Position numbers and translations under genes: made by a program. The notes below the pieces were generated by a model, which saw nothing but the letters and a program-made list of their open reading frames with translations, searched no databases and had not been told where the DNA came from. A stretch of DNA of 64,000 nucleotides, taken from sequence record OL631481.1. One strand, written 5' to 3'. Position 1 is the stretch's first letter; every line of letters begins with the position of its first letter. The stretch comes from Escherichia phage ECML-183-2. Shown here one piece after another: positions 1 through 64,000 of this stretch.

Positions 1-272
1 CCTTGTTGTAACCCCTTCATTTCTGTTTTAGTCCAGAAACTATATTGAGCCTTAGATCTGTAACCTTCAGGTAGTGCATTCAGTGTTTTACCAGATATCG
101 GTTGTAAGCTTGCCGCTTCAATAGTAAATGGTTCATATTCTACACTACTTTCTAAGTTAGCAATAACTGAACCAACTGCCTCTTTGTAGACTCGTCTACG
201 ACCTTGGTATTCAGTTAGATCAAGGAGAGTAAATTGATCTAGTAACACTTGTATCTCCTTTTTAGTATACAT
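1..272 (-). CDS. hypothetical protein, N-terminal 90 codons; gene continues beyond window start
   Basis: ATG at 272-270; frame checked open to position 3; not in ORF track because it is edge-truncated; downstream of head genes, so likely neck or tail. Confidence 0.4.
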   Translation of the reverse strand, partial: MYTKKEIQVLLDQFTLLDLTEYQGRRRVYKEAVGSVIANLESSVEYEPFTIEAASLQPISGKTLNALPEGYRSKAQYSFWTKTEMKGLQQ

Positions 273-293
273 CAAAAACAAAGTTTATGCAAG

Positions 294-782
294 TTATTTT
301 TTAGACTTGCTTTTTGTGATTTTTGTTTCGATTGCATTTATCATATATGCCGTATCTATTAAGATATGATTAGAATAGTTGCCTTTATCTTGTCGTATCT
401 TAATTGTCACAGGAGATAAAGGACGATAACGTTGCATTGCAATCGCTTGAGCTATTCCTTCTCTAGAGGCTCTCGCTATAGGCTCAAAAACAGCCAACCC
501 AACATTGTTCATTAGGTAATTTGCAAAAACCTGCTTCATCTTTTTAGCGATATTGTTCTGTGAGATAACAGCACCATCTGTTATAAAAGGGCGAGCAGGT
601 ATGTTGTTTGTTTCATTACCATATTGTTGAATAGCTGCTATTGCAGGAATAGTGAGATCTGATTCAGGATGCCTTTTGTTTGTTAAAAAACCAGCTTCGA
701 TTTGAACTTGTTCAAGGTCCATCATCTTTTTGATAATGGTTTCCCAATCTGTATCGTCACCTGGTAAGATCTCACTTTCCAT
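294..782 (-). CDS. hypothetical structural protein (head-completion/neck region)
   Basis: 162 aa ORF co-directional and tightly packed downstream of capsid genes. Confidence 0.5.
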   Translation of the reverse strand: MESEILPGDDTDWETIIKKMMDLEQVQIEAGFLTNKRHPESDLTIPAIAAIQQYGNETNNIPARPFITDGAVISQNNIAKKMKQVFANYLMNNVGLAVFEPIARASREGIAQAIAMQRYRPLSPVTIKIRQDKGNYSNHILIDTAYMINAIETKITKSKSKK

Positions 783-1330
783 TATTTGTCCCTACGATAA
801 AAAGAAACAGGTCCGTAATTTCGCAAATAATTAACGTTGCGGGTATTACGATCAACACTTGCAACATTACCAAGACCATTCACAGAGTTAGGATCGCTGT
901 TTACTCGATCAATCTCACGAGCATCCACACCGCCAATAAGAACTTTACTGGTTGCTCCTCGTCCTGCCGTGCACCCAGGAATGACCATAAGACCATTTAA
1001 ATAGTTATGATAGATATCTTCCCACGGAGACTTATAAGTTACTTGACCGTTGTTAAATTTAACTTCAACTTCGACTTCACCCATCTTTTCTCTGCGGGAC
1101 ATAGCTCCTCCTGTTTGAGTACTGTTGTTAAGAACATCGTTGTTCCATAGATACTCTAAAACAGAAATCAAGCTGTTCCACAATACTGCACACTTATCCT
1201 TATCTTCATTCCCTATGATATCAATCCAAGTTTGGATGATCTGAATCAGCATTGCATCTGGCAATACTTCTTGAGAAGGGTTATAAACAAGAATTCGGAT
1301 CAGTGGTGCCAACTCTACCGCATTCAGCAT
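782..1330 (-). CDS. hypothetical structural protein
   Basis: 182 aa ORF; stop/start abutting neighbours in the morphogenesis operon. Confidence 0.5.
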   Translation of the reverse strand: MLNAVELAPLIRILVYNPSQEVLPDAMLIQIIQTWIDIIGNEDKDKCAVLWNSLISVLEYLWNNDVLNNSTQTGGAMSRREKMGEVEVEVKFNNGQVTYKSPWEDIYHNYLNGLMVIPGCTAGRGATSKVLIGGVDAREIDRVNSDPNSVNGLGNVASVDRNTRNVNYLRNYGPVSFYRRDK

Positions 1331-1339
1331 AAGCCCACC

Positions 1340-1738
1340 TTATTTTTTACGAAGGGAACGTTTTTTAGCTGGAGTGTCTACCGCTTCTACTTTTAAAACT
1401 TCTTCTTTGATTTTTACAGGTGCATAGTCTTCGTAACTTACAAGATAGTAACCCATGTGTTCTTCACTTGCAAAAGGATGCACAAGAATACCTGTTTCTT
1501 CTCTCAAACGCGTGAGGAAGTGAATGAAGTTTCCACCTAATGCAATACGACCATCTTTCAGATAGAAAGACATTGGTGGCGCAGATACTAATGTTTTATC
1601 AGCATCGATCAGTGGTGAAAGCGATTCGAAATCACGAATCATTTCGTGATAACTAAAGTAACGTTTCAATTCTGGGTTTGACATATCAATCTCCTCGTTG
1701 TAAACTCTTATTGTAAACAGAAAAGGCTCGCCCATCAC
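1340..1738 (-). CDS. hypothetical protein
   Basis: 132 aa ORF immediately downstream of the capsid gene. Confidence 0.5.
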   Translation of the reverse strand: MMGEPFLFTIRVYNEEIDMSNPELKRYFSYHEMIRDFESLSPLIDADKTLVSAPPMSFYLKDGRIALGGNFIHFLTRLREETGILVHPFASEEHMGYYLVSYEDYAPVKIKEEVLKVEAVDTPAKKRSLRKK

Positions 1739-1768
1739 GGACGAGCCTCTAATCTTAACAGAGTTCTA

Positions 1769-2770
1769 TTAAGCCGTAGTCAGTTTAACTACCAGTTCTG
1801 GACGGGTGTTAACTGCGAGCAGCGAGAATTCAGACTGAAGCTGAATAGTGCGGTGCTGGCTGATCATGAAGGTATACAGTTCACGAGCCTGGGTGTTAGC
1901 CAGTTCTGGAGTATCCGCAGGAGCGTAGTGCGCCTGGAACATACCTTCGATACCCATAGGCAGAACATATGCTTCACCAGCAGGAATGTTACCGTGGATA
2001 TCTTCAATGTAAGTTACACCGTTCCATTCGAACACCTGAACATCCATGTTACCGCTAAGGCGGTCACGCAGAAGGTTAGGAGTTCCCTGGAAATACTGAT
2101 ACGCCTGGCGAACAAATGGAGAGTTAACCAGAGATGCGAAAAATTCACGAGAACACAGAGCTACGATACGGGTAGCGGTAGAGCCATCTTGTTTAGTATC
2201 GATGATGTAAGCACGAGCTTCTTGTTCGATAGTGGCTGCTGGAGAAACAGTGGTAGAAGCAAAGTCTACAGCAACAGATTTCTGGGTAGCACCCCATTCG
2301 GTATACCAGTTGTATGCAGAGTTAGCTGCACCACCTACGCCGTTATAGGCACGACCCATAACTGCTTCTGCAAAGATTTTCTCTTTGGTTTTTGCTACGT
2401 CACGCAGAATCTGGGACATATAACGGTTAACAACTTCAGCGTCTGTGCGCAGAGAGTCATTGATTCCTGCCATTGCAAAGCTACGGAAAGATTGAATATC
2501 TTGAGCTTTGATGTTTTTATCCAGAGGGAAGAACGGAATGCGGAACGCTTTCAGTTCTGGATTTTTCATGGTCAGGAAGTTACGCTCACCACCACGCTCA
2601 CGAGCGGAGATCAGAGCATCTTCAGCTTTTTCTTTACCGATTTCAATAGCGGTAGTTGAATGATAGTCAACACTGAACAGATTCAGGCTGGCAATCAGTG
2701 TATCAGGGGAATCCTGAAGTTCGATCATAGGGCTGAAATCTACAACCTGATCTAAAATTACTGCTGGCAT
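1769..2770 (-). CDS. major capsid protein (putative)
   Basis: 333 aa ORF directly after scaffold-like gene in terminase-portal-scaffold-capsid order; the antisense ORF 1853-2659 is rejected. Confidence 0.6.
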   Translation of the reverse strand: MPAVILDQVVDFSPMIELQDSPDTLIASLNLFSVDYHSTTAIEIGKEKAEDALISARERGGERNFLTMKNPELKAFRIPFFPLDKNIKAQDIQSFRSFAMAGINDSLRTDAEVVNRYMSQILRDVAKTKEKIFAEAVMGRAYNGVGGAANSAYNWYTEWGATQKSVAVDFASTTVSPAATIEQEARAYIIDTKQDGSTATRIVALCSREFFASLVNSPFVRQAYQYFQGTPNLLRDRLSGNMDVQVFEWNGVTYIEDIHGNIPAGEAYVLPMGIEGMFQAHYAPADTPELANTQARELYTFMISQHRTIQLQSEFSLLAVNTRPELVVKLTTA

Positions 2771-2791
2771 TATATTAATCTCCTATTAAAA

Positions 2792-3190
2792 TTAAGAAGT
2801 GAAAACGACTTTTTCGGTCAGTTTCAGATCATGTGTTTCCAGTGCTGCTACGCCAGCGTCATCTACCAGGGAGCCATCTTTGTAGTATACTGCAAAGCGG
2901 TTCAGAGTAAGATCACGTACGCCAACAACTGCGGTGAAAGTGTCACCTACTGCTACATCGTCAATACCGAACAGAGCATCAGTCCAAATCAGAACTTTAG
3001 CAGCATCGGCAGCTTCAGCTTTAGCAGCTTCAGTGTTGTCAGCTTTCAGGATAGAACCAATTTTCATGGTTGCTGTTTTAACCAGGTTAACTTCACGTAC
3101 ACAGTGTCCAAGGTCAGAGCTAAACACTCCACCCAGAACCAGGTGTCCGAATTCCTGGCGAGAGTTAGATAAAGTAATTCCTTTAGCCAT
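2792..3190 (-). CDS. hypothetical capsid-associated protein (possible decoration protein)
   Basis: 132 aa ORF between scaffold and capsid genes. Confidence 0.4.
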   Translation of the reverse strand: MAKGITLSNSRQEFGHLVLGGVFSSDLGHCVREVNLVKTATMKIGSILKADNTEAAKAEAADAAKVLIWTDALFGIDDVAVGDTFTAVVGVRDLTLNRFAVYYKDGSLVDDAGVAALETHDLKLTEKVVFTS

Positions 3191-3209
3191 TTAATTTAAT
3201 CTCCTAAGA

Positions 3210-4325
3210 TTATTGTTTCTGGGCTTTTTTAAGTTCAGCAGCTTTCTGACTAATCAGTTCAGAAGAAGATTTAGCTACAGGTTGAGTATTGATCACATCA
3301 ACACCACGTTCTGTTCCAAATTCTTTCTTAACTGCGTCCACTTCTGCACGTGCTTTTTCGAATGCTTTGACGATAGTTTCAGCGATATCTTTATTGTCTA
3401 CCAGATATTTAACGAGAGCTTCAACTTTGTCTTCTTCTACGAAAGAATAGGATTTAACAACAGTTGTATATTCTTCTTCGATACGAGCTTGTTCAGCTTT
3501 ACGAAGTTCTTCTGCTTCCTGTTCTGCCTTAGCGATTTTTTCCTGTGCTTCAAGTTCTGCGGCTGCACGTGCATCTGCGGCTGCTTTTTCTACAGCTTCA
3601 GCGATCTGTGCTTTCATCAGTTCTTGGAATTCAGCAGATTTCAGGAATTCTTCTTTGTTGATATTTTCCAAAGGGGTTTCTCCTTTATTGATTCCAGTTG
3701 TGTTTGCAGATTTATCACCTGCGGGGTTAGCCTCTGCATCCACAGAGTTTGTATTAGCTTTAGCGTGAGCTTTCACTAAATAATCTTTAACTTGACTTTG
3801 TTTCAAGGAACTCTTAACGAGATTACTCAAAGCATCGTCTAAAACGTCCTCAAAGAAATCAATGGAGATCATTACATCACCATCAACAACTTGATAATCA
3901 GTAACACGAACAACAGGTTTAGCAACCTCTTCAACTTCAACATTCAGTCCGTCAACTTTAAAGCCAACAGAGAACATACCGTTATCTGAACAGAAAATTG
4001 CAACGTTCGCATCGAAGTCAGCATCAATAACGTAAACCCAATCCCAACCAGCTTCAAATTTTTCACGCACTTTTTCAGAAATGCGATCCATCACTTGTTG
4101 AATATAGCTTTTACGTAACTCTGTAACATCTTCTCCCATTTTAGTGAGAGCTTCTAACTTTTCAAAAGTTATGTCTGGAGATCCGTCTGACTTAAATAAA
4201 AGGGGGGTATTATAACCAGATGCCGCTCCACCTTGAAAATCAAAAGTGTAAGCAATATGAGCACCTAGTGACTCTTCCGTAGCTTTTCCTGAAAAGTCTA
4301 CGTTAGTTAAATATGTATTTGCCAC
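3210..4325 (-). CDS. scaffolding protein (putative)
   Basis: 371 aa; long Ala/Glu/Lys-rich coiled-coil segment (AEAVEKAAADARAAAELEAQEKIAKAEQEAEELRKAEQARIEEE); lies between portal and capsid. Confidence 0.5.
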   Translation of the reverse strand: MANTYLTNVDFSGKATEESLGAHIAYTFDFQGGAASGYNTPLLFKSDGSPDITFEKLEALTKMGEDVTELRKSYIQQVMDRISEKVREKFEAGWDWVYVIDADFDANVAIFCSDNGMFSVGFKVDGLNVEVEEVAKPVVRVTDYQVVDGDVMISIDFFEDVLDDALSNLVKSSLKQSQVKDYLVKAHAKANTNSVDAEANPAGDKSANTTGINKGETPLENINKEEFLKSAEFQELMKAQIAEAVEKAAADARAAAELEAQEKIAKAEQEAEELRKAEQARIEEEYTTVVKSYSFVEEDKVEALVKYLVDNKDIAETIVKAFEKARAEVDAVKKEFGTERGVDVINTQPVAKSSSELISQKAAELKKAQKQ

Positions 4326-4327
4326 GA

Positions 4328-4807
4328 TTAGTCCTTCTTGACTTTAACGCCCATTGCGCCTATACTCAAACCTTTAAGAACGCCGTCTTTACGAGCTTGA
4401 TATAATTCAGGGTCGTTGAATTGGATTTTAACGAGGGGAGTTCCTTCCACAACGAGTTCGTCACCAATGTAACAATCGACTTCATTTACCCAAGCTTTAA
4501 TTGGAGAAAACTTATCGGTGTTCTTCATGTGACCAAGATTACCACTAATGTTGGTAATATTCTCATTGAAGTTGTCAACCATCTTCCTGATTTCCAAATC
4601 AGACATGCGCTCTCCGTGGAGATCGTCTTCTTCAGGTGGACAATACAAGACCTCAATAACCTGCATCTTTTCTTCATCAAATTTATTTTGTTTGACTAGA
4701 GTTTCAGGTTTTTGAGATGGTATAGAATCTTGTTGGGATTCAGAATTCTCTTTAAAACCAGCGAAGGTTTTGAAGAGTTCCCACAGTGTATCTTTATTGA
4801 GTTCCAT
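4328..4807 (-). CDS. head morphogenesis protein (possible prohead protease)
   Basis: 159 aa ORF between portal and scaffold, the usual protease position; no catalytic motif recognised. Confidence 0.35.
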   Translation of the reverse strand: MELNKDTLWELFKTFAGFKENSESQQDSIPSQKPETLVKQNKFDEEKMQVIEVLYCPPEEDDLHGERMSDLEIRKMVDNFNENITNISGNLGHMKNTDKFSPIKAWVNEVDCYIGDELVVEGTPLVKIQFNDPELYQARKDGVLKGLSIGAMGVKVKKD

Positions 4808-4843
4808 TTGAAACCTCTTAAAAACAGATATCCCATAAATCTT

Positions 4844-4872
4844 AGTCTACAGGATATTTGTTGTTTTGTCAA
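4844..4872 (-). promoter_or_regulatory. sigma70-like promoter (TTGACA-N17-TAGACT) upstream of gene 4328-4807
   Basis: minus-strand TTGACA at 4872-4867, 17 nt spacer, -10-like hexamer at 4849-4844. Confidence 0.35.
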
Positions 4873-4900
4873 TAGAAAAATTAAAAAATATTAAATATTT

Positions 4901-6466
4901 TTAATTCGACAGGTTTTGTGCTGAAGGATCTAAAGCAGAAACAGTATCAGACGTTCCAGTTCCCGCTGTAGCTAAACCATCTCCTGATCGTGAAGTTTTG
5001 TCAGGCATATAGTTATCCATGAATTCAAAGAATTTCTCTTTATTGGCAACAATATCGTCAGGGATGCGATATTCAAAACCAATTTTTTCAAGGAACTCGT
5101 TAATAACTTCTGGGGTTAAAGGTATTGCACCAGAGGCTACCAACTGCTGAATAGCTTTAGCATTTACTTCAATATCAGGATCACCCATTTCACCACTGAC
5201 AAACTTAGGCATATCTTCATCAGAAAGGAAGATATTGTTTAGTCGTAGTGTTTGAGGGATCAGTTGAGAGTTTATAGCTTCTACAACAATATCTACATCT
5301 CGCTCAATAAAATGAGACAATAGTGTTTGTTTGTTGTCAGAAAGCGCAAAACTTCCTGCATCACCATCACCCATAATCAACACACCCGCACCAAAGCGGT
5401 TATAAATATCTAGCTTGCGTTGTTTGATTAGTGCTTGAGTGTCAAACTGTTTACCCGTGCCATCAACACCTTGGAATACAAGATCGTATTGACGCATCAC
5501 TGTGCCTTCATAAACGTCTGAAGGCAATACCATGTAGGCTTGCTCACCAGAGTGCAGGTTAGCGATGTTGGCTTGGAGAACTCGAAGAGATTGTGCTTCA
5601 TCCCCAGCAGGATCTAAAGATGCCCTGTTTAGAATGTCACTTGGAACCTTAAGAACTGGCATACCGCCTAAATCTTTAGATACCCCAATAACCTCAAATT
5701 CCTGAATAAGAGATTTTTCACGCCAGCTACGATATACAGCTAAAAGCGGACTAACTCCTAGTGGGTTATTCTCTGTAATGTTACTACCAACAAATAAAAC
5801 TTTACTGAAAGGAATTTCTTTAATACCAGTTTCTAAAGTTGTATTACCTGGAGCTAACATCGTATTGGTGATATTCTGGTTAACAGATAGAATAGAACGT
5901 CCGTCTGCCGAATATGTAAAAGGTTGAGCCATGTGAAGAGTGTCTTGTGGTCTAAAAGCCAGTTTGGTCAATCGCCAATACCCAAAGTAAGGACTTTTAG
6001 GATCTTCATCCAACTCATAAACTTTCTCTGCGAATGCAAAACCATATTGCTTATATGTCAAAAGTGATCTAACATATTGACGTAGAGGGGCTTGCATATT
6101 GCGTAACATGTAATCAATAAACTTAGCAGCTTTTCTTGACTTTGCCGAGTTTACATTGTATTTTATCTTGAAATCAAAGAATGCTCTATCTACAAAGATA
6201 TATGTAGCGTCAAGAGCAGTAGCTACATCAGGGTCTTCACCCATCTCTTTAAAAGTGCGAATACATTCTGGGAAACGAGTCTCATAAGGTTGCATGAAAT
6301 TCGTAAATGCTTTGATTGAGTTTAATCCGATCGTTCCTATTTCAGGTGACAGGAGTAACGTTTTCTCTTTCTCTGCCTCTTTTGTTGGAGAGAGAGCAGC
6401 TTTATTTGCAGCACCTTTGTCCCAGTATTCTGACTTTTTAGTGTACGTTCTTTTTCCTGTTGACAC
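4901..6466 (-). CDS. portal protein (putative)
   Basis: 521 aa ORF immediately downstream of the large terminase; size and position typical of portal. Confidence 0.55.
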   Translation of the reverse strand: MSTGKRTYTKKSEYWDKGAANKAALSPTKEAEKEKTLLLSPEIGTIGLNSIKAFTNFMQPYETRFPECIRTFKEMGEDPDVATALDATYIFVDRAFFDFKIKYNVNSAKSRKAAKFIDYMLRNMQAPLRQYVRSLLTYKQYGFAFAEKVYELDEDPKSPYFGYWRLTKLAFRPQDTLHMAQPFTYSADGRSILSVNQNITNTMLAPGNTTLETGIKEIPFSKVLFVGSNITENNPLGVSPLLAVYRSWREKSLIQEFEVIGVSKDLGGMPVLKVPSDILNRASLDPAGDEAQSLRVLQANIANLHSGEQAYMVLPSDVYEGTVMRQYDLVFQGVDGTGKQFDTQALIKQRKLDIYNRFGAGVLIMGDGDAGSFALSDNKQTLLSHFIERDVDIVVEAINSQLIPQTLRLNNIFLSDEDMPKFVSGEMGDPDIEVNAKAIQQLVASGAIPLTPEVINEFLEKIGFEYRIPDDIVANKEKFFEFMDNYMPDKTSRSGDGLATAGTGTSDTVSALDPSAQNLSN

Positions 6467-6535
6467 TTGTTCCTCCAGTCAGGTATAAAATCGTTAAGGC
6501 AAGGCTGTATTATATACAACCTCACCTATCTAGTT

Positions 6536-6564
6536 ATAATACACTTTAAAGTGACTTTTGTCAA
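6536..6564 (-). promoter_or_regulatory. sigma70-like promoter (TTGACA-N17-TATTAT) upstream of portal gene
   Basis: minus-strand TTGACA 6564-6559, 17 nt spacer, TATTAT 6541-6536. Confidence 0.45.
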
Positions 6565-6567
6565 CAA

Positions 6568-8643
6568 TTATCTTTTACGGACACTATACGGTTGGTGAAA
6601 TCCGCTGTTCATTCTACTGTATCCTGTAGGAGCATTTGTTGTTGCAGGGATAGCTACTGCTTTGAAAGTATTCTCTTTTGACAGAGTATTGAAACAAGAA
6701 GCAGCAGCATCGGGAATGTCATCTTTAATAGTGGCTGTAGATCTTTCACCATTGAAAGATTCCAATTCTTTATAAAAGTGGGTTAAAGTTTCCACATTAG
6801 GGAAAGAATCTTCAACAATATAAACAAAACCGTTTTGACACGCACTACTAAAAGGCATAAAACGCTGAAGCTTTTTCTTGTTGCCTGGCATAGCATCTGG
6901 TTTAACAACAAAACCCTCTAGAATAAGTTTCTTTGCAGACTCTGTATATTCTATTGTCCCAGCCCCAGATGGGTCTTTAGGAAGAACTACTGTAACTTCT
7001 GGTCCATCAATCTTACATTGATTTAGAATCAGGTTATCCCTTTCCCCAGGTAATCTTCGAAACCTTCCGAAAATTTTACTTTTCTCATCCACAGCATCAT
7101 AATCATAGTCACCAAAGATGTAGATATTACCATCTTGGTCTTTACCCATTTTGACAGATGTTGTATAGTCTGGATAACGATAAGTTTCTGTAGGAACTGA
7201 AACAGCTTTATCCCATGCTCGCATTAGTTTAAGATTATTAGGAACATCTTTATAAGATATCTTATGCAACCATTCACGTTGGAAGAAAGACTCTTTCTGT
7301 ATACGTGCAAACCAACAGCCGTCCAAGAGTTGTGCTCTTTTGATTGCTGTTTGTGATTTAAGCTGTGCTAAATAATTAGGGTTAAGCCTAATCAATTCTG
7401 GGTTATCAAATATTGTCCCACCGATAAATACGAAAGTTTGTGGTTCAATAACAACTGTCTCCCCTGTATTAGGGTTTTCCATGAAACAGTTTTCTGGATA
7501 TTTTTCTTTCAGTTCTTCAGGTGTGTCAGCAAAAACAGGTTCATCATTAACAATGATGAAATATTTTTGTTTACCACACATATCTTCTCTAGGATAACCA
7601 CCCTCATCGAGATAAGGTAATACCCAATTCAAAACCCAACTATCTGCATCGGGGTTACATGTGCACAACATGAAGCTTGTTTCTGATTCTGAACGCATAC
7701 GTCCCAGAAGATAGAGCATTTCATATTGCGTGAAGTGGGTTAACTCGTCAAAACCTACCATTGAATACTGTGTACCCTGATGGTTTGTTTCTGCTGTTAC
7801 GTTATCATTTTCCAAATGGTCAAATTTGAGGGTTCCACCACCAGTTGCTTCAAAAATGATATCCATTGTACTTTCTTTTACGTGCGGTTGTAAAGGAAGA
7901 TACAAACGTTTTGCTTCTGTAAACAGACCACCTGGTTTACGGTGAGCAGTGGTGTTCTTACGGAAAAGTATTCCACCAAACAAAGGGTCTTTGTAGGCGT
8001 ATTTTAAAGCTTTCAGCAATAGCAGACGAGACTTGCCGCTATTCCCAGTAACGAAGCAGTGATCGCCACGTCTAAAGACAATATAGCTGCTTGGAGTCTC
8101 AAAACAATATTTCTTATCATCTGTTGAAATAACCTCGTGTATTTTTAAGTAAGTGCTCTTTTTACCAGGTATGTTAAAAGGAACACGTTTACCGAATGGA
8201 TTTTCTACATAACCTTGCAGGGGTTTTCCTATTTGCTGTAATGCAATAAGATCTCCTACAAGAATCTCGAAATGTTTCTTTGATTTCTTTTTCTTATAGA
8301 ATACAAAACGGTGTTCCATACTAAGTTCTTGGAATAATCCTACACCATTTGTTATTCTGTATAGATTATCTCCATTTAAATCGTATTCTACAAAATAAGG
8401 TGTTACCAATTCTAAACGCTTATTCTTAGGATTGTATTGGTAAATATCCTCTCCCGAATATTCACTAATCTGTCTCCAACCATCTTTTGTAAGATATTCC
8501 GTTTCAGCAGAAACACATCCAGCGGCACCACCATAAATCATAACTTCTGGCATTAAATCCATTGCAAGAGTCTGTTTACCTGGTTGAGCCTTTACTTCAA
8601 TATCTACTCCAGCTAAACTACCTGCTGCCTTTTTCTTTGCCAC
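6568..8643 (-). CDS. terL: terminase large subunit, interrupted by an in-frame mini-intein
   Basis: 691 aa; Walker B-like MVGFDELTHF; CTCNP coupling motif; C-terminal nuclease-like region; Walker A split as YGGAAG / intein / SGKSRLLL. Confidence 0.85.
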   Translation of the reverse strand: MAKKKAAGSLAGVDIEVKAQPGKQTLAMDLMPEVMIYGGAAGCVSAETEYLTKDGWRQISEYSGEDIYQYNPKNKRLELVTPYFVEYDLNGDNLYRITNGVGLFQELSMEHRFVFYKKKKSKKHFEILVGDLIALQQIGKPLQGYVENPFGKRVPFNIPGKKSTYLKIHEVISTDDKKYCFETPSSYIVFRRGDHCFVTGNSGKSRLLLLKALKYAYKDPLFGGILFRKNTTAHRKPGGLFTEAKRLYLPLQPHVKESTMDIIFEATGGGTLKFDHLENDNVTAETNHQGTQYSMVGFDELTHFTQYEMLYLLGRMRSESETSFMLCTCNPDADSWVLNWVLPYLDEGGYPREDMCGKQKYFIIVNDEPVFADTPEELKEKYPENCFMENPNTGETVVIEPQTFVFIGGTIFDNPELIRLNPNYLAQLKSQTAIKRAQLLDGCWFARIQKESFFQREWLHKISYKDVPNNLKLMRAWDKAVSVPTETYRYPDYTTSVKMGKDQDGNIYIFGDYDYDAVDEKSKIFGRFRRLPGERDNLILNQCKIDGPEVTVVLPKDPSGAGTIEYTESAKKLILEGFVVKPDAMPGNKKKLQRFMPFSSACQNGFVYIVEDSFPNVETLTHFYKELESFNGERSTATIKDDIPDAAASCFNTLSKENTFKAVAIPATTNAPTGYSRMNSGFHQPYSVRKR
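8041..8517 (-). mobile_element. mini-intein (about 159 aa) inserted in the TerL P-loop
   Basis: starts CVSAETEYLTKDG (intein block A), internal SMEHRFVF (block B-like), ends ...HCFVTGN followed by Ser; splicing would give GAAGSGKS. Confidence 0.7.
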
Positions 8644-8652
8644 ATTCCCTCC

Positions 8653-8997
8653 TTATTCAGCAATAATACCTTTTTCTTGAAGTGTTTTAATATATGCTTG
8701 TAAACCTAAAACCTTTCGTCTATCTTGCTCCCAAAGAGCATTGTTTTGAGTTTGGTTGTTGACAACTTCAGATCTACTAACCCCTTTTGCAATTTGATTT
8801 TTAGTGTATGGCACAGGTGTCGATACTTTATCCATCAAGTCCGAATCTGGACCTTTAACCTTTTCTATTGCTACGGCCTTACACTCATCAATAAGAACTG
8901 GGGAAGCTTTTGTTGATGATGAACAACCCGTCATCATTAGGGGCAAAGCAAGACATACTGCCAGAATTAGTTTTTGCATAATTCGTTGTATCCTCAT
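8653..8997 (-). CDS. o-spanin-like outer-membrane lipoprotein
   Basis: signal peptide with lipobox-like LMMTGC; start is embedded out of frame in the upstream i-spanin-like gene. Confidence 0.45.
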   Translation of the reverse strand: MRIQRIMQKLILAVCLALPLMMTGCSSSTKASPVLIDECKAVAIEKVKGPDSDLMDKVSTPVPYTKNQIAKGVSRSEVVNNQTQNNALWEQDRRKVLGLQAYIKTLQEKGIIAE

Positions 8998-9280
8998 TGA
9001 TCGTTTGTTTCTTCTTCTCTAAATCTGCTTTTAATTGTGCATTGTTTTTAGACAAATTGTTTATTTGGGTATTTAATAATGCTCTTTCTTCATCTGCTCT
9101 TTTTTGAAGAACATCAAAATCCTGTTTTGCTTTTGCTTGGGCTGCTTGATATAATTGCGTTTGATAGGCAACACCATCTTTGTAGCCAGACTCATGTATC
9201 TTGTTATAAGCAAACATTCCGGCAAGAATAAGAACAACAATTAAAACAAAACCTAATACAGTTTTAGTCTTTAGATTCAT
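8888..9280 (-). CDS. i-spanin-like protein
   Basis: 130 aa; N-terminal TM helix (VLGFVLIVVLILAGMFAY) then coiled-coil-rich periplasmic part; overlaps the lipoprotein gene. Confidence 0.45.
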   Translation of the reverse strand: MNLKTKTVLGFVLIVVLILAGMFAYNKIHESGYKDGVAYQTQLYQAAQAKAKQDFDVLQKRADEERALLNTQINNLSKNNAQLKADLEKKKQTINEDTTNYAKTNSGSMSCFAPNDDGLFIINKSFPSSY

Positions 9281-9479
9281 TATCTTCTACTTCCTCATAA
9301 AATTTTATTTTAGGAAGAGAAGGGGCGTTGTTAACTATCTTCTTCACTTCCATCGGTTGAGCCTCCGCTAGGATCTCTTCCCACGTCTTCTCTGTCATCA
9401 TAAAGTTCTTCCTCCAAGTTCCAAGCCCGTGTGTAATCATTCTTTTTATCTTTATGATAAGAAGAACGGTTAAAATCAT
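9264..9479 (-). CDS. hypothetical protein
   Basis: 71 aa ORF; true start may be an internal Met. Confidence 0.3.
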   Translation of the reverse strand: MILTVLLIIKIKRMITHGLGTWRKNFMMTEKTWEEILAEAQPMEVKKIVNNAPSLPKIKFYEEVEDNESKD

Positions 9480-9564
9480 TTTTAACTACAAAATTGCGCA
9501 TATTTTATCCTCCTCATATCTGATCTTATCACAAAAGTATATACAATTGCAAGTATTAAAAATA

Positions 9565-9595
9565 AAAAAGCCCCTAACCTTTCGGAGAGGGGTGT
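9565..9595 (-). terminator. putative intrinsic terminator
   Basis: GC hairpin (CCCC...GGGG) followed on the minus strand by a T-rich run, just downstream of gene 9642-9938. Confidence 0.45.
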
Positions 9596-9641
9596 TAAAA
9601 ATAACAAGGAGGAGGGGCAAAGCCCCAAGAGAGGAGAGGGA

Positions 9642-9938
9642 TTAGATTACGATCTTTTTAGGAACGTCATCTGTATTCTGCACGGCAGGAGTTTCTTCTT
9701 CCATAGCTTCATAATGTTCTTCTAACCATTCTTCTACTTGCTCTTTAATAGCTTTGGCTGCTTGGAAGCGGAGAGGTTTTGCTGCATCCTTATCATTAAC
9801 AAGTTCAACAATATATCGCATAGCTTCTAAATAATGCTCTGCAAATAATTCTTTTACACTTGCTTGCGCCGCATCCATTGCATAGATCTGTTGCATTTCG
9901 GCTGTTGGTCTTCCACGACCACGTTTTAGTTTAGGCAT
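9642..9938 (-). CDS. small DNA-binding protein, possible terminase small subunit
   Basis: 98 aa; basic N-terminus KRGRGRPT; located upstream of terL. Confidence 0.3.
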   Translation of the reverse strand: MPKLKRGRGRPTAEMQQIYAMDAAQASVKELFAEHYLEAMRYIVELVNDKDAAKPLRFQAAKAIKEQVEEWLEEHYEAMEEETPAVQNTDDVPKKIVI

Positions 9939-10004
9939 AATAAAATCCTCCTAAACTTTATCTTAACATATAAAAAATAATAAGTCAAGTTTTATTCAAT
10001 AGAT

Positions 10005-10030
10005 AGCAAAAAGCCTCCAATAAGGAGGCT
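10005..10030 (-). terminator. intrinsic terminator ending the tRNA transcription unit
   Basis: hairpin GCCTCC-AATAA-GGAGGC followed by TTTTT on the minus strand. Confidence 0.6.
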
Positions 10031-10145
10031 AATAAATACTGTTAATTTGAAATGCTTTATTATGATTGTGCGTTAAGGAGTCGCACCCCTCCATCTTAGA
10101 AGGAACCAGGCAAGGTCTTCAAAGATACCGCTGGCAAGCGATATT

Positions 10146-10224
10146 TGGAGGCGGGAATTGGATTTGAACCAATGATCTCCAGCATATGAAACTGGCGAGG
10201 ACGACCAGACTCCTCTATCCCGCT
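10146..10224 (-). tRNA. tRNA-Met(CAT)
   Basis: hand-folded cloverleaf: anticodon loop TTCATAT, T-arm ATTGG-TTCAAAT-CCAAT, encoded CCA; position 1-72 is an A-C mismatch. Confidence 0.6.
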
Positions 10225-10301
10225 ATTATGTATCCCGTGCTGGATTCGAACCAGCATCACAAAAATTGTGGATCTCTTATCCTGTAAGTCTAACGGGAAA
10301 C

Positions 10302-10375
10302 TGGTTGTTTCGACAAGAATCGAACTTGTGTCTCACGATTATCAGTCGTGGGTTCTACCATTGAACTACGAAACA
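10302..10375 (-). tRNA. tRNA-Ile(GAT)
   Basis: acceptor TGTTTCG/CGAAACA, anticodon stem CACGA/TCGTG with loop CTGATAA, T-loop TTCGATT, encoded CCA. Confidence 0.75.
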
Positions 10376-10438
10376 TTTAAAAGAATATCTCACGTCTGAT
10401 ACAGACTAACCTTTTGTCTGACGCATGAAATATTTAAT

Positions 10439-10515
10439 TGGTCGGAATTGCAGGATTCGAACCTGCGACCCTACGCTCCCAAAGCGTATGCTCTACCAAA
10501 CTGAGCTAAATTCCG
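10439..10515 (-). tRNA. tRNA-Pro(TGG)
   Basis: acceptor CGGAATT/AATTCCG, D-arm GCTC-AGTTTGGTA-GAGC, anticodon loop TTTGGGA, T-arm GCAGG-TTCGAAT-CCTGC, CCA. Confidence 0.8.
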
Positions 10516-10520
10516 TTATA

Positions 10521-10596
10521 TGGCTGGTCTGTCTGGATTTGAACCAAACCTACGACAGTCAAAGTGTCGTGTGCTACCGGACTACACTACAAACCA
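10521..10596 (-). tRNA. tRNA-Gln(TTG)
   Basis: acceptor TGGTTTG/CAGACCA, anticodon stem CGACA/TGTCG with loop CTTTGAC, T-loop TTCAAAT, CCA. Confidence 0.8.
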
Positions 10597-10694
10597 ATAA
10601 ATCATTTAATGAAGGGCAACCAGAAGAAGTGTGAGAGAAGGAGAAAACCATGAGTAAAAGAGAAAGTTTTCTGGCAACCCTTTATTAAATAATT

Positions 10695-10771
10695 TGGAGC
10701 GTTATATCGGATTCGAACCGATGCCACCGACTTGGAAGGACGGGATGCTGAACCGCTAACACTAATAACGC
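10695..10771 (-). tRNA. tRNA-Gly(TCC)
   Basis: acceptor GCGTTAT/ATAACGC, anticodon loop CTTCCAA (one stem mismatch), T-arm ATCGG-TTCGAAT-CCGAT, CCA. Confidence 0.65.
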
Positions 10772-10784
10772 TTTGTATATATTT

Positions 10785-10814
10785 ACTATACTACATTTTA
10801 CTATCGAATGTCAA
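10785..10814 (-). promoter_or_regulatory. sigma70-like promoter (TTGACA-N18-TATAGT) inside the tRNA cluster
   Basis: minus-strand TTGACA 10814-10809, 18 nt spacer, TATAGT 10790-10785; predicted start a few nt upstream of the tRNA-Gly 5' end. Confidence 0.5.
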
Positions 10815-11089
10815 TAGTTATTTAATAGGTGGGACAGTGACGAGTATCCCTTTGGGTGACTAGCCCTACGTTCGGTAAGCTAACTTAAAATAATACAAAA
10901 CCAAAGTCAAATATTATTCTTCGTTGCTGTCGATGGGAGAGCCGCTTCTTCTTTTGCCCCATCCAACCCTACTCCGGTCAAGTTTCAGGTAACTCTTTGT
11001 GTGATCAACACAATACTAAGAACACTGTCTTTCGAACAGACCTTGTGCACAGGATACGACGATCAATCACAGTGCCCTTAATGTTGTGT

Positions 11090-11164
11090 TGGTGCTCCCA
11101 CTCTGAATCGAACAGAGATCCACGGATTACAAAACCGTTGTAATAGCCATTATACTATAGGAGC
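11090..11164 (-). tRNA. tRNA-Thr(TGT)
   Basis: acceptor GCTCCTA/TGGGAGC, anticodon loop TTTGTAA, T-arm CTCTG-TTCGATT-CAGAG, CCA. Confidence 0.65.
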
Positions 11165-11255
11165 AAAGCTGGGACTCGGCAGGATTCGATACCTGCAATT
11201 CCAGAAGCCTCTTGGCGACTGGGGGGTTTACCTTAACTCTACAAGTCCATAATTC

Positions 11256-11341
11256 TGGCGATGAGTATAGGATTTGAACCTATATCGTTCTTTCGAACAC
11301 GGATTAACAGTCCGCCGCTTAAACCATTCAGCCAACTCATC
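11256..11341 (-). tRNA. tRNA with anticodon GTT (Asn-type) but type-II architecture
   Basis: acceptor GATGAGT/ACTCATC, anticodon stem GCGGA/TCCGT with loop CTGTTAA, extra variable hairpin GTTC-GAAA-GAAC, T-arm ATAGG-TTCAAAT-CCTAT, discriminator G, CCA. Confidence 0.5.
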
Positions 11342-11347
11342 TTAATT

Positions 11348-11435
11348 TGGTGGTGAGTGATGGAGTCGAACCACCCGAATCGCAATGATAACAGATTTAC
11401 AGTCTGCCCCGCTACCCCTACGGAATTAACTCACC
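11348..11435 (-). tRNA. tRNA-Tyr(GTA)
   Basis: acceptor GGTGAGT/ACTCACC, anticodon arm CAGA-CTGTAAA-TCTG, long variable arm, discriminator A, CCA. Confidence 0.8.
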
Positions 11436-11565
11436 TAAATGCTAATATTTAAATTCTTTTTAAAATAGCCAGTGTTCACACCACTAACTATGAGGTATCG
11501 GTAAAGTGGTTACCGCCACTTGCCGAAGATTTACTCTGCTAAAGTAAGCTATATTAAAAAGAACT

Positions 11566-11651
11566 TGGCGGTAGATGTAGGACTCGAACCTACACGCCGT
11601 TTCCGACTACAGTTTAGCAAACTGTCGTGGCTACCATTTCACCAATCTACC
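11566..11651 (-). tRNA. tRNA-Ser(GCT)
   Basis: acceptor GGTAGAT/ATCTACC, anticodon arm ACAGT-TTGCTAA-ACTGT, long variable arm, T-arm GTAGG-TTCGAGT-CCTAC, discriminator G, CCA. Confidence 0.8.
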
Positions 11652-11655
11652 AATC

Positions 11656-11746
11656 TGGCGGAAGGAGGGAGAGTCGAACTCCCAAGGCTCTTTCAAGCTC
11701 GGCGGTTTTCAAGACCGTTTTCGTCGCCACGTCGATTTGCCCTTCC
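11656..11746 (-). tRNA. tRNA-Ser(TGA)
   Basis: acceptor GGAAGGG/TCCTTCC, anticodon region ACGGTCTTGAAAACCGCC, long variable arm, T-arm GGGAG-TTCGACT-CTCCC, CCA. Confidence 0.8.
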
Positions 11747-11754
11747 ATACTTAT

Positions 11755-11784
11755 AATCTAACATAAAATAATGTTAGTTGTCAA
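11755..11784 (-). promoter_or_regulatory. sigma70-like promoter directly upstream of tRNA-Ser(TGA)
   Basis: minus-strand TTGACA 11784-11779 with a weak -10 about 17-18 nt downstream; tRNA 5' end at 11746. Confidence 0.35.
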
Positions 11785-11980
11785 TAGTTTTTTAAAACAT
11801 TTTACCATGAATGGTGACTCCACCAACCCCCGTTCTCAGCGAACGGTGCTCTTCGAGCATTTATGTCTTCTAATATAACCGTGGCCTTTGTTTATAATGT
11901 CTGACATACTTACCTCATTCTCTGCCACCATGATCAGTAGTGGGTTCAAATCACTTGAGCTAATTCATGTTAAAATGTTC

Positions 11981-12055
11981 TGGTGTCTTTACAAGGAATC
12001 GAACCTTGACTAAGAGTTTAGAAGACTCCTGTGCTATCCATTACACCATAAAGAC
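11981..12055 (-). tRNA. tRNA-Arg(TCT)
   Basis: acceptor GTCTTTA/TAAAGAC, D-arm GTGT-AATGGATA-GCAC, anticodon loop CTTCTAA, T-arm CAAGG-TTCGATT-CCTTG, CCA. Confidence 0.75.
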
Positions 12056-12057
12056 GT

Positions 12058-12132
12058 TGGTGGCCCTGGCTGGTTTCGATCCAGCTACCTATCGGTTATG
12101 AGCCGACAGCTCTCCCATTGAGCTACAGGGCC
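12058..12132 (-). tRNA. tRNA with CAT anticodon (Ile2-lysidine type or elongator Met)
   Basis: acceptor GGCCCTG/CAGGGCC, D-arm GCTC-AATGGGA-GAGC, anticodon loop CTCATAA, T-arm GCTGG-ATCGAAA-CCAGC, CCA; overall resembles bacterial tRNA-Ile2. Confidence 0.7.
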
Positions 12133-12342
12133 ATAAATGTGGTAACAGAGACGCTGACGATTGTAGAGAACCGCTACATTCTCTAAGACCAAGCCCAACT
12201 TTCAGCGTAAAAGTTCTTGAGCCGAGACTATTCCTTTTCCTCTTTGGTAGCTAACCTCTGAAGAAGTAGTCTCTAACACTATCCGCAGTGCAAGCCTCTC
12301 TTAACAAAAGTCAACGACCCTGTTACCACACTTGATGAACGT

Positions 12343-12372
12343 ATCCTAACATATGAAGGATACGTTTGTCAA
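12343..12372 (-). promoter_or_regulatory. sigma70-like promoter at the upstream end of the tRNA unit
   Basis: minus-strand TTGACA 12372-12367 with a weak -10; overlaps a 9 bp inverted repeat AACGTATCC/GGATACGTT. Confidence 0.3.
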
Positions 12373-12379
12373 TAGTTAT

Positions 12380-12628
12380 TTAAGCATATTCTGCTACTTC
12401 TTCACTATCTTTCTTTTCCAGAAGAGCAACAACCAAAGCTTCTGCGTTAAAAGTATTAATTTCAAGATCCATCTCTCGCATCAGAGCCAAGAAATCAATA
12501 ACTTTAACATCTTTAGTGATTACAATAGAAGTTGTACCATTGTTTTCAGATGTGTATTTTTCTGGATGGAAAAGAAAAACTGCATTGCCGTTACCATCTT
12601 CAAACACGTGTTTTTCTAATAGAGACAT
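12380..12628 (-). CDS. hypothetical protein
   Basis: ORF with AGGAGG RBS before the internal ATG (MSLLEKHVF...). Confidence 0.4.
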   Translation of the reverse strand: MSLLEKHVFEDGNGNAVFLFHPEKYTSENNGTTSIVITKDVKVIDFLALMREMDLEINTFNAEALVVALLEKKDSEEVAEYA

Positions 12629-12636
12629 TGTTCCTC

Positions 12637-12888
12637 CTAATCTGTTAGTTGTTCGTCCTCTACCAAGTTTGACACGAGAACGTCTGTTATACATTGATGC
12701 TGATAAACCCTTTCGGGACTATCATCAAAAGCCAAACCTGTGCAAATAGAACAGAGGTCTGATTCCTTGATGACTCCATTTTTATCACGTCTGGAGTGGT
12801 TTGTCAAATGCCTATTACAAGCACGGCACCTAAAATAAAAACTATTTTGCATATATCCTTCGAACCCCAAATGGGGAGTGATCGGCAT
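12637..12888 (-). CDS. hypothetical Cys-rich (zinc-finger-like) protein
   Basis: 83 aa with CRACNRH ... CSIC motifs. Confidence 0.4.
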   Translation of the reverse strand: MPITPHLGFEGYMQNSFYFRCRACNRHLTNHSRRDKNGVIKESDLCSICTGLAFDDSPERVYQHQCITDVLVSNLVEDEQLTD

Positions 12889-12925
12889 CTCCTCACTTCT
12901 AGTTTAGCACGAAGGATATCTTAAG

Positions 12926-13111
12926 TCAACTAGGAATAATTTTATCCTTTTTGGTTTCATAACCAGTCCAATCTAAATCCTCCCAGCCTTCATCATCGTC
13001 TAACACATTGTCATCATCATAAGATGCAATGTTATAAATAGAACGTGGATTACAAGACATACAATCTTTAATAGGCACATGATGCCATTTGCACGGATTC
13101 TCACTAATCAT
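12926..13111 (-). CDS. hypothetical protein
   Basis: 61 aa ORF at the edge of the AT-rich divergent region. Confidence 0.35.
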   Translation of the reverse strand: MISENPCKWHHVPIKDCMSCNPRSIYNIASYDDDNVLDDDEGWEDLDWTGYETKKDKIIPS

Positions 13112-13590
13112 TGCACACCTCCATTCTTGTTAAGATGTTTCGTACTGTACTTCATACTGATCTATAGATCAAGTATTATTTATAATAATTTATTATTTTA
13201 TTTTTAATTGATAGAAGTTGATCTGTACGTACCAGTTCTGATACACTGTACCTGTTTGTTAGATCTAATAATTATTTATTATTAATATTTAATAATTATT
13301 AATCTAGTACGGAGTACAGTACTTGAGTACAGAGTACTACATCAACAACCTAAAACCTTAACTCGCTGCGCTCGTTAATAGATTTCTAGGGTAGCATACT
13401 TCGAAGACAAAAGTCAAGAGTTTTATTAAAATTATTTTCTGTGTGCAAAAACCTTGCTTAAACAGGTAGCAATAGTATAGTCTATAACATAAGCTTCATA
13501 AGAAGCTCGTAGAGCAAGTTAACTTACTAGGTAAGGTGATTTACATCTTATATATAAAAAGTGCGTCAGAGACGCGTTTAGGAGGCTAGA
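13112..13590. promoter_or_regulatory. AT-rich divergent intergenic control region with palindromes and GTAC-rich repeats
   Basis: perfect 14 bp palindrome TGATCTATAGATCA; repeated AGTACAG/GTACT units; separates minus and plus transcription blocks. Confidence 0.5.
13454..13481 (+). promoter_or_regulatory. sigma70-like promoter (TTGCTT-N16-TATAGT) for the plus-strand early operon
   Basis: hexamers read directly from sequence upstream of first plus-strand gene. Confidence 0.4.
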
Positions 13591-13914
13591 ATGAGATTTA
13601 CAAGACAAGAGGTGGTTGTGCTGGACGAAGCAATGACAATGATCGTCTTTTACTACGAGGATATCTTCTGTGCAGCATATCATTTAAATGACATTCAGAT
13701 TGAATGGCAGCAGATAGCATTCTTGTTGGACAAGAGTAATCATTTAGATGGCTTTGAGTATTTGGAATGGGATGGTGCAAAGGAAGTTAAAATTGTAGGG
13801 TTAAATCACGATCAGATTGTTGACATGCAATGTAAGTTGTGTCATTATCAGTTCTCAAACAAAGTCAAACTCGAAAGGCAATTGGAGGTGGTTAAAGATG
13901 ATAGCACTAATTAG
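13591..13914 (+). CDS. hypothetical protein
   Basis: 107 aa ORF, first gene of the plus-strand block, RBS AGGAGG. Confidence 0.5.
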   Translation: MRFTRQEVVVLDEAMTMIVFYYEDIFCAAYHLNDIQIEWQQIAFLLDKSNHLDGFEYLEWDGAKEVKIVGLNHDQIVDMQCKLCHYQFSNKVKLERQLEVVKDDSTN

Positions 13915-14014
13915 TGAGAATCCAGTCCTTGCAACAATTGTTCTGATTTTTGCCTTATGTGTGGTTCACGATATTCTGGTAAGCTATTTTGACAATAAAG
14001 GAGGTAAGAAATGA
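13898..14014 (+). CDS. small membrane protein (38 aa)
   Basis: RBS GGAGGTGG before ATG; single hydrophobic helix. Confidence 0.35.
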   Translation: MIALISENPVLATIVLIFALCVVHDILVSYFDNKGGKK

Positions 14015-14205
14015 AAGACGTTATTCAAATGGTATTCCGTGTAACTCTAGATGGTATACACGTTGTTAAAGGCACACAGAACTACACAGAAGCGAAAGAA
14101 CACTTCTTAGAGTGGATTGATACACTGAAGACACAAGATGTGTCCTACAGCCGTGTTACGCTTACTGGCGACCATACCCCAATCATGGAGTACGTAAAGA
14201 AATGA
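14011..14205 (+). CDS. hypothetical protein
   Basis: ORF with ATGA stop/start overlap. Confidence 0.5.
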   Translation: MKDVIQMVFRVTLDGIHVVKGTQNYTEAKEHFLEWIDTLKTQDVSYSRVTLTGDHTPIMEYVKK

Positions 14206-14441
14206 GCAACTATCCAATTACAGGCGTAACCTATTCTTGTGTAGCAAAAGGTGGTTTATATACGGTAGTGGAATTTCCAAAACCTGCCGGAATATCTAAA
14301 GTGTTTGATCCTGTGGTTATCTATGAAGATCTTAGAACAGGTCAACGTTACTGGAGATTTGTGAATGACTTTTTAGATCGTATGGAGGTAGTAAGTGGCG
14401 AAAACACCGAAGAAGTTATCAAAGCCAAAGAACGTTACTAA
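14202..14441 (+). CDS. hypothetical protein
   Basis: ORF with ATGA overlap. Confidence 0.5.
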   Translation: MSNYPITGVTYSCVAKGGLYTVVEFPKPAGISKVFDPVVIYEDLRTGQRYWRFVNDFLDRMEVVSGENTEEVIKAKERY

Positions 14442-14748
14442 GAAACAGAAAAACGAGGTTCTCAAAGTAGCCAAATCAGTTCCTAAGAAAGATAAATTTG
14501 ATACGGAGGCATTCGTCTTTGACACACCAATCGAGAAGATTGAAGAAGCGTTGCAACGTCTTGAGGAGCAGGAGGCAGATCCAATGGCTGAACCACTCAC
14601 GGCAGACCAAATTTATTGGTGGGGAATATGGACTTTGCAACTACCAGAAGCAAAACGAAGAGGAATGACTTCAGTTCCTACTTGTGCAAAAGAAGCGGCT
14701 GTGTTAGGTTTGTATGAGAAATCTAAAAAGAGGAGCAAAAAGAAATGA
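14395..14748 (+). CDS. hypothetical lysine-rich protein
   Basis: GTG start after GGAGG; basic N- and C-termini. Confidence 0.4.
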   Translation: MAKTPKKLSKPKNVTKKQKNEVLKVAKSVPKKDKFDTEAFVFDTPIEKIEEALQRLEEQEADPMAEPLTADQIYWWGIWTLQLPEAKRRGMTSVPTCAKEAAVLGLYEKSKKRSKKK

Positions 14749-15026
14749 TCAAGACTTTCCTGAAGTGTGTAAAAGCAACAGATAATGAGTGGTACTCTGG
14801 ATTATTCACGGCTGGCAAGAAATACGAGATCCTCAACGGGACAGGCAAGAAGTTTTCTCTCGTTGTAAACGATGAAGGTACGAAGCAAATGGTATTTGCT
14901 GAAAGTTCTGTTTATGGTATTTTTGAAGTAGTGCAAGAAGGCTCTCCAATGATTCTGGAGTATCATGGCACTAATAAACCATATACTGCTATGGATGTTA
15001 TCAACAACAAGAGGAATGCAAAATGA
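14745..15026 (+). CDS. hypothetical protein
   Basis: ORF, translationally coupled. Confidence 0.5.
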   Translation: MIKTFLKCVKATDNEWYSGLFTAGKKYEILNGTGKKFSLVVNDEGTKQMVFAESSVYGIFEVVQEGSPMILEYHGTNKPYTAMDVINNKRNAK

Positions 15027-15205
15027 TTTTACTCTATTCAGGTAAGGCGAAATACATGCAAGGTGTTAAACGCGTAGAGGTTACTAAGACAGTAACAATC
15101 GGAAAATCCTTTATAGTCTATTATTTCATTATTAATGGGAAGGAGTATGTTGTAGCAAAGACCTTGGTTGATAATGGTAAAACGTGGAAAGTGGAGGCAC
15201 TATGA
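15023..15205 (+). CDS. hypothetical protein
   Basis: ORF, translationally coupled. Confidence 0.4.
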   Translation: MILLYSGKAKYMQGVKRVEVTKTVTIGKSFIVYYFIINGKEYVVAKTLVDNGKTWKVEAL

Positions 15206-15408
15206 TCCCTGTAGCTGGGTGGGTGGTATTGGCAACACTCAATGGGAATGTTACTGTGGAGACTAAAACCATCTTCAAAGCACCAGAAGATTGCTATAAC
15301 TCTTTGGTAACTTGGCCTCATGATACGGATGATAAGGCAGAGTATCAGTGTTTTTACATTGAGGGTAATCCTGTAGAATTTGAGGTTAAAGTGAAGGAGG
15401 AAAAATGA
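15184..15408 (+). CDS. hypothetical protein
   Basis: ORF in operon. Confidence 0.45.
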   Translation: MESGGTMIPVAGWVVLATLNGNVTVETKTIFKAPEDCYNSLVTWPHDTDDKAEYQCFYIEGNPVEFEVKVKEEK

Positions 15409-15875
15409 GAATTAAAGTAACTAAAGCTTACGATGATAACCCGAAGTTTATCTCTTTGAATAAGAGTTATGGTGTAGAAAACGGCGATGAGTTCGAGGTT
15501 ATCGATCTTTTTGAAGACCACGGTTATATTGTCAAAGCCCCAATCACAGAGCAGGCTATTATCATCTTACGCACAGAGGCTGTTGAGGTAGGTTCTGATG
15601 AGCCTCAATATGACAGCCCATACATGACAGAGTGGATCGTAGCTGTGGATGTTGGAGGTATGGTTTCTGTACTGAAAGCTCCTAATCTCCATCCTGGTTT
15701 TACAGAGAACGGTAAGACAGCTTTGGATTATGGGTTGCCAGAAGATGTTGAGAATACACCGCCAGGTATGTACCGTTGGATTTGCTCTTTCCATGAAGAG
15801 AAGGATTGGGAATCAGGGCTTGTAGATGATTGGCATTTTGAAGTGGAGAGTTCTTTTTTAATCATGCCAGCTTAG
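15405..15875 (+). CDS. hypothetical protein
   Basis: 156 aa ORF. Confidence 0.5.
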   Translation: MRIKVTKAYDDNPKFISLNKSYGVENGDEFEVIDLFEDHGYIVKAPITEQAIIILRTEAVEVGSDEPQYDSPYMTEWIVAVDVGGMVSVLKAPNLHPGFTENGKTALDYGLPEDVENTPPGMYRWICSFHEEKDWESGLVDDWHFEVESSFLIMPA

Positions 15876-15885
15876 AGGAGGTTAT

Positions 15886-16230
15886 ATGAAAGTTTGGATA
15901 GATGATATGCGGAACCCAGCCGACTATGGACAGGAAGATGCAATTTGGTTTAAAACGTCACAAGAAGCTATGGCTTTTCTCAATGATCCTGCTAAACTGT
16001 ATCGAAGAGTAACCGAGTGGTCTTTTGACAATGATTTAGGTATGGAGTCAGACCAAGATGGGTATGATGTTTTCCTGTACCTGGAAGAACTTCTGGCGTT
16101 TGGTAAACCTTGCTTTGGTTCACCCACCATTTTCGTGCATACTTCTAATCCCGCCGCTGGGGATAAATTCATGCTTGCAAAAGAATCCATGCTGCGTTAT
16201 GGTATTAAAATGATTCGTGTGCACTATTAA
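15886..16230 (+). CDS. hypothetical protein
   Basis: 114 aa ORF, RBS GAGGAGG. Confidence 0.5.
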   Translation: MKVWIDDMRNPADYGQEDAIWFKTSQEAMAFLNDPAKLYRRVTEWSFDNDLGMESDQDGYDVFLYLEELLAFGKPCFGSPTIFVHTSNPAAGDKFMLAKESMLRYGIKMIRVHY

Positions 16231-16239
16231 GGAGAGAAC

Positions 16240-16383
16240 ATGCATCATTCGGTTTGGTCGGAACAAGAAGAGGACGAAGGTTACTTTATCTACCGAGAAG
16301 AAGAGGATTGGCCCGACACAAGTAATGATCTTTTACTTCCAGATACTAGTTTTATCGAGGATAACTTAAGAGAGGAGGATTAG
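16240..16383 (+). CDS. small acidic protein (47 aa)
   Basis: RBS AGGAGAG before ATG; below ORF-track length cutoff. Confidence 0.3.
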   Translation: MHHSVWSEQEEDEGYFIYREEEDWPDTSNDLLLPDTSFIEDNLREED

Positions 16384-16389
16384 GAAACA

Positions 16390-16746
16390 ATGAGTGGTAT
16401 TGAAAACAATATTTGTTACCAACCTCTTACCTGGATTGGTGAGGGTCATTATGCGCAACGTGTTATCGTCTGTGCTGCGAATAAGTATATTTTGAATAAT
16501 GGTGAAGAGTTAATTATTCCTTGTGTTCGACATGCAAATCCTGTACTATATGCACAGTTAAGCGTGTTGAAAGAAGCAGGTGTAATCAACAAAACTTTGT
16601 GCACACCAGATAATCAAGGCTTTATCGATCAGTATTACAATTGGTGGAGTCGTGCGGATGCTTACGTCATCGCGGAAAATGCTGACCAGATCGACCATGA
16701 GCGTAATGGTCACGACCATGAATTATTTAGCGAGGGATTATACTAA
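16390..16746 (+). CDS. hypothetical protein
   Basis: 118 aa ORF. Confidence 0.5.
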   Translation: MSGIENNICYQPLTWIGEGHYAQRVIVCAANKYILNNGEELIIPCVRHANPVLYAQLSVLKEAGVINKTLCTPDNQGFIDQYYNWWSRADAYVIAENADQIDHERNGHDHELFSEGLY

Positions 16747-17297
16747 TGTTTATTACAAGCGATTTGCATTTTATGCATAAACGTATTCGAGAGTTTGCTC
16801 CTGAATATCGTCCGTGGGAAGATATGGACCACATGACAGAAGCCTTGATCGAAGCATGGAACAAATGTGCTACTACTCCTGGTGTTAAGATGTGGCATTT
16901 GGGCGACTTCTGTTTCGGAACTGAAGAAGATACCCGTAAAATTGCTTCCCGTCTCCAAGGAGATATCACCTACTGTGTTGGGAACCATGACTACAGCAAA
17001 CACCGAGAAGTGCTTGCAGAGTATGGAGAAGTGGTGTATTATGACGAAGTGAAATATCAGAAGCTGTTCTTCGTCTTAAGCCATTACCCTATGGCCTCCT
17101 GGAATAAACAAGGTCGTGGATCAATCATGCTACACGGGCATTCCCACGGATCTTTCCCTGATGAAGCTTATGGTAAAATGTTAGATGTGGGTTGGGATGC
17201 ACACGGAAAAATCTTGCATTTTGATGAGATAATTTCTATGATGAGTAAACGAGATATCGTGACTGTAGACCATCACAAAATAATCAAAGGAGAGTAA
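16746..17297 (+). CDS. calcineurin-like metallophosphoesterase (candidate RNA 3'-end healing phosphatase)
   Basis: motifs DLHF, GDF, GNHD, HGHSHG; directly upstream of ligase and kinase. Confidence 0.65.
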   Translation: MFITSDLHFMHKRIREFAPEYRPWEDMDHMTEALIEAWNKCATTPGVKMWHLGDFCFGTEEDTRKIASRLQGDITYCVGNHDYSKHREVLAEYGEVVYYDEVKYQKLFFVLSHYPMASWNKQGRGSIMLHGHSHGSFPDEAYGKMLDVGWDAHGKILHFDEIISMMSKRDIVTVDHHKIIKGE

Positions 17298-17298
17298 T

Positions 17299-18231
17299 GT
17301 GACTAAATTTAATTGCGACGATTTGGTTGAAAAAGGTTTAGTTCATAAGAAAACATATAAAGAAGGAGAGTATTCTGGTCTATCTGTTCTTAAGTATAAG
17401 AACAAAGTTTTCTGGGATAACTTATGGAGCATTGATTCTCGTCTTCTAGAATGTCGCGGAATCGTTGTTGATGCTGATGACAATGTTGTTATTTGGCCTT
17501 TCACTAAGATTTTTAATCGTTTTGAGAATGGCACAGATCTACCAGCGGATGAACTTGTAGATGTGGTTCGTAAAGTAAATGGTTTTATGGCCTCTGTAGG
17601 TGTATATAAAGGTCAACTTATTGTATCGACAACAGGAAGCCTTGAATCAGATTTTGCAAGTATTGCAAAGAATCATATTGTTTCAGAGTGTGATGACATA
17701 GAACATTTCATCAAATGGACAGAGAGTGCAAAAGCAACTTTCCTTTTTGAAATCTGCGATCCTTCTGATCCGCATATTGTCGAAGAAGAACCAGGTGCAT
17801 ACTTAATTGGTGCCAGAATTCAAAATCCTGATGGGACAAGTTTTATGTTACCTGAAGGTGCTCTTGATGGAATTGCTTCTGTCACCAAATTTAAGCGTCC
17901 TGAAGTTCATTCGATGGTTAAGTTTTCAGATGTTGTTGAAATGTCTAAACATTGTAAACACGAAGGGTTTGTAGTTCGTGAAACAAACTATCCGTTCAAC
18001 TTGCTTTTAAAAATTAAATCACCACACTATCTTACTAAGAAGTTTCTTATGCGTGGTGGAGATAAAAAGTGGGATCTGATTTGGGATAATCCAAAAAATG
18101 CCAAACAAATTGTTGACGAAGAATATTACGCTTTGTTAGAATGGATTCGAAATAATTTTACGAAGACTCAATGGGCTGCTTTAAATCAGCAAGAGCGACG
18201 TGAAAAAATCGAAAACTTCTTTGGGGGATAA
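17299..18231 (+). CDS. ATP-dependent RNA ligase-like nucleotidyltransferase
   Basis: motif I KVNGF, motif IV EGFVVRE, motif V LLKIKS; GTG start; flanked by phosphoesterase and kinase. Confidence 0.6.
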   Translation: MTKFNCDDLVEKGLVHKKTYKEGEYSGLSVLKYKNKVFWDNLWSIDSRLLECRGIVVDADDNVVIWPFTKIFNRFENGTDLPADELVDVVRKVNGFMASVGVYKGQLIVSTTGSLESDFASIAKNHIVSECDDIEHFIKWTESAKATFLFEICDPSDPHIVEEEPGAYLIGARIQNPDGTSFMLPEGALDGIASVTKFKRPEVHSMVKFSDVVEMSKHCKHEGFVVRETNYPFNLLLKIKSPHYLTKKFLMRGGDKKWDLIWDNPKNAKQIVDEEYYALLEWIRNNFTKTQWAALNQQERREKIENFFGG

Positions 18232-18636
18232 ATGAAACAACTTATCATTTTACGTGGCGTTTCAGGTGCTGGTAAATCTACGGTAGCAGAAATTATTTCT
18301 GAAGGTTATTGGCCTATCTGTGAGGCAGATCAATATCATTACACAGAAAGTGGTGTTTACGATTGGAAGCCAGAAAATGTAGGTAAAGCACACGCATGGT
18401 GTCAGAGTATTGTTCGTGATGCTATGAAATCTGATCTTAAAAAGATTATTGTTTCTAACACTTCAACCACAGAGAAAGAACTTAAACCTTATTTAACTCT
18501 TGCTGAAGAGTTTGGTTATCAAGTTATCTCTTTAGTTGTTGAAAATAGACACGGTAACGATTCAATTCACGAGGTTCCACAACATATTCGTGATCAACAA
18601 GAGAAACGTCTTCGTGGTTCACTTAAACTTCAATAA
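18232..18636 (+). CDS. P-loop kinase, polynucleotide 5'-kinase-like
   Basis: Walker A GVSGAGKST near N-terminus; 134 aa; ATGA-coupled to the ligase gene. Confidence 0.55.
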   Translation: MKQLIILRGVSGAGKSTVAEIISEGYWPICEADQYHYTESGVYDWKPENVGKAHAWCQSIVRDAMKSDLKKIIVSNTSTTEKELKPYLTLAEEFGYQVISLVVENRHGNDSIHEVPQHIRDQQEKRLRGSLKLQ

Positions 18637-18645
18637 GGAGAGATA

Positions 18646-18972
18646 ATGCAAATTTATACAGATGATCGTAAATATGAGACAATTTTAGACGAAGATACTG
18701 GACGAATTACCGTTCTCCGTCACGGTGAAGAGTGGCGTGATGAAACTGGGGATAACTATATCTTATCTCTGATTCATCTTATTGAACAAATGCGTGATGA
18801 TTACGCTGAACTGCATTATGAAAATGAGGCGAATAAAGTAAAATTTGAAAATGAATTAGAAGAGAAAGAATCAGAAATGGTATATCTAAAAGAAGAGATC
18901 TCCCGTTTGGAGGAAGAGATTGATGCTCTTCAGGAAGAGATTTACGAACTCAACAACGAACTGAACTCTTAA
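18646..18972 (+). CDS. hypothetical coiled-coil protein
   Basis: 108 aa, Glu/Leu-rich heptads at C-terminus. Confidence 0.45.
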   Translation: MQIYTDDRKYETILDEDTGRITVLRHGEEWRDETGDNYILSLIHLIEQMRDDYAELHYENEANKVKFENELEEKESEMVYLKEEISRLEEEIDALQEEIYELNNELNS

Positions 18973-18981
18973 GGAGAGATT

Positions 18982-19173
18982 ATGAAAAAAGATATCGTTG
19001 TTGTTGGTTGGCTGACTTGCCCTTGTGGTAGTAATGACATAACTGTAAACACAGAGGGTGATAAAAATTATTTATTCTACGGTGATAAAATCACTTGCAA
19101 TACCTGCGGACGTGTTGGTATTATAGAAACCGATGATTGCTGCGTTTTTGAATCTTGGGATGAAGATGAATGA
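18982..19173 (+). CDS. zinc-ribbon protein
   Basis: CPCG ... CNTCG pairs. Confidence 0.45.
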   Translation: MKKDIVVVGWLTCPCGSNDITVNTEGDKNYLFYGDKITCNTCGRVGIIETDDCCVFESWDEDE

Positions 19174-19391
19174 GTACTGCATTTTATGTTCGTAGCGGGG
19201 ACGAGGATTTTCTAGCTACTTTTGATGACGGTGATCTTGAAGATATGTATGAAGATATGCTTGACTATGCCAAAGGGCAAGGTTTCACAAGCATTGATTA
19301 TATGTTGGCAACATCTACAACGTTACTCGACGCAGATTTGGATGAAGTGTGTAACAGATTGAAAATTTCAGTTTTTAAATGGGAGGACTAA
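19170..19391 (+). CDS. small acidic protein
   Basis: 73 aa, Asp/Glu-rich. Confidence 0.4.
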   Translation: MSTAFYVRSGDEDFLATFDDGDLEDMYEDMLDYAKGQGFTSIDYMLATSTTLLDADLDEVCNRLKISVFKWED

Positions 19392-20506
19392 TGCAACAAA
19401 CAAATCAAACGCTGTATGGTAAAGATTCAAAAGGAAAACTTAAACAGTGGACAGTGTATACAGATGGTGCAGTTGTTACTGTAGCTCATGGAAGGGTAGG
19501 TGGAAAAATCACAGAAAAATCTTATACAGCAGAAGCAAAAAACATTGGTCGTTCCAATGAAACAACACCGGAAGAACAAGCTGAACTTGAAGCTTTTGCC
19601 AAATGGACAAAACAGTTAAAGAATGGCTATTATAAAACAAAAGAAGAAGCTGAAAACCATGTTCCTTCCACACCAATGAAATGCCAGGATTATAAAGATT
19701 ATCCTGAAAAGGTTGTGTTCCCTGGTTATGCACAATACAAACTGAACGGGTTACGTTCTATGATTAACATGAAAGGGGAGTGTTTATCAAAAGCTGGGGA
19801 AGTGTATAACCTACCACCTCATTGGAAAGGTATTCCAAACTTTATTAGTGAAGTTGTTGGTCATCCTCTTGATGGTGAAGTGTTTGCTGGGTTAGGTGTC
19901 CTTAGTCTGCAACAAATTAACAGTGCTTGGAAGAAGCATAATGCAAATACACCTTTGCTGAATTATTACGTATACGATATTCCAGTTCCAGGCCTACCGT
20001 TTGAAAAACGTGTTGATGCTCTTGCTGCTCTTAAGGCAGTAGTTGAAGATTATGGTCTTGACGAGCTTATTTGTGTAGTTCATACAGAGTATATTGAAAA
20101 CCAAGAACAGTTTGATGCTTTCTATGAAAAAGCTTTACTTGAGAAAGCTGAAGGTGTAGTATATCGTAATGCTCACGGAGTTTACGAATTTGATAAACGT
20201 TCTTATGACGTTATTAAACGTAAGCCTCGCCACACCCTTGAAGTTAAAGTAACACATTCAAAAAGTGATAAAAATGGCGATGGAGTGTTGACAGGTGAGA
20301 TGGAAAATGGTAAAGTAGTCGAATTCTTAATGCGTAAAGATGCTCATGAGACTATCAATTATCGTAAAGCAGAGAATGCTTCTACCTTGATTAATCAGTT
20401 CGTTGAAATAGAGTATGAAGAATTTTCAGATGAAGGTATTCCAACAAAACCTGTTGGTGTTCGTATTCGAGAAATGATCCCAGGCACTTGGGAACCAGCA
20501 GAATAA
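19379..20506 (+). CDS. ATP-dependent ligase (DNA or RNA), nucleotidyltransferase superfamily
   Basis: motif I YKLNGLR (KxNG), motif IV EGVVYR, motif V VIKRK; 375 aa. Confidence 0.55.
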   Translation: MGGLMQQTNQTLYGKDSKGKLKQWTVYTDGAVVTVAHGRVGGKITEKSYTAEAKNIGRSNETTPEEQAELEAFAKWTKQLKNGYYKTKEEAENHVPSTPMKCQDYKDYPEKVVFPGYAQYKLNGLRSMINMKGECLSKAGEVYNLPPHWKGIPNFISEVVGHPLDGEVFAGLGVLSLQQINSAWKKHNANTPLLNYYVYDIPVPGLPFEKRVDALAALKAVVEDYGLDELICVVHTEYIENQEQFDAFYEKALLEKAEGVVYRNAHGVYEFDKRSYDVIKRKPRHTLEVKVTHSKSDKNGDGVLTGEMENGKVVEFLMRKDAHETINYRKAENASTLINQFVEIEYEEFSDEGIPTKPVGVRIREMIPGTWEPAE

Positions 20507-20515
20507 GGAGGAAAA

Positions 20516-20710
20516 ATGTTCTTAGCCATTTTAATCGTTTTCAGTGTGCTTTCTTTTTATTGTATGAATGCTTCTGAAAACTTTCCTAAGAATTCAAAGA
20601 AAAGAACCGTATGTGTTGCGATTGATTCATGTATGTCTGGAGTTGGGTATGCGGTAGTTTCTTGTTTCTTAGCTTATCATTGTGCAAAATACCTGGAGGC
20701 ATTTTTATGA
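20516..20710 (+). CDS. small membrane protein
   Basis: 64 aa, hydrophobic. Confidence 0.4.
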   Translation: MFLAILIVFSVLSFYCMNASENFPKNSKKRTVCVAIDSCMSGVGYAVVSCFLAYHCAKYLEAFL

Positions 20711-20889
20711 TAATTTTAGCAACAATTCTTATGATGTTGATAGCAATTGCTATTATAATTCTGGCATCTTTTCCGGCGGATAAATGGTATTTCAATATTC
20801 CACGTATGCTTGTTTTCGGTTTCGCAGGGATTTACATGGGTGAGTCTGTAGCAAATATTAGCAACTTTCTAGAAAGCTATTTTAAATAA
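20707..20889 (+). CDS. small membrane protein
   Basis: ATGA overlap; two hydrophobic helices. Confidence 0.4.
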   Translation: MIILATILMMLIAIAIIILASFPADKWYFNIPRMLVFGFAGIYMGESVANISNFLESYFK

Positions 20890-20898
20890 GGAGTTATA

Positions 20899-21624
20899 AT
20901 GATCGAGAATTTTTTTAAAGATATTAAATTCGATACTGAATTTTTCAAAAATGCAGCAAAGCACGTGATTGATTGGAATGCCAAAGCACGAGGTGGTGAA
21001 CAACCGGAATTCACTCAAGAGCTATTTATGTCCCAAATCGGGTTCGTTCGTGAAGAGCTTAAAGAGTATGAAACAGCCGCGAAAGTAAACGATCATGTAG
21101 AACTCTTGGATGCAGCAGCGGATATTTTTGTAGTATCCAGTTATCTGACCTACATGTTCTTTGGTGAAGAACATACGATGAATTTCTTGGACTATGCTGT
21201 AGGCGATGTTTTTACTCCAACTGTGTATACTGATTTTGATGCTTTGGAACAAACATTTACAGAGCCAGTTCAAATGGCACTAATGGCTGCTGGTATTATG
21301 CGTATGTCTCGTGACACTCTAATCCGTTCAAAATATCCAGAAAAGAAAGTTATTAAAGAGGTATTGAAAAGTAATGATTCCAAGTATCCAACTAAACAAC
21401 AGTTGCTGAAAACTTGGAAAACTTCGGATATCGATTCAGCCATTGCACAAGAATGCGCTGCAATTGAAGAACGAAATGCCAATCGTCCAGAAGGGGCATA
21501 CACTGGTGTTCATGCTGTTTATAATGAAAAACAGAAAGTGTATGTGTTCTTTGATGATAAAGGTAAGATCATGAAACCATCGACCTTTGTCAAACCTAAT
21601 ATTGCAGGTATTATTAATAAGTAA
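20899..21624 (+). CDS. MazG-like nucleoside triphosphate pyrophosphohydrolase (putative)
   Basis: all-alpha NTP-PPase-like EExxE...ELLDAAADIFVV motif. Confidence 0.4.
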   Translation: MIENFFKDIKFDTEFFKNAAKHVIDWNAKARGGEQPEFTQELFMSQIGFVREELKEYETAAKVNDHVELLDAAADIFVVSSYLTYMFFGEEHTMNFLDYAVGDVFTPTVYTDFDALEQTFTEPVQMALMAAGIMRMSRDTLIRSKYPEKKVIKEVLKSNDSKYPTKQQLLKTWKTSDIDSAIAQECAAIEERNANRPEGAYTGVHAVYNEKQKVYVFFDDKGKIMKPSTFVKPNIAGIINK

Positions 21625-21680
21625 TGTTGTAAGCCGCCCTTTATGGGCGGTAATGTGAGATGTATTAAATAGGAGGAAAC

Positions 21681-22559
21681 ATGTTTGTAAAATCTTTTAA
21701 ATCCGCTCTGCCTATGGTTGTTGGTGACAATGCTTCTGTAGCATCCCTTAACAGCATTACAGATATTCCTCTGGAATTTGTAACAGCAGAAGGCTCCCAG
21801 TCACACACTATCGGTCTTGTTCGTTTCGAAGATGACTCTAAATTTGTAAAAGAGTTTTCAGATCTTGAACTGCTTAATGTAGGTCAATCTGTGAAGAAGG
21901 TAGATAAAAAGAAAGTTAAACGTATTCTGAATGAACGTCTAGAAGAAATGCGTCAGGACATGGAGAGCGAAGGTAAAGAGTTTTATGTCGATAAAGAAGT
22001 AGTCAAAGCAATGAAAGAAGATATTGAATTTGCACTATTGCCTGAAACAGAACCTGAAGATTTCTTTAACTATGTTGTCTTGGATAAAACTACGAATCTT
22101 CTTTATGTTCTTAATGGAAGTAAAAAGGTTGCAGAAGAGATTACTTCTTTCCTCCGTTCCGTCCTGGGGACTTTCCCTTCGGTAGGTTTTAGTGTGCACG
22201 AAGAAGCTATTGTAAAAGGTTTTGGTGAATTGCTGGAGAATCACGAAGCAGATCGTATTACTCTCGGAAATTATATCAAAATGGAGGATAGCGAGGGCGT
22301 TGTTGTTTGGAGTAAAGAATCTCTATACGAGTCTAAAGCTGTAGAACTAAAAGAAGATGGTAAAGATGTTGTTGCAATCGGTCTTGAATATGACGGTGTT
22401 GTAGATTTTGTAGTGGATAAAGAGTTTAAACTTTCTAAACTACGTTTTCCGAAATATTTTGCAGACGAAGAAGGTAGTATTGAAGCTTCAGTCCTTCTGT
22501 GCTTCAATGAGATTCGAGGTCTGATGGAAGATTTAACCAAAGCAACAATCCTTAAATAA
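21681..22559 (+). CDS. RdgC-like recombination-associated protein (putative)
   Basis: 292 aa; N-terminus and FLRSVLGTFPSVGF segment resemble bacterial RdgC (from memory, not aligned). Confidence 0.4.
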   Translation: MFVKSFKSALPMVVGDNASVASLNSITDIPLEFVTAEGSQSHTIGLVRFEDDSKFVKEFSDLELLNVGQSVKKVDKKKVKRILNERLEEMRQDMESEGKEFYVDKEVVKAMKEDIEFALLPETEPEDFFNYVVLDKTTNLLYVLNGSKKVAEEITSFLRSVLGTFPSVGFSVHEEAIVKGFGELLENHEADRITLGNYIKMEDSEGVVVWSKESLYESKAVELKEDGKDVVAIGLEYDGVVDFVVDKEFKLSKLRFPKYFADEEGSIEASVLLCFNEIRGLMEDLTKATILK

Positions 22560-22563
22560 GTTC

Positions 22564-22592
22564 TTGACTTGCGGGATTAGTTATGATATTAT
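22564..22592 (+). promoter_or_regulatory. sigma70-like promoter (TTGACT-N17-TATTAT)
   Basis: hexamers read directly; followed by hairpin GCCTACC...GGTAGGC plus T-run at 22593-22621. Confidence 0.5.
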
Positions 22593-22631
22593 GCCTACCT
22601 ACTTAATGAGGTAGGCTTTTTAGGAGGCGTT

Positions 22632-22841
22632 ATGAAAAAGATTCTGACAGTCGTTCTTTTAGCTTTTAGTTTCACAGTAGCAGCAGGTCAAATTACTTTA
22701 ATCTTGTCTGATTCTGAAGTTAATGGCAACACAAAATATTGCTACTATTCTAACGCTAACCAAGATGAAGTTATAGCAATCCCGAAAAGTCGTCAATGTC
22801 CGTATACTAAAACATTCTCAACAGAGGATGACGATGAATAA
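22632..22841 (+). CDS. small secreted protein
   Basis: N-terminal signal-peptide-like segment, 69 aa. Confidence 0.45.
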   Translation: MKKILTVVLLAFSFTVAAGQITLILSDSEVNGNTKYCYYSNANQDEVIAIPKSRQCPYTKTFSTEDDDE

Positions 22842-22853
22842 TTAGGGGGAAAT

Positions 22854-23972
22854 ATTAGCGGTTATATTTTAATTAAACCTGAAGATCTTCATTTATATGT
22901 CAACGAAGAAACAGTAGCTGCAATTGATTATGATCAGATCGCTTTCCAAGCAGCGTCTGCATTAGAGAAAAGAACAATCATTGCCAAGCACATCCCTTCA
23001 GGTGCTCAAAAGGAATTTAAAAATAAGACAGAGTTTTGGGGTAAAAGTAAGACTAAAATTGGAGGTTGGCTAGGAGATACAAATGCAGAAAGAGCCTCCA
23101 AAAACAAACGTCCCTTCACAAAGGAAGAGTTCGAAATTATTGATAAGCAATACCCGCCAGAAGATATCGGACACACCTTCCAAGCAGCTAAAACAAAAGT
23201 CTTAGGTATTCTAAAACATCTACGTTTAGAAAAATATTGCGGAGTTATTGGCGTAGGAAAAACTTTCAGACACGCCTTCAAAATGCCTGTAGAATATAAG
23301 TCTGAACGATTAGATATCAAACCACTTCAGCTTTCAGAAACCAAAGATTATCTTGTGGAGTTCCACAATGGTGATGTTGTTACTGTAATAGAGGCTGACG
23401 ATGAGTTAGAGAAGTATGGTTTCCAAGGTTATAAAGATTATAAAAGGACGGGTAAATTTTCTTATATTGTAGTGTCTATAGATAAAGATAGTTTACATAC
23501 TCCTAGTATCCTTTTTAATTTCTACAAAGAGGATGGAGTATTTAAAAATCCAGATATAATTCTTATTGACGAGTCTATTGGCGACATATGGATCGTAGAT
23601 AAAGGTAAAAAGAAAGAAGTTAAAGGTTGGGGAAGTTATTGGTTAGCCTATCAGATGCTAATGGGAGATAAAACAGATAGTATCCGACCTTATCAAGATT
23701 TTGATATTAAGTTTGGAGATATTACTTGTTTTAATCTTCTCTCAGCTTGTAAAACTCAAGCAGAGCTTTTCCAAACAGTTAAAGATACTTACTACTCGTG
23801 GTTCCCAGATGGTGTTAATTTTACTTCTTGGGATGGAGAAGAAGTCCATATGACAACAGACGAATGGATAGAAACAATTTTCCAGTTGGTATACATGAAA
23901 CGCTGGGATAATGACGATACAACATTTGAGAGTATGCTTCAGTCATACATCTCACAACAGGAGGCAGAGTGA
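22854..23972 (+). CDS. 5'-3' exonuclease / flap endonuclease (RNase H-like FEN family); start codon uncertain
   Basis: IDYDQIAF N-terminal motif, EADD, LMGDKTDSI (H3TH-like); conserved N-terminal domain lies in open frame 22842-23282 with no ATG/GTG/TTG. Confidence 0.5.
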   Translation: MSGYILIKPEDLHLYVNEETVAAIDYDQIAFQAASALEKRTIIAKHIPSGAQKEFKNKTEFWGKSKTKIGGWLGDTNAERASKNKRPFTKEEFEIIDKQYPPEDIGHTFQAAKTKVLGILKHLRLEKYCGVIGVGKTFRHAFKMPVEYKSERLDIKPLQLSETKDYLVEFHNGDVVTVIEADDELEKYGFQGYKDYKRTGKFSYIVVSIDKDSLHTPSILFNFYKEDGVFKNPDIILIDESIGDIWIVDKGKKKEVKGWGSYWLAYQMLMGDKTDSIRPYQDFDIKFGDITCFNLLSACKTQAELFQTVKDTYYSWFPDGVNFTSWDGEEVHMTTDEWIETIFQLVYMKRWDNDDTTFESMLQSYISQQEAE

Positions 23973-24928
23973 GCAGATTAACAGAAGAGCAGAAAGCAGA
24001 TATCCTTAGTATGAGTGCAGAGGGTATGTCTTCTCGCAATATTGCAGCAATTGTTTTAGGTAGTCCAACAAGAAAAAGCACAGTAAATGATTTCCTTGCA
24101 CGTTTCGGTGCAAGTAAACAAGAGCCAGTTAAAAAGAAACAACCAGTTATTAAAATTATTGATGTTGAAACTGCACCAGAGATTGCATATACTTTCCGTC
24201 GATTCAAAGCCTTCATTTCTCCAGACCAGGTAATTCGTAGGGGTTATTTGTTATCTTACTCTTCTGCTGATTTGTATACTGGTGAAGTGGAAGGTAAGAA
24301 CTTGTCTTCTTATCCTCTTTTTGATATTGATCATACAGATGATTGGGAGCTTTGCCAAGATCTTTGGAACCTTCTGAATGAGGCAGATGTAGTTGTGGCA
24401 CACAACGGGTATAAGTTTGACCGTGCATACATTAACCAACGATTTGCATATCACGATATGGCTCCTCCTTCTAATTATGTAGTTGTTGATACATTGAAGG
24501 CAGCTAAGAAACAATTTGCACTTCCTTCCAACTCCCTTAAAGAAATGGGAGCATATTTCGAAACAGAAAGTGAAAAACTGGATAACGAGGGGTTCCCTTT
24601 ATGGAAAGCATGTTGTGAAGGTGATCGTGATGCTTTTGAACGTATGCAGATTTACAATGATGGCGATGTTGTTTCACTCCGTGATTTGTATATGAAAATC
24701 CTTCCGTGGATTCCACAGCATCCTAACTTATCCGCTTATTACCCAGATGAGAAAGTCCGTTGTTCTCGTTGCGGCAGTGATCATGTTCACGTTGTTACTG
24801 GTAAGCAATACCACACTGCGGTAAGTTCTTTCGATATCATTCGTTGTGAATCTTGTGGAGGTTTGTCACGTAGTAGAGCAAACACCAGATCCAAAGATAA
24901 ACGAGCAGCAACTATTATTGGAATCTAA
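23969..24928 (+). CDS. DEDDy-type 3'-5' exonuclease with N-terminal HTH-like and C-terminal zinc-finger-like regions
   Basis: Exo I IIDVETAPE, Exo II VVAHNGYKFDRAY, Exo III YNDGD; CSRCG...CESCGG. Confidence 0.5.
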   Translation: MSRLTEEQKADILSMSAEGMSSRNIAAIVLGSPTRKSTVNDFLARFGASKQEPVKKKQPVIKIIDVETAPEIAYTFRRFKAFISPDQVIRRGYLLSYSSADLYTGEVEGKNLSSYPLFDIDHTDDWELCQDLWNLLNEADVVVAHNGYKFDRAYINQRFAYHDMAPPSNYVVVDTLKAAKKQFALPSNSLKEMGAYFETESEKLDNEGFPLWKACCEGDRDAFERMQIYNDGDVVSLRDLYMKILPWIPQHPNLSAYYPDEKVRCSRCGSDHVHVVTGKQYHTAVSSFDIIRCESCGGLSRSRANTRSKDKRAATIIGI

Positions 24929-24934
24929 TAATCA

Positions 24935-24958
24935 GGGAGCTTATTGCTCCCTTTTTTA
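24935..24958 (+). terminator. intrinsic terminator
   Basis: GGGAGC-TTATT-GCTCCC hairpin followed by TTTTTT. Confidence 0.65.
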
Positions 24959-24987
24959 TTGACAAAAATTTGATATTAGTGTATACT
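24959..24987 (+). promoter_or_regulatory. strong sigma70-like promoter (TTGACA-N17-TATACT)
   Basis: consensus -35 and near-consensus -10 with 17 nt spacing, immediately after the terminator. Confidence 0.6.
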
Positions 24988-25014
24988 CTGCTAACCACAA
25001 TAAAAGGAGGAAAT

Positions 25015-25242
25015 ATGAGCATTACATTAACAGGTAACGAAATTTTCGAACTGTTTGAAATGTTAGGTTTGAACTATACCATCGAGAAAGACCCAGATTT
25101 ACTTGACGTTAAAATAACAATTCAAGAAGATACAGCAATCTACAATGATGATGGTGATGTTATCTATCAAGGTAGGGTAGCTTATTATACAGATTACCCA
25201 GAAGAAGGCGCAGTAGGAATTCAGGAGGAAAATTATGTCTAA
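25015..25242 (+). CDS. hypothetical protein
   Basis: start moved to the ATG after RBS AAGGAGG, because the ORF-track start precedes the predicted transcription start. Confidence 0.5.
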   Translation: MSITLTGNEIFELFEMLGLNYTIEKDPDLLDVKITIQEDTAIYNDDGDVIYQGRVAYYTDYPEEGAVGIQEENYV

Positions 25243-25636
25243 TGCTTTTGATAATCAGGTTGACGGTGATCACTACACAAAAATGGCAATGCAACCTATC
25301 GAACTAACTTATTTGGTTGGTGGCACACCTTGTTTTTGCAAATTGGCAAAATACGCAACACGTATTAAAGGTGAACGTCAGATTAACCTAGATAAAGCTA
25401 TTCATTGTATTGAACTAGAAAGAACCCTTATGCAAAATAACACGTATATGGTTCGTGAAAATTATCCATCTATGACAAATGCAGCTAAACATGATCAAGC
25501 TATGCTTCTTATTGATTTCTTCACAAAAGATCCTTTAATCCGAGTGGCACTGAAACACATGTATAACTCTTCTTATGTAGATGCAGTTGAAGCTATTAAA
25601 CAACTTAAGGAACGTATTAGTGGCGAGCAATACTAA
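25235..25636 (+). CDS. hypothetical protein
   Basis: 133 aa ORF. Confidence 0.5.
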   Translation: MSNAFDNQVDGDHYTKMAMQPIELTYLVGGTPCFCKLAKYATRIKGERQINLDKAIHCIELERTLMQNNTYMVRENYPSMTNAAKHDQAMLLIDFFTKDPLIRVALKHMYNSSYVDAVEAIKQLKERISGEQY

Positions 25637-25814
25637 ACAATATGGAGCAGGAGAAGTTTATAAAATATTCAACCGAAAAGGTGATAAACTTTTACTAACT
25701 TTGACTATTCCAGAAACAATGTGCAAGGCGGGGTTAGACCGCCTTTTGTTTTTTAAACACAATATCCCACCAGGGGAATATACAGCTAAAAAGGTGAGCA
25801 ATATTGGCAGGTGA
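25581..25814 (+). CDS. hypothetical protein (uncertain)
   Basis: 77 aa ORF overlapping the upstream gene by 56 nt. Confidence 0.25.
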   Translation: MQLKLLNNLRNVLVASNTKQYGAGEVYKIFNRKGDKLLLTLTIPETMCKAGLDRLLFFKHNIPPGEYTAKKVSNIGR

Positions 25815-26379
25815 ACCAAAAATAATGTGGGGTGAAGGAACACCCTGGAAAACACAAGCGGAATTTTATACTTATCTTAGGGGATGTTTTAGAAAAGCAT
25901 GGATGAGACACCCTAATAAAATTAAGGTTATCAATGCAAGGCGTTTTAAAGTTGATCGCGTAGATAAAGACGGCAATGTAATGCTAGATAAGAAAACTGG
26001 AAAACCAAAACAAGTTTGGAATTGTGAGTGCGAAATATGTGGACATAGAGGAGGAATGAAAGACTTCCAAGTGGATCATATTCACGCAGCAAAACAACTT
26101 CAATGTTTTGATGATATTCCTCTTTTTGTTTTCCGTTTGATCTATGTGAAAGAAGAAGATTTGCGAATGGTTTGTAAATTGTGCAACTCTATTCTTGCTT
26201 ATGCAGACAAGCAAGGCATATCTTTTGAAGAAGCAAAAGCTGAAAAAGAAGCGATAGCTTTGTGTAGAGCTAAGAAAGATAAAGCATGGCTGAAGAAGCG
26301 TAAAATAGAACCTGAAAGCACAGTAGCAAAACGCCGTAAACAAATAGTCAAAATCCTATTGCAGGAAATTGAAAGTTAG
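25804..26379 (+). CDS. HNH-family endonuclease (putative)
   Basis: CECEICGHRGG ... VDHIHA ... CKLCN pattern typical of HNH zinc-finger nucleases. Confidence 0.45.
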   Translation: MAGEPKIMWGEGTPWKTQAEFYTYLRGCFRKAWMRHPNKIKVINARRFKVDRVDKDGNVMLDKKTGKPKQVWNCECEICGHRGGMKDFQVDHIHAAKQLQCFDDIPLFVFRLIYVKEEDLRMVCKLCNSILAYADKQGISFEEAKAEKEAIALCRAKKDKAWLKKRKIEPESTVAKRRKQIVKILLQEIES

Positions 26380-26415
26380 TATAAGATAACTATACTAAAA
26401 GAGAGAGGAGGTTTT

Positions 26416-27024
26416 ATGCAGATAGTATGTGATTGGGATTTAGTTGTGGCTCCGTTAGATGTTGCTTGGTTAGAATGGTTGAATAAGATTAGTGGCCTTG
26501 GTGTTAAAATCGACACATTCACAAAAAATGCAGATTATGATCTTACCAACTATTTTCCTGGTTTCAGGGAAGAGTTCAACATAGATCCTTACGGATTTCT
26601 GGATAATCCTCATCTCTACGATACTATGGGTTTTGTTCCAGGTATGCCAGATTTCTTAAAGTATGTTTCAAGGAAAGGTAGCAATCTTTTGATCGCGAGT
26701 GTGACAAAAGGTGGTCACTTAAGTTCTAAACATAAACATGTTTTAAGAACATTAGATACGATTGATTTTAGCAAAGGGTCTGGTAACGGCTTTTTTGCTA
26801 CGAAAGAAAAATACTTATTACCTTGTGATATAGCAATAGATGACAGGGCTGATAACCTATTATATTTTCCAGATGAAGTAGTTAAAATATATTTTAATAC
26901 ACCTTATAAAGATAACCATCTAGAAGAACTAAAGAAAAAACCAAATGTTGTGATCACAGGTTTAGAAGATCAGTGGCTAACATGTTTGGATGTTTTTAAC
27001 ACTTTGAACAATTTTAAAAACTAA
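26416..27024 (+). CDS. HAD-superfamily 5'(3')-deoxyribonucleotidase-like protein
   Basis: N-terminal DxD motif (VCDWDLVVAP) typical of HAD phosphatases. Confidence 0.45.
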   Translation: MQIVCDWDLVVAPLDVAWLEWLNKISGLGVKIDTFTKNADYDLTNYFPGFREEFNIDPYGFLDNPHLYDTMGFVPGMPDFLKYVSRKGSNLLIASVTKGGHLSSKHKHVLRTLDTIDFSKGSGNGFFATKEKYLLPCDIAIDDRADNLLYFPDEVVKIYFNTPYKDNHLEELKKKPNVVITGLEDQWLTCLDVFNTLNNFKN

Positions 27025-27033
27025 GGAGAAAAA

Positions 27034-28032
27034 ATGACAAAACAGATTTCGGCTAGTATTATTGCACATTCCATCACTGAAGACGGAAAAGAGATTGTAA
27101 CTTTCGAACTTGAATATCCACGTATTATTCATTCAGAACTGATGACTCACCGCCTGTTCAGTCGTAACGCTGCTTCTAGCCGTGCTATACCTGTTAAAAC
27201 ACTGATCGAAATGGTGCGAAATCAGCCTGCTCGTCCTTATCGTTTTGGGGCTAACCAACCTGGTATGCAGGATAAAGGTGTTGATCATGACGCGCTTATT
27301 GATGCAGGTTATACTGCTCAAGAGTGGTGGGATCTTGCCGCGCTTAGTGCAGCACGTTTCGCAGAAGAATTCTCTTTGGCAGGGTACCACAAACAAGTTG
27401 CAAACCGTCTTCTGGAACCTTTCCAACGAATTAAAACAGTTCTGACAGCAACAGAATATGAAAATTTCTGGTGGCTACGTGATGACAAAGAAGCCGATCC
27501 TACTATCGAAGCTTTGGCTAAAGAGATGCACAGAGAGTATGAAGGATCTACACCAGAAGTGCTGAAACCAGGGCAATGGCACACACCTTATGTAGACCAT
27601 TTCTATGATAATATTGGCACAGAAGGTGACGATCATTTTGTTTTTGGTGGATACTACGTTCAAGATGAATCTGGAGAAGTTGTTGTGCTTACTTTGGAAG
27701 AAGCCAAAGCTATTTCAGCTTCGTGTTGTGCACAGGTTAGCTATCGTCGTTTAAATGCAACTAAAGATAAAGCTTTAGATATCTATGGTCGTTTGCTAAC
27801 TGGGCGCAAGGTTCATGCTTCTCCGTTTGAACATCAAGCCACCCCAATGCAAGAAACATGCGAACAATATGGAGAGAACTGTTTTGAAGATTTGTTTATC
27901 AATGCTCCTTGGGATTTTAACTCTTGGGAACCAGGTATTACCCATGTAGATCGTAATGGTAAGTTTTGGTCTGGCAATTTCAAAGGTTGGATTCAACATC
28001 GTCAACTTTTAACAAATCATACTAAATGGTGA
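27034..28032 (+). CDS. thyX: FAD-dependent thymidylate synthase ThyX-like
   Basis: ThyX-like signature HRLFSRNAASSR (RHR-x7-S type); 332 aa. Confidence 0.55.
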   Translation: MTKQISASIIAHSITEDGKEIVTFELEYPRIIHSELMTHRLFSRNAASSRAIPVKTLIEMVRNQPARPYRFGANQPGMQDKGVDHDALIDAGYTAQEWWDLAALSAARFAEEFSLAGYHKQVANRLLEPFQRIKTVLTATEYENFWWLRDDKEADPTIEALAKEMHREYEGSTPEVLKPGQWHTPYVDHFYDNIGTEGDDHFVFGGYYVQDESGEVVVLTLEEAKAISASCCAQVSYRRLNATKDKALDIYGRLLTGRKVHASPFEHQATPMQETCEQYGENCFEDLFINAPWDFNSWEPGITHVDRNGKFWSGNFKGWIQHRQLLTNHTKW

Positions 28033-28130
28033 TCTGTTTAAATAGTTATTGACTTTAGTATTAGTTTTAGTATAATATAGCACAATACTGGGAGGAGGTG
28101 AGTCCTCCCATTCAAAATGAAGGAGAAAAT

Positions 28131-28541
28131 ATGTCATTAGTAAATACTACAACTTGGGCTACCGTAAGCATGTCTACTGTAATGTCTACCCCTATCTGGA
28201 AACTAGAATCAAATAAACACAATGGTAATATCCCACACGAGAAACAAAATGCTGTTATTAGAGCATCGCTTGTAATGCTGGGTATGGCTGAAGATTCACA
28301 CTATTCTGTTGAGCGTAATGTGAATATCCGAAGCAATAACGATAAGCGAGTAGTGTTTGCAAATACAACGCTTTTCACTTTCCCTGTTTCACCTAATTGT
28401 GGTTTTAAACGAATCTACCAAGAAAATGATATTTTTCATTTTGGTGATGAAGAATTTACAGGTTGGGGTGCGTCACATATTAAGATGGATGATTTCGGTA
28501 ACTCTTATGATCCTGCGAAAGCAGATGATACTAATCAATGA
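28131..28541 (+). CDS. hypothetical protein
   Basis: start at ATG after AAGGAG; the ORF-track GTG start sits too close to the GGAGG. Confidence 0.45.
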   Translation: MSLVNTTTWATVSMSTVMSTPIWKLESNKHNGNIPHEKQNAVIRASLVMLGMAEDSHYSVERNVNIRSNNDKRVVFANTTLFTFPVSPNCGFKRIYQENDIFHFGDEEFTGWGASHIKMDDFGNSYDPAKADDTNQ

Positions 28542-28792
28542 GAGGGACAATGACTGATAATAAATATGAAGGCTGTGAAATCGAAGTCTATTTTGATGAA
28601 ACTGTTGGTTGTAATGTAACTGTAATTCTAGACACTTCAAAACGTTTATCTCCTAAAAGACAAGAAGCAGACCGTCGAGCAAAAGCAAAAGGGTTTGATG
28701 ACATAACTCATTTTGAAGGTTTTCTATATGCTAATGGACTTTTTAATGAAATGAAGTTCGGTTATGATGTAGATGTTTTGAATATGCATTAA
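28538..28792 (+). CDS. hypothetical protein
   Basis: 84 aa, ATGA-coupled. Confidence 0.45.
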   Translation: MRGTMTDNKYEGCEIEVYFDETVGCNVTVILDTSKRLSPKRQEADRRAKAKGFDDITHFEGFLYANGLFNEMKFGYDVDVLNMH

Positions 28793-28808
28793 TAATAGGG
28801 AGGAGAAG

Positions 28809-31052
28809 TTGATTCGTTTTGTAACTAAATCTAACGGTAAGACAGAGGAGTTTAATCCAGAAAAACTTCGCAAGTGGTCTGAATTTGCAGCAGGTAAACT
28901 AAACTGGTCTGAAATTGAATTAGAAGCTGTGAAGCGGTGTTATGACGGTGTGTCTACACGTGATCTGCATAAAGCAATGATTGCAGCGTGTATTGACAAG
29001 AAAACACAAGCTTACAGTGATATGGCAGGAAGGCTTCTTCTGGGTATGATTTACAAACAGGCTCATGGGGGATACCACAGTATCCCTTCACTGAATACCT
29101 TTTATCATGATATGGTAGAACGTGGACATTGGGCTAAAATGGATTATACTGATGAAGAGATCAAAGAAATCGGTAAGATTGTAAAACATAATAAAAACCT
29201 AACTTATGGTTATTCTGTTTTACGCCAAATGGTAGATAAATATCTTATTCGAGATGCGGTGAACGATGTAGTACATGAGTCGCCACAGTTTCTTTTCATT
29301 GGTATTGCAATGAAGGTTATGGAGATCCAACCAAAAGAACGCCGTATAGAAGATATTAAAAAACTTTATACTTATGTTAGTGATCTTAAGATTAATCTGC
29401 CATCACCATATCTGACAACTCTACGAACTCCAATCAAAGGAAGTGCGTCTTGTTGTTTATTCCGTGCGGATGATACGGCAGAATCTTTAGCTATTGCTAA
29501 TTACTTAGCTCACGAATATACGTTGAATAACGCAGGTATTGGTGTTAATCTTCAAACTCGTGCCACAGGTCAAGGTGTTAAGAACAATCGTATTATTCAT
29601 GGTGGTCTTCTTCCGTATCTGAAATGGATGGAAGATAGTGTTGGAGCTTCGAAGCAAGCAAGCCGTGGAGGTAGTGCTACAGTTACCTTTACCATACTTG
29701 AACCAGACTTCGACGATCTGATTCGACTGAAGAATCCAACAACACCTATAGATAAACGAGTAGACAAACTAGATTATTCTATTGTTGTTAACCGTTCGTT
29801 CTTGCGTCGAGCAGCAAAAAACGAAGATTGGATGTTAGTTAGTTGTGATGATGCTCCTGAACTTTATGAAGCTTTGTATAAAAGTGAAGAAGAGTTTGAT
29901 GCAGTTTATGACAAAGTAAGCCGTCGTCGCATTAAGAAAAAATTTGTTAAGGCTCGTGATCTTCTGACAGAGATTATTGTTCAACGTGCAGAAACAGGAC
30001 GTATTTACATGTTCTTTGCTGACAACGTTAACAACCATACACCTTTCCTGGATACGGTGTATCAATCAAACCTGTGTCAAGAGATCTTCTTACCAACTAA
30101 AGCTTTCCACAGTATGCCGGATCTCTTTACTGGTGAGAATACAGAAGATCAAGAATTGGCTTTATGCTTCTTATCTTCTATTGTTGCTGGTCGTGTCTTA
30201 CCTGAAGAATATGAGGATGTTGCATACTACACTGTATTGACAATTGACAACGTTATTGAAACAATGGATTATCCATTTAAACATAACGAAATAACTGCTA
30301 AAGCACGTAGATCTATTGGTGTAGGCATTACAAACTTAGCGCATTACTTGGCAAGTAATTTTGTAAATTATTCAGATGCTTATGCTAAAAAATTAATGCA
30401 TGAACTTGCAGAACGTCATTACTTTTGGTTGGCAAAAGCCTCTCTGCGTCTGGCTAAGGAAAAAGGTAATGCGGAATGGATCGATAAAACCAAATGGCCT
30501 CAAGGTTGGCTACCAATTGACACTTATGCTAAAACAGTAGATAGTATCGGTAATTTTGATCTTAAAATGGACTGGGAAGGCTTACGTGCTGAAATCATTG
30601 AACAAGGTGGTATCCGTAACAGTGTCTTGGCTGCTATTGCACCTAATGAGTCCAGCAGTTTGGTAAGCAATACTACTAACTCTCTGTACCCTGTTCGTGA
30701 TACTATTATGTATAAACAAAGTCAGAAAGGTAGCGTATTATTTATTGTTCCAGACTACGAAAAACTGAAAATGTTCTACCAATCCGCCTGGGATACTCCG
30801 GCTAAAGACCTTGCAGAAATGTATGGTATCTTTACCAAGTTTACAGACCAAGGAATTTCTTGTGATTCTTGGTTAGATTATTCTAAATTGGTAGGGGGAC
30901 GTTTATCAGTTAAAGAAGAGATGAAATTTATTTTGAACTTTGCTAGACTGGGTGGTAAGTCATTGTATTACCTTAATAGTAGAACAAAATCAGCAGATTC
31001 TTTAGCACAAGAAGATTCTGAAGACGAAGGGTGTAGTGCCTGTAAAATGTAG
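28809..31052 (+). CDS. nrdA: ribonucleotide reductase large subunit (class I, NrdA)
   Basis: 747 aa; ATP-cone-like N-terminus; NLCQEI active-site motif; TTG start after GGGAGGAG. Confidence 0.85.
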   Translation: MIRFVTKSNGKTEEFNPEKLRKWSEFAAGKLNWSEIELEAVKRCYDGVSTRDLHKAMIAACIDKKTQAYSDMAGRLLLGMIYKQAHGGYHSIPSLNTFYHDMVERGHWAKMDYTDEEIKEIGKIVKHNKNLTYGYSVLRQMVDKYLIRDAVNDVVHESPQFLFIGIAMKVMEIQPKERRIEDIKKLYTYVSDLKINLPSPYLTTLRTPIKGSASCCLFRADDTAESLAIANYLAHEYTLNNAGIGVNLQTRATGQGVKNNRIIHGGLLPYLKWMEDSVGASKQASRGGSATVTFTILEPDFDDLIRLKNPTTPIDKRVDKLDYSIVVNRSFLRRAAKNEDWMLVSCDDAPELYEALYKSEEEFDAVYDKVSRRRIKKKFVKARDLLTEIIVQRAETGRIYMFFADNVNNHTPFLDTVYQSNLCQEIFLPTKAFHSMPDLFTGENTEDQELALCFLSSIVAGRVLPEEYEDVAYYTVLTIDNVIETMDYPFKHNEITAKARRSIGVGITNLAHYLASNFVNYSDAYAKKLMHELAERHYFWLAKASLRLAKEKGNAEWIDKTKWPQGWLPIDTYAKTVDSIGNFDLKMDWEGLRAEIIEQGGIRNSVLAAIAPNESSSLVSNTTNSLYPVRDTIMYKQSQKGSVLFIVPDYEKLKMFYQSAWDTPAKDLAEMYGIFTKFTDQGISCDSWLDYSKLVGGRLSVKEEMKFILNFARLGGKSLYYLNSRTKSADSLAQEDSEDEGCSACKM

Positions 31053-31063
31053 TAGGAGAACAG

Positions 31064-31720
31064 ATGAAGAAGGGTAAACGTAAAGTTACCGTTCTCACAG
31101 AGAGGGGAGAAATCCCCTTGATTGTGGATGTTGAACGTAGATTGTGGGAAGGTGGTGTTATCAATGGAAAAAGGGTTAATACATTCATAGATCCTTCCTA
31201 TGCAGCTTGGAAAGGCATGTTTAATCGTGCATATAGTATGGAAAACATTAGACCAGGTTATAAAGATGTTACCGTGTGTGATGCTTGGTTCACCTTTTCA
31301 AACTTTGATAACTGGTATCAAGAACATAACGTGGAAGGCTTTGTTTTAGATAAAGATCTTGTTCTTGAAGGAAATACTGTTTACTGTCCTGAATATTGTA
31401 GGTTTGTTCCTCCTTACATAAATACACTCTTAAGTTATGCTAAGAGGTATGAAAGAAAATACTTACTAGGAGCACATGTTAGGAAAGATGGTAAGATTTA
31501 TGCCAAAGCTTCTGGGAGCAAAGGTAAGCATTTAGGTTACTTCGCTACAGAGGAAGAGGCACACTTCGCTTGGCTAAAGGATAAAGCTAAGTCAATCAGG
31601 GAAACAGCGGATCGTTACAAAGAGGAAGAACATTTTTATCCAGAGGTGTACAACACTCTTGTAAACAAGGCGGATTTCTATTGGCACCTGGCGGAAACAA
31701 AAACAGTATTTCGAGGCTAA
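31064..31720 (+). CDS. AP2-domain DNA-binding protein, probable free-standing homing endonuclease
   Basis: C-terminal GKHLGYFATEEEAHFAW AP2-like segment; inserted between nrdA and nrdB. Confidence 0.45.
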   Translation: MKKGKRKVTVLTERGEIPLIVDVERRLWEGGVINGKRVNTFIDPSYAAWKGMFNRAYSMENIRPGYKDVTVCDAWFTFSNFDNWYQEHNVEGFVLDKDLVLEGNTVYCPEYCRFVPPYINTLLSYAKRYERKYLLGAHVRKDGKIYAKASGSKGKHLGYFATEEEAHFAWLKDKAKSIRETADRYKEEEHFYPEVYNTLVNKADFYWHLAETKTVFRG

Positions 31721-31727
31721 ATATAAA

Positions 31728-31748
31728 GGGGCTTCGGCCCCTTTTTTA
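31728..31748 (+). terminator. hairpin GGGGCTTCGGCCCC plus T-run (copy 1 of 3)
   Basis: perfect 5 bp GC stem with TTCG tetraloop followed by TTTTTT. Confidence 0.55.
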
Positions 31749-31761
31749 TTGAGGAGAGATT

Positions 31762-32100
31762 ATGAGCACACTTATAGTTTTACCTGGAGTAACCCCAATC
31801 TACCGTCCTGGGTTTAAGCCTTTGTTGATTCCCCCTGAAGATTTTACCCCTGTTTGGTGTCACCATTATCTCGGCGGACTTCAAATAGCTAATATCCAGA
31901 TTTGGGAATCTTTTTATCCAGAAGCTACGGCTTACGCAATAACAAGGGCAAGAAGTGAAGAAACAGTGACTGTTATACTCGGTAGAAGCGTATGGCAAGC
32001 ATTAGAAGGTTTCTACCGGACTAATGGTGTTGAGGAACATGATATTTTAAACTTAAAAGGTTTTTGTGAAATAGTGGAGGATTTAAATGGCAGCAATTAA
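31762..32100 (+). CDS. hypothetical protein
   Basis: 112 aa ORF between the endonuclease gene and nrdB. Confidence 0.45.
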   Translation: MSTLIVLPGVTPIYRPGFKPLLIPPEDFTPVWCHHYLGGLQIANIQIWESFYPEATAYAITRARSEETVTVILGRSVWQALEGFYRTNGVEEHDILNLKGFCEIVEDLNGSN

Positions 32101-33175
32101 TTTACATAACGAAGTTTACAAAACAGGAAAATATCCAGTATTTTTAGGGGAACAATTAGGGATTTTTGATTCTGTTAACGTAACTTATCCAGAAATGCAT
32201 AAACTCTACAAACTTCAAAAAGCACAAGATTGGGATGAGAATGAAGTTAATCTGGATCAGACACGTAAAGATTTCGTAGCTTGTTCTAAAAACAACTATG
32301 ATGTTATGATTAAAAACTTATCGTTCCAATGGGAAAATGATTCTCTTGCAAAATCAATCATCACTTTGTTCTCTCCATTCTTGAGTAACAATGAAGCCTG
32401 TGCTATGATGATGAAGCAGAGTGAAATGGAAGTTCTCCATGCGTTAACGTATTCTGAAATAATCCGTCAATGTACTCCAGATCCAATTGAAGTCATCAAT
32501 CAGATTATGATTAATGATAAAATTTTCAATCGTATGGGTATCATTGCTGATATCATGGGTCAGTTGGAAGAAGCTGGTCATAAGTATGCTCTAGGATTGA
32601 TTGAAGCTAACGATGAACTTCGCTTGCTGATTCTTAAAGGGATGGTAGCCCTGATTGGATTAGAAGGTATTCAGTTTATATCTTCCTTCTCTGCTACTTT
32701 TGCTATGGCAGAACAACAACTGTTTGTTGGGGCTTGTAAACTGATCCAGAAAATTATGCTAGATGAAATCTTGCATGTTAAGATGGACTATGCTGTAATT
32801 GATGCATTGATGCATGACCCAATTTGGCGTAAAATTTACGAAGATAATATTGAAGAGTTGACTTTGATCCTCGACACTGTTGTTGAACAAGAGGAACAGT
32901 GGTGTGACTACCTGTTTAGTGAAGGTCGTTTTATTGTAGGTCTTAACGCCGAATTGTCTAAACAGTGGGTTTATTTCAATGCTGCTCCTATTTATCGTCG
33001 ATTGAAAATGAAAGCCAAGTTTAAAGCACCTAAACATAGTCCTTTAGCTTGGATGGAAAAATGGTTGAATCCTGATTTGATTCAGTCAGCAGCCCAAGAG
33101 ATTCAGTTAACTAATTACAAATTGAATTCAGCTAACAAAGATCTCTCTGATGATGAGGAGCTTGACTTCGAATGA
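32087..33175 (+). CDS. nrdB: ribonucleotide reductase small subunit (NrdB)
   Basis: 362 aa; two ExxH ferritin-like motifs (EVLH, EILH); adjacent to nrdA. Confidence 0.75.
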   Translation: MAAINLHNEVYKTGKYPVFLGEQLGIFDSVNVTYPEMHKLYKLQKAQDWDENEVNLDQTRKDFVACSKNNYDVMIKNLSFQWENDSLAKSIITLFSPFLSNNEACAMMMKQSEMEVLHALTYSEIIRQCTPDPIEVINQIMINDKIFNRMGIIADIMGQLEEAGHKYALGLIEANDELRLLILKGMVALIGLEGIQFISSFSATFAMAEQQLFVGACKLIQKIMLDEILHVKMDYAVIDALMHDPIWRKIYEDNIEELTLILDTVVEQEEQWCDYLFSEGRFIVGLNAELSKQWVYFNAAPIYRRLKMKAKFKAPKHSPLAWMEKWLNPDLIQSAAQEIQLTNYKLNSANKDLSDDEELDFE

Positions 33176-33381
33176 TTTTGAAATGTGTTGGTATAATCGA
33201 CACATTCAAAGACGTTTTTGATAAAGGGGCTTCTTATGAAGCCTCTGAAATGAAGAATGGTTTTTGTGATGTATTCGGTAAACGCCTGAAGAAAAATGGC
33301 GATCCTTGGCTAGGAGTTATGTCTTGTGGTCATATTATTGTAAATGGTGTTGCCAAATTTGAAATAATTAAGGAGGAATAG
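33172..33381 (+). CDS. hypothetical protein
   Basis: 69 aa, ATGA-coupled to nrdB. Confidence 0.4.
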   Translation: MILKCVGIIDTFKDVFDKGASYEASEMKNGFCDVFGKRLKKNGDPWLGVMSCGHIIVNGVAKFEIIKEE

Positions 33382-33533
33382 TGGCTGAAAAACTTATTTT
33401 TTGTCCTGTGTGCGGTGGGACGGGACAGATGGAAGTGGAAATTATGGTAACATTTCCTTGCCTGAATTGTCATGGTGAGGGACGAGTAGTAGTCTTTGAA
33501 AAAGAAGGGTTGGAGGTAGAAGATGGAGAGTGA
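33381..33533 (+). CDS. small zinc-ribbon protein (50 aa)
   Basis: GTG after AGGAGG; CPVCGGTG ... CLNCHGEG. Confidence 0.35.
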   Translation: MAEKLIFCPVCGGTGQMEVEIMVTFPCLNCHGEGRVVVFEKEGLEVEDGE

Positions 33534-33687
33534 AAAAGAGTATGTTCGCATTCCACGAGAATTAACAGATCACATTGCAGAAGCAATAGCTTTCGAAGCT
33601 AGATGTTGTGGAGGCATTGCTTACGATATTTATGAAGCAATTATTAAAGCTGCTCAAGAAGAGGAGGAGATGAAAAATGGGTATTGA
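33523..33687 (+). CDS. small hypothetical protein (54 aa)
   Basis: ATG with upstream GGAGG; below ORF-track cutoff. Confidence 0.3.
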   Translation: MESEKEYVRIPRELTDHIAEAIAFEARCCGGIAYDIYEAIIKAAQEEEEMKNGY

Positions 33688-34003
33688 TATCGAATGGCGT
33701 ATGTTACAGGGTGCACCTTTTAATAAGTGGGAAGAGGCTGTAGGAGAAGATCCTAGAATTGAAGAAGAATTTGATGGAGATTTTAACTGGTTCTTACAAG
33801 AAGGTCTTGACTTAAGTCGAATCTCTCCTTTCTACGATGCTGATGAGTCTTATTGCATATATGGTATTTATTTAGAAGGCGGAGAAGGAAGCGTAGCTGT
33901 AGATCTTGAGCAAGTAAATGAGAATGCAAAAGAAGCCTATGCAGAGCTACTTGAAAAATATAACATTAAAACGGAAACTATTATTTCTCAACATGTCTGG
34001 TAA
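33677..34003 (+). CDS. hypothetical protein
   Basis: 108 aa, acidic. Confidence 0.45.
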   Translation: MGIDIEWRMLQGAPFNKWEEAVGEDPRIEEEFDGDFNWFLQEGLDLSRISPFYDADESYCIYGIYLEGGEGSVAVDLEQVNENAKEAYAELLEKYNIKTETIISQHVW

Positions 34004-34012
34004 GGAGAGAAA

Positions 34013-34579
34013 ATGAAAGTAGAAAAAACAAAAATTGAAGGTGCGGTAATTATCAAACCAGACGTTTATAAAGATGACCGTGGTTTCTTTTTAGAAACAT
34101 ATAATGAACAAAAATACGAAGATATCATTGGTAGACAAACTTTCGTTCAAGATAACATGTCTAAATCAAACTTCGGTGTTTTGCGAGGAATGCACTTTCA
34201 AACAAATAATCCGCAAGGTAAGCTTGTTCGTTGTGTAAGTGGTGAAGTATTGGATTTCGCTGTAGACTTACGTAAAGATAGTCCTACTTACGGTGCTTGG
34301 GACGGTGTTGTTCTTCGTGCACGACACCATACGCAGTTTTGGCTTCCACCTGGTTTGGCACATGGTTTTATAGTTTTGAGTATGGATGCTATCTTTGAAT
34401 ACAAATGCACAACTCCATACGACCCTTCTAGTGAAGAAAGTTTACGTTGGGATGATCCTGATATAGGGATCGATTGGGGCTTCGATATGATTTTTGATGA
34501 AGGTTTTAAACCTATCCTATCAACAAAAGATGCAATGGCTAAATCTTTTCAACAGTTACGTAGCGAGGGTGTATGCTAA
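34013..34579 (+). CDS. rmlC: dTDP-4-dehydrorhamnose 3,5-epimerase (RmlC-like cupin)
   Basis: DDRGFF, VLRGMHFQ, GKLVRCVSGEV, LPPGLAHGF segments match the RmlC family. Confidence 0.75.
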   Translation: MKVEKTKIEGAVIIKPDVYKDDRGFFLETYNEQKYEDIIGRQTFVQDNMSKSNFGVLRGMHFQTNNPQGKLVRCVSGEVLDFAVDLRKDSPTYGAWDGVVLRARHHTQFWLPPGLAHGFIVLSMDAIFEYKCTTPYDPSSEESLRWDDPDIGIDWGFDMIFDEGFKPILSTKDAMAKSFQQLRSEGVC

Positions 34580-35415
34580 CATATCTGGTATTGGGTGGTA
34601 ATGGACAACTGGGACAAGCTTTACGTAAAGTTGCCCCTGCAAATGTATCTTTAATTTATCCTAAAGAACGTGTAGATATTACAAATTTTGAAGCTGTGCG
34701 AAACGCTATTGTTGAAGATTATGTAGATGGTGTTATTAATTGCGCCGCTTATACGGCTGTAGATAAAGCCGAACAAGATTTTGCTACTGCTTTGGCTGTT
34801 AATGCTTATGGCCCTGCAAATATTGCGGCAGTGTGCAGCAAACTTAAAATTGATTTTGTGCATATTTCCACAGACTATATTTTTAATTATTCTCATCCTA
34901 TTTTTGAAGACACTGCACCTAACCCAATAAACAATTATGGGTATACGAAAGAACTTGGTGAAAAAATGGTGCGAGGAGTTAACCCAAATGCATATATTAT
35001 TCGAACAGCCTCGGTATATAGCGAATTTGGAAATAACTTTCTAAAAACCATGTTGTCTCGCTATAATGATGGACAACGTGATTTTATTATTGTTGCTGAT
35101 CAGTTCTCTTGTCCAACATATGCTCCAGATTTAGCAGAAGCTATTTTTGAAGTATTAAAAACAGGTTGGTCAAGGTCTGTTAAGACTTACCATTTTGCAG
35201 GAAGCCATCTTATTTCTTGGGCGGAGTTTGCGGAAAAGATCTTGACACAGATGCCAGAACCTGTTAAGATATCGGCGGTATCAGCTTCAACCTATAATGC
35301 TCCAGCAGCACGTCCGGTGAAGTCACAACTAATAACCAGTCACTATCTTACAAAATCAGATTTAAATAAAGGTATTGAACAGTCTTTAGCAGTATTACTT
35401 AATAAGGAGAGGTAA
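34573..35415 (+). CDS. rmlD: dTDP-4-dehydrorhamnose reductase (RmlD-like)
   Basis: N-terminal Rossmann GGNGQLG; 280 aa; overlaps rmlC by 7 nt. Confidence 0.65.
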   Translation: MLTYLVLGGNGQLGQALRKVAPANVSLIYPKERVDITNFEAVRNAIVEDYVDGVINCAAYTAVDKAEQDFATALAVNAYGPANIAAVCSKLKIDFVHISTDYIFNYSHPIFEDTAPNPINNYGYTKELGEKMVRGVNPNAYIIRTASVYSEFGNNFLKTMLSRYNDGQRDFIIVADQFSCPTYAPDLAEAIFEVLKTGWSRSVKTYHFAGSHLISWAEFAEKILTQMPEPVKISAVSASTYNAPAARPVKSQLITSHYLTKSDLNKGIEQSLAVLLNKER

Positions 35416-35675
35416 TGGAATTTGTAATTTTTGGTAAACCTAACTGTCAATTTTGCGAAATGTCAAAACAACTATTAACCATGCGCAATAAACAGTTTGA
35501 ATATTTAAGTCTTGATCAAGACTATGATTTAGAATCAATGACTAAAACAGTTGTTGATCTTACCGGAGTTCCTCCACGCACATTTCCACAAATTCTGTCT
35601 GAAGTGAACGGGGAGGTAACATACGTAGGCGGTTTTACCGAACTGCGTGATCTCATGGCTCAAATTGCGGAGTAA
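35415..35675 (+). CDS. glutaredoxin-like protein (NrdH/NrdC-type redoxin)
   Basis: 86 aa with CQFC active-site motif near N-terminus. Confidence 0.6.
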   Translation: MEFVIFGKPNCQFCEMSKQLLTMRNKQFEYLSLDQDYDLESMTKTVVDLTGVPPRTFPQILSEVNGEVTYVGGFTELRDLMAQIAE

Positions 35676-35680
35676 CAATT

Positions 35681-35830
35681 ATGAAAAGTAAACAGAAACG
35701 TAAGATCTTTTCTCGTGCTTTGGCAAATGAGCTGAAGTCCAACATAAAGAAAACGAAACCAAAACGTGAAACTTCTCCAGAACATCTGTTGTTTAATGAG
35801 TTGGATCACGGAGTAGGAGACGACGAATAG
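35681..35830 (+). CDS. small basic protein (49 aa)
   Basis: below ORF-track cutoff; weak RBS. Confidence 0.25.
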   Translation: MKSKQKRKIFSRALANELKSNIKKTKPKRETSPEHLLFNELDHGVGDDE

Positions 35831-35837
35831 GAAGTAA

Positions 35838-36338
35838 ATGGCTAAAGTAGTAGATGAGTTTGATATGCTACGAGTCGATGAAGGACTGAAGCTTACTGTT
35901 TATCAAGATCATCTTGGTTATTGGACAGTTGGCATAGGACACCTTCTGACTAAAATAAAAGATAAAGCAAAGGCTATTCAAATCTTAGATAATCTCCTTG
36001 GTCGTAAGACCAATGGAGTTATCACAGAAAAAGAAGCCCGTCAAATCTTTGCTGACGATGTTGCAAAAGTGAAGAGAGACATAAAAAACAGTGCTATCTT
36101 ATCACCAATCTATGATAAGGTGAGTGATACTCGTAAATTGGGAATAATCAACATGGTTTTCCAGTTGGGGTTAAAAGGTGCTGAAGGGTTTAAAAATAGC
36201 TTGACTTTAATCAGCAATGCATATTATACTCAAGCAGGTAAAAACATGCGTAAAAGCCGATGGTATAGCCAGACGCCAAACCGTGCTGAACGAGTAATTA
36301 AAGTTCTGACTTCTGGAACTTTAGATGCTTACAACTAA
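35838..36338 (+). CDS. T4-type lysozyme (GH24 muramidase)
   Basis: EGLKLTVYQD ... GYWTVGIGHL matches the T4 lysozyme catalytic region. Confidence 0.75.
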   Translation: MAKVVDEFDMLRVDEGLKLTVYQDHLGYWTVGIGHLLTKIKDKAKAIQILDNLLGRKTNGVITEKEARQIFADDVAKVKRDIKNSAILSPIYDKVSDTRKLGIINMVFQLGLKGAEGFKNSLTLISNAYYTQAGKNMRKSRWYSQTPNRAERVIKVLTSGTLDAYN

Positions 36339-36342
36339 TAAA

Positions 36343-36360
36343 GGGGCTTCGGCCCCTTCT
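36343..36360 (+). terminator. hairpin GGGGCTTCGGCCCC (copy 2 of 3)
   Basis: identical stem-loop; weak T-tract, so may be an attenuator or processing site. Confidence 0.4.
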
Positions 36361-36375
36361 AAAAGGAGTGCTACT

Positions 36376-37134
36376 ATGGGAAATAAAACCGCAGCTAAAA
36401 CACAACGGCAGAAACTGGCTAATTCAGCAAAGATTGAAAGCCGTTATGCAGCAAAAGCGGTAGGTAATGACGATTACCGTTTAGATGAATTTATGCCTGA
36501 AGGGGACCAAAATAAGATTGTTCAAAGCATGATTTGGAATGATCTGACTGTTGTAAATGCTCCGGCAGGGACTGGTAAAACCTCTGTTGCTTTATGGAAA
36601 GCTTTGCAGATGCTTCGTTCAGGAGACTTCCGTAAACTACTTTTTATCAAGAACCCTACTGAAGTCGGAGATGACCAGATTGGTTTCTTGTCTGGGGATA
36701 AAACAGATAAACTAGCAGCACACTATGAATCTACAAAACGTATTTTCCAGCAATTCATGACAGCCAACAAATTGGAAAACGATATTGGATCAGGTAAGAT
36801 CGAATTGAATATTCCTAACTATTTGTTGGGGGCTACCCTGGATAATACAATCGTCATTATTGACGAAGCACAACTTATGTCAACAGAAACACTTAAACTT
36901 CTTATTGAACGTGCAGGTATTAATACGCATGTTATTGTATTAGGCGATGTTCGCCAGACATATGCAATTAAAAAACGTAGCAATGGTCTGCATCAAATTT
37001 TGGAACTTTTATATCCAGAAAATGAAGAAGGTGTTCGTGAGCCAATTGTAGATTTTATTGGATACGTTGAACTGACAACGGACGATAATAAACGTGGACG
37101 TTTGTCTAAACTGATTACTGAAGTGTTTATTTAA
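36376..37134 (+). CDS. phoH: PhoH-like ATPase
   Basis: Walker A APAGTGKTS; start moved to ATG after AAAAGGAG. Confidence 0.7.
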   Translation: MGNKTAAKTQRQKLANSAKIESRYAAKAVGNDDYRLDEFMPEGDQNKIVQSMIWNDLTVVNAPAGTGKTSVALWKALQMLRSGDFRKLLFIKNPTEVGDDQIGFLSGDKTDKLAAHYESTKRIFQQFMTANKLENDIGSGKIELNIPNYLLGATLDNTIVIIDEAQLMSTETLKLLIERAGINTHVIVLGDVRQTYAIKKRSNGLHQILELLYPENEEGVREPIVDFIGYVELTTDDNKRGRLSKLITEVFI

Positions 37135-37166
37135 TAATGTGGCAGGGAAGCCATTTATAAGGAGGA

Positions 37167-37670
37167 TTGATGGGTGTAGCAACAATAGCTATCGGAAGAA
37201 GCGGTATAGATGAGTGCTATCAAACGGGACTCGTAAAACCTAACGAATTTCGTCAAATTTGTGTAAACCATATTGAAAAAGAGATTGCTCTTACTTTAGA
37301 GAATATGACCCTCCGAGATAAACTGGAAATGTTTAAATGTTGGTGTCTAGGAGAAGATTGGCTTTTAAACCATTTTCAAGAACTTTCTGATAGTAAAGAA
37401 AGCTTGTTTGATTGTATAATAGGAATAGCTGGCTCCGATCCTAGCCTTCTGCACATAACAGAAGAAGAGGCGAAGTTACTGTTCTTAAGTAATTTGTTTA
37501 ATAAGAAAGCACTGCTTGTTCGTGATTGCAGTGATCTTCTTAATAACCCGCTCGCAACGTCTGATCAAATTTTTGTTGACAAAGAGACACTACGTGCGAT
37601 AGAATACATCTGCAAATATGTGAATGGCGGGAAAGCGGTTCTTAAAACATTAACAGAGGAGGAAGAATAG
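37167..37670 (+). CDS. hypothetical protein
   Basis: 167 aa ORF immediately upstream of the HslV-like gene. Confidence 0.45.
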   Translation: MMGVATIAIGRSGIDECYQTGLVKPNEFRQICVNHIEKEIALTLENMTLRDKLEMFKCWCLGEDWLLNHFQELSDSKESLFDCIIGIAGSDPSLLHITEEEAKLLFLSNLFNKKALLVRDCSDLLNNPLATSDQIFVDKETLRAIEYICKYVNGGKAVLKTLTEEEE

Positions 37671-38362
37671 TGACGACAATTATTGCAACCAAAAATAAGA
37701 TTTTGAGTGACGGTAAGGTAACTTTTGGTGGACGTGTAGATTCTATTAATTTCAAAAAGGTCCGAAAAATTGGAGATTACCTTGTAGGTGGTGCTGGTCG
37801 TCTGACCTCCGTGCTTTCTTTCTTTCAATGGTTTGAACAAAATCTACAGTGCGAAGCAGCACGTGATGCTGTCCCTGGTTTGATGATTCACTCTGATCCA
37901 GATAAAGAAGATGAAGAGTTTATTGCACTTGTTGTTCATCCAGACGGACGTATTTTCCTGCACGAAGGTAACAACCCAACACGTGCATATCCGATTGATG
38001 AAGAATATTATGCAGTAGGAAGTGGGTCAGACTTTGCTTTAGCTGCTCTTGATGCAGGGGCAACACCAGAACAGGCTATGGAAGTAGCTAAAAAGCGAGA
38101 TGCTTTTTCTGGTGGTGAAACATTTATTGAAGAACAAGACGAGATTATTGAATTAACAGATGATGATTTAGAAAACTTCTCCAAAGAAGAATTGATCAAT
38201 CTTTTGAAATTCGGTAATCCCTACGGTGAAGAAGAACCTCGTAACGTGGCAGGTAACGAGGCGGATACTGAAGAAAAATCTGTTGCAGAAAACAACTTGA
38301 CTTCTAAATCTGAAAATATTAATCTCGTAAATGTGGCGGATTTCGAAGGAACCGCTATTTAA
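37670..38362 (+). CDS. HslV-like Ntn-hydrolase peptidase with acidic C-terminal extension
   Basis: MTTIIATKN N-terminus (Thr after Met), KVRK, GGAG, AVGSGSDFALAALDAG core similar to HslV; about 80 aa acidic tail. Confidence 0.55.
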   Translation: MTTIIATKNKILSDGKVTFGGRVDSINFKKVRKIGDYLVGGAGRLTSVLSFFQWFEQNLQCEAARDAVPGLMIHSDPDKEDEEFIALVVHPDGRIFLHEGNNPTRAYPIDEEYYAVGSGSDFALAALDAGATPEQAMEVAKKRDAFSGGETFIEEQDEIIELTDDDLENFSKEELINLLKFGNPYGEEEPRNVAGNEADTEEKSVAENNLTSKSENINLVNVADFEGTAI

Positions 38363-38367
38363 CAAAC

Positions 38368-38390
38368 TGCCCCTTCGGGGGCATTTCTTA
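38368..38390 (+). terminator. hairpin TGCCCC-TTCG-GGGGCA followed by a U-rich tail
   Basis: read directly. Confidence 0.45.
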
Positions 38391-38407
38391 AACATAGGAG
38401 ATTAATA

Positions 38408-38842
38408 ATGTTACAAGTTCCTGCTAAGTTTGTTGAAGGCGCTATCCACTCTTACCGTCAAACATGTAAGAGGGCAAGAAACTGTTTAGATGGTCTGGTG
38501 GCAAAAACCTATACTGTTGAAAAGAAGAAACGTTGGTTTGGCAAAGATGTTTACGAAGTTAATATTTTTGGTGAACATAAACTAAACCACGATACTCCTG
38601 AAAACATGTTAGAAATATTTCTAAGAGATGACAAAATATCTCCTATGGATTACCAACTTTTAAAATTTTATGATTCTTCTTTGGCTATTGATAAGTTTGT
38701 TGAAGATATTCTGTCTAGAAAAACAGATAAAAACACTTATCCTCTAGAGGCTGATCAAATAGGATTATTAAACGAGATTTCATCCTTTAAAGAGTTGGAT
38801 AATATTACAAAAGAGGAGATTTTAGATGGCATTAGATTATGA
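38408..38842 (+). CDS. hypothetical protein
   Basis: 144 aa. Confidence 0.5.
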   Translation: MLQVPAKFVEGAIHSYRQTCKRARNCLDGLVAKTYTVEKKKRWFGKDVYEVNIFGEHKLNHDTPENMLEIFLRDDKISPMDYQLLKFYDSSLAIDKFVEDILSRKTDKNTYPLEADQIGLLNEISSFKELDNITKEEILDGIRL

Positions 38843-39335
38843 TCGCCCAACGAGCGATTATTATCCGACACCGCAAAAAGCAATCAATAGTTTGTTTAGT
38901 GTTATAGATTTCAAAAATCTAAAGGAAGAAGGTTGGGTTTTTGCAGAACCTTGCAGAGGTGAAGCTGAAGCGATTTATCGCCATTTTCCTGAAGGTTCAG
39001 AATATTGCGAACTTGAAGAAGGTAAAGATTATTTTAGTCACGAATGGGAAAATCGTCCCGACATTATAATCACAAATCCTCCATTTAAGTTAGCAATGGA
39101 GTTCTTGGAAAAGAGCTTAAAAGAGGCGGATGTTTGTATTTATCTTCTTCGGTTGGGCTTCTTGGAGTCAAAGAAACGACGAGAGTTCCATCAAAAGAAT
39201 CCACCAACAAACCTTATAGTCCTTTCAGAACGGCCTTCGTTTGTTGCAGGTGGAACAGATAAGACAGCATACGCTTGGTATGTATACGACCCAAAGAATC
39301 GTTTGGGCCTCTCTCAACCATTTTATTTTGTTTAA
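38826..39335 (+). CDS. phage Dam-type N6-adenine DNA methyltransferase
   Basis: DYYPTP and IIITNPPF (motif IV) in a 169 aa protein. Confidence 0.55.
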   Translation: MALDYDRPTSDYYPTPQKAINSLFSVIDFKNLKEEGWVFAEPCRGEAEAIYRHFPEGSEYCELEEGKDYFSHEWENRPDIIITNPPFKLAMEFLEKSLKEADVCIYLLRLGFLESKKRREFHQKNPPTNLIVLSERPSFVAGGTDKTAYAWYVYDPKNRLGLSQPFYFV

Positions 39336-39347
39336 GGAGTGTGAACT

Positions 39348-39584
39348 ATGGGTAAACTAATTATGACAGTGGCTATTGATTTTGATGAAGTAGATGAAAG
39401 CCTCAACCTTTCACTTTCTACTGACGTAGATGGCGAAATGGATAATATTGAAGCAGCTACTGCTCTTTTCTTCAAAAAAGCCATTGAAGTTTATGCCGAA
39501 CATGCTGCAAATCAGGCAGTAGATTACGGTGGTATCGTGCGAGCTTTAGTTCACTCTACCGAGGGCAATGACTGGGAAGATTAA
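39348..39584 (+). CDS. hypothetical protein
   Basis: 78 aa. Confidence 0.45.
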   Translation: MGKLIMTVAIDFDEVDESLNLSLSTDVDGEMDNIEAATALFFKKAIEVYAEHAANQAVDYGGIVRALVHSTEGNDWED

Positions 39585-39787
39585 TGGCTTACAATTATTA
39601 CTGCATTTATGCACATGAGAAGAAAAAAGGTGACACTGGGACTAACGTTTATGCGGAGTCCGAATCTCATGCAAAAGAGATTGGTGCTATCCTTTTATCA
39701 CGCTGGACTGGAAATAATTACAGTGCAGAAGATATGTTTGCAGAAGTGGATTCTAGTATCCAAGAAGGCAACATAACAACTACGTGA
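39584..39787 (+). CDS. hypothetical protein
   Basis: 67 aa. Confidence 0.4.
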   Translation: MAYNYYCIYAHEKKKGDTGTNVYAESESHAKEIGAILLSRWTGNNYSAEDMFAEVDSSIQEGNITTT

Positions 39788-39792
39788 TATAC

Positions 39793-39820
39793 TTATACTC
39801 CCTTTTCGGAGGGAGTATTT
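39793..39820 (+). terminator. hairpin ACTCCC-TTTTCGG-AGGGAGT plus T-run
   Basis: read directly. Confidence 0.45.
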
Positions 39821-39832
39821 TAAGGAGGGATT

Positions 39833-40027
39833 ATGCAGAGCGGAGAAGAACTTTTAGAGAAACAATTCTCAACGCGTCAACAAGCTTTAAGTTATATGGT
39901 TTTTCTAAGCAATCTTGATGTGAATGAGATACTTTTACGGCGCGAAGGTAATTTCTGGAGCGTTAAATATCATGCAACAAGGTCTGTAATCTACCTGGAA
40001 GAGGCGGAATTCTCTTTGGTAGAATGA
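39833..40027 (+). CDS. hypothetical protein
   Basis: 64 aa. Confidence 0.4.
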   Translation: MQSGEELLEKQFSTRQQALSYMVFLSNLDVNEILLRREGNFWSVKYHATRSVIYLEEAEFSLVE

Positions 40028-40041
40028 TCCGAGGAGTAGTT

Positions 40042-40614
40042 ATGCGTTCAACTTTCACTGGCAAAATAAATGCTGGTTTGATTTTTACAGCAGTAAGCAT
40101 TCTTAGCAAAAAGTTTAAAGTTGTTAACTTACCTGTGTGTGTCGATTTCGATCATGTTTTTGATCCTTCGAACCCCACTCGTTGCATAGTAAGGAGCAAT
40201 GTTGAAAACCCAACAGAAAATCTTTTTTATGTAACAAAACCATCTCAAAGCATACTTAACCAGGTTGAGGCGAAATTGATACCTAACGGTAAATATTACT
40301 CCTTTTTACCTTGTAAGTCGGTTGAAGTAGAGAATAGCAATACTTTCGCTAATAACTTGTCTGTATTCGTTTTCTTTGTTTCACAGGAAGACGAAACAGA
40401 TGAAATGGTAGCAACAGTGAGATCACTTTATGACTCTTTAGGGGTTGTTTATAGTCAACAAGTGTGCGAAAATAATAAAGCCTGTGTAGATTTCATTATC
40501 AACGGTATTTGTGTTTGTAGAGTAGAATCTTTTTGGCTGCACGATACATATGTGACTGTAGCAGAGGTTATATCTGAACCAAGATTTAGTCATGCGGTTT
40601 CGTTAATAATTTGA
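40042..40614 (+). CDS. hypothetical protein
   Basis: start moved to ATG after GAGGAG. Confidence 0.45.
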   Translation: MRSTFTGKINAGLIFTAVSILSKKFKVVNLPVCVDFDHVFDPSNPTRCIVRSNVENPTENLFYVTKPSQSILNQVEAKLIPNGKYYSFLPCKSVEVENSNTFANNLSVFVFFVSQEDETDEMVATVRSLYDSLGVVYSQQVCENNKACVDFIINGICVCRVESFWLHDTYVTVAEVISEPRFSHAVSLII

Positions 40615-40624
40615 GGAGGAAGGA

Positions 40625-40954
40625 ATGGAAATTACTACAGAACAAGCCCTTATCGACGAGGGTCGTAAAATCTTAGAAAAGTATTTAGGGGAGATTCATA
40701 AAACCCCTGGCTATTTGGGTTGGAGAATTGTTGAAGCTGTAGATTTCCTTCCTCGTAACAGTAAAAACGTCGAAATGCGATCTCTTTTCTTATTAGTAAA
40801 GGTGGATGGGGATACGCCTTTTAAAGATGCCGCAGAACATATTGAAAAAGTTGAAGAGAAAGCTTATGCAGAATTTGCCGATCTTGTTTTAGAACAAGAG
40901 ATTGAAGGAAAGGTGAATATTTTTATTTTCTTAGATTTTGAGGAGGATAAGTGA
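40625..40954 (+). CDS. hypothetical protein
   Basis: 109 aa. Confidence 0.45.
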   Translation: MEITTEQALIDEGRKILEKYLGEIHKTPGYLGWRIVEAVDFLPRNSKNVEMRSLFLLVKVDGDTPFKDAAEHIEKVEEKAYAEFADLVLEQEIEGKVNIFIFLDFEEDK

Positions 40955-41694
40955 TCATACACAGAGAAATTACTGTTAAAAGCGATCAAGATCTTTTTAT
41001 AATTGGAGATCTACACGGTTGTTATAATTTGTATGAAAAAGGAAAGGCAAAGTTAGGTATCCGAGATACAGATGTGGTTGTATCTCTAGGAGATCTTACT
41101 GACCGTGGAAAGCAAAACTTTCGTTGTGTTTTAGAATTTACTCGTAAACACAATCGCTACGCTATTCGTGGCAATCATGAAGACATGATGATTAAAGGTA
41201 TGCTGGAAGGAGATCGTAGCTACTACGAGTGTTGGTATCAAAATGGAGGATATACGGTCTTTGAAGAATGTGGTGAAGAAGGAGCTACAGCCTTAGCAAT
41301 GATGACAGAAGATTTACCTGTTGTTCTCATTGTTAACTACAGAGGCATGAAACTTGCGTTTATTCATGGTGGGTATCCATCTTCTTTGGAATATCTCCCT
41401 GTAACAGATATTCCAGAATACATTTCGAAGATGACAAAAACACAGGAAAACCGTTTTGCTGAAGCACTTATGTGGGACAGAGATATGGTAGACTGTGCTA
41501 AAGAGGGAATGAAACTTCCTGTTGTGATGGGTGTGGATTATGTGTTTCATGGACACTCTTATGTAAAAACACCTATTATCAATGCGAATCGTGTTTATAT
41601 GGATACTGGATCTGTGTTCAATAATAACTTAACATTTGCTTATTTCGATATGGACGGTGGTCTTCAATTTTATTCAACTCTTGAGGAGGATTAA
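40951..41694 (+). CDS. Ser/Thr protein phosphatase (lambda-PPase-like metallophosphatase)
   Basis: GDLHGCY, GDLTDRG, GNHED motifs. Confidence 0.7.
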   Translation: MIIHREITVKSDQDLFIIGDLHGCYNLYEKGKAKLGIRDTDVVVSLGDLTDRGKQNFRCVLEFTRKHNRYAIRGNHEDMMIKGMLEGDRSYYECWYQNGGYTVFEECGEEGATALAMMTEDLPVVLIVNYRGMKLAFIHGGYPSSLEYLPVTDIPEYISKMTKTQENRFAEALMWDRDMVDCAKEGMKLPVVMGVDYVFHGHSYVKTPIINANRVYMDTGSVFNNNLTFAYFDMDGGLQFYSTLEED

Positions 41695-42002
41695 TGTATA
41701 AGATTACAATTATTCAAAGTGTAGGTAATATCCGTAAAGAAGTTATCTTAGAAACAGAAGATGTTAATCTTGTTCGTGAGATTGTTTTTAAGGAAGATAA
41801 CCTGCAAACTGTAGAATCGGATGCACCGAATCTTATGGTGGATCAAGAATATTCTGAACTTCGTCGTATTTTTGAAGAGATTCAGAAGAAAGAAACACAA
41901 CCTACCATAAAACCTTTTGGTCCTTATGATCCGAGCAATCCTAGCAGTCCTTGGATCATGAGAAATACGGAACCCTATACACCTTTTGAAATTACTTGTT
42001 GA
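41694..42002 (+). CDS. hypothetical protein
   Basis: 102 aa. Confidence 0.45.
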   Translation: MYKITIIQSVGNIRKEVILETEDVNLVREIVFKEDNLQTVESDAPNLMVDQEYSELRRIFEEIQKKETQPTIKPFGPYDPSNPSSPWIMRNTEPYTPFEITC

Positions 42003-42009
42003 GGTGATT

Positions 42010-42591
42010 ATGGCAGAACTGTTCTATACGGGAGTTGGAAGTAGAGACATATCTGAAGAAGAGTGGGCTTTGATGGTAGGCATAGGGAAATGGCTTTCAA
42101 ACCTTGGGTTTAAATTAAGGTCTGGGAAGGCAGAGGGTAGTGATTCTGCTTTTGAAACAGGTGTCCAAGAGTCTGAAAATCCTACTAACAAGGAGATTTA
42201 TGTTCCTTGGGAAAATTTCAAAGGTAATCAGATTCCAGGTGATGTTATTGTTCTTGCAAAACCAGATACAATGAACTATGCTATCTCTGTGCAATGGATC
42301 AAAGATGTTCACCCAGCTTATGAAAAGCTTAAGCAGGGTGCTAGAAAATTGCACCAACGTAATGTGCATCAAGTGTTAGGCAGAGATTTGGAGAATCCTG
42401 CTCCATCATGTTTCTTGTTGGCTTGTGCTAATACTGATAAACATGGAGATGCAAAAGGTGGAACAGCTACGGCTTGGAAGATAGCTAAAGCCAATAATGT
42501 TCCTTGTTTAAACATTCGTGGGAAAACAAAACAAGAGATTTACGATTTTCTACGACCTTTGGTAATGAGGGCAATAACAAGTGATTCCTAG
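42010..42591 (+). CDS. DprA/SLOG-like Rossmann-fold protein (putative)
   Basis: GVGSRD ... RSGKAEGSDSAFETG resembles the DprA/LOG-type GxAxGxD motif; start moved to ATG after GAGGTGA. Confidence 0.35.
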   Translation: MAELFYTGVGSRDISEEEWALMVGIGKWLSNLGFKLRSGKAEGSDSAFETGVQESENPTNKEIYVPWENFKGNQIPGDVIVLAKPDTMNYAISVQWIKDVHPAYEKLKQGARKLHQRNVHQVLGRDLENPAPSCFLLACANTDKHGDAKGGTATAWKIAKANNVPCLNIRGKTKQEIYDFLRPLVMRAITSDS

Positions 42592-43093
42592 ACGTAAACG
42601 TGGTGAACAAAGAACAAACTTGGCAGAAATCTTAGATTACAACATGGTTAATGATGTGACAAAAGAAATTCTCCCTGTTGTAGAAGATATTCTTCGTAGA
42701 GGGTTACGATTCTGCTCTGATCGGGTGCATTTCATGTGGACACATAAAAGTGACTCCGCTTTGAATTTCTATCCTTTGGACTATACTCTGAACAATACGG
42801 AGATGAAAGATATCAACAAATACTTAATGGGATATAAAGATATAACAGAAACTGTTCTTGGAGAATTGGCAGAAATCTTGGCTAACGATATCCTTAGAAA
42901 TATTAATAAGGCTCTTGACAGAAGCCCAGCAGGAGTAGTAGTATCTTTTGCTGTGCCAGATATGGTTAAATATGAGTCTACAATACCTAATAAAGCTTAT
43001 GCCTTTCTTCGGAGAGACGTTCGTGGAAATGTGTTGGAGATGGAGTCAAACTACAAGATTGAGGAGGTTTTATGGCAGAGTTCGGATCAGTAA
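42581..43093 (+). CDS. hypothetical protein
   Basis: 170 aa. Confidence 0.45.
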   Translation: MIPRRKRGEQRTNLAEILDYNMVNDVTKEILPVVEDILRRGLRFCSDRVHFMWTHKSDSALNFYPLDYTLNNTEMKDINKYLMGYKDITETVLGELAEILANDILRNINKALDRSPAGVVVSFAVPDMVKYESTIPNKAYAFLRRDVRGNVLEMESNYKIEEVLWQSSDQ

Positions 43094-43362
43094 CAAGTTT
43101 TGAAAGTAACTTCGTTACCGCTTGGGAAGCTTGGGATGAAATGGGTGTTGGGGAACTTTATTTTTACAATGTAACACTACGTCCAGAGTATGCTTACCTG
43201 GTACCAGAAGGAACAGTTCAAATTGGCATGTATTTGTCTTCTCAAGACGGTGTTGTTCAATTTGAGTTTTATTCTAACACAACGGACAACGAATTTACAT
43301 ACCGCGCATTTCATGTCAACATGTCTTTAGGAGAGGAGAAATTTTATGACGACCAAGTTTAA
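43072..43362 (+). CDS. hypothetical protein
   Basis: 96 aa. Confidence 0.4.
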   Translation: MAEFGSVTSFESNFVTAWEAWDEMGVGELYFYNVTLRPEYAYLVPEGTVQIGMYLSSQDGVVQFEFYSNTTDNEFTYRAFHVNMSLGEEKFYDDQV

Positions 43363-43543
43363 AACAGTAGAAGAAGCCGTAAAAGCAGCTTATGAGGCTT
43401 TAGCGGAAGCAGAGCAGTTAGCAGATGAGACTGGTAAAGGTTTCCGTTTCTCCCCTGAATATGGGATGGGTGGTTATTATGATCCAGAAGACGAAAATGA
43501 GAACACTGGAACAAATTGGCATCCATCTTCTTTAAGTTGTTAA
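43346..43543 (+). CDS. small protein with C-terminal W-x-SS-x-C tail (family member 1)
   Basis: ends NWHPSSLSC. Confidence 0.4.
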   Translation: MTTKFKTVEEAVKAAYEALAEAEQLADETGKGFRFSPEYGMGGYYDPEDENENTGTNWHPSSLSC

Positions 43544-43554
43544 TAGGAGGTAAA

Positions 43555-43824
43555 GTGGGAATCGAAGATATCAAAGGTTATAAACCGCATACCGATGACA
43601 AAATTGGTAAAGTGAATGCTATTAAAGATGCTGAAGTTCGATTAGGATTAATCTTTGATGCTCTAATGTCTGAATTGTGGGCTGAACTGGACGATTGTGA
43701 AGATTTGGAAGAGTCTACCAATATATCCACCCGCCTTGACCAAATTTCAATAGCAAAGACTAAGTTGAAAGAAGCTTCTATGTGGGCCTGTCGTTCCGTT
43801 TTCCAACCAGAGGAGAAATACTAA
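43555..43824 (+). CDS. hypothetical protein
   Basis: GTG after TAGGAGG. Confidence 0.4.
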   Translation: MGIEDIKGYKPHTDDKIGKVNAIKDAEVRLGLIFDALMSELWAELDDCEDLEESTNISTRLDQISIAKTKLKEASMWACRSVFQPEEKY

Positions 43825-44042
43825 TGAGTTATCGTAATGTTGAAGAATTAACTGAAAAAGCCCAAGCTATTATGGCTTTAGTGGACGAACTTACAAAAGA
43901 AGCTGAAGATGCTGGTTTTGGTCTTAGTTTGGAAGATGACGCAATCTGTTTTGAAGATTGGCAATCCTCTTCTTGTTATGGTGAAGGTGATGATGGTTTC
44001 GTCGTTAATTCTCAAGGCGTTTGGCACAGTAGTAGCTGTTAA
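43824..44042 (+). CDS. small protein with C-terminal W-x-SS-x-C tail (family member 2)
   Basis: ends GVWHSSSC. Confidence 0.4.
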   Translation: MSYRNVEELTEKAQAIMALVDELTKEAEDAGFGLSLEDDAICFEDWQSSSCYGEGDDGFVVNSQGVWHSSSC

Positions 44043-44051
44043 GGAGAGATT

Positions 44052-44324
44052 GTGGAGTCTGAAGGCGAACTGCTGATAAAAAAGAAAGTTAAAGAGATGG
44101 AACAAGCACAAAGAAAGTTTCGTAAGGAAATTGAAGAACTTTGTGAACAGTTTCAGGAACAAGCTTGGATAGGTGACTACGGTAACGGAGAAACTTATTA
44201 CCCTACAGGAACACCAGCCGCAGATCACTATATTGATTTCATTTGTGAAGATTATGGTGTAGAGTTGGATGAAAATGGTTTAACCACAAGAGGTGTTTGG
44301 ATCTCTTCTTCCTCAATGTGTTAG
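44052..44324 (+). CDS. small protein with C-terminal W-x-SS-x-C tail (family member 3)
   Basis: ends GVWISSSSMC; GTG start. Confidence 0.4.
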   Translation: MESEGELLIKKKVKEMEQAQRKFRKEIEELCEQFQEQAWIGDYGNGETYYPTGTPAADHYIDFICEDYGVELDENGLTTRGVWISSSSMC

Positions 44325-44333
44325 TAAATAATA

Positions 44334-44356
44334 ACCCGCTTCGGCGGGTTTTTTAT
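44334..44356 (+). terminator. intrinsic terminator
   Basis: ACCCGC-TTCG-GCGGGT followed by TTTTTT. Confidence 0.65.
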
Positions 44357-44384
44357 TGACAGGAATCTGGAAGCTTGATAAACT
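44356..44384 (+). promoter_or_regulatory. sigma70-like promoter (TTGACA-N17-TAAACT)
   Basis: read directly after the terminator. Confidence 0.45.
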
Positions 44385-44414
44385 TAACCTATCAACCAAT
44401 AGAGGAGAAATATT

Positions 44415-45356
44415 ATGGTGTTAATTGGTAGCCGTGCATTACAAATTCATGCTATGGACATGGGAAAAGACTTGTATCGCCCTTGTGTAGATTTAGATTA
44501 CCTGTGTACAGAACAAGAGTGGGAAGAATTATCAAAAATGTTCTCTCAAGATGAGTTTGTTGAACTTGTAGAACGTAAAGGGAACAAGGGCCATGTCAAA
44601 ATGATAGCTGGTGCACATTTGGAATACGATATTGCTTCTCAAGGAGATAGCACAGAAGCTTTGATTAGTTATTGTGAAGATTCTGATGATGTTCGTCGAA
44701 CTTACGCTGGACACGTTGTTGCTCCTTTAGATGTGCTCTACCTTCTTAAAATGAGTCATCGTTTTAAAAAGGATAGTCCTCACTTCTTTAAAACTATGAA
44801 AGATATTCATTTCATGCGATCACTAGGCGCAAAGATCCCAGAAAATCTTAAGAGTGTTTACGAGTTGCGTGAGAAAGAAACATACACTTACTCTCATCCA
44901 AACTTAAACGTGAGAAGTAAAGATTTCTTTAAAGGTGATGAGGTTCCGTATGTTTATGATCATGATTCTATCCATGAAGCAATCGCGGTAATGGATGCTC
45001 CGGCATATAAATCTTATATGAAAGATGGAAGTGAAGTTATGACCAGCAAAGAAAAGTTTTTTGCTCAACCAAAACATGTGCGCCTGTTAGGTGTTTATGA
45101 AGAAGCGTGTGTTTTGGCTTTGGAACGTTCACAAATTCCTTTCGGTGGAGAGATCGGAGGTCCAACCCCTAAGCAAAGTTTTATAATGGCTTTATCTAAA
45201 GTCTGCACATCCATCACTAGTGGTTGGTTTAGGGAATATGCTTGGGAAAACTTTTATGTTGTTATTAAGCTATATGAAAACATGGGCGAAAACGACTATG
45301 TTGAACGTTTTAAAGCTAATCAACATGTAGTAAAGCCTTTTGAAGGAGGTTATTAA
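44415..45356 (+). CDS. hypothetical protein (possible nucleotidyltransferase fold)
   Basis: N-terminal GS ... DLD arrangement loosely resembling Pol-beta-type NTases; spacing is atypical. Confidence 0.25.
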   Translation: MVLIGSRALQIHAMDMGKDLYRPCVDLDYLCTEQEWEELSKMFSQDEFVELVERKGNKGHVKMIAGAHLEYDIASQGDSTEALISYCEDSDDVRRTYAGHVVAPLDVLYLLKMSHRFKKDSPHFFKTMKDIHFMRSLGAKIPENLKSVYELREKETYTYSHPNLNVRSKDFFKGDEVPYVYDHDSIHEAIAVMDAPAYKSYMKDGSEVMTSKEKFFAQPKHVRLLGVYEEACVLALERSQIPFGGEIGGPTPKQSFIMALSKVCTSITSGWFREYAWENFYVVIKLYENMGENDYVERFKANQHVVKPFEGGY

Positions 45357-45357
45357 T

Positions 45358-45753
45358 ATGTGTGGATATCTTTCAGAAAGTTATTTCAAAGTGACGCATG
45401 AGGATTTAGAAAAAGCACGATTGAAACTGACAGCTATTATTGAATACTCTAATACTGTTGATCACAGATTAAAGACTACTAAAGTATCTGTTCCTTGTTG
45501 GTTAGGTTTACGGCATAAAATAATGTCTCAACATGACCATGTTGTTCGAGAGATGCATGGTTGGTGTTGGTTTCACGATGTGGCTCTGCATTTTGGTTAT
45601 ATTACAGAAGAAGAGCATAGATTCTGTGAACTAACATATCGTATTCCAACCCTTCACGATTTAGATTTGTGGAAGAAAGCAAACGAGATTTTTCTTACAG
45701 AAAGTGATTGGCGTAAAGTTATGGCTTGTCTTGAATGGAGGGGTAATGAGTAA
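45358..45753 (+). CDS. hypothetical protein
   Basis: start at ATG after GGAGG. Confidence 0.45.
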   Translation: MCGYLSESYFKVTHEDLEKARLKLTAIIEYSNTVDHRLKTTKVSVPCWLGLRHKIMSQHDHVVREMHGWCWFHDVALHFGYITEEEHRFCELTYRIPTLHDLDLWKKANEIFLTESDWRKVMACLEWRGNE

Positions 45754-46429
45754 AACAGTTTTGTCTATGTTTGACGGATCTGGGATCATGGTGTTACGTT
45801 ATGCCGAAGCAGGTCACAAGTGTTTTTGTGTAAACGCTGATGAAGGGGATCACGGTAAATACGAGGTTAGGATGGAGCACCCAAACATAACCTATGTGAA
45901 TGCCTGGATAGATTCTACATTCAACCCTGAAGATCATGGGATACCTAAACCCGATATTATTTTTGGATTTCCACCTTGCACTATGTTAGCAGGTAGTGGT
46001 AGCAAACACGAACGCAGCACAGAGGAATTGGATGAAGCTTTAGCTAATATTCGTGTAGTGGAAGCTTTGGGTAACAAATATAATGTTCCTTGGATGATTG
46101 AGAACCCAGTAGGTAAACTTTCAACCTTATGGCGTAAACCCGATTTTTACTTTGATCCTTATGAGTATGGTGGGTATTTGTTTGAAGAGGAAGGAAGCTT
46201 TCATCCTAAAATGCCTACCCGTGATGGGTATACAAAGAAAACTTGTATTTGGCACGGCAATGGTTTTGTTCAACCAGTGAAGAAACCAGTAGATCATATA
46301 GGCTGCTTCTGGGGTTGGAAAAGCTTAGGCGGAGCTAGTGCAAAAACAAAACAACTTAGATCCCTAACCGCACGTGGTTTTGCTCGTGCCGTGTTTTTGT
46401 CTAACAATCTTCTAGATAAGGAGAAATAA
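45746..46429 (+). CDS. C5-cytosine DNA methyltransferase-like protein (small)
   Basis: motif I-like FDGSG, motif IV-like FPPC, motif VI-like IENPVG; only about 227 aa. Confidence 0.4.
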   Translation: MSKTVLSMFDGSGIMVLRYAEAGHKCFCVNADEGDHGKYEVRMEHPNITYVNAWIDSTFNPEDHGIPKPDIIFGFPPCTMLAGSGSKHERSTEELDEALANIRVVEALGNKYNVPWMIENPVGKLSTLWRKPDFYFDPYEYGGYLFEEEGSFHPKMPTRDGYTKKTCIWHGNGFVQPVKKPVDHIGCFWGWKSLGGASAKTKQLRSLTARGFARAVFLSNNLLDKEK

Positions 46430-47046
46430 TGTCAAATTCAAAACCAGTAGTTGCTTATCAAGTAGATCGTAATGATGGTGAAGGTAGTGTTGTAGTTTTT
46501 GATACACATGGTCTTGCAGCAAGACGCAAAGGTGCTTGTCTACTGGACATTGGTGGTGAAGATGAATACTGCACTGTACGTAGAGTAAAAGAATTTGATC
46601 AATATGCTGAAAAAGGTTTTGTACCCGTGAAAGCACTATTAGAAGCTGGATGGTGGATACCTAGTGCACATGATTATGATATTTTGGAAGATACAGATGA
46701 ATTCAACAGTGAAGATTTTGTTTTTTCTCTGGATGAAAAATGCGTTTGGAAGGACTGGGATGAAATGGAACGCCATGCTTATTTTATAAACGAAGCATTA
46801 GATCGTAAAACTTGGTTTGAGAATACAGTTAAAGCAGCGTATCCTCAATTTACTTTTACACAGTTTTGGGGTGGCCCACATCATATTACTCATACAGCAT
46901 ATTTCGAGTTCCCAGGCTCACGTTATAAAGGTACTGTTTATTGGGATTGGGACGAGGACAAAGAACCTTCTGCTCAAGACTTCCGTTGCTATGTTTGTCA
47001 AGGTGATCAAGAAGCCCTTGACAAATACCTACAAAGTCTGGTATAG
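46429..47046 (+). CDS. hypothetical protein
   Basis: 205 aa. Confidence 0.45.
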   Translation: MSNSKPVVAYQVDRNDGEGSVVVFDTHGLAARRKGACLLDIGGEDEYCTVRRVKEFDQYAEKGFVPVKALLEAGWWIPSAHDYDILEDTDEFNSEDFVFSLDEKCVWKDWDEMERHAYFINEALDRKTWFENTVKAAYPQFTFTQFWGGPHHITHTAYFEFPGSRYKGTVYWDWDEDKEPSAQDFRCYVCQGDQEALDKYLQSLV

Positions 47047-47064
47047 TGCCAACATCTGAACAAA

Positions 47065-47092
47065 GCCTCCTGTTTCAGGGGGCTTTTCTTTT
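47065..47092 (+). terminator. hairpin plus T-run
   Basis: GCCTCC...GGGGGC stem followed by TTTTCTTTT. Confidence 0.45.
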
Positions 47093-47104
47093 ATAGGAGG
47101 GAAT

Positions 47105-47584
47105 ATGTTTCAAGTAAATGTCAATGTGCATAATAGTTACTCTGATTGTGAAACGTGTGGCTATAATTCATCTAATGTTGTTCGTATTAGTGGCGATTTA
47201 GGAGAAGCTTCTTTTGGAGAAGAAGCAAGTTGCTTTAGTGGTATGGATGCAGAATGGAATGATATTGCACATTGGTTGGTGAGCAAACTAAAAGAAAAAG
47301 AGAAACCATTTCCTACTCTGCTTGATCGTTCTCTTGTGGAAGACGCAGGTAAAGCATATGCAGACTATGCGTATGCAGACGGTAAATATTTGGAAGATGA
47401 TAAGGCTAACCATTTGCTTTATGTTTACTATGAAGCTGAATCTGCCTACGATAATTATTACAGCATGTCTAACATCCTACGTCTGTTTGCAGAGTTTGAT
47501 ATTTATTTCGAAGTAGAATTTTCAGAAGATGATGTTTATGAATATGATTCTTATGATCCATTTGAGGAGGAAGAGGGTGAATGA
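47105..47584 (+). CDS. highly acidic protein (possible DNA mimic)
   Basis: 159 aa, Asp/Glu/Tyr-rich C-terminus (EDDVYEYDSYDPFEEEEGE). Confidence 0.4.
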   Translation: MFQVNVNVHNSYSDCETCGYNSSNVVRISGDLGEASFGEEASCFSGMDAEWNDIAHWLVSKLKEKEKPFPTLLDRSLVEDAGKAYADYAYADGKYLEDDKANHLLYVYYEAESAYDNYYSMSNILRLFAEFDIYFEVEFSEDDVYEYDSYDPFEEEEGE

Positions 47585-48168
47585 TAGAACGAAAACCCTT
47601 ACCAGATAGAGACTACTTGTTATCAAGGTTTAGTGTGGAGAATGGTCGTCTTGTTTGGAAACCTAAACCTTCTACAACAAAAGAGAACAAAAGATGGAAT
47701 AGCAGATACGCAGGGAAGATTGCAGGGACTATTGATAAAGCTGGTTACTCTCATGTCAAAATAGACGGTATTGTATACTTGGAGCACAGAGTTTGTTTTA
47801 AAATGTACCATAATTACTGTCCAGATGTTATAGATCATGATGACGGCAATAAGCTTAATAATGCGGAAAGTAATTTATTGGATAGTAACTATTTATTAAA
47901 TAATAACAATAGACATGTGGATGGGTTAGAAGGTATTTATGAAAAGGATGGTGTTTTTCTTTGGGTTATAAACTACAACCAAGAAACTTTCTCTGTTTCA
48001 GGTTTCAAAACTAAAGAGGAAGCTACTGTAGCTAGAGCTTTAGCAAAACAAGAAATTTTGAAAGGATCTTATATCAAAAAAGAAAAGAAGCGTATAGATA
48101 ACACTTCAGGATTAAGTTGTGTGTTTGTGGCAACAAGAGAGAACATTCTTTTTCAAGTTTGTGTTTGA
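47581..48168 (+). CDS. HNH homing endonuclease (HNH_3-like)
   Basis: LEHRV ... IDHDDGNKLNNAESNL signature. Confidence 0.6.
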   Translation: MIERKPLPDRDYLLSRFSVENGRLVWKPKPSTTKENKRWNSRYAGKIAGTIDKAGYSHVKIDGIVYLEHRVCFKMYHNYCPDVIDHDDGNKLNNAESNLLDSNYLLNNNNRHVDGLEGIYEKDGVFLWVINYNQETFSVSGFKTKEEATVARALAKQEILKGSYIKKEKKRIDNTSGLSCVFVATRENILFQVCV

Positions 48169-48308
48169 CAAGACCACGTATTGCAAATATGGTTTCAACG
48201 ATCCAGAGAGATGTGCTATAGCTCTGGAGAAGCTAAGGTTGAAGGTGATGAAAGAAAAATATAAACCTGCAAATAAAAGCATTTGCGAAAAACATAAGGA
48301 GGAGATTT

Positions 48309-49124
48309 ATGCCGCGTAGAGTCATATTCATAACTGGCGCAGGACTATCTGTGGATAGCGGTATCCCAGCTTTTAGAACAGATACTTCTTCAGGGGAGGC
48401 GTTATGGTCTTCTTATAATCTTTCTGAAGTCTGTGACATTTTCAACTTCCGTGACGGTTATCAGCAAGAACAAGGTATTCTGGATGCTATGGGCGGTTTA
48501 GATGCGGAAGGATATAACCTCTACCGTAAAACTCACGACTTTTACAATAAACGTCGCGCGGAATTAGAGAAAGTTGACCCGAATCCGGCACATCTTCAGA
48601 TTGGGGAATGGTTCAAAAAACATGGTGCAGAAAAGATTATTAACATCACTACTAACGTTGATGACCTCCTTGAACGAGCAGGAGTAGATAGGGAAGAAGT
48701 GCTACATGTGCATGGTTTTCTTCCTGAAATTACTTTTCAAAGAAAAGCTGGACAACCTACAATTGTAAAAGATGTTGGTTATCAAGCCATAGATGTAGAT
48801 GACTACCATTATGTAAAACCTAATGTAATCTTCTTTGGGGAAGCTGCTCCACTTTACACAGATATGTATCATATTTTTGATACACTGACGGCTCAAGATA
48901 TGGTTATCGTTGTAGGCTGCTCTAACCAAGTAATCAACTTCAACTGGGAACTCTTCCCTGCCCTGAATATTGGGGTTAAGATGGTTGTAGTTAACCCAGG
49001 TTTGAATTTTGTAGAACAAACTCTCTACGAAGAACGTGGAGTGCTTGTCTACCGAGAGAAAGCAGGAACAGTCTTCAGTGATGAAGGCTTTATCAAAATG
49101 GTTGAAGACCATTTAAACAAATAA
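48309..49124 (+). CDS. Sir2-family (sirtuin-like) NAD-dependent protein lacking the zinc ribbon
   Basis: ITGAGLSVDSGIPAFR, LHVHGF, PNVIFFGE, VIVVGCS; no CxxC pairs. Confidence 0.65.
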   Translation: MPRRVIFITGAGLSVDSGIPAFRTDTSSGEALWSSYNLSEVCDIFNFRDGYQQEQGILDAMGGLDAEGYNLYRKTHDFYNKRRAELEKVDPNPAHLQIGEWFKKHGAEKIINITTNVDDLLERAGVDREEVLHVHGFLPEITFQRKAGQPTIVKDVGYQAIDVDDYHYVKPNVIFFGEAAPLYTDMYHIFDTLTAQDMVIVVGCSNQVINFNWELFPALNIGVKMVVVNPGLNFVEQTLYEERGVLVYREKAGTVFSDEGFIKMVEDHLNK

Positions 49125-49133
49125 ACCACTCAA

Positions 49134-49152
49134 GGGGCTTCGGCCCCTTTCT
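49134..49152 (+). terminator. hairpin GGGGCTTCGGCCCC (copy 3 of 3)
   Basis: identical 14-mer followed by TTTCTT. Confidence 0.4.
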
Positions 49153-49167
49153 TATTAGGAGAATAAA

Positions 49168-49440
49168 ATGACTGAAGAAATCCGTGATTACTACCTTGCA
49201 CATTACGTTTACTACTTTGCCAATGCTACACAAAAAGGGGAAGGTAATCTTTACTTGGCAACAGGACATGGAACAGGCGTTAGGAAATCCAATATTGATA
49301 ATGCCTTGGCTCAAGTGGCTGCGGGGCTAGAAGATAAACTTCAAACACCTGTAGTTGTAGTGATGCAAAATATAAGTTACCTAGCAAGTTGTACTGAAAC
49401 CGAATTTAACGCGTCTGAGACGCAATCTAACGAAGAATAA
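49168..49440 (+). CDS. hypothetical protein
   Basis: 90 aa; last plus-strand gene. Confidence 0.45.
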   Translation: MTEEIRDYYLAHYVYYFANATQKGEGNLYLATGHGTGVRKSNIDNALAQVAAGLEDKLQTPVVVVMQNISYLASCTETEFNASETQSNEE

Positions 49441-49446
49441 AACAAA

Positions 49447-49475
49447 GGCACCCAAGTGGGTGCCTTTTCTATTTT
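49447..49475 (+). terminator. intrinsic terminator closing the plus-strand block
   Basis: GGCACCC-AAGT-GGGTGCC followed by TTTTCTATTTT. Confidence 0.65.
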
Positions 49476-49509
49476 AGAGCGTCTCTGTTCGATTTAGGTG
49501 GGTTCTAGC

Positions 49510-49740
49510 TTACTTGTGTAGTGCTCTCTCGTATAACTCAATAATTAATTCATCTTCTACTGTAATACGCGCCATTTGATCCGTCTTAAGGATTGTTGGT
49601 TGGTAGTGGTGCATTTCACTATTGATACTACAATCCCATTCGTCATAACCTAAATACTCTCCTACATGGACCTTAACCATAAAGGGAAACGGGTTATCTA
49701 CCAAAAATGCCATACAACCTTCTTCGATTTTATTTAACAC
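49510..49740 (-). CDS. hypothetical protein
   Basis: 76 aa; GTG start after AGGAGG; lies between convergent terminators. Confidence 0.35.
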   Translation of the reverse strand: MLNKIEEGCMAFLVDNPFPFMVKVHVGEYLGYDEWDCSINSEMHHYQPTILKTDQMARITVEDELIIELYERALHK

Positions 49741-49764
49741 ACGACCTCCTATTGCTACAGATAT

Positions 49765-49788
49765 GAAAAAACCCGCCGAAGCGGGTTC
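49765..49788 (-). terminator. intrinsic terminator for the minus-strand block
   Basis: ACCCGC-TTCG-GCGGGT followed by TTTTTT on the minus strand. Confidence 0.6.
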
Positions 49789-49831
49789 TATTGCTACGAT
49801 AGGATCACTATCCTATAGTATTGTTTCTGTG

Positions 49832-50113
49832 TCAAGCCTTAGCGTAGAAAAACTTCTCATATTCAGATTTTGTTACGATTGTGGGGCAATCTTTTGTTCC
49901 ATCCTCGATAACAGGGGCTTCTACCATTCTGGTGTTGAATAAGCAATAAGTTCCACGCATGTAAATACCCAGTTTTGTTTCTACGATGTGCTCTTTACTT
50001 ACGCTTGAAAACTTAATCTCACCATCGGAGTCTCTTATAGCAATAAGCGCATGTTCGGGCCAATCTTTTCCTTTTGCTCCTAAAGCATTATACAATTCTT
50101 GAACGAGTTCCAT
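49832..50113 (-). CDS. hypothetical protein
   Basis: 93 aa. Confidence 0.45.
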   Translation of the reverse strand: MELVQELYNALGAKGKDWPEHALIAIRDSDGEIKFSSVSKEHIVETKLGIYMRGTYCLFNTRMVEAPVIEDGTKDCPTIVTKSEYEKFFYAKA

Positions 50114-50125
50114 ATGACCTCCTTA

Positions 50126-50326
50126 TTAAATAACAAATTTTTCTTCTTCTGGCTTATCATAATCTGGAGAATAAACATGTGCGGGATTAAAACCTTTAAA
50201 ATTTCCGCGACCTTTACGTGGACAGTTGAATGTGCGAGCTTGATGATCCCCAAAAGATTTCCCACAATGCATACATTTAAAATCAGTGCGTTTAGTCATG
50301 CCATATCTCCTTTTAAAAGGCTGCAC
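50126..50326 (-). CDS. small zinc-finger protein
   Basis: CMHCGKSF ... FNCPRKGRG. Confidence 0.4.
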   Translation of the reverse strand: MQPFKRRYGMTKRTDFKCMHCGKSFGDHQARTFNCPRKGRGNFKGFNPAHVYSPDYDKPEEEKFVI

Positions 50327-50462
50327 CTGTTGAAGATGCAGCTTTGATAGATTATTTAGATGAGTCTAAAATGTCTTTTACTTTTGCCGTGATAACGTCT
50401 TGATATTTGTTAATAAGATAGCCTACAACTACACCTACGATAAATGAAACCATTATTTCTCC

Positions 50463-51071
50463 TTATTTAAGTGGTGAGAGAACAATCTCTCGGTTTTTTA
50501 AGAACCAAAGCACGTCATCTTGATCATAGTCTGATCCCTCTGTAGTAGAATTTTTGATAGAATCAAAAAACCAACGAGGTATACCAAAACAACTTCCAGA
50601 TGACTGCATGTCTTTCTGCGACATTTTAAATGTGATTGGAAAATCACAATTATCAATCTCTCGGATATCTGCTGAAGATAAGATTGTAACTTCAACCAGT
50701 TCGTCGTTAGATGTAGTATCGTTGTCTTCCTGAATAATGTCAAATGCTTTTTGCACATCTTTTGCATCTAATGTTAAACCTGTGGCTTTCTGAAAAGCCG
50801 AAACAAAAATTAGAGCTTCTTCAGAGCAAGGGGCTTCCAGCAAATGAGCCATAATAGGTGACAAGCAAATGTTAAGATCTTTGTCATACCAACGAACAAT
50901 CCACACAGGCGTTGCTCCGTTTTGTTTGTCACGAGCCAAAATTGTAACGTGCTGACCTTCTTCTGGTATATGATACAAACCAGAAAAACCAGGACCTGTA
51001 GTAGATTTTTTGACACGTGCTACGTGTCCAACTTCTAAAGGATCTTTACCATCCCAAATCTTCTCTTCCAT
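50463..51071 (-). CDS. hypothetical protein
   Basis: 202 aa. Confidence 0.5.
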   Translation of the reverse strand: MEEKIWDGKDPLEVGHVARVKKSTTGPGFSGLYHIPEEGQHVTILARDKQNGATPVWIVRWYDKDLNICLSPIMAHLLEAPCSEEALIFVSAFQKATGLTLDAKDVQKAFDIIQEDNDTTSNDELVEVTILSSADIREIDNCDFPITFKMSQKDMQSSGSCFGIPRWFFDSIKNSTTEGSDYDQDDVLWFLKNREIVLSPLK

Positions 51072-51079
51072 ATAACCTC

Positions 51080-51343
51080 CTAAATAACATCTTTGAAATA
51101 GTGAATCACTTCAATATTATGGTACAAAGTGCTTCGCTCTTTTGTGTACTCTGTTTTAGTAACAAACACTTTTGCAATACCGTACTTATGTGCTGGTAGG
51201 TTTGGATTGGTTTGCATAATTTCTTTCACTACATTTATAGTTTCGTGCTCGGATTCCCAATAAGTGAAGTAACCCTCACTATCAACGATTAAAGACTCGT
51301 TTTCAAGATCTACAAAACAGAAAAATATTGACGGATGGCTCAT
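51080..51343 (-). CDS. hypothetical protein
   Basis: 87 aa. Confidence 0.45.
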   Translation of the reverse strand: MSHPSIFFCFVDLENESLIVDSEGYFTYWESEHETINVVKEIMQTNPNLPAHKYGIAKVFVTKTEYTKERSTLYHNIEVIHYFKDVI

Positions 51344-51507
51344 TCTTTTTCTTCAACCTTCCTCAAAGCTTTTTGATCGAATATGGCGTGTTGCAATTCC
51401 CCGTTTTCATCGAACCAAGTTACTTTACAAGATTCACCATAACTTTCTATTACTGTCATTCGTTTGTTTGCACCTTTAAGGCAAACCACATCACCTACTT
51501 GCATCAT
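51340..51507 (-). CDS. small protein (55 aa), DUF2158-like
   Basis: ATGA-coupled at both ends; MMQVGDVVCLKGANKRMTVIES...; below ORF-track cutoff. Confidence 0.4.
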   Translation of the reverse strand: MMQVGDVVCLKGANKRMTVIESYGESCKVTWFDENGELQHAIFDQKALRKVEEKE

Positions 51508-51953
51508 GATTGAGTTCCTTTTTGTTTTTCAATAGCTGCACGAATTTCTGCTAAAGGTTCTGCTACCAAGTCTTCAACTTCTTGGATTTGTTCATTCATC
51601 ACATCACGAACCATTTGAATACGCTCTTCAAGGGAAACAGCAAGTTCATCTGCATAAGCCATATTAAGAACGTGGTAGAAATTTTCTTGTGCACTTAAAG
51701 CACCAGATAACAAATAATCCTGATCTTCCTCTGGTAAAAGCATGTGTTGCTCATATTCAGCAAAAGTGTTTTTGTTAATCTCAAGCAAAGCACCCATCAT
51801 AACATCATACTGATAATTTTTATGACCAGGATTGTTTAAAATAATATCTTCAAAGATATTAAGAAGAATCTTAGTAACAAAAGCATTGTTTTCGGCACCT
51901 TCCATCTGACGGATTACCGTGATTACTTCTTTTTCTTTAGCGTTTTGGCTCAT
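51504..51953 (-). CDS. hypothetical protein
   Basis: 149 aa. Confidence 0.5.
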   Translation of the reverse strand: MSQNAKEKEVITVIRQMEGAENNAFVTKILLNIFEDIILNNPGHKNYQYDVMMGALLEINKNTFAEYEQHMLLPEEDQDYLLSGALSAQENFYHVLNMAYADELAVSLEERIQMVRDVMNEQIQEVEDLVAEPLAEIRAAIEKQKGTQS

Positions 51954-52143
51954 AGTGTTTCTCCTCTGATTCTATTTCGATATAGCCTGTGGTTTTGCAC
52001 GGGTTACACTCGTAAATTTGACCTACATCCGCCATAACATATCCTTCACCACCACAATAGGGGCAAGGCATAGGAGGACAAGGTATGGACGTAATGATTG
52101 TTACGACATTATCAATTTTCAACATTTTCGCCATTATTACCAT
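51937..52143 (-). CDS. small zinc-ribbon protein
   Basis: CPYCGGEG ... CNPC. Confidence 0.4.
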   Translation of the reverse strand: MVIMAKMLKIDNVVTIITSIPCPPMPCPYCGGEGYVMADVGQIYECNPCKTTGYIEIESEEKHYEPKR

Positions 52144-52385
52144 TCCGCTATTAACGTCAAACCAAGTGCATCGTTAAAACGCTCAACATTTGAGTATAGG
52201 TATGGAGGGGTTATTTGCTCTAAAATCTGTGCTGCTTCCACTTGGTGCTCTATGTTTTGAGAAGTTCGGGCATAAACTAAGACACCCATTTTATTCAAAA
52301 TAAAAACAGAATCAGACCCATCCAGCTTATCAACGGCTGCATACATTTTAGTCATATCTTCTCCTGGATTACCATTCAGCAACAA
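52137..52385 (-). CDS. hypothetical protein
   Basis: 82 aa. Confidence 0.4.
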   Translation of the reverse strand: MLLNGNPGEDMTKMYAAVDKLDGSDSVFILNKMGVLVYARTSQNIEHQVEAAQILEQITPPYLYSNVERFNDALGLTLIAEW

Positions 52386-52584
52386 GACTAGGATTCATAG
52401 CAAAAGCTTTGAAAGTTGTTATGTCATGACTAACATTAAAACTAACACCTTTTACTTTCTCTAATATTTGAACTTTCGTCTCTCCGTCCCACGGTAGGAT
52501 GATAACACCATCTTCTGTGATCAACCACCAATGGTTCTCTCCATCTCGTGAATCTTTTGCTTTGTATAGAAAATTGGAACTCAT
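52369..52584 (-). CDS. hypothetical protein
   Basis: 71 aa. Confidence 0.4.
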   Translation of the reverse strand: MSSNFLYKAKDSRDGENHWWLITEDGVIILPWDGETKVQILEKVKGVSFNVSHDITTFKAFAMNPSLVAEW

Positions 52585-52945
52585 TCTTCCTCCTGTTCGG
52601 TATTATTCACCTGTGAGACACAATGTAACACAAGCTTTGTGAGTTTGTCAAGGATCTAATTACATTCTACACAAGAAGAGGGGTTAATAACTATAGGAAT
52701 AGTCTCACTATAGGTGCAATACTAGTTAAGAGTTAGATTGATAGGTAAGACTTATCTTAAACAGATAATTGATAGGTGAGTCACCATTGACTTTTTCAAA
52801 AAAGTATGGTACCCTAAACATATGTTTACGAGCGATAGCGAGTAGTAGATTTCTATATAATAATGTTTCATGTTACTCACGACAGTGAGGTATGAAACGT
52901 AAGTTAAGGTAGATAAACTATGATCATCTATCTACCATCTATTAA
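52585..52945. promoter_or_regulatory. non-coding region with direct repeats and a long hairpin
   Basis: direct repeats ATTGATAGGT(A/G)AG x2; imperfect hairpin GTTTCAT...ACTCAC/GTGAG...ATGAAAC; 11-mer CTCACTATAGG. Confidence 0.4.
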
Positions 52946-53155
52946 TCAATATAGATCTAATGTTAGACTAACAGTTATCCAACAAACAATAGCAGTCCAT
53001 ATAACAAGTAATGATCTACAAACTACATCCCATTCAAATACATTGTATGTTAACCATTCTCCCATCACAACAGAAGAACCTAACCAACATCCAACAATAA
53101 CTATAATCCAATAAAAGAATCCTACAGTAGAGTATACAGCAAAAGCTTTTAACAT
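52946..53155 (-). CDS. small membrane protein
   Basis: 69 aa, two hydrophobic helices. Confidence 0.35.
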   Translation of the reverse strand: MLKAFAVYSTVGFFYWIIVIVGCWLGSSVVMGEWLTYNVFEWDVVCRSLLVIWTAIVCWITVSLTLDLY

Positions 53156-53568
53156 CTTTCCTCCAAAAGTTGTTCAACAGTTTGACGAGTATGATTGTCC
53201 CAGTAAACCTTAGTGAAGTCAAGAGTTCCTTGTTCGTTTCTCTTAGTTTCGAAGAAGTATCCGCCTTCTCTTTCTACTCTGTCTCTAATGTGCTCTATGA
53301 GGTGCTTTTTACAAGATGCTGATAAACAGTGGTCATATTCCCCACGAAGCAATGCTATAGCTGCAAGCCTGTTATCACCAACTTGAGATATTGTCCAAGA
53401 AAGCATACTACCTTTTATACCTAAAGGTGTTTGTCGAATGGAATATCCACCATGCCTACTGATAGAAATTATGGCAAGTGGTTCTCCTGTTAGGGATCTT
53501 CCTAATGCACCTTCTGTTGGACTTCCTTCAATAACACGTTTGAAAAAGGCTTTGATCTTACCTAACAT
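53149..53568 (-). CDS. hypothetical protein
   Basis: 139 aa. Confidence 0.45.
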   Translation of the reverse strand: MLGKIKAFFKRVIEGSPTEGALGRSLTGEPLAIISISRHGGYSIRQTPLGIKGSMLSWTISQVGDNRLAAIALLRGEYDHCLSASCKKHLIEHIRDRVEREGGYFFETKRNEQGTLDFTKVYWDNHTRQTVEQLLEERC

Positions 53569-53585
53569 AAGTCCCCCTTAAAAAT

Positions 53586-53720
53586 TTACTTGTTTAAAGT
53601 ATCTCTTACTTGTTCTGCTTGACGTTTAGTAATAAAAGTCCCAACCGAAACGTTAAACTCATTGACTACAGAGAACGATCCATCACGGTTCTCACGAATA
53701 TTAAACAATTTCTTACTCAT
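53586..53720 (-). CDS. small protein (44 aa)
   Basis: strong RBS AAGGAGGTAGA before ATG; below ORF-track cutoff. Confidence 0.35.
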   Translation of the reverse strand: MSKKLFNIRENRDGSFSVVNEFNVSVGTFITKRQAEQVRDTLNK

Positions 53721-54288
53721 TTCTACCTCCTTCAATGCTTTGTGCCGTACCATCCCAAGCCATTAGAATGTTTTCCAATAGTTCACGAGGCTCTTTAAAC
53801 CAAACTTCCATTTCATCAAGGATCTCGTCCGTGTCGTAAGTATAACCTGGAACACCAAGTTCACATTTCTTAAGATAGCTTTCTAACCAGCGGTGATAAT
53901 TCTTAACCCATTCATACTGTGCTACCTTTTCTTTTACCCAATCTACACGATCTTTATCATAATGTTGAGTGCCAAGGAAAAAACCATTGTGGAAACTTTC
54001 CTCACCGAAAGGATAAATTGGATCTAAACCATCTTCTTCAAATAACATTTTTAATCTGTTTGATGTAGATTTCTTAGTTTCTGAATTGTAGTTTGTGGTT
54101 ATAAGCCAATCTTCCAAACAACGACACAAACCTTGACGAGAATCCCAAGGAAAAACACAATCTCCGACAGGAGCTTGTTTCGCCCATTTCAACCAGCCTT
54201 TAAAAAAGTTATACAGTATGTAGTCTTCAGTGTAATACATTATCTCCTCCTTTACGTATACAATAACACCCCGAAGAACGGGGTGCAA
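53713..54288 (-). CDS. paralog family member (WL...GLC...PF...R-x-WVK signature), long form
   Basis: shares the conserved motif set with 55180-55578, 58065-58391, 58824-59150, 62097-62411. Confidence 0.5.
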   Translation of the reverse strand: MHPVLRGVIVYVKEEIMYYTEDYILYNFFKGWLKWAKQAPVGDCVFPWDSRQGLCRCLEDWLITTNYNSETKKSTSNRLKMLFEEDGLDPIYPFGEESFHNGFFLGTQHYDKDRVDWVKEKVAQYEWVKNYHRWLESYLKKCELGVPGYTYDTDEILDEMEVWFKEPRELLENILMAWDGTAQSIEGGRNE

Positions 54289-54291
54289 CTG

Positions 54292-54903
54292 TTATTTAAT
54301 CTGTTTGAAAATTTCGTTTGGAACGGTACCGTTTAAAATACCTTCTACGATCTCTTGTGCAGATGTGTAAGAGAGTCCAAAAGAAGCTACGCCTAAAATT
54401 GCCTCCTTCAAAGGATCTGGCAGGGGTTCAAAATTACCTGCAACAAAGCCACCTGCACAAGCAGCGCCTTCATCATCCCAGAAAACAACTGCTACATCGT
54501 TACCATGCGAAGTTGTGCGATGTGCAATAACTTCAACTTCGGTGCCTTCTTTAGGAACAGAATAAGAACTGTCCCAAGAATATCTTTCCAAGTCAGGAAC
54601 AAAGATAACCTTTTCACCTACTGGCGGCAGTTCACAACGATAATACCAAGAATTTTTTTCGTTCATTGCTTTATTTTCCTCCACGTCTTCAAAAGTAACG
54701 ATCCAATCGTAGCCGTAAGAAAACGGATATTTTAGATCTAAAGAATAAGTTTGACCTAGATCGTCCTCAACAAGAACCATCCTGTCAAAGTTTGCGATGT
54801 TAGGATTATGTTTAATGACAGGGTATGTTTCCCCTACAGTAAATTGTCCTAAATGGTAAAGTTCATCTCTCCAAGTAATTTGGACATAAGTGCATTGAAT
54901 CAT
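54292..54903 (-). CDS. hypothetical protein
   Basis: 203 aa. Confidence 0.5.
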   Translation of the reverse strand: MIQCTYVQITWRDELYHLGQFTVGETYPVIKHNPNIANFDRMVLVEDDLGQTYSLDLKYPFSYGYDWIVTFEDVEENKAMNEKNSWYYRCELPPVGEKVIFVPDLERYSWDSSYSVPKEGTEVEVIAHRTTSHGNDVAVVFWDDEGAACAGGFVAGNFEPLPDPLKEAILGVASFGLSYTSAQEIVEGILNGTVPNEIFKQIK

Positions 54904-54907
54904 AAAA

Positions 54908-55180
54908 TCACCCCCAAGAAATATTTATATATCTTACAATGTTTGCACTGTCTAAAGCCATGTTTGCACCACACCCACGCTCGCGCCAGTAACTAACAAT
55001 ACCTTCACAGATACTCTCTTGTATCTTCTTATCACTTGGCATTTCTAGTATAAGACTTGGGTTGTGGATGTTTATGTTATAATATCCTTCCTCTGCGGCT
55101 TGAGCTACCAATTTACTTACTTTTTCAAAGTACGGGGAATTAGTGGCATCTGCTATTGTTTTTAAGGTTTGTCTATCCAT
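54908..55180 (-). CDS. hypothetical protein
   Basis: 90 aa. Confidence 0.45.
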   Translation of the reverse strand: MDRQTLKTIADATNSPYFEKVSKLVAQAAEEGYYNINIHNPSLILEMPSDKKIQESICEGIVSYWRERGCGANMALDSANIVRYINISWG

Positions 55181-55578
55181 TATTCTGCCTCATCATAGAA
55201 GAAATCCAACTCTTGTTCCAGTTGTTTAACTTGATCCTTAACCCACTGTACACGTTTTTCATTAAACATGCAACGTTTTTCCTTACACTCTTGCTCAAAA
55301 GATTTTGCTGTGTTAAACGGGAAAGTTGTATCTAAACCAGCATTTTCAAAACTGGCTAATTGCATACCATAAACAGAATATGCTAAAGAATGATCGGCTC
55401 GAAATTCATCACTTATATACATACGTAGACCTCGGCATAAGCCAACATCAGCGTAACCACTTTCTCTTGGAAAGAGACGGAGGTGTTCTAACCAATTATT
55501 ATAGAAATCTAAAAGAATCCTCTTACACTTCAAATCGATTGTCATAAAAAGTTTCTCCTTCATCGAACAAGTTGGCAA
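55180..55578 (-). CDS. paralog family member (WL...GLC...PF...R-x-WVK signature)
   Basis: FYNNWLEHL ... GLCRGL ... FPFN ... KRVQWVKDQ. Confidence 0.5.
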   Translation of the reverse strand: MPTCSMKEKLFMTIDLKCKRILLDFYNNWLEHLRLFPRESGYADVGLCRGLRMYISDEFRADHSLAYSVYGMQLASFENAGLDTTFPFNTAKSFEQECKEKRCMFNEKRVQWVKDQVKQLEQELDFFYDEAE

Positions 55579-55945
55579 GATTGTTCACGGCAATCTGGGT
55601 GGAAAGAAGACAACTGTTTGCAGACACATAAGCACGAGCTATTTTGTAAACATAGGCTTTCGTATTACAATTGTCTAGGATCGGAAGACTTTCGTCGATA
55701 GCATCTATAACACTAAACATCACATCTAAAACTTTAATTGTAAGTATTGTATCTATATCTTCGTAACCTTTTTCAATCCGACCTGAATAGAAAGCATAGT
55801 CCTCAACAGTTCGTCGTTTAAACTGGCGCATAAAATCGGAACCATCTGTAGTAGAATTGAACAAATTTTCAAAAAATACCTCCCATCCGGCAAAAAGGGC
55901 TGACAGCATGATTAAGTGATCTACAGATTCATTTTCTTGTTTCAT
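55523..55945 (-). CDS. hypothetical protein
   Basis: 140 aa; start may be an internal Met. Confidence 0.4.
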   Translation of the reverse strand: MKQENESVDHLIMLSALFAGWEVFFENLFNSTTDGSDFMRQFKRRTVEDYAFYSGRIEKGYEDIDTILTIKVLDVMFSVIDAIDESLPILDNCNTKAYVYKIARAYVSANSCLLSTQIAVNNLANLFDEGETFYDNRFEV

Positions 55946-55953
55946 ATCCTCTC

Positions 55954-56631
55954 CTATTTAATGTTCAATCTAGCACACAAGCGAGAAACAGTTTTAGCAT
56001 CCCACTTACCACCACGTGCTGTTGCGATTTTCTTACTATTGAATTTTTCAGCAATAGTTTTGTAAGGTGTATTTAAATCTCTAAGGATCTCCAAGCGTTC
56101 ACGAAATGTCTCTGCAAAAGCGTCTGCTTTAACAGAATTGTATTCCATTTTTCCTTTTCTACGTGCAGCGGCAGTTTTAGGATTAGCACTGCCTAACAAA
56201 ACACCTTTGCTTTTTGCTACAGCAAGACCCTTTTTAATACGATCAGCAATACCTCTAACTTCTTGTTCAGCCAGAACAGACAGAAGCTGTATAACCATTT
56301 TATCTGCGTCTGGCATGATGGCTATCTTAACATCGATCATTTCTAGAAGAGTTGCTACGGAGGCGTTGTTACGACCCAAGCGGTCAACTTTAGCTACCAA
56401 TAAAGTTGCTCCGGTAGCTTTACACATTTCAACCGCTTTAACCAGTTCCTTACGTTGCTTCCAATCGCCCTTACCAGAATAGTATTCAGAAAATTGACCA
56501 ATAACTTCAGCATCAGGCACAGAGTCTAAGAAGTAACGGATATCGTTCTCTTGGCTCTCCATACCATATTGTGCCTCACCTTTTTTCTGTTTAGAAAGAC
56601 GACTGTAAACAACAAACTTTTTCATAACCAC
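55954..56631 (-). CDS. small serine recombinase (resolvase/invertase family)
   Basis: N-terminal VVYSRLS (catalytic Ser context), VAKVDRLGRN, GIADRIKKG; C-terminal HTH-like region. Confidence 0.65.
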   Translation of the reverse strand: MVMKKFVVYSRLSKQKKGEAQYGMESQENDIRYFLDSVPDAEVIGQFSEYYSGKGDWKQRKELVKAVEMCKATGATLLVAKVDRLGRNNASVATLLEMIDVKIAIMPDADKMVIQLLSVLAEQEVRGIADRIKKGLAVAKSKGVLLGSANPKTAAARRKGKMEYNSVKADAFAETFRERLEILRDLNTPYKTIAEKFNSKKIATARGGKWDAKTVSRLCARLNIK

Positions 56632-56695
56632 TCCTAAACCATTGCTGTATTCTCACTTTACAAAACGAATAAACACTTGTCAAGGTATTTATTAT

Positions 56696-56908
56696 TTACA
56701 GCCATTCTACTTTTAAGCAGTATTCTTCGACATGTTGTTTACGCTTGTTTTTGTCTATGTAAGTGTATTCAACAAATGTCCCAAGATAATCCTTGTCCAC
56801 ATTGTGTTGGCTATTAATTGGACATTTAGTACGACAAACCCGTTGCCACTGACGAAGAATTACGGCTTTGTTTTTAGGATCAAAGGGATGAGGGTAATGT
56901 GCCTTCAT
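56696..56908 (-). CDS. hypothetical protein
   Basis: 70 aa. Confidence 0.4.
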   Translation of the reverse strand: MKAHYPHPFDPKNKAVILRQWQRVCRTKCPINSQHNVDKDYLGTFVEYTYIDKNKRKQHVEEYCLKVEWL

Positions 56909-57232
56909 TCACGCCTCCTGTTTTAGTCGAAAAATATTTTGAATAACGAGAGATGTATAGTTATCACTTAGTCCCATAAGTTCTACTTCCAAGTTTCGAA
57001 TATCTTCCACCGTAGGAGGATATGTTGGTAAAAATGCTTGAGCATTGCCAGATCCAACCTCATTGCTGTAAGCAGTTGTAAAATTGTAAGATACAAAACA
57101 TGAAACACCTTTTTGTCGGTACCCGATTAATCGACGAATACACCAGATAAGAGCCAAACCTATGAGAACACCTCCTAAACCAGCTAACAAGAAGGATAAG
57201 TTCATAATAGCTTCGTTAACAACTGCTTGCAT
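56909..57232 (-). CDS. membrane protein
   Basis: 107 aa, N-terminal TM helix. Confidence 0.45.
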   Translation of the reverse strand: MQAVVNEAIMNLSFLLAGLGGVLIGLALIWCIRRLIGYRQKGVSCFVSYNFTTAYSNEVGSGNAQAFLPTYPPTVEDIRNLEVELMGLSDNYTSLVIQNIFRLKQEA

Positions 57233-57242
57233 TCTTTTCTCC

Positions 57243-57542
57243 TTAGTTATGTAAACCCAAATGTGCTACAACTTCTCTACGATAAGATAACTGCATAGCG
57301 ATTTTATAGCCAGGATGAAAACCATTTACATCAATGTCATCAAACCAAACCTCAAACGAACCGTGCTTAAGAGTCATTAAGTTGATATACCATTCGATAA
57401 TATAATGATCGTCAGCAATACCTTCGATGTAAAATTCTCGGCAACAGTGAGATAGGTCTTCACTTGTTTCACGTTTCCAGTCTTTGATAGCACCCTTCTC
57501 TTTGGCTTTATTCAGAATCTTGATCAGGTCTTCAACTTGCAT
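57243..57542 (-). CDS. hypothetical protein
   Basis: 99 aa. Confidence 0.45.
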   Translation of the reverse strand: MQVEDLIKILNKAKEKGAIKDWKRETSEDLSHCCREFYIEGIADDHYIIEWYINLMTLKHGSFEVWFDDIDVNGFHPGYKIAMQLSYRREVVAHLGLHN

Positions 57543-57596
57543 GTTTCTCTCCTTTTGTGGTTAATCTTTATATTTTAAATATTGTACCGTCTTCTG

Positions 57597-58010
57597 TCAA
57601 ATAGCCTCTTTCTCTAAAACAACTCTTTGGATCACAACATCTTCAATGTTTGCCAAACAATGACCCAAAGTCAATCCTGCCTTGAAAGGTGCTTGTAGTT
57701 TGGATTCGGCTTCTACGCGAACAGAATGTTCCGCTCCGCACATGGTGTAATCTACACGGTAAACATTTAAACCTAAGAACATAGATTCTTCTTCTTCACA
57801 ACAAGGATTGAGTTCAGCCCATTCCCAAGCATCTCCTTCTAAAGCAAATGGAGTGTTGTAATTGAAGAAAGTGCAGCGCGGATATTCCCCGTTGAAAGAA
57901 TCTTTCAACAGGATATATTTCTTACCATTTGCATGGAAGAGTTCTCCTTTGATAACCTTACCTACAAGGATATCACTGTTAGTGGAACGGGTGCAAATAA
58001 ATTTTTTCAT
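57597..58010 (-). CDS. hypothetical protein
   Basis: 137 aa. Confidence 0.45.
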   Translation of the reverse strand: MKKFICTRSTNSDILVGKVIKGELFHANGKKYILLKDSFNGEYPRCTFFNYNTPFALEGDAWEWAELNPCCEEEESMFLGLNVYRVDYTMCGAEHSVRVEAESKLQAPFKAGLTLGHCLANIEDVVIQRVVLEKEAI

Positions 58011-58064
58011 GATTTTCTCCTCTCTGTTTCGATGAGATGATTATGACAAAGACAGATCCTTCTG

Positions 58065-58391
58065 TCAACCAATTATTTCTTCTGCTACACGTTCTTTTAC
58101 CCAGTTCACACGATCCACATTCAAATGACAACGGCTTTTTTCCGCTTCTAAGGTGTACTTTCCAAAATTACTGTTGAAAGGCAACACCATAACCAAACCT
58201 TTGAGGTAGAACTGCTCATGCATTTCATCCAGTACAGGTTCGTATCGTTCGCTTTCTCCTATGTCGTAAAAATCATAGAGGTTCGTGCACAAACCTGTGC
58301 AACGGGTGAACGGTTCACCTTCAGGAGCACCAGCTTCCAACCATGCCAAATACGTGCGGTAAAATGTTAATAGTTCTTCGCTCATTTCCAC
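58065..58391 (-). CDS. paralog family member (WL...GLC...PF...R-x-WVK signature)
   Basis: YRTYLAWLEAGAPEGEPF ... GLCTNL ... HLNVDRVNWVKER. Confidence 0.5.
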   Translation of the reverse strand: MEMSEELLTFYRTYLAWLEAGAPEGEPFTRCTGLCTNLYDFYDIGESERYEPVLDEMHEQFYLKGLVMVLPFNSNFGKYTLEAEKSRCHLNVDRVNWVKERVAEEIIG

Positions 58392-58594
58392 TCTCCTTCG
58401 TGATAGTAAACCTCAAAAGAATAGTAAGTGAACATGCTCATTGTAACACCTGCCATTTCTGGATCAAAGGGGGTGTTGTTATACATGTCAACTACTGCCT
58501 GACCCGCTGCTTTGGCATGTGCTGCTGAATCACAGGCACAAACATCTTTCTCCCACGGAAACTTGCCATCATACTTAAGACGGACAATCCACAT
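58382..58594 (-). CDS. hypothetical protein
   Basis: 70 aa. Confidence 0.4.
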   Translation of the reverse strand: MWIVRLKYDGKFPWEKDVCACDSAAHAKAAGQAVVDMYNNTPFDPEMAGVTMSMFTYYSFEVYYHEGEWK

Positions 58595-58596
58595 GC

Positions 58597-58824
58597 TTAT
58601 TCCTCCATCTCAAACCATTCAGGGAACACTTTATGGAAGACACGGGTTGTTTCCAAAAGGAATTCCAATTCTTTTTCCAGATCTGCGTTCCAATCGTGCA
58701 CTTTAACATTGATTGCCAATGCACTTGCACGGCGACTTAATTCTTGACAGATTGGATCACGCAGAACTATTGAGTCGTAAAACTGACAAACAGCTTCAAG
58801 TTCATACCAGTTATAATCCGACAT
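58597..58824 (-). CDS. hypothetical protein
   Basis: 75 aa. Confidence 0.4.
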   Translation of the reverse strand: MSDYNWYELEAVCQFYDSIVLRDPICQELSRRASALAINVKVHDWNADLEKELEFLLETTRVFHKVFPEWFEMEE

Positions 58825-59150
58825 TATTCATCCTCCTCTGCAATACGATCTCTTACCCAATTAATTCTGTCCACGTTCAGGTGACAGGCATCTGCATCTG
58901 ACTCTAAGACATATGCATCGTAGTTCTCATTGAAAGGGAGTTCTTGATTCAACACTTTATGGTAAAACTGTGCGTGCATTTCATCTGACAAGGTTGTTAT
59001 AATGGGGTTGTAATTACCTCTGTGCACATAATCGAACAAGTTGGCACACAAACCACAATCCCGCCGAAAAGGTTTACCATCAGGAGCACCAACATCAATC
59101 CATGCTAGATAAATTTTATAAAACTCCATCAACCTTGCGCTTGTTTTCAT
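58824..59150 (-). CDS. paralog family member (WL...GLC...PF...R-x-WVK signature)
   Basis: YKIYLAWIDVGAPDGKPF ... GLCANL ... HLNVDRINWVRDR. Confidence 0.5.
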   Translation of the reverse strand: MKTSARLMEFYKIYLAWIDVGAPDGKPFRRDCGLCANLFDYVHRGNYNPIITTLSDEMHAQFYHKVLNQELPFNENYDAYVLESDADACHLNVDRINWVRDRIAEEDE

Positions 59151-59388
59151 TTAGCCACCTCGTTAGTTTTTCTTGCTCTTTGTTTGCGCGTTCTAAGCTT
59201 CTGAACTTTAAACAGAGGGAACGAGAATCCCTACCCATGCACAAGCTTTCATCTAAGCTGTGCTCCCCAACCAACCAAAGAGAGTATGTTTGAACATCTA
59301 ACCCATAGTTTCTGTCTTTCCATAATCTCACCCCAAGAACATCAAAAGGAGCTTCCGCGACTAAAGAAAGGAACCGATCTTTATTCAT
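59116..59388 (-). CDS. hypothetical protein
   Basis: 90 aa. Confidence 0.4.
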   Translation of the reverse strand: MNKDRFLSLVAEAPFDVLGVRLWKDRNYGLDVQTYSLWLVGEHSLDESLCMGRDSRSLCLKFRSLERANKEQEKLTRWLNENKRKVDGVL

Positions 59389-59450
59389 ATTACACCACCT
59401 TACTCACGTTGATAATGTATGTATACCATACATAAAATAAATGTCAAGGC

Positions 59451-59651
59451 TTATCGACACAGATAGTTGTAACGATCTGCTTTATCCTCTGCTTCAGCAA
59501 AGTCAGCAATCAAGGAAGTTTTAAGTTCTTCCAACTCTTTCACCCAAGAGTCGTAATCGTTCTGTGTTTCTCCAATAGTTTGGAGAAAACAATCGTCGTA
59601 GCCAATAGACATGGCTAACTCGATAATACGTTCCAGTTTTTCTTCCATCAC
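59451..59651 (-). CDS. hypothetical protein
   Basis: 66 aa. Confidence 0.4.
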   Translation of the reverse strand: MMEEKLERIIELAMSIGYDDCFLQTIGETQNDYDSWVKELEELKTSLIADFAEAEDKADRYNYLCR

Positions 59652-60010
59652 TTCTCTCCTTCTACAGACTTCTGTTTAACATAGAAGTAAGCACCACGAG
59701 CAAGATACAAATCATGTTCAATATCGCTCACAGGAAAACCATTTGGATTTTTAAAACCATCTTCTACAGCCAAAATGAGAGATCGTAAACTGATAGCTAA
59801 CAACTCCATTTGATCTTGTAGTTTTCTATTTTCTGCGTAAAGGTTTTTGCATTTTTGTTCTGCATTTTTCCATTGTTCTAATGCATGATCATAGCGGTGC
59901 ATAAGAATAGCTTTTTCTTGTTCACGCTTAAAAGTTTCTTCACAAATGAAACCTGTGCCTAAACCAGTTTCTTCGTCTTTGACAAACACTTCAACAAAAT
60001 CTTTAGACAT
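59648..60010 (-). CDS. hypothetical protein
   Basis: start moved to internal ATG with AGGAG RBS, which removes overlap with the upstream gene. Confidence 0.45.
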   Translation of the reverse strand: MSKDFVEVFVKDEETGLGTGFICEETFKREQEKAILMHRYDHALEQWKNAEQKCKNLYAENRKLQDQMELLAISLRSLILAVEDGFKNPNGFPVSDIEHDLYLARGAYFYVKQKSVEGEK

Positions 60011-60011
60011 A

Positions 60012-60302
60012 TTATCTCCTATTTGCTTTCGGATACTCCCAACCCTCTGGGAGATCTTCTTTACACATCCACTCAAAAGGCCAGCGACAATAACTGTGCC
60101 ACTTTCCATCGAGATACAAACAATCTTCATCTACTGGTCCACAAGGGTTGATAACTACAACACACCCTTTCGCTCGCCAATATTGAACTATTTCAGGGTA
60201 AAAACAAGAAACGTCGGTCCACTCCCAAATACGTTCATCATTCAGACGGTAGGCTGCTGGTAATGTTTCTTTCATAGTATTAAACCTGAGCCAAGGAGTC
60301 AC
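60012..60302 (-). CDS. hypothetical Cys/Trp-rich protein
   Basis: 96 aa. Confidence 0.45.
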   Translation of the reverse strand: MTPWLRFNTMKETLPAAYRLNDERIWEWTDVSCFYPEIVQYWRAKGCVVVINPCGPVDEDCLYLDGKWHSYCRWPFEWMCKEDLPEGWEYPKANRR

Positions 60303-60516
60303 GCCAATTACGGCTATCTCCTTCTCCTAAATACCAGTAATCCGCAGCATTAAAAACTTGATAAGGAATACGCCACGCATAAGCGAAATCTGGAATCTCC
60401 GGTTTATGACTGTAACCATAACGCTCGCCACTCGAATCTGTTGCAATATAATTAACAAATTCAGGAACCTCTAAAATTTCACCTTGATACTCTACACGCT
60501 TGAAGCCATCTTCCAC
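60280..60516 (-). CDS. hypothetical protein
   Basis: 78 aa. Confidence 0.4.
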   Translation of the reverse strand: MEDGFKRVEYQGEILEVPEFVNYIATDSSGERYGYSHKPEIPDFAYAWRIPYQVFNAADYWYLGEGDSRNWRDSLAQV

Positions 60517-60736
60517 TTGTTCCTCCCCCTTCTACCAGAAGGGCAAGAAGTTTGATGTGAGGGCAAGTGAAATCTTGTCCTGGATAACGTGAACGGATAT
60601 CAGTTAACAATGCGATCACAGCATCCGATAACTCTTTATAATCCTCATATCTTACAAATGTGCCTTCTGTCGGATCATCAGGACACAAACGCCAAACATC
60701 GTTGCAGTTTACAGCATAATGTCGCACTTTAGTCAT
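60479..60736 (-). CDS. hypothetical protein
   Basis: 85 aa. Confidence 0.4.
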   Translation of the reverse strand: MTKVRHYAVNCNDVWRLCPDDPTEGTFVRYEDYKELSDAVIALLTDIRSRYPGQDFTCPHIKLLALLVEGGGTSGRWLQACRVSR

Positions 60737-60745
60737 AAATACCCC

Positions 60746-61144
60746 TTATCGTTGCGTACAATCAGCTTCTAGAGTAAGAACATTCGTTATTGTTTTATCA
60801 TTTTTTAGAAATGCAAACCAAGCCAAAGTGTCTCGATACTCTGTGCGCATCATTACTACTTCAGTAGTGCCAATAAATTGTTGTGAACCGTACATAGCAC
60901 TACCATCTTTACTTTTTTCTCCTGTGTATTGCAGAATGCCACTCATCAAAGCACCGCCTGAATTTTTAAGGATAAAGGAGTTATCTTTATTAATGACAAC
61001 AGAAGCCATTTTCTTAGGACCAGAAATCACTTCACCTTTCAGATTTTTAACAACCACATCTGACACACACTCATAAACTTGAGACGCACTTGCTGTTCCA
61101 AGTGATGCAATGAGTAACAACAAACCTACGATGATCTTTTTCAT
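60746..61144 (-). CDS. secreted protein
   Basis: N-terminal signal peptide MKKIIVGLLLLIASLGTASAS. Confidence 0.5.
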   Translation of the reverse strand: MKKIIVGLLLLIASLGTASASQVYECVSDVVVKNLKGEVISGPKKMASVVINKDNSFILKNSGGALMSGILQYTGEKSKDGSAMYGSQQFIGTTEVVMMRTEYRDTLAWFAFLKNDKTITNVLTLEADCTQR

Positions 61145-61240
61145 ATAAACTCTCCTCTTTGTTTACCCGATGCGCCCCCTGTTGGGCGGAAAGGGTTGTA
61201 CGCAAAATTTTTAGCTCCAATCGTCGGGTGTCCCGACTCC

Positions 61241-61447
61241 TTACGCTTTTAATGTTTTAACAGAATGACAAGCTTTGCAAACAATAACCGGAACAAGTTC
61301 ATCTCCATTATCCGCATAAATCACTGTTTTCTTCATTCTGCCACCACATGAACAATACTCTGTATGATCCGCTGGAATATTAAATATTCCGTAATCACTT
61401 TCATACTGTTTCTTACATATGGACACTGCTTTCGTAAAACAAGACAT
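61241..61447 (-). CDS. small zinc-ribbon protein
   Basis: CSCGG ... CKAC. Confidence 0.4.
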   Translation of the reverse strand: MSCFTKAVSICKKQYESDYGIFNIPADHTEYCSCGGRMKKTVIYADNGDELVPVIVCKACHSVKTLKA

Positions 61448-61449
61448 GC

Positions 61450-61671
61450 CTACTCCGCAAGAACCTTCACTTCGTCAGAGAAGAATACGTAATCACAACC
61501 TTCCCAAACATCTTCTTCAAACCACTCCCATCCCTCGACTTTGGACATTTCTTCTATCGTAACAAAGAATGTTGTCATATCCTCACTAACAAGATGTGCT
61601 TCAACAACAAAAGGAATCTGAACATTCTCAAAACCAACATAACCCAATACATCACAAACTCTAATTTTCAT
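61450..61671 (-). CDS. hypothetical protein
   Basis: 73 aa. Confidence 0.4.
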   Translation of the reverse strand: MKIRVCDVLGYVGFENVQIPFVVEAHLVSEDMTTFFVTIEEMSKVEGWEWFEEDVWEGCDYVFFSDEVKVLAE

Positions 61672-61672
61672 A

Positions 61673-61873
61673 TTATGCTCCTCTGTAGATTATGTTGGTG
61701 CGTTCACACTCTGCTACCAGCAAGCGATTAGCAATGTTATCCATAGGAACATCAATCTCTACACTCCAGGCATTGATACACACTTCTTCAATCTTTGCTC
61801 CCAACGTTTGTGCGATCAGAGCAACAGCCCCAGCATATTCAAGTTTAATCTCAATTACCATTTTGCACCTCAA
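61673..61873 (-). CDS. hypothetical protein
   Basis: 66 aa. Confidence 0.4.
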   Translation of the reverse strand: MRCKMVIEIKLEYAGAVALIAQTLGAKIEEVCINAWSVEIDVPMDNIANRLLVAECERTNIIYRGA

Positions 61874-61875
61874 GG

Positions 61876-62142
61876 TTATTTGTCTTGCTTGTATCTTACA
61901 AGGCGATCACACTCCAGGTCAAGAAATTTCTCCGCATTTCGTTCATGTTTGAGCACAATACATTGTTCTTTCCAGTCTGTAGCTCTTTGCTGCGCTGCTC
62001 CTGGGTCAAAATCCCAAAGCCATGCCGCGAAAAGAACAACTACCCAAAGCCATACCGCGAAAAGAACAACTATAACAATTACTAAGAAACTAAACACTAT
62101 TGGCATTGCACATCCTCCTGTGTAGCATGATCTTTTACCCAT
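61876..62142 (-). CDS. membrane protein
   Basis: 88 aa with hydrophobic stretch IVFSFLVIVIVVLFAVWLWVVVLFAAWLW. Confidence 0.4.
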   Translation of the reverse strand: MGKRSCYTGGCAMPIVFSFLVIVIVVLFAVWLWVVVLFAAWLWDFDPGAAQQRATDWKEQCIVLKHERNAEKFLDLECDRLVRYKQDK

Positions 62143-62411
62143 TTTATACGGGCAGCATTCAAATGCAATAGCCCGTTTCTTTGTGCAAAATCATATTTAA
62201 ACCAGTCTCCGTCATCAAACGGGTATTCTTCAGACAACCCTGCTTCTCGAAATTGCATTTGCATTTCATAATTTAGATCATCGTAACCACCAGTCCAAAG
62301 GTAGAGGCAACTGCACAAACCTTTATCGTGCCAGAAAGGATTATTATCTGGAGCACCAGCTAACAGCCAATTATGATAGGCTTGATAAAATTCTTTAAGT
62401 TCTTCTGACAT
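62097..62411 (-). CDS. paralog family member (WL...GLC...PF...R-x-WVK signature)
   Basis: YQAYHNWLLAGAPDNNPF ... GLCSCL ... HLNAARIKWVKDH. Confidence 0.5.
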   Translation of the reverse strand: MSEELKEFYQAYHNWLLAGAPDNNPFWHDKGLCSCLYLWTGGYDDLNYEMQMQFREAGLSEEYPFDDGDWFKYDFAQRNGLLHLNAARIKWVKDHATQEDVQCQ

Positions 62412-62609
62412 TTAACCCCCTGTGTACAGTGTTGAAAGATACACAGCAAAAGCATTCTCGGCTGTTTTAACCTCCTCTTCAAGATCTTCACGCTCTGTTG
62501 GCGTTAGCGCATTTCGCACAGCAGCGTCTGCTTCTCGGATTTTTCTTACTAAACGTGAAACATCTTTCAGTTGTTGAAAAGTAGCCATAATCTTCCTCCT
62601 TTTAGTCAA
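62412..62609 (-). CDS. hypothetical protein
   Basis: 65 aa. Confidence 0.4.
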   Translation of the reverse strand: MTKRRKIMATFQQLKDVSRLVRKIREADAAVRNALTPTEREDLEEEVKTAENAFAVYLSTLYTGG

Positions 62610-62901
62610 ACCAGTTGTATTCGGAAGGGTAACGAGCGTAGTTTGGCTTGTACCCCAGTCTTTTCATCTTAACAGACATACGAGTGAAGCCAAAGGTTGT
62701 TTTGCCCTTAGACATAAACTTCTTCCCACTCTTCATTGGCTTCTTAGGGTTTTTGATCGTCTGGTGTAACGCTCGCGCAAGCCACAGAGTGTATGCGCTC
62801 GGCACTTGATTAACTTTCATCTTGTTACCTTTCATCGAAACCTCCTTAGTGAACTTCGTGCCAAGTGCCAAACTCTTCTGCTGATACTTTAGGAACGGCA
62901 T
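62602..62901 (-). CDS. hypothetical basic protein
   Basis: 99 aa, Lys-rich. Confidence 0.4.
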   Translation of the reverse strand: MPFLKYQQKSLALGTKFTKEVSMKGNKMKVNQVPSAYTLWLARALHQTIKNPKKPMKSGKKFMSKGKTTFGFTRMSVKMKRLGYKPNYARYPSEYNWFD

Positions 62902-63073
62902 GAGTTTCTCGATATTTGTTTAAAGCTTTCTCAATGGCTGTAGCAAAAACATCTTGTGATTTATAAGGCATATAATAAGAGCGTCCCATGTATGCCACTG
63001 CATCACGTAATTCTTCTGCTTGCTCTTGTGTAACTGTCAATGTGATAGTAACCATTATTTCACCTCCGACCAA
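62846..63073 (-). CDS. hypothetical protein
   Basis: 75 aa. Confidence 0.4.
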   Translation of the reverse strand: MVGGEIMVTITLTVTQEQAEELRDAVAYMGRSYYMPYKSQDVFATAIEKALNKYRETHAVPKVSAEEFGTWHEVH

Positions 63074-63354
63074 TCAATAGTGATCCACTCGTATGCCCCG
63101 TTCAGATCCATTTCTTTATAAACAATAAGCCCACGCTCACGAAGAATTGCTACTGCTTCATCCATCCACTTCACCTGATTGTAGATCGCCCCTGGGTGGG
63201 TAGGGGAATTATCTAGACCAAAATCAGATGGCGTGAAATTTCTTGAAGAGTTTCCCGCTCGTGCTTCAGCAAAACATGTCTCGATCACTTCTTCAACAGG
63301 GAAGTTGAAGGAAGCTTCTTTTGCAATACGGCGTAACTGTTCAGTCAGATTCAT
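63055..63354 (-). CDS. hypothetical protein
   Basis: 99 aa. Confidence 0.45.
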   Translation of the reverse strand: MNLTEQLRRIAKEASFNFPVEEVIETCFAEARAGNSSRNFTPSDFGLDNSPTHPGAIYNQVKWMDEAVAILRERGLIVYKEMDLNGAYEWITIDWSEVK

Positions 63355-63381
63355 CTTATTCTCCTTTCGTTGTGTGAAACA

Positions 63382-63819
63382 TTACAGCAGATCTAATGCT
63401 TTCAACTCTTCTTTCAATGATTCAGGCAGGTCACATTCAATGTCAATCAGAGATAACAAGTGACCAACAATGCCTTCCAGATGTTGATACTCACTATAAC
63501 TTATAAATTCAGAATTGTAAACAGAAACATCCTTAGTTTCTTTCACAACTTCCCCCGCAGACACACACATAAAAAAGTTACGCTCTCCGCGAGCTAACAA
63601 TATCTCCCAACTCCTGAACGGATACTGTCCAGCTTCAATAATATCTCCGCTGTCCAATAAAGTCAATGAGCAAACAGACCCTGATTCACTAACATCTTCG
63701 ACGCGGAAACAAGACCCTTCAATCAAAGCTGCCATTTTGAAATTTTCATCAGAAATCATAGAGAAAGCTTCACATGCAGCTTTGCTTTTGAAACAGTAAA
63801 CAGCATTAACTTTGAACAT
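63382..63819 (-). CDS. hypothetical protein
   Basis: 145 aa; RBS AAGGAG. Confidence 0.5.
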   Translation of the reverse strand: MFKVNAVYCFKSKAACEAFSMISDENFKMAALIEGSCFRVEDVSESGSVCSLTLLDSGDIIEAGQYPFRSWEILLARGERNFFMCVSAGEVVKETKDVSVYNSEFISYSEYQHLEGIVGHLLSLIDIECDLPESLKEELKALDLL

Positions 63820-63828
63820 AATAGCTCC

Positions 63829-64000
63829 TTATTTTATTACCGCAGTAGGCTCAATACTAACAACACCAATACGCTCATAGATCTCAACAGTAGAAATTGG
63901 ATATTCTTCCTTCATCTTTTTTGCTTCCGTGGCGATCTCTTCATAAGAATGTGACACCAATTGGACATTCATGCCTTTAACAATAGCATAGTGTTTAAAA
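63829..64000 (-). CDS. hypothetical protein, C-terminal part (gene begins beyond window end)
   Basis: frame checked open from 63999 down to tandem stops at 63839-63834. Confidence 0.35.
   Translation of the reverse strand, partial: FKHYAIVKGMNVQLVSHSYEEIATEAKKMKEEYPISTVEIYERIGVVSIEPTAVIK

Follow-up and report, generated by a model that had tools for sequence, protein, structure and literature searches.

Organization of the tRNA cluster

The window (the whole 64,000-nucleotide stretch of Escherichia phage ECML-183-2 that was analysed) contains, at positions 10005-12372 of its minus strand, the tRNA cluster of a phAPEC8-type coliphage (Phapecoctavirus), which comprises 12 tRNAs, three promoters and one intrinsic terminator. 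All features described below lie on this strand. The cluster itself is already known, since the relative ASO2A lists the same 12 tRNAs; the new content is found in its unannotated spacers.

Membership among the tRNAs was judged by the Rfam gathering score or an ARAGORN call, together with a 7-nt anticodon loop, which gave 12 tRNAs. The sequence-only reading had folded at least 12 tRNAs by hand and had proposed ARAGORN and Infernal as checks, and its identities and boundaries were reproduced: 10 tRNAs were called by ARAGORN at the same coordinates, Rfam added tRNA-Tyr at 11351-11435 with 39 bits (gathering score 29), and tRNA-Ser(TGA) was accepted through the tRNAscan-SE annotation of ASO2A. 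Against the tRNA model RF00005 (gathering score 29), 11 of the 12 reached 39-72 bits, and tRNA-Ser(TGA) was found below threshold only, as tRNA-Sec (37.4 vs 47). The first tRNA (12058-12132) has a CAT anticodon and was called Met by ARAGORN and Ile2/lysidine type by tRNAscan-SE in ASO2A; Rfam also detects it. It is followed by tRNA-Arg(TCT) (11981-12055; ARAGORN and Rfam), the class II tRNA-Ser(TGA) with an atypical D arm (11656-11746), tRNA-Ser(GCT) (11566-11651; ARAGORN and Rfam) and tRNA-Tyr(GTA) (11348-11435; Rfam and the ASO2A annotation). The remaining seven were detected by both ARAGORN and Rfam, namely a tRNA-Asn (GTT anticodon) of class II shape, with its long variable arm and G73 (11256-11341), tRNA-Thr(TGT) (11090-11164), tRNA-Gly(TCC) (10695-10771), tRNA-Gln(TTG) (10521-10596), tRNA-Pro(TGG) (10439-10515), tRNA-Ile(GAT) (10302-10375) and an atypical tRNA-Met(CAT) (10146-10224). 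The counterpart of tRNA-Ser(TGA) is marked pseudo in the phi92 record, as is that of tRNA-Met(CAT) in Mt1B1_P17.

Promoters and terminator

Three predicted sigma-70 promoters are present within the cluster: promoter P1 (12343-12372; TTGACA-18-TAGGAT with TG), promoter P2 (11755-11784; TTGACA-18-TAGATT with TG) and promoter P3 (10785-10814; TTGACA-18-TATAGT). They match 10-11 of the 12 hexamer positions and were recovered by a promoter scan. The 11-mer AACTATTGACA lies upstream of each of them and occurs exactly three times in the 64 kb, every time at one of these promoters. With -35 and -10 hexamers, a spacing within 16-18 bp and conservation in relatives as the criterion, all three were classed as sigma-70 promoters; in an 81%-identical relative, the hexamers are kept while the spacers diverge. 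Generic promoter matches were not enriched (8, vs 7.8 in shuffled sequences). Promoter P1 carries a 9-bp inverted repeat (AACGTATCC/GGATACGTT) across its spacer and -10, and the -10 of promoter P2 ends 8 nt upstream of tRNA-Ser(TGA). At the end of the unit, the scan returned an intrinsic terminator (10005-10030; AGCCTCC-TTATT-GGAGGCT, then TTTTT), whose stem has 7 bp, including 5 GC pairs, and is followed by the T run (scan match at 10030-10012). The remaining minus-strand terminator matches all fall inside tRNA anticodon arms. The layout that had been read from the sequence by eye, with TTGACA promoters at 12372, 11784 and 10814 and a single terminator at 10005-10030 on the minus strand, was thus reproduced by the scans. 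An operon with a processing architecture is almost certain.

Anticodon-less tRNA-like elements A and B

Two further loci had been described as having acceptor-like and T-arm-like pairing, no encoded CCA and no regular anticodon arm, and this description holds for both. Element A (10231-10300) has a tRNA-Arg-like body with a 7-bp acceptor stem, a 4-bp D-like hairpin with GG, a 5-bp T stem and the T loop TTCGAAT; its anticodon arm is a 5-bp stem with a collapsed 3-nt loop, and its 3' tail is ACAT. It is not a tRNA by the measures used here, as its hit to the tRNA model (10231-10299) stays just below gathering (28.8 bits vs 29) and it has neither a 7-nt anticodon loop with U33 nor a 3' CCA, which is encoded by all other tRNAs of the cluster. 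Loop length is 3 nt in the window, 4 nt among the other Phapecoctaviruses and 7 nt in Vequintavirinae. In the latter, the loop (CGTATCG or CGTCTCG, with G33) is closed by the pairs C32-G38 and G33-C37, whereas the Phapecoctaviruses have instead deleted 3-4 nt. In both lineages, the acceptor and T stems are preserved via compensatory changes. Element A was found in these two lineages only, and its nearest canonical relative is tRNA-Arg(TCT).

Element B (11168-11248) combines a 7-bp acceptor stem with a 5-bp T stem and an 8-nt T loop, but lacks both an anticodon loop and CCA; a 4+3-bp hairpin capped by an AAGA tetraloop forms its central arm. Its D region contains an invariant unpaired block, TGTAGAGTTAA, followed by AAA and CC. 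No match to RF00005 was found at E <= 10. The acceptor, central and T stems all covary, with 9 of 16 pairs changed on both sides and 97.3% of cells paired (22-49% in slid controls). A covariance model of element B scored 75-105 bits in all three lineages that carry it, compared with at most 25 bits for true tRNAs, and the short-looped central hairpin is present in each lineage. The element lies directly 3' of tRNA-Asn in the window, phiWec179, BME3, phi92, L012, L013, T5, Spc35 and SaI_NFG, and CCA is not encoded in the Phapecoctavirus or phi92-type copies. The T5 RNA3 likewise follows tRNA-Asn and has the same motif and fold, and the T-loop consensus (T/C)ATC(G/A)AAT is common to the RNA3-type RNAs. 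Element B belongs to the phage T5 'RNA3' tRNA-like family.

Elements A and B resemble the canonical bacterial tRNA (RF00005) in their 7-bp acceptor and 5-bp T stems, and differ from it in the missing 7-nt anticodon loop and encoded CCA and, for element B, in the 8-nt T loop. They may be tRNA-body mimics, which would serve as RNase P entry points or would occupy, as decoys or competing substrates, host enzymes or defence nucleases with specificity for the acceptor, T arm or elbow. Such a function, which would be independent of the role of the spacer RNA S (see below), fits the collapse of the element A anticodon loop by different routes in two lineages with stems kept through compensation, as well as the central hairpin common to all element B lineages, and it is known that phages counter defences directed at tRNAs with tRNAs of their own (PMC10264068, PMC11555353, PMC11464382). 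However, the narrow distribution of element A and its closeness to tRNA-Arg(TCT) fit a pseudogene, and the missing CCA in element A and in Phapecoctavirus and phi92-type element B also speaks against mimicry, which makes this explanation rather doubtful.

Structured RNAs in the spacers

The first spacer contains a leader RNA of about 200 nt (12133-12336), whose closing helix of 16+7 bp stops 6 nt short of the first tRNA. Its minimum free energy is -78 kcal/mol, compared with -55 for the other strand (z -7.4 vs -4.5). Comparison with the 81%-identical phiWec179 allele over 76 pairs showed 55 unchanged, 9 changed on both sides, 6 changed on one side, 5 broken and 1 in a gap. The leader was found in Phapecoctavirus only, and it had no Rfam 15 match at E <= 10.

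The spacer between tRNA-Ser(GCT) and tRNA-Tyr contains a cloverleaf-like RNA, here named S (11448-11565), which begins right after the tRNA-Ser CCA and stops 12 nt before tRNA-Tyr. It consists of a 16-bp clamp (helix P1) and three hairpins (helices P2, P3 and P4). Across its 36 pairs, 99.6% of cells are paired and 8 pairs are changed on both sides, a result reached by none of 500 shuffles; slid controls gave 39-53% paired cells and 0-1 pairs changed on both sides. A covariance model of S scored 97-139 bits on the tRNA strand and 23-45 bits on the opposite strand (134 vs 44 in one comparison), and its G-U pairs favour the tRNA strand. Neither S nor its plasmid copy (see below) had an Rfam 15 match at E <= 10. 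S is kept within a covarying scaffold in three phage lineages, and in the T5-like phages Spc35, phiLLS and SaI_NFG it forms the leader of tRNA-Tyr. It was absent from the tRNA regions of T5 and BF23, to which the scan of these two phages extended.

A third structured RNA, the G hairpin (10597-10694; z -5.3), lies between tRNA-Gly and tRNA-Gln; its helix of about 24 bp, which includes 3 G-U pairs, encloses a conserved loop that is 40 nt long and CU-rich. Phages of the phi92 group have a different stem sequence that pairs nonetheless (5 G-U pairs), and 36 nt of the loop are 92% conserved in them. At E <= 10, its only Rfam 15 match was a 20-bit hit to SpF41 (E 5.9) centred on tRNA-Gly.

The leader, S and the G hairpin are thus structured RNAs with closed ends and compensatory changes. 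The inverted repeats might instead act as DNA, for instance as recombination sites, homing-endonuclease targets or an origin, and HNH endonucleases in related clusters and the mobility of the modules would agree with this. Such a role is nevertheless highly improbable in view of the strand asymmetry, namely G-U pairs on the tRNA strand only, covariance-model scores about 90 bits higher on that strand, and the lower folding energy of the leader on it. It is very probable that S, element B, the leader and the G hairpin are selected RNA structures.

The spacer between tRNA-Arg and promoter P2 (11790-11980; z -3.0) has paired ends (AACATTTTAaCATGAAT/ATTCATGgTAAAATGTT); compared with the phiWec179 allele, its closing helix and 3' hairpins are conserved and its middle is replaced, with 2 compensatory and 10 broken pairs, which gives weak support for a structured RNA. 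The spacer between tRNA-Thr and promoter P3 (10815-11089) has a z of only -1.0 overall and a 5' hairpin domain (11004-11089) that is almost invariant between alleles and has 80-84% identical copies in E. coli prophages. A hairpin spacer between tRNA-Pro and tRNA-Ile (10376-10438) is a rare insertion, identical in phage nepoznato only and 88-90% identical in three more phages. The first ~80 nt of the 3' trailer (10031-10145) are about 90% conserved in the phi92 group, and its distal part has a weak RyhB-like match. The sequence-only reading had suggested that non-coding gaps may hold small RNAs. This proved correct in principle, but the two gaps it had named (10815-11089 and 11790-11980) are the weaker candidates, and the stronger structured RNAs sit in gaps absent from it (12133-12336, 11448-11565 and 10597-10694).

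The S core and a plasmid gene named 'abortive infection protein'

A 55-nt core of S (11494-11548), which spans helices P2 and P3 and their junction, is identical at 55 of 55 positions to the plasmid ColIb-P9. Opposite the matching strand lies a 114-aa CDS that is named 'abortive infection protein' by NCBI and UniRef (abi below) and ends in ...CRRFTLLK*, so that the core is antisense to the last ~18 codons and the stop of this gene in ColIb-P9 plasmids. The complementarity is perfect over 55 nt and 96.8% over 62 nt, and spans the codons for ...GKVVTATCRRFTLLK and the stop. The 114-aa product is a predicted membrane protein with a hydrophobic segment and is encoded by ColIb/IncI1, IncK and IncF plasmids. 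A match to a putative plasmid defence gene in one of the spacers goes beyond what had been foreseen from the sequence. In a set of 5,426 E. coli genomes, nucleotides 18-79 of S have matches in 168, with the match located on a plasmid in 166. When the segment as it stands in ColIb-P9 was compared with PLSDB, 441 plasmids matched, of which 403 are conjugative, ColIb-P9 included.

The phage and plasmid alleles correspond to each other. The ColIb and IncK alleles are 78% identical in the core; the S cores of the window and of phAPEC8 show 100% identity to the ColIb-P9 allele and 78% to that of IncK, and the IMG/VR contig L013 has the reverse pattern (100% to IncK, 78% to ColIb). The longest exact matches to ColIb-P9 are 55 nt for the window and 71 nt for phAPEC8, and the longest of L013 to IncK pRK1 is 56 nt. 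The cores of Mt1B1 and BME3 are 96% and 95% identical to IncK, and the alleles of LTH01, A7_1 and the T5-like phages reach at best 65-89% with any of the five sampled plasmid alleles. Among Phapecoctaviruses, S cores differ by 24% while their flanks are 98-99% identical, implying that the core is swapped as a cassette. On the plasmid side, the core diverges in step with the rest of abi, and the target stretch shows no consistent excess of divergence over the remaining gene, so that a clear arms-race signature is missing.

On the antisense strand, all five plasmid alleles contain CTGTTGACAT, then 17 nt, and then TG-TA(G/A)C(G/T)T. This putative promoter has a weak -10 (3/6) and was not among the calls of the promoter scan, and the abi locus yielded no terminator; only from the conserved -35 and this weak -10 do we infer a possible plasmid cis-antisense RNA at abi. 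The 114-aa ORF would be the ColIb abi/ibf determinant on the basis of the database names only, and according to the literature the ibf/abi products have not been identified. It has been reported that ColIb aborts T5 and BF23 infection via loss of membrane potential (PMC10644984), and the known ColIb trigger is the T5 A2 protein.

Proposed operation of the locus

Taken as a whole, the locus may be an operon array with processed, stable spacer RNAs, one of which, S, acts against abi; this reading, drawn from sequence data, is given a probability of about 0.5. Transcription from the three sigma-70-type promoters would read through as one unit to the single intrinsic terminator, and the polycistronic precursor would be cut by host enzymes, with RNase P making the tRNA 5' ends and RNase E, RNase BN or exonucleases the 3' ends. 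The predicted products are 12 tRNAs, the tRNA-like RNAs A and B, and several spacer RNAs, which should persist as stable RNAs because their 5' and 3' ends are clamped in long helices.

The sequence, orientation, conserved structure, allele matching and phyletic pattern of S suggest, at close to even odds, a phage antisense or antitoxin-mimic RNA against abi. Once transcribed and processed, S would present a single-stranded junction and two hairpins that together match the 3' end of the abi mRNA in perfect 55-nt complementarity, and it would pair with this mRNA in vivo, with loop-loop contacts first, so that the mRNA is blocked or destroyed. Provided that the abi ORF encodes the toxin, S would replace the plasmid-encoded cis-antisense RNA, which would be lost by decay once the phage shuts off host transcription, and infection would be affected in that the phage escapes abortion by the logic of type I toxin-antitoxin systems. 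If true, S would be a candidate for an RNA by which phages switch off a bacterial suicide defence. The T5 and BF23 phages aborted by ColIb have no S in their tRNA regions, which agrees with this reading as a correlation only. On the other side, most of the bases in S that would pair with abi are tied up within the hairpins of S itself, and the allele matching could come from gene conversion between homologous stretches without selection.

It is also conceivable that this is an ordinary phage tRNA cluster. Its structured spacers would then act in cis only, as processing stems or insulators (e.g. as punctuation for RNase III or RNase P), elements A and B would be tRNA genes in decay, and the identity between S and abi would be a functionless fossil, left by illegitimate recombination, or by gene conversion, between the phage and a plasmid. 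Decay of tRNAs does occur, since in JES2013 the acceptor 3' strand of tRNA-Tyr is broken beside an intact S, and the variable loop of element A (3, 4 or 7 nt), the gain and loss of spacer modules among close relatives and the lack of special divergence in the abi target stretch point in the same direction. The long closing helices are plausible RNase III sites, and McClain's 1979 work reportedly dealt with RNase III in T4 tRNA synthesis. However, with only 78% identity between the two plasmid alleles, a fossil would not account for a different perfect match (55-56 nt) to each of them, nor would S persist in three phage lineages inside a covarying scaffold, and homology arms of 9-11 nt, as present within the core, are rather short if neutral gene conversion is assumed. 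Moreover, an ordinary cluster does not explain why element B keeps an invariant unpaired motif while its three stems covary, or why the loop of the G hairpin is conserved and its stem replaced. An ordinary cluster is hence regarded as unlikely, though with an appreciable chance of being right.

The direction of action might also be reversed, with the 3' end of the abi mRNA sensing abundant phage S by pairing and the toxin being activated, so that S would be the trigger and not the antidote. Complementarity and allele matching would apply to this reading as well, and defence systems that sense conserved phage products are common. Nevertheless, a trigger would be selected against, yet S has been retained and its core swapped to fit plasmid alleles; the known ColIb trigger is the A2 protein, and ColIb aborts both T5 and BF23 despite the lack of S in the tRNA regions of these phages; and the divergence of the plasmid core in step with abi points to transfer from plasmid to phage. 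A trigger function of S is therefore improbable.

Relationship to known systems

The anti-abi role suggested for S would have counterparts in toxin-antitoxin biology. The hok/sok system is known for the exclusion of T4. The proposed arrangement would resemble type I systems with 3'-overlapping antisense RNAs, such as bsrG/SR4 (PMC3834814), in having a small hydrophobic membrane protein as its presumed toxin, an antisense RNA at the mRNA 3' end and hairpin loops suited to kissing, but abi, with 114 aa, is longer than typical toxins, and the antisense RNA is encoded by the phage. By analogy, S also resembles the 'pseudo-ToxI' of phage PhiTE, which mimics the antitoxin of the type III abortive-infection system ToxIN (PMC3594212): in both cases, the phage would keep a toxin silent by means of an RNA with homology to an Abi-system RNA element carried on a plasmid. 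ToxI differs in being a repeat RNA with the toxin protein as its binding partner, whereas S shows antisense complementarity to the mRNA of the presumed toxin, lies inside a tRNA operon and has a phage-specific clamp.

The overall layout is similar to that of T5, in whose record (NC_005859) eight 'stable RNA' (RNAI, RNAIII, RNAIV, RNA2H, RNAX) or 'tRNA-like RNA' (RNA1, RNA2, RNA3) genes lie between tRNAs and promoters. In both phages, many tRNAs on the same strand are combined with several sigma-70 promoters within the cluster and structured non-tRNA RNAs in between, and the promoter-proximal closed leader RNA2H parallels the leader found here. In contrast, S, the leader and the G hairpin have no T5 counterpart by BLAST or covariance model, and T5 has, unlike the S-bearing T5-like phages, a different closed leader upstream of tRNA-Tyr. 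The T4 RNAC and RNAD (species 1 and 2 RNAs) also originate from a tRNA region, and their role is still unknown after decades (PMC3014915, PMC9697503). No sequence relationship between them and the RNAs described here was found, and the T4-like matches reported are tRNA stretches only; the likeness lies in small stable RNAs co-encoded with phage tRNAs, which in the present cluster are predicted from their architecture, i.e. closed ends flanked by tRNAs or promoters.

The tRNA cluster and its transcription

The cluster (10005-12372, minus strand) lies in a 2.6-kb region with 97-98% identity to numerous Escherichia phages classified as Phapecoctavirus (phAPEC8-like members of the Stephanstirmvirinae, with genomes of about 150 kb). 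Its tRNAs have the same order and strand as in vB_EcoM_ASO2A, the most thoroughly annotated relative, for which tRNAscan-SE reports Met-CAT, Ile-GAT, Pro, Gln, Gly, Thr, Asn, Tyr, Ser-GCT, Ser-TGA, Arg-TCT, and Ile-CAT; the records of other relatives contain 10-11 of the 12, with Tyr and the terminal Met flagged as "pseudo". As a tRNA cluster it is ordinary and already annotated in dozens of relatives. The sequence-only reading had described a unit of at least 12 tRNAs with three promoters, a terminator, and two tRNA-like loci, an interpretation that was supported overall. ARAGORN returned 10 of these tRNAs; Rfam found the same 10 plus Tyr (39 bits), and Ser-TGA appeared as a sub-threshold tRNA-Sec match, its acceptor stem and anticodon loop being normal and its long variable arm, T arm, and CCA all present.

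Two of the tRNAs have unusual features. tRNA-Met(CAT) (10146-10224, minus strand; 50 bits), which the Mt1B1_P17 record flags as "pseudo", has U73, a D stem of 5 bp, and what looks like an A1-C72 mismatch. The "tRNA-Asn"(GTT) at 11256-11341 (minus strand) is 86 nt long and has a class II shape, with a long variable arm (GTTC-GAAA-GAAC) and G73. This arm covaries among relatives (GAAC/GTTC in phi92, GTC/GAC in Spc35, and GAGC/GCTC in KpS8), and the tRNA-Asn of T5 and of a Pantoea phage is a normal class I molecule. The acceptor stem of tRNA(GTT) is similar to that of the adjacent tRNA-Tyr. A long arm and G73 are determinants for SerRS, and GUU and G73 for AsnRS; since tRNA(GTT) carries both sets, its charging identity is ambiguous.

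A scan also returned all three promoters of the minus-strand unit (P1, P2, and P3 at 12372, 11784, and 10814) and its terminator. Matches to the promoter consensus show no enrichment as a class (8 observed versus 7.8 expected); the 11-mer AACTATTGACA occurs exactly three times in 64 kb, each time at one of these promoters. In the allele of phiWec179, a Phapecoctavirus relative 81% identical to the window in this cluster, the -35 and the TG-extended -10 are retained and the promoter spacers altered. No convincing terminator was found between promoter P1 and 10030, and the remaining minus-strand matches fall in tRNA anticodon arms. The -10 ends only 8 nt ahead of Ser-TGA at promoter P2 and 13 nt ahead of Gly at promoter P3, so that transcripts from both would carry very short leaders; at promoter P1 the -10 lies about 210 nt ahead of the first tRNA. 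The same multi-promoter layout with interspersed stable RNAs is found in T5.

Inverted repeats cover the promoter spacer and extended -10 of promoter P1 (12339-12366; AACGTATCC/GGATACGTT) and promoter P2 (11757-11778; CTAACAT/ATGTTAG). In phiWec179 the sequence at promoter P1 has changed and the repeat is retained (AAGCGTGTCTTA/TAAGATACGCTT). These repeats could be operators, or hairpins in read-through transcripts. At the other end of the unit, the distal trailer and terminator (10005-10059, minus strand) matched RyhB weakly (29.4 bits, gathering threshold 55; E 0.0095 in a 2.6-kb search), and AGTATT..TTAGCC, directly ahead of the terminator hairpin, is seen by eye to be common to both. The trailer may be an Hfq-type 3' module, or the likeness may be due to chance.

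S, a conserved spacer RNA

The spacer between tRNA-Ser(GCT) and tRNA-Tyr, here called S (11448-11565), is 75-97% conserved in 173 phage records, which belong to Phapecoctavirus, Justusliebigvirus, Vequintavirinae, and T5-like Tequintaviruses (Spc35, phiLLS, SaI_NFG, Stp1, and others). A consensus built from thirteen diverse copies has 36 pairs in four helices, a 16-bp clamp (helix P1) and three hairpins (P2, P3, and P4). In the alignment, 99.6% of cells are paired and 8 pairs have changed on both sides, a number reached by 0 of 500 shuffles; slid controls gave 39-53% paired cells and 0-1 such pairs. The covariance model scored 97-139 bits on the tRNA strand versus 23-45 on the opposite strand.

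The surroundings of S vary. On its 5' side it directly follows the CCA of tRNA-Ser or tRNA-Arg, or a hairpin in Vequintavirinae; the next tRNA is Tyr, Lys, or Phe; and in T5-like phages S begins a few nt past a strong promoter as the leader of tRNA-Tyr. Given this variable context, S behaves as a portable cassette. T5 itself has a different closed leader where the T5-like phages place S, and covariance-model searches found no S in the tRNA regions of T5 and BF23, or in Pantoea F5M2A, KpS8, and Erwinia vEam_W_25. Pattern scans added little diversity: they picked up four IMG/VR contigs and nine metagenome contigs, of which the covariance model confirmed only three, and found nothing among 185,579 species-representative bacterial genomes.

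Two copies are of separate interest. The S of one IMG/VR phage (L012, 7214-7393) contains a 45-nt insertion resembling the 5' part (P2 and P3) of the LTH01/A7_1-type S and looks, by its sequence, like a partial tandem of two S cores. In the rV5-like phage JES2013 (L017, 3131-3222), an S 97% identical to that of the window is followed by a tRNA-Tyr with a disrupted acceptor 3' strand, which points to a recent exchange of an S-Tyr module between subfamilies and subsequent decay of the tRNA.

Match between S and a plasmid gene named for abortive infection

When compared by BLAST with 5,426 complete E. coli genomes, S matched 168 of them, in 166 cases on plasmids, with 96.8% identity over S nt 18-79. 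When the copy from ColIb-P9 was used against PLSDB, 441 plasmids from Escherichia, Salmonella, Klebsiella, and Shigella were found, including classical ColIb-P9 (NC_002122); 403 of them are conjugative. The plasmid segment is the strand opposite a 114-aa CDS (abi) with a hydrophobic core and the C-terminus ...GKVVTATCRRFTLLK*, and the 55-nt core of S (11494-11548) spans its last ~18 codons and stop codon. "Abortive infection protein" is the database name of this product in several records and in UniRef, and no Pfam, NCBIfam, or PADLOC model matched it. ColIb plasmids abort infection by T5 and BF23 through a locus termed ibf/abi, with phage A2 protein as the trigger and loss of membrane potential as the outcome, and the products of this locus have been described as unidentified (PMC10644984; bioRxiv 10.1101/866236).

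The abi gene has 73-85% nucleotide identity across IncI1, IncK, and IncF plasmids, a Raoultella IncFII plasmid, and a Pantoea plasmid, and its neighbors vary (DUF4238, DUF4145, and pifC). In IncI1 and IncK it adjoins a DUF4238 gene, and the PADLOC model DUF4238-Pers is among known and candidate defence proteins. DUF4238 was considered as the partner of the S-like segment and rejected, because the neighbor changes with plasmid type (DUF4145, pifC, or others) while abi is constant. A second scan of the 185,579 genomes, aimed at further abi alleles, gave no match.

On the sense strand of ColIb-P9 (L032, 3518-4210), the promoter scan found TTGACA-17-TAACAT about 320 nt upstream of abi, which thus seems to have a 5' UTR of about that length. 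On the antisense strand just past the abi stop codon, all five plasmid alleles have CTGTTGACAT, 17 nt, and TG-TA(G/A)C(G/T)T; this putative promoter has a weak -10 and was not called by the scan. The conservation of these -35- and -10-like elements suggests a plasmid cis-antisense RNA starting at hairpin P2.

At the sequence level, the S-abi matches are allele-specific. The window S core is identical to ColIb-P9 at 55/55 positions; the S of phAPEC8 and ColIb-P9 have 71 consecutive nt in common, a stretch that takes in a hairpin of the abi 3' UTR; and an IMG/VR contig (L013) shares 56 consecutive nt with the IncK plasmid pRK1, although the ColIb and IncK alleles are just 78% identical within the S core. 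The S copies of Mt1B1_P17 (96%) and BME3 (95%) follow the IncK allele, and that of phiWec179 is nearest to the IncF allele (85%). Within Phapecoctavirus, S cores differ by 24% between phages with flanks of 98-99% identity; in plasmids, core divergence tracks the remainder of abi. Hypervariability of the target stretch was also considered and is not consistently seen (78% versus 86% for ColIb/IncK, reversed in other pairs). The simplest history compatible with these alignments would be repeated plasmid-to-phage transfer, or conversion of the cassette core.

Possible antisense function of S

A pathway from the tRNA operon to abi can be proposed. A precursor would be transcribed from promoters P1, P2, and P3, and S would be freed by 3' maturation of tRNA-Ser and an RNase P cut at tRNA-Tyr, with the clamp helix shielding its ends, as its anatomy suggests. 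The loops of hairpins P2 and P3 and the single-stranded junction could then nucleate pairing with mirror-image hairpins of the abi mRNA, and this pairing might grow in vivo into a 55-bp duplex over the stop codon, the complementarity itself being evident from the sequences. By analogy with type I systems that have a 3'-overlapping antitoxin, such as bsrG/SR4 (PMC3834814), the duplex would block completion of translation or recruit RNase III, so that no membrane toxin would build up at host transcription shut-off. Silencing of abi along this route, as judged from sequence and analogy, stands at slightly below even odds.

In a broader reading, S may be a portable, allele-matched antisense cassette in the tRNA operons of three large lytic coliphage lineages (Stephanstirmvirinae, Vequintavirinae, and T5-like Demerecviridae), which would be freed from pre-tRNA by processing enzymes and silence the plasmid membrane toxin gene abi (ColIb/IncI1, IncK, and IncF) by RNA-RNA pairing. 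S would then be an antitoxin mimic for a type I-like Abi system, analogous to the phage pseudo-ToxI mimic of ToxIN (PMC3594212); by extension, T4 RNAC/D, the T5 RNAs, the leader and G spacers, and the tRNA-like elements A and B of this cluster would form a reservoir of anti-defence RNAs. We assign this reading a probability of roughly 0.4. The main alternative, which we consider less likely, is that recombination between homologous stretches produced the S-abi identity as a side effect, and that the role of S, as of the other spacers, is limited to processing or stability. None of those spacers besides S (leader, Arg-P2, B, Thr-P3, G, Pro-Ile, A, and trailer) matched a defence gene by BLAST against PLSDB and the 5,426 E. 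coli genomes; the Thr-P3 hairpin domain alone had matches, in a few prophages and one Salmonella plasmid. The idea that all spacers are antisense cargo is therefore without support beyond S. The reverse arrangement, in which abi mRNA acts as a sensor detecting S, is disfavored, since T5 and BF23 have no S in their tRNA regions and are nonetheless aborted by ColIb.

An allele-matched S-abi relationship would be new, whereas the type of strategy, phage RNA mimicry of an Abi antitoxin, is known. In the searchable literature, which covers older ColIb and T5 work thinly, no description of S, leader, G, or a phage RNA matching abi was found. Stable non-tRNA RNAs in the tRNA clusters of T4 and T5 have been known since the 1970s and are still labeled as of "unknown function". 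The exact, allele-specific antisense match between S and abi offers a concrete hypothesis that is cheaply testable from both the phage and the plasmid side. The spacer RNAs, chiefly S, thereby reduce two long-standing unknowns to simple experiments: the role of stable non-tRNA RNAs encoded in phage tRNA clusters, and how classical ColIb abortive infection of T5/BF23 works and is escaped by phages. If the hypothesis is true, RNA-RNA antisense silencing would join the known phage counter-defence mechanisms, and tRNA operons would be platforms for expressing and processing anti-defence RNAs.

tRNA-like elements A and B

Two loci had been singled out from sequence as tRNA-like and devoid of CCA and a regular anticodon arm, and their structures bear this out. 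In element B (11168-11248), GGACTTG/CGAGTCC forms a 7-bp acceptor stem, the D-arm position is taken by an unpaired block (TAGAGTTAAGGTAAACC), a central hairpin (CCAG-TC-GCC-AAGA-GGC-TT-CTGG) replaces the anticodon arm, and the 5-bp T stem carries a loop of 8 nt (TATCGAAT); CCA is absent. For the tRNA region of T5, the GenBank record lists three "tRNA-like" RNAs alongside five "stable RNAs with unknown functions". Among these, RNA3 ("putative tRNA-like RNA") immediately follows tRNA-Asn, like element B, and shares its motif and fold. Among the three lineages with B (phAPEC8/BME3, phi92, and T5/Spc35), all three stems differ and pairing is retained, with 97.3% of alignment cells paired and 9 of 16 pairs changed on both sides versus 0-3 in slid controls. 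In each locus of these groups the covariance model located a single copy (75-105 bits); the Vequintavirinae, Certrevirus, Mydovirus, and Kolesnikvirus loci had none. Position, motif, fold, covarying stems, and model scores together identify B as a new member of the T5 RNA3 family that is under selection as an RNA.

On the tRNA model, element A (10231-10300) reached 28.8 bits. Its acceptor stem has U-U at 1:72, and it also has a 4-bp D-like hairpin with GG in the loop and a canonical T arm. The anticodon arm reads CACAA-TTT-TTGTG; other Phapecoctaviruses have a 4-nt loop. In Vequintavirinae (LTH01, A7_1, and UPEC06) the arm has the full 17 nt, and the pairs C32-G38 and G33-C37 shrink the loop (CGTATCG or CGTCTCG) to 3 nt; compensatory changes have replaced C-G by U-A in the acceptor stem and G-C by A-U in the T stem. 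Two lineages have thus reached a collapsed anticodon loop by different routes, a hint that A may be selected as an anticodon-less tRNA body. Decay of a tRNA-Arg gene is a serious alternative: the closest canonical tRNA is tRNA-Arg(TCT), A is known from only two lineages, and decay occurs in such clusters, as in the truncated tRNA-Tyr of JES2013. Further degenerate tRNA-like elements are present in the Vequintavirinae cluster of LTH01 (L006, 1355-1445 and 2575-2665), one with an Arg-like CTTCTAA loop and without a D arm, the other resembling tRNA-Ser, its acceptor unpaired and its "anticodon" CCA.

Leader, G, and other spacers

All spacers longer than about 60 nt have predicted folds that pair their two ends. 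The leader (12133-12336), which is confined to Phapecoctavirus, has an MFE of -78 kcal/mol (z -7.4) on the tRNA strand versus -55 (z -4.5) on the opposite strand. Of its 76 predicted pairs, in a single comparison against phiWec179, 55 are unchanged, 9 changed on both sides, 6 on one side, 5 broken, and 1 gapped. In spacer G (10597-10694), a CU-rich loop of 40 nt is closed by a helix of some 24 bp that includes three G-U pairs; the phi92 group has a stem of different sequence that is likewise paired (five G-U), and 36 nt of the loop are 92% conserved. The loop (10625-10660; ...CUCAUGGUUUUCUCCUUC) is the exact complement of an ideal Shine-Dalgarno sequence, spacer, and AUG, and the plus strand opposite it reads AAGGAG-N6-ATG with a 12-codon ORF (8 codons in the phi92 group). 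It may therefore be an anti-ribosome-binding-site RNA, or lie antisense to a micro-ORF. Coding constraint on this ORF was rejected as unlikely, because a conserved 10-mer is frame-shifted between the two lineages; the G-U pairs also favor the tRNA strand.

Rfam searches (gathering threshold and E <= 10) gave only tRNAs and weak chance-level matches, namely the RyhB-like one (29 bits) at the terminator and Plastid-ycf2 on the strand opposite the tRNAs, with none in S or the leader; the sole match extending into G was a 20-bit SpF41 centered on tRNA-Gly. S, leader, and G are unannotated in every phage record examined. S, B, leader, and G are conserved RNAs of predicted structure that current phage annotation and Rfam have overlooked.

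Small RNAs had also been anticipated in two gaps, and both show partly conserved structure, weaker than in the other spacers: at 11790-11980, conservation is limited to the closing helix and 3' hairpins, and at 10815-11089, a 5' hairpin domain is nearly invariant and the remainder divergent. This domain, which follows tRNA-Thr (11004-11089), is 80-84% identical to sequences in 11 E. coli chromosomes and one Salmonella plasmid. The two chromosomal copies examined (L038 5001-5061 and L039 5001-5083) sit between prophage portal and terminase genes, and one adjoins a "pseudogenic tRNA-Gly"; the domain precedes tRNA-Gly in the window too. Spacer modules are gained and lost among close relatives. 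A 63-nt Pro-Ile hairpin (10376-10438) is present in the window and in phage nepoznato, which has an HNH endonuclease gene inserted in its tRNA cluster; Mt1B1_P17 has neither this module nor the 93-nt closed module that ASO2A and phiWec179 carry instead between Gln and Pro (L001 2061-2153).

Follow-up and report, generated by a model that had tools for sequence, protein, structure and literature searches.

The stretch of DNA analysed here (the window) comprises 64,000 nucleotides of the Phapecoctavirus-like E. coli myovirus ECML-183-2 (sequence record OL631481.1), and at positions 11256 to 11341 it raises the question of whether a tRNA with the anticodon of asparagine can have the architecture of a class II tRNA and, if so, which amino acid such a molecule would carry. 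Class II tRNAs are defined by a variable region of more than 10 nt that forms a stem-loop (PMC7609411), and reviews confine this long variable arm to the tRNAs for Ser, Leu, Tyr and Sec (PMC7609411, PMC7954030, PMC9976931); a preliminary description of the locus had likewise named Ser, Leu and Tyr tRNAs as the normal bearers of the layout, a statement with which the reviews agree and to which they add Sec. A class II tRNA-Asn is not described in the full-text literature that was searched, including the phage-tRNA papers PMC10264068, PMC11555353, PMC12482277, PMC12409363 and PMC13056530, a scope outside which most of the T5 tRNA papers of the 1980s fall, and as a conserved, phage-enriched class the long-arm architecture appears to have gone unremarked so far. 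A conserved, covarying and phage-enriched class II tRNA-Asn would represent a natural exception in well-studied E. coli phages (T5-, phi92-, rV5- and T4-like), and it bears on whether a class IIb synthetase can accept a class II tRNA, on tRNA shape as opposed to anticodon-loop sequence as a protection from immune tRNases, and on tRNA identity shifts in fast-evolving phage arrays.

Structure of the tRNA-Asn gene

ARAGORN reports a tRNA-Asn at 11256-11341 (minus strand) with the anticodon gtt at position 34, and Rfam RF00005 matches the same 86 nt with 62.0 bits (gathering score 29; E 4.8e-11) over model positions 1-71 of 71, locating a 12-nt insertion (uucgaaagaacg) in the variable region. Read on the minus strand the gene is GAUGAGUUGGCUGAAUGGUUUAAGCGGCGGACUGUUAAUCCGUGUUCGAAAGAACGAUAUAGGUUCAAAUCCUAUACUCAUCGCCA, and the minimum-free-energy fold of its RNA is a five-arm cloverleaf, with an acceptor stem of 7 bp, a D stem of 3 bp with a 10-nt loop, an anticodon stem of 5 bp with the loop CUGUUAA, a hairpin GUUC-GAAA-GAAC followed by a 3-nt spacer, a T arm of 5 bp, the discriminator G73 (11259) and an encoded CCA (11256-11258). 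The assignment is further supported by identical annotated copies in other phages. The anticodon GUU (tRNA positions 34-36), identified by ARAGORN and by comparison with E. coli asnT, lies at 11306..11308 (minus strand), and the 15-nt variable region, which constitutes the extra arm, spans 11284..11298 (minus strand) as judged by sequence, fold, covariation among homologues and its Tyr-type geometry; within it the hairpin, with its 4-bp stem, occupies 11287-11298 and the spacer, GAU, 11284-11286.

The D arm, GCUG-AAUGGUUU-AAGC, at 11317..11332 (minus strand) and with U8 G9 in front, is defined by the Rfam alignment, the fold and the homologues; its pairs G10-C25, C11-G24 and U12-A23 are Watson-Crick and are joined by G13-A22, leaving the loop of 10 nt seen in the fold. 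A D stem of 3 bp, a non-Watson-Crick 13-22 pair and an enlarged D loop are traits of class II tRNAs, and the D arm of the ECML-183-2 gene is of this style, as opposed to the 4-bp GCUC...GAGC stem of the type I tRNA-Asn genes in our set. The 13-22 pair is also non-standard in 7 of the 19 sequences that served as the seed alignment of the long-arm tRNA-Asn. With 15 nt, a 4-bp stem and a GAAA loop, the variable region is that of a class II tRNA, and the molecule is unusual because this architecture is combined with an anticodon, GUU (Asn), outside the class II isotypes Leu, Ser, bacterial Tyr and Sec. The layout originally proposed from hand folding, namely an acceptor stem, a CTGTTAA loop, a 3-bp D stem with a 10-nt loop, a GTTC-GAAA-GAAC hairpin, a T arm and CCA, is thus reproduced by ARAGORN, RF00005 and the predicted fold, and neither ARAGORN nor Rfam refolds the locus as a type I tRNA-Asn or as a tRNA-Ser or tRNA-Leu with a different anticodon.

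The host counterpart is the type I tRNA-Asn encoded by E. coli asnT/U/V/W, with which the phage molecule shares GUU, the loop CUGUUAA, G73, the 7/5 acceptor/T architecture and CCA, and in a pairwise comparison nucleotides 25-43 of the phage tRNA (11299-11317) proved identical to K-12 asnT. The two differ in the variable region (5 nt in the host as against 15 nt with a hairpin in the phage), in the D stem and the nucleotides before it (4 bp with U8 A9 as against 3 bp plus G13-A22 with U8 G9) and in the first two acceptor pairs (U1-A72 and C2-G71 as against G1-C72 and A2-U71).

The surrounding tRNA cluster

The gene lies within a cluster of at least 12 tRNA genes on the minus strand at 10146-12132, in which ARAGORN reports 10 tRNA genes and to which Rfam adds a tRNA-Ser(UGA)-like gene (11660-11746, minus strand) and a weak tRNA-like match (10231-10299, minus strand). 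A tRNA-Tyr(GUA) gene missed by ARAGORN was recognised from its sequence and from an Rfam match of 39 bits (11351-11435); it occupies 11348..11435 (minus strand), is co-directional with the Asn gene and ends 6 nt upstream of it. An 86-nt tRNA-Ser(GCU) gene (11566..11651, minus strand; ARAGORN, Rfam and sequence) lies 225 nt upstream of the Asn gene and specifies a variable arm with a 4-bp stem, a GAAA loop and 1 unpaired nucleotide 5′ of the arm, together with G1-C72 and G2-C71, while the next tRNA gene downstream of Asn is that of tRNA-Thr(UGU) (11090..11164, minus strand; ARAGORN and Rfam).

Promoter-like TTGACA sites precede tRNA blocks at 12372, 11784 and 10814, in a number not above shuffle expectation that makes them leads only. 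Among them, a site found by consensus scan at 11755..11784 (minus strand; TTGACA, 18 nt, TAGATT) lies upstream of a Ser-Ser-Tyr-Asn-Thr block and is, as a lead, the probable start of a polycistronic tRNA transcript. The Asn gene would then be part of one transcript that runs through Ser, Ser, Tyr, Asn and Thr, and its RNA would undergo normal processing, its CCA being encoded. A terminator-like hairpin follows the cluster at 10030-10012. The 2.1-kb cluster as a whole has matches in 323 phage records, with identities of 97-99% in the best of them, and in phage anhysbys it is situated upstream of the spanin, terminase and portal genes.

Distribution in phages and in cellular genomes

Copies of the 86-nt gene that are 100% identical and annotated as tRNA-Asn are present in other Phapecoctavirus genomes, and a BLAST search of sequenced phages returned 715 records, in 225 of which at least 80% of the gene was covered. 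Long-arm genes annotated as tRNA-Asn are furthermore found in phi92 (Justusliebigvirus; 85 nt), Epseptimavirus (86 nt), Novosibvirus (85 nt), Tequintavirus AKFV33 (83 nt), the T4-like Klebsiella phage Roth01 (85 nt), Mydovirus (85 nt) and Seunavirus (82 nt), in contrast to Kuttervirus Maynard, the tRNA-Asn of which is normal with 75 nt. The phage groups with a long-arm tRNA-Asn, in copies of 82-91 nt, are Phapecoctavirus, phi92, T5-like, rV5-like and T4-like phages. A pattern scan of IMG/VR for an Asn anticodon arm with GGTTC behind it at the spacing of a long arm yielded at least 120 loci, and ARAGORN, applied to the scan loci listed together with other phage loci and ECML-183-2, made 116 Asn calls; 87 sequences among these were distinct, most of them 79-91 nt in length. 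In all, at least 94 distinct long-arm tRNA-Asn sequences were collected, mostly from IMG/VR viral contigs and 17 from the scan of species genomes described below. The ECML-183-2 tRNA-Asn is one member of a widespread family that recurs in many unrelated phages.

Among the loci listed, 9 viral contigs carry a type I and a long-arm tRNA-Asn together, which argues against simple redundancy. In T5-like phages, the slot in the order Cys, Asn, T5.068, Asp is filled by a type I tRNA-Asn in T5 and Bas34 and by a long-arm tRNA-Asn in AKFV33, KPP2018 and Bas26, which indicates that the two forms are exchanged as functional equivalents.

To the abundance of the long-arm form in phages its rarity in cells stands opposed. 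The pattern was found at 68 places in 185,579 bacterial and archaeal species (1 genome each), 17 of which gave a long-arm Asn call; 11 of these 17, among them copies in Micromonospora and Verrucosispora, belong to arrays with 7-36 tRNA genes in a span of 8 kb, and most of the remainder are on short MAG contigs. A match in Azoarcus from the same scan proved to be of type I, with a tandem duplication of 11 nt. No near-full-length match (at least 80% coverage) to the 86-nt gene was found in 5,426 E. coli genomes, where BLAST returned only chance matches of 35 nt, and an origin of the gene from the E. coli host was accordingly rejected. When the IMG/VR scan was widened so that type I spacing was also accepted, the first 120 viral loci listed contained 15 long-arm and 96 type I calls, 45 of the latter in loci with at least 4 tRNAs. 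Roughly one in eight viral tRNA-Asn genes is thus long-armed, and perhaps one in four of those borne in arrays, proportions that hold only for genes with the exact anticodon arm GGACUGUUAAUCC among the first 120 loci listed. Viral contigs commonly carry the long-arm tRNA-Asn and cellular genomes hardly ever do, and its recurrence in phages together with its near absence from bacteria suggests a phage-specific tRNA design.

Conservation of the extra arm

The pairing of the extra arm was examined in 87 distinct, cleanly parsed homologues that had not been selected for pairing, and the longest stem that the variable region can form was compared with shuffles of the same region. The observed mean of 3.53 bp compares with 2.77 bp after shuffling, and the hairpin is not due to chance, as none of 300 shuffle replicates attained the observed value. 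The three inner pairs of the arm are formed in 71, 75 and 67, respectively, of the 81 distinct sequences of a model-based alignment, with GC, CG, UA and AU all in use. All four pairs of the stem show double changes in the 19-sequence seed, although these sequences were picked for a 4-bp arm, so that their pairing is 100% by construction and only the variety of pair types counts. The strands that pair are GUUC/GAAC in ECML-183-2, GAAC/GUUC in phi92, AUCC/GGAU in Epseptimavirus, GUCA/UGAC in Roth01 and GAGC/GCUC in Mydovirus, and the loop of the arm is mostly GAAA or another GNRA tetraloop throughout the family. Compensatory changes thereby show the extra arm to be conserved in at least five phage groups and at least 94 distinct sequences, and it is under selection. 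For the Levitt pair (15-48), inspection of the long-arm family by eye gave no consistent pattern of covariation.

Amino acid identity

The identity set of E. coli AsnRS consists of G34, U35 and U36 together with G73 and can be transplanted into tRNA-Lys (PMC9976931), and all four elements are present in the ECML-183-2 tRNA-Asn (GUU, G73). Among its 87 long-arm relatives G73 is found in 85, and U1-A72, which is typical of bacterial tRNA-Asn, in 56. A covariance model of the family scores its members from enterobacterial phages at 86-97 bits; the best non-member is E. coli asnT with 60.2 bits, and phage tRNA-Ser(GCU) reaches 49-53.5, E. coli tyrU 50.6 and serV 45.4 bits.

The preliminary description had raised the possibility that seryl-tRNA synthetase mischarges this tRNA or is decoyed by it, which would mean that the host SerRS reads the long arm and G73, with the result that AAC/AAU are translated partly as Ser or that SerRS itself is titrated. 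SerRS ignores the anticodon (PMC9976931), and features that it could use are in part at hand: ECML-183-2 tRNA-Asn retains 4 of the 5 acceptor and D-stem nucleotides used by E. coli SerRS, it has G1-C72, U3-A70, C11-G24, G73 and U8 G9 in common with E. coli serV, its acceptor stem GAUGAGU resembles the GGUGAGG of serV, and its extra arm is as long as, and has the same loop as, that of the phage's own tRNA-Ser(GCU), to which it is also equal in total length. Bacterial tRNA-Ser, however, is characterised by conserved G1-C72 and G2-C71 pairs and by an arm the size and orientation of which matter (PMC9976931), and of these pairs the phage tRNA-Asn has the first only, its 2-71 pair being A-U. An acceptor stem that starts with GG is found in 68 of the 75 Ser tRNAs of the arrays as against 17 of the 87 long-arm Asn tRNAs, while C2-G71, a SerRS anti-determinant (PMC9976931), occurs in 41 of these 87.

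The geometry of the arm, compared with that of tRNAs from the same phage arrays, also separates the long-arm Asn tRNAs from the Ser tRNAs. The Ser tRNAs (n=75) have a variable region of 18.1 nt and a stem of 5.5 bp on average, most often with 1 unpaired nucleotide on the 5′ side and 1 on the 3′ side, and their position 73 is G in 45, U in 25 and A in 5; the Tyr tRNAs (n=50) average 14.1 nt and 3.0 bp, with modes of 0 nt 5′ and 3 nt 3′ and A73 in 50 of 50; and the long-arm Asn tRNAs (n=87), with means of 15.0 nt and 3.5 bp and modes of 0 nt 5′ and 3 nt 3′, follow the pattern of the latter. The arm of ECML-183-2 itself, with 0 nt 5′, 4 bp and 3 nt 3′, departs from the Ser modes of 1 nt, 5-6 bp and 1 nt, a comparison to be read with the caveat that the arm of the phage's own tRNA-Ser(GCU) is also of 4 bp. 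The extra arm is therefore of tRNA-Tyr-type and not of tRNA-Ser-type geometry.

The likeness to bacterial tRNA-Tyr(GUA), which extends over an arm with 0-1 nt 5′, a stem of 3-4 bp, a loop of 3-4 nt and about 3 nt 3′, a short D stem and G34 U35, stops short of anticodon position 36 and the discriminator. A73 is a critical TyrRS determinant and G73 an anti-determinant for both TyrRS and LeuRS (PMC9976931), and where bacterial tRNA-Tyr has A36 (anticodon GUA) and A73, the phage tRNA-Asn has U36 (anticodon GUU) and G73. Its discriminator is thus compatible with Asn and Ser, and not with Tyr or Leu, with Ser elements partly present.

Precedents for a class II shape combined with the anticodon of a type I amino acid in lineage-specific families are the nev-tRNAs of nematodes (Hamashima et al. 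2012, PMC3333845) and the allo-tRNAs (Mukai et al. 2017, PMC5389517), and both lend some weight to mischarging. However, nev-tRNAs retain the determinants for Leu and receive this amino acid (PMC3333845), and in allo-tRNAs the identity is that of Ser or Ala and the acceptor/T helices are 8/4 or 9/3 (PMC5389517), as opposed to the 7-bp acceptor stem and 5-bp T stem found here. In the phage tRNA-Asn, anticodon and identity most likely agree, since the anticodon is the main determinant for AsnRS and the discriminator fits.

A Tyr-type arm, the anti-determinant G73 and the Asn identity set together favour correct charging by AsnRS, and the ECML-183-2 gene most likely specifies a tRNA that bears a Tyr-type extra arm and is correctly charged with asparagine. 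Mischarging by or decoying of SerRS, which the Tyr-type arm, A2-U71, the C2-G71 of nearly half of the relatives and the conservation of the complete AsnRS set all speak against, is in our estimation highly improbable; moreover, Asn-to-Ser errors throughout the proteome, conserved across many phage families, seem costly. Class IIb synthetases approach the tRNA from the variable-loop side, as seen in AspRS-tRNA-Asp structures, and the extra arm could for this reason hinder AsnRS. Experiments on the aminoacylation or expression of a long-arm tRNA-Asn were not found in the searched literature; the tRNA-Asn genes used in PMC12409363 come from T5 and Bas34, and both are of type I.

Considering all of the above, we hold with moderate confidence that the gene specifies a genuine working phage tRNA for AAC/AAU that belongs to one or more widespread lineages of class II-shaped tRNA-Asn in phage and mobile tRNA arrays. 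Given G34, U35, U36 and G73 and an anticodon arm identical to that of the host, the host AsnRS would be expected to charge it with asparagine; TyrRS and LeuRS would be kept away by G73 and U36, and SerRS by the short Tyr-type arm and A2-U71, and the tRNA would then provide Asn decoding during infection.

Origin of the long-arm tRNA-Asn

The Tyr-like geometry also bears on the origin of the gene. When 94 long-arm tRNA bodies were scored against isotype profiles with the anticodon loop masked, 39 were nearest to Tyr, 20 to Ser, 13 to Leu, 12 to Lys and 9 to type I Asn; the average scores were 18.4 bits (Tyr), 15.3 bits (Ser) and 10.3 bits (type I Asn). Several long-arm subfamilies have D arms like those of bacterial tRNA-Tyr, for example CCCGAGUUGGUAGCAGGG, and for part of the family a shift from Tyr to Asn by A36U and A73G is plausible. 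A recent duplication of the nearby tRNA-Ser(GCU) through a change of C35 to U was considered and rejected: whole-length identity is 65%, with Tyr (63%) and other class II tRNAs similar, and the anticodon arm is that of the host tRNA-Asn.

If such a shift is taken as the whole explanation, the arm would be a non-adaptive relic of a class II tRNA, most plausibly tRNA-Tyr(GUA), which was duplicated within a phage array and, having changed A36 to U and A73 to G, became an ordinary Asn tRNA in which the arm and its matching D arm persist through structural co-adaptation. The finding would then be a modest curiosity. This is in keeping with the arm geometry (5′ mode 0, stem of about 3-3.5 bp, 3′ mode 3), with the 39 of 94 bodies nearest to Tyr and with the Tyr gene 6 nt upstream of the Asn gene, which differs from it by one base in the anticodon and by one pair in the acceptor stem (GGUGAGU in tRNA-Tyr(GUA), GAUGAGU in tRNA-Asn). 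The ECML-183-2 copy itself, however, scores best with the Lys and Ser profiles and not with Tyr; Tyr is only mildly enriched as a neighbour of long-arm Asn genes (9 of about 110 neighbours as against a background of 4.4%); and many members have U1-A72 and the UCC... acceptor stem typical of bacterial tRNA-Asn. Neutrality would furthermore account neither for the contrast between phages, where the design is frequent, and cellular tRNA sets, where it is nearly absent, nor for the long arms on several other type I isotypes in phage arrays. We regard a purely relic arm as rather unlikely.

Possible role of the extra arm

Phage tRNAs replace host tRNAs that have been destroyed by defence nucleases, as exemplified by the Lys, Thr and Asn tRNAs of T5 against PARIS AriB, by tRNA-Tyr against retron-Eco7 and by tRNA-Lys against PrrC. 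AriB cleaves host tRNA-Asn between nucleotides 40 and 41, an AlphaFold 3 model of AriB with tRNA-Lys(UUU) has contacts with D-loop nucleotides 16-17, and the T5 Lys, Thr and Asn tRNAs jointly restore growth under PARIS (PMC12409363). The ECML-183-2 tRNA-Asn resembles these defence-bypassing tRNAs in being encoded in a phage array, in having an isotype (Asn GUU) that AriB cleaves and in adjoining tRNA-Thr(UGU), another AriB target. It differs from them in that the known escape variants are substituted in the anticodon stem-loop or the D loop, whereas this tRNA keeps the anticodon arm of the host and departs from it in overall shape.

As our leading, if tentative, proposal, the extra arm, together with the remodelled D arm, may be a change of shape that host tRNA-targeting nucleases such as PARIS AriB handle poorly. 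As AsnRS reads the whole anticodon, changes in the loop are forbidden, and a change of shape would be a reasonable way to gain resistance instead. The AriB site UAAUC|C is without substitution in the ECML-183-2 copy, the differences being in the D arm and the extra arm, and protection would consequently have to be conferred by shape alone. The extra arm emerges beside the strand that AriB cleaves.

The tRNA-Asn of T5 used in the PARIS study was considered as a long-arm homologue and rejected, as its gene is of 78 nt and type I, with a heavily altered, mismatched anticodon stem; that of Bas34 (SelmaRatti) is likewise type I, with 77 nt. The PARIS study (PMC12409363) therefore says nothing on long-arm copies, and a GenBank note that the T5 tRNA-Asn does not become an amber suppressor is for the same reason uninformative for them.

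That overexpressed viral tRNAs might inhibit AriB by competition has been raised in PMC12409363, and this lends some support to a different role, in which the molecule would be chiefly a non-translating mimic that occupies a host tRNA-targeting nuclease or a modification enzyme and so shields host or phage tRNAs. The exact host anticodon arm, AriB site included, is retained as it would be in a bait; a pure decoy, however, needs not all of an acceptor stem, G73, CCA, T arm and anticodon loop that are fit for aminoacylation and for the ribosome, as they are in 87 sequences, and such a role is in our view very unlikely.

Against a role of the shape that is specific to PARIS stand the long arms on tRNAs for Cys, Trp, Glu and Ile(UAU) in these arrays, as AriB is not known to target those for Cys, Trp and Glu, and also the 9 viral contigs with both forms of tRNA-Asn. 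Long arms further occur on tRNAs for Thr(UGU) and Lys(UUU), Asn being the most frequent isotype. It is conceivable, if speculative, that all these tRNAs make up a hidden set of correctly charged class II-shaped tRNAs in phage and mobile arrays, for amino acids that in cells have type I tRNAs only, and that by their shape they might escape or out-compete host defence nucleases where the anticodon loop, being read by the synthetase, is not free to mutate. For annotation, it is relevant that isotype-specific models disagree with the anticodon for long-arm genes; GenBank routinely annotates the long-arm gene as 'tRNA-Asn', and the sequence as such was already known.

The tRNA-Asn module and its neighbourhood

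Directly 3′ of the long-arm tRNA-Asn(GUU) gene (11256-11341, minus strand) of phage ECML-183-2 lies a tRNA-like element (11165-11255, minus strand) which is homologous to 'rna3' of phage T5, there annotated as 'putative tRNA-like RNA', and which is likewise found 3′ of tRNA-Asn in phages phi92 and AKFV33. Within this element TGTAGAGTTAA is invariant and a T-arm-like GCAGGTATCGAATCCTGC is present, while its fold was computed at -27.7 kcal/mol (z -2.7). With either form of the Asn gene, the long-arm form or the type I form, i.e. without an extra arm, that is present in T5, the 'tRNA-Asn plus RNA3-like' module is conserved. The T5 tRNA-Asn (78 nt; NC_005859 33952-34029, corresponding to 6953-7030 of the T5 locus L201) is altered relative to the host tRNA by another kind of departure than the long arm, its loop being UUGUUAA and its anticodon stem having standard pairs at only three of five positions.

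Further tRNA and tRNA-like genes on the minus strand of the window accompany this module. A tRNA-Tyr(GUA) gene (11348-11435), whose D arm is unusual and which is separated by 6 nt from the Asn gene downstream, scored no more than 39 bits with Rfam. For a second gene (11660-11746), which resembles tRNA-Ser(UGA) and has the loop CUUGAAA, the match to the Rfam tRNA-Sec model (37.4 bits) fell short of the gathering score (47). ARAGORN called neither of these two genes, and the phi92 counterpart of the latter is annotated as a pseudo tRNA-Ser. A weak tRNA-like match (10231-10299; Rfam 28.8 bits, just below the gathering score), flanked by tRNA-Ile and tRNA-Met, may represent a decayed tRNA gene. 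Three promoter-like TTGACA-N18 sites (12343-12372, 11755-11784 and 10785-10814, minus strand) each have a block of tRNA genes downstream; the surrounding context, AACTATTGACA, is common to the 11784 and 10814 sites, and in the record of a relative a repeat is annotated at the equivalent position.

Long variable arms in other arrays

Among the loci from the bacterial and archaeal species-genome scan, four arrays on chromosomes of the actinomycetes Verrucosispora and Micromonospora (L135, L137, L146 and L188), with 23-36 tRNA genes each within 8 kb, all carry a long-arm tRNA-Asn of 89-90 nt. In appearance they are mobile tRNA arrays, not housekeeping sets. The 87 nt 'tRNA-Asn' of Azoarcus sp. 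L1K30 (L195 114-200) has no relation to the long-arm class: it is a type I gene in which an 11 nt tandem duplication, TCCGTAGGTCA TCCGTAGGTCC, extends over the anticodon stem and the variable loop.

In the phage arrays that hold long-arm tRNA-Asn genes, long variable arms were also observed on other, normally type I, isotypes, the viral loci listed (L010-L129) including at least eight distinct long-arm sequences for Ile(UAU), at least seven each for Cys(GCA) and Thr(UGU), at least four each for Trp and Glu and at least two for Lys(UUU). Example loci with long arms on such isotypes are L014 9032-9115, L022 4406-4492 and L152 4198-4287, and a Seunavirus tRNA-Lys is likewise annotated at 87 nt (L008 154-240).
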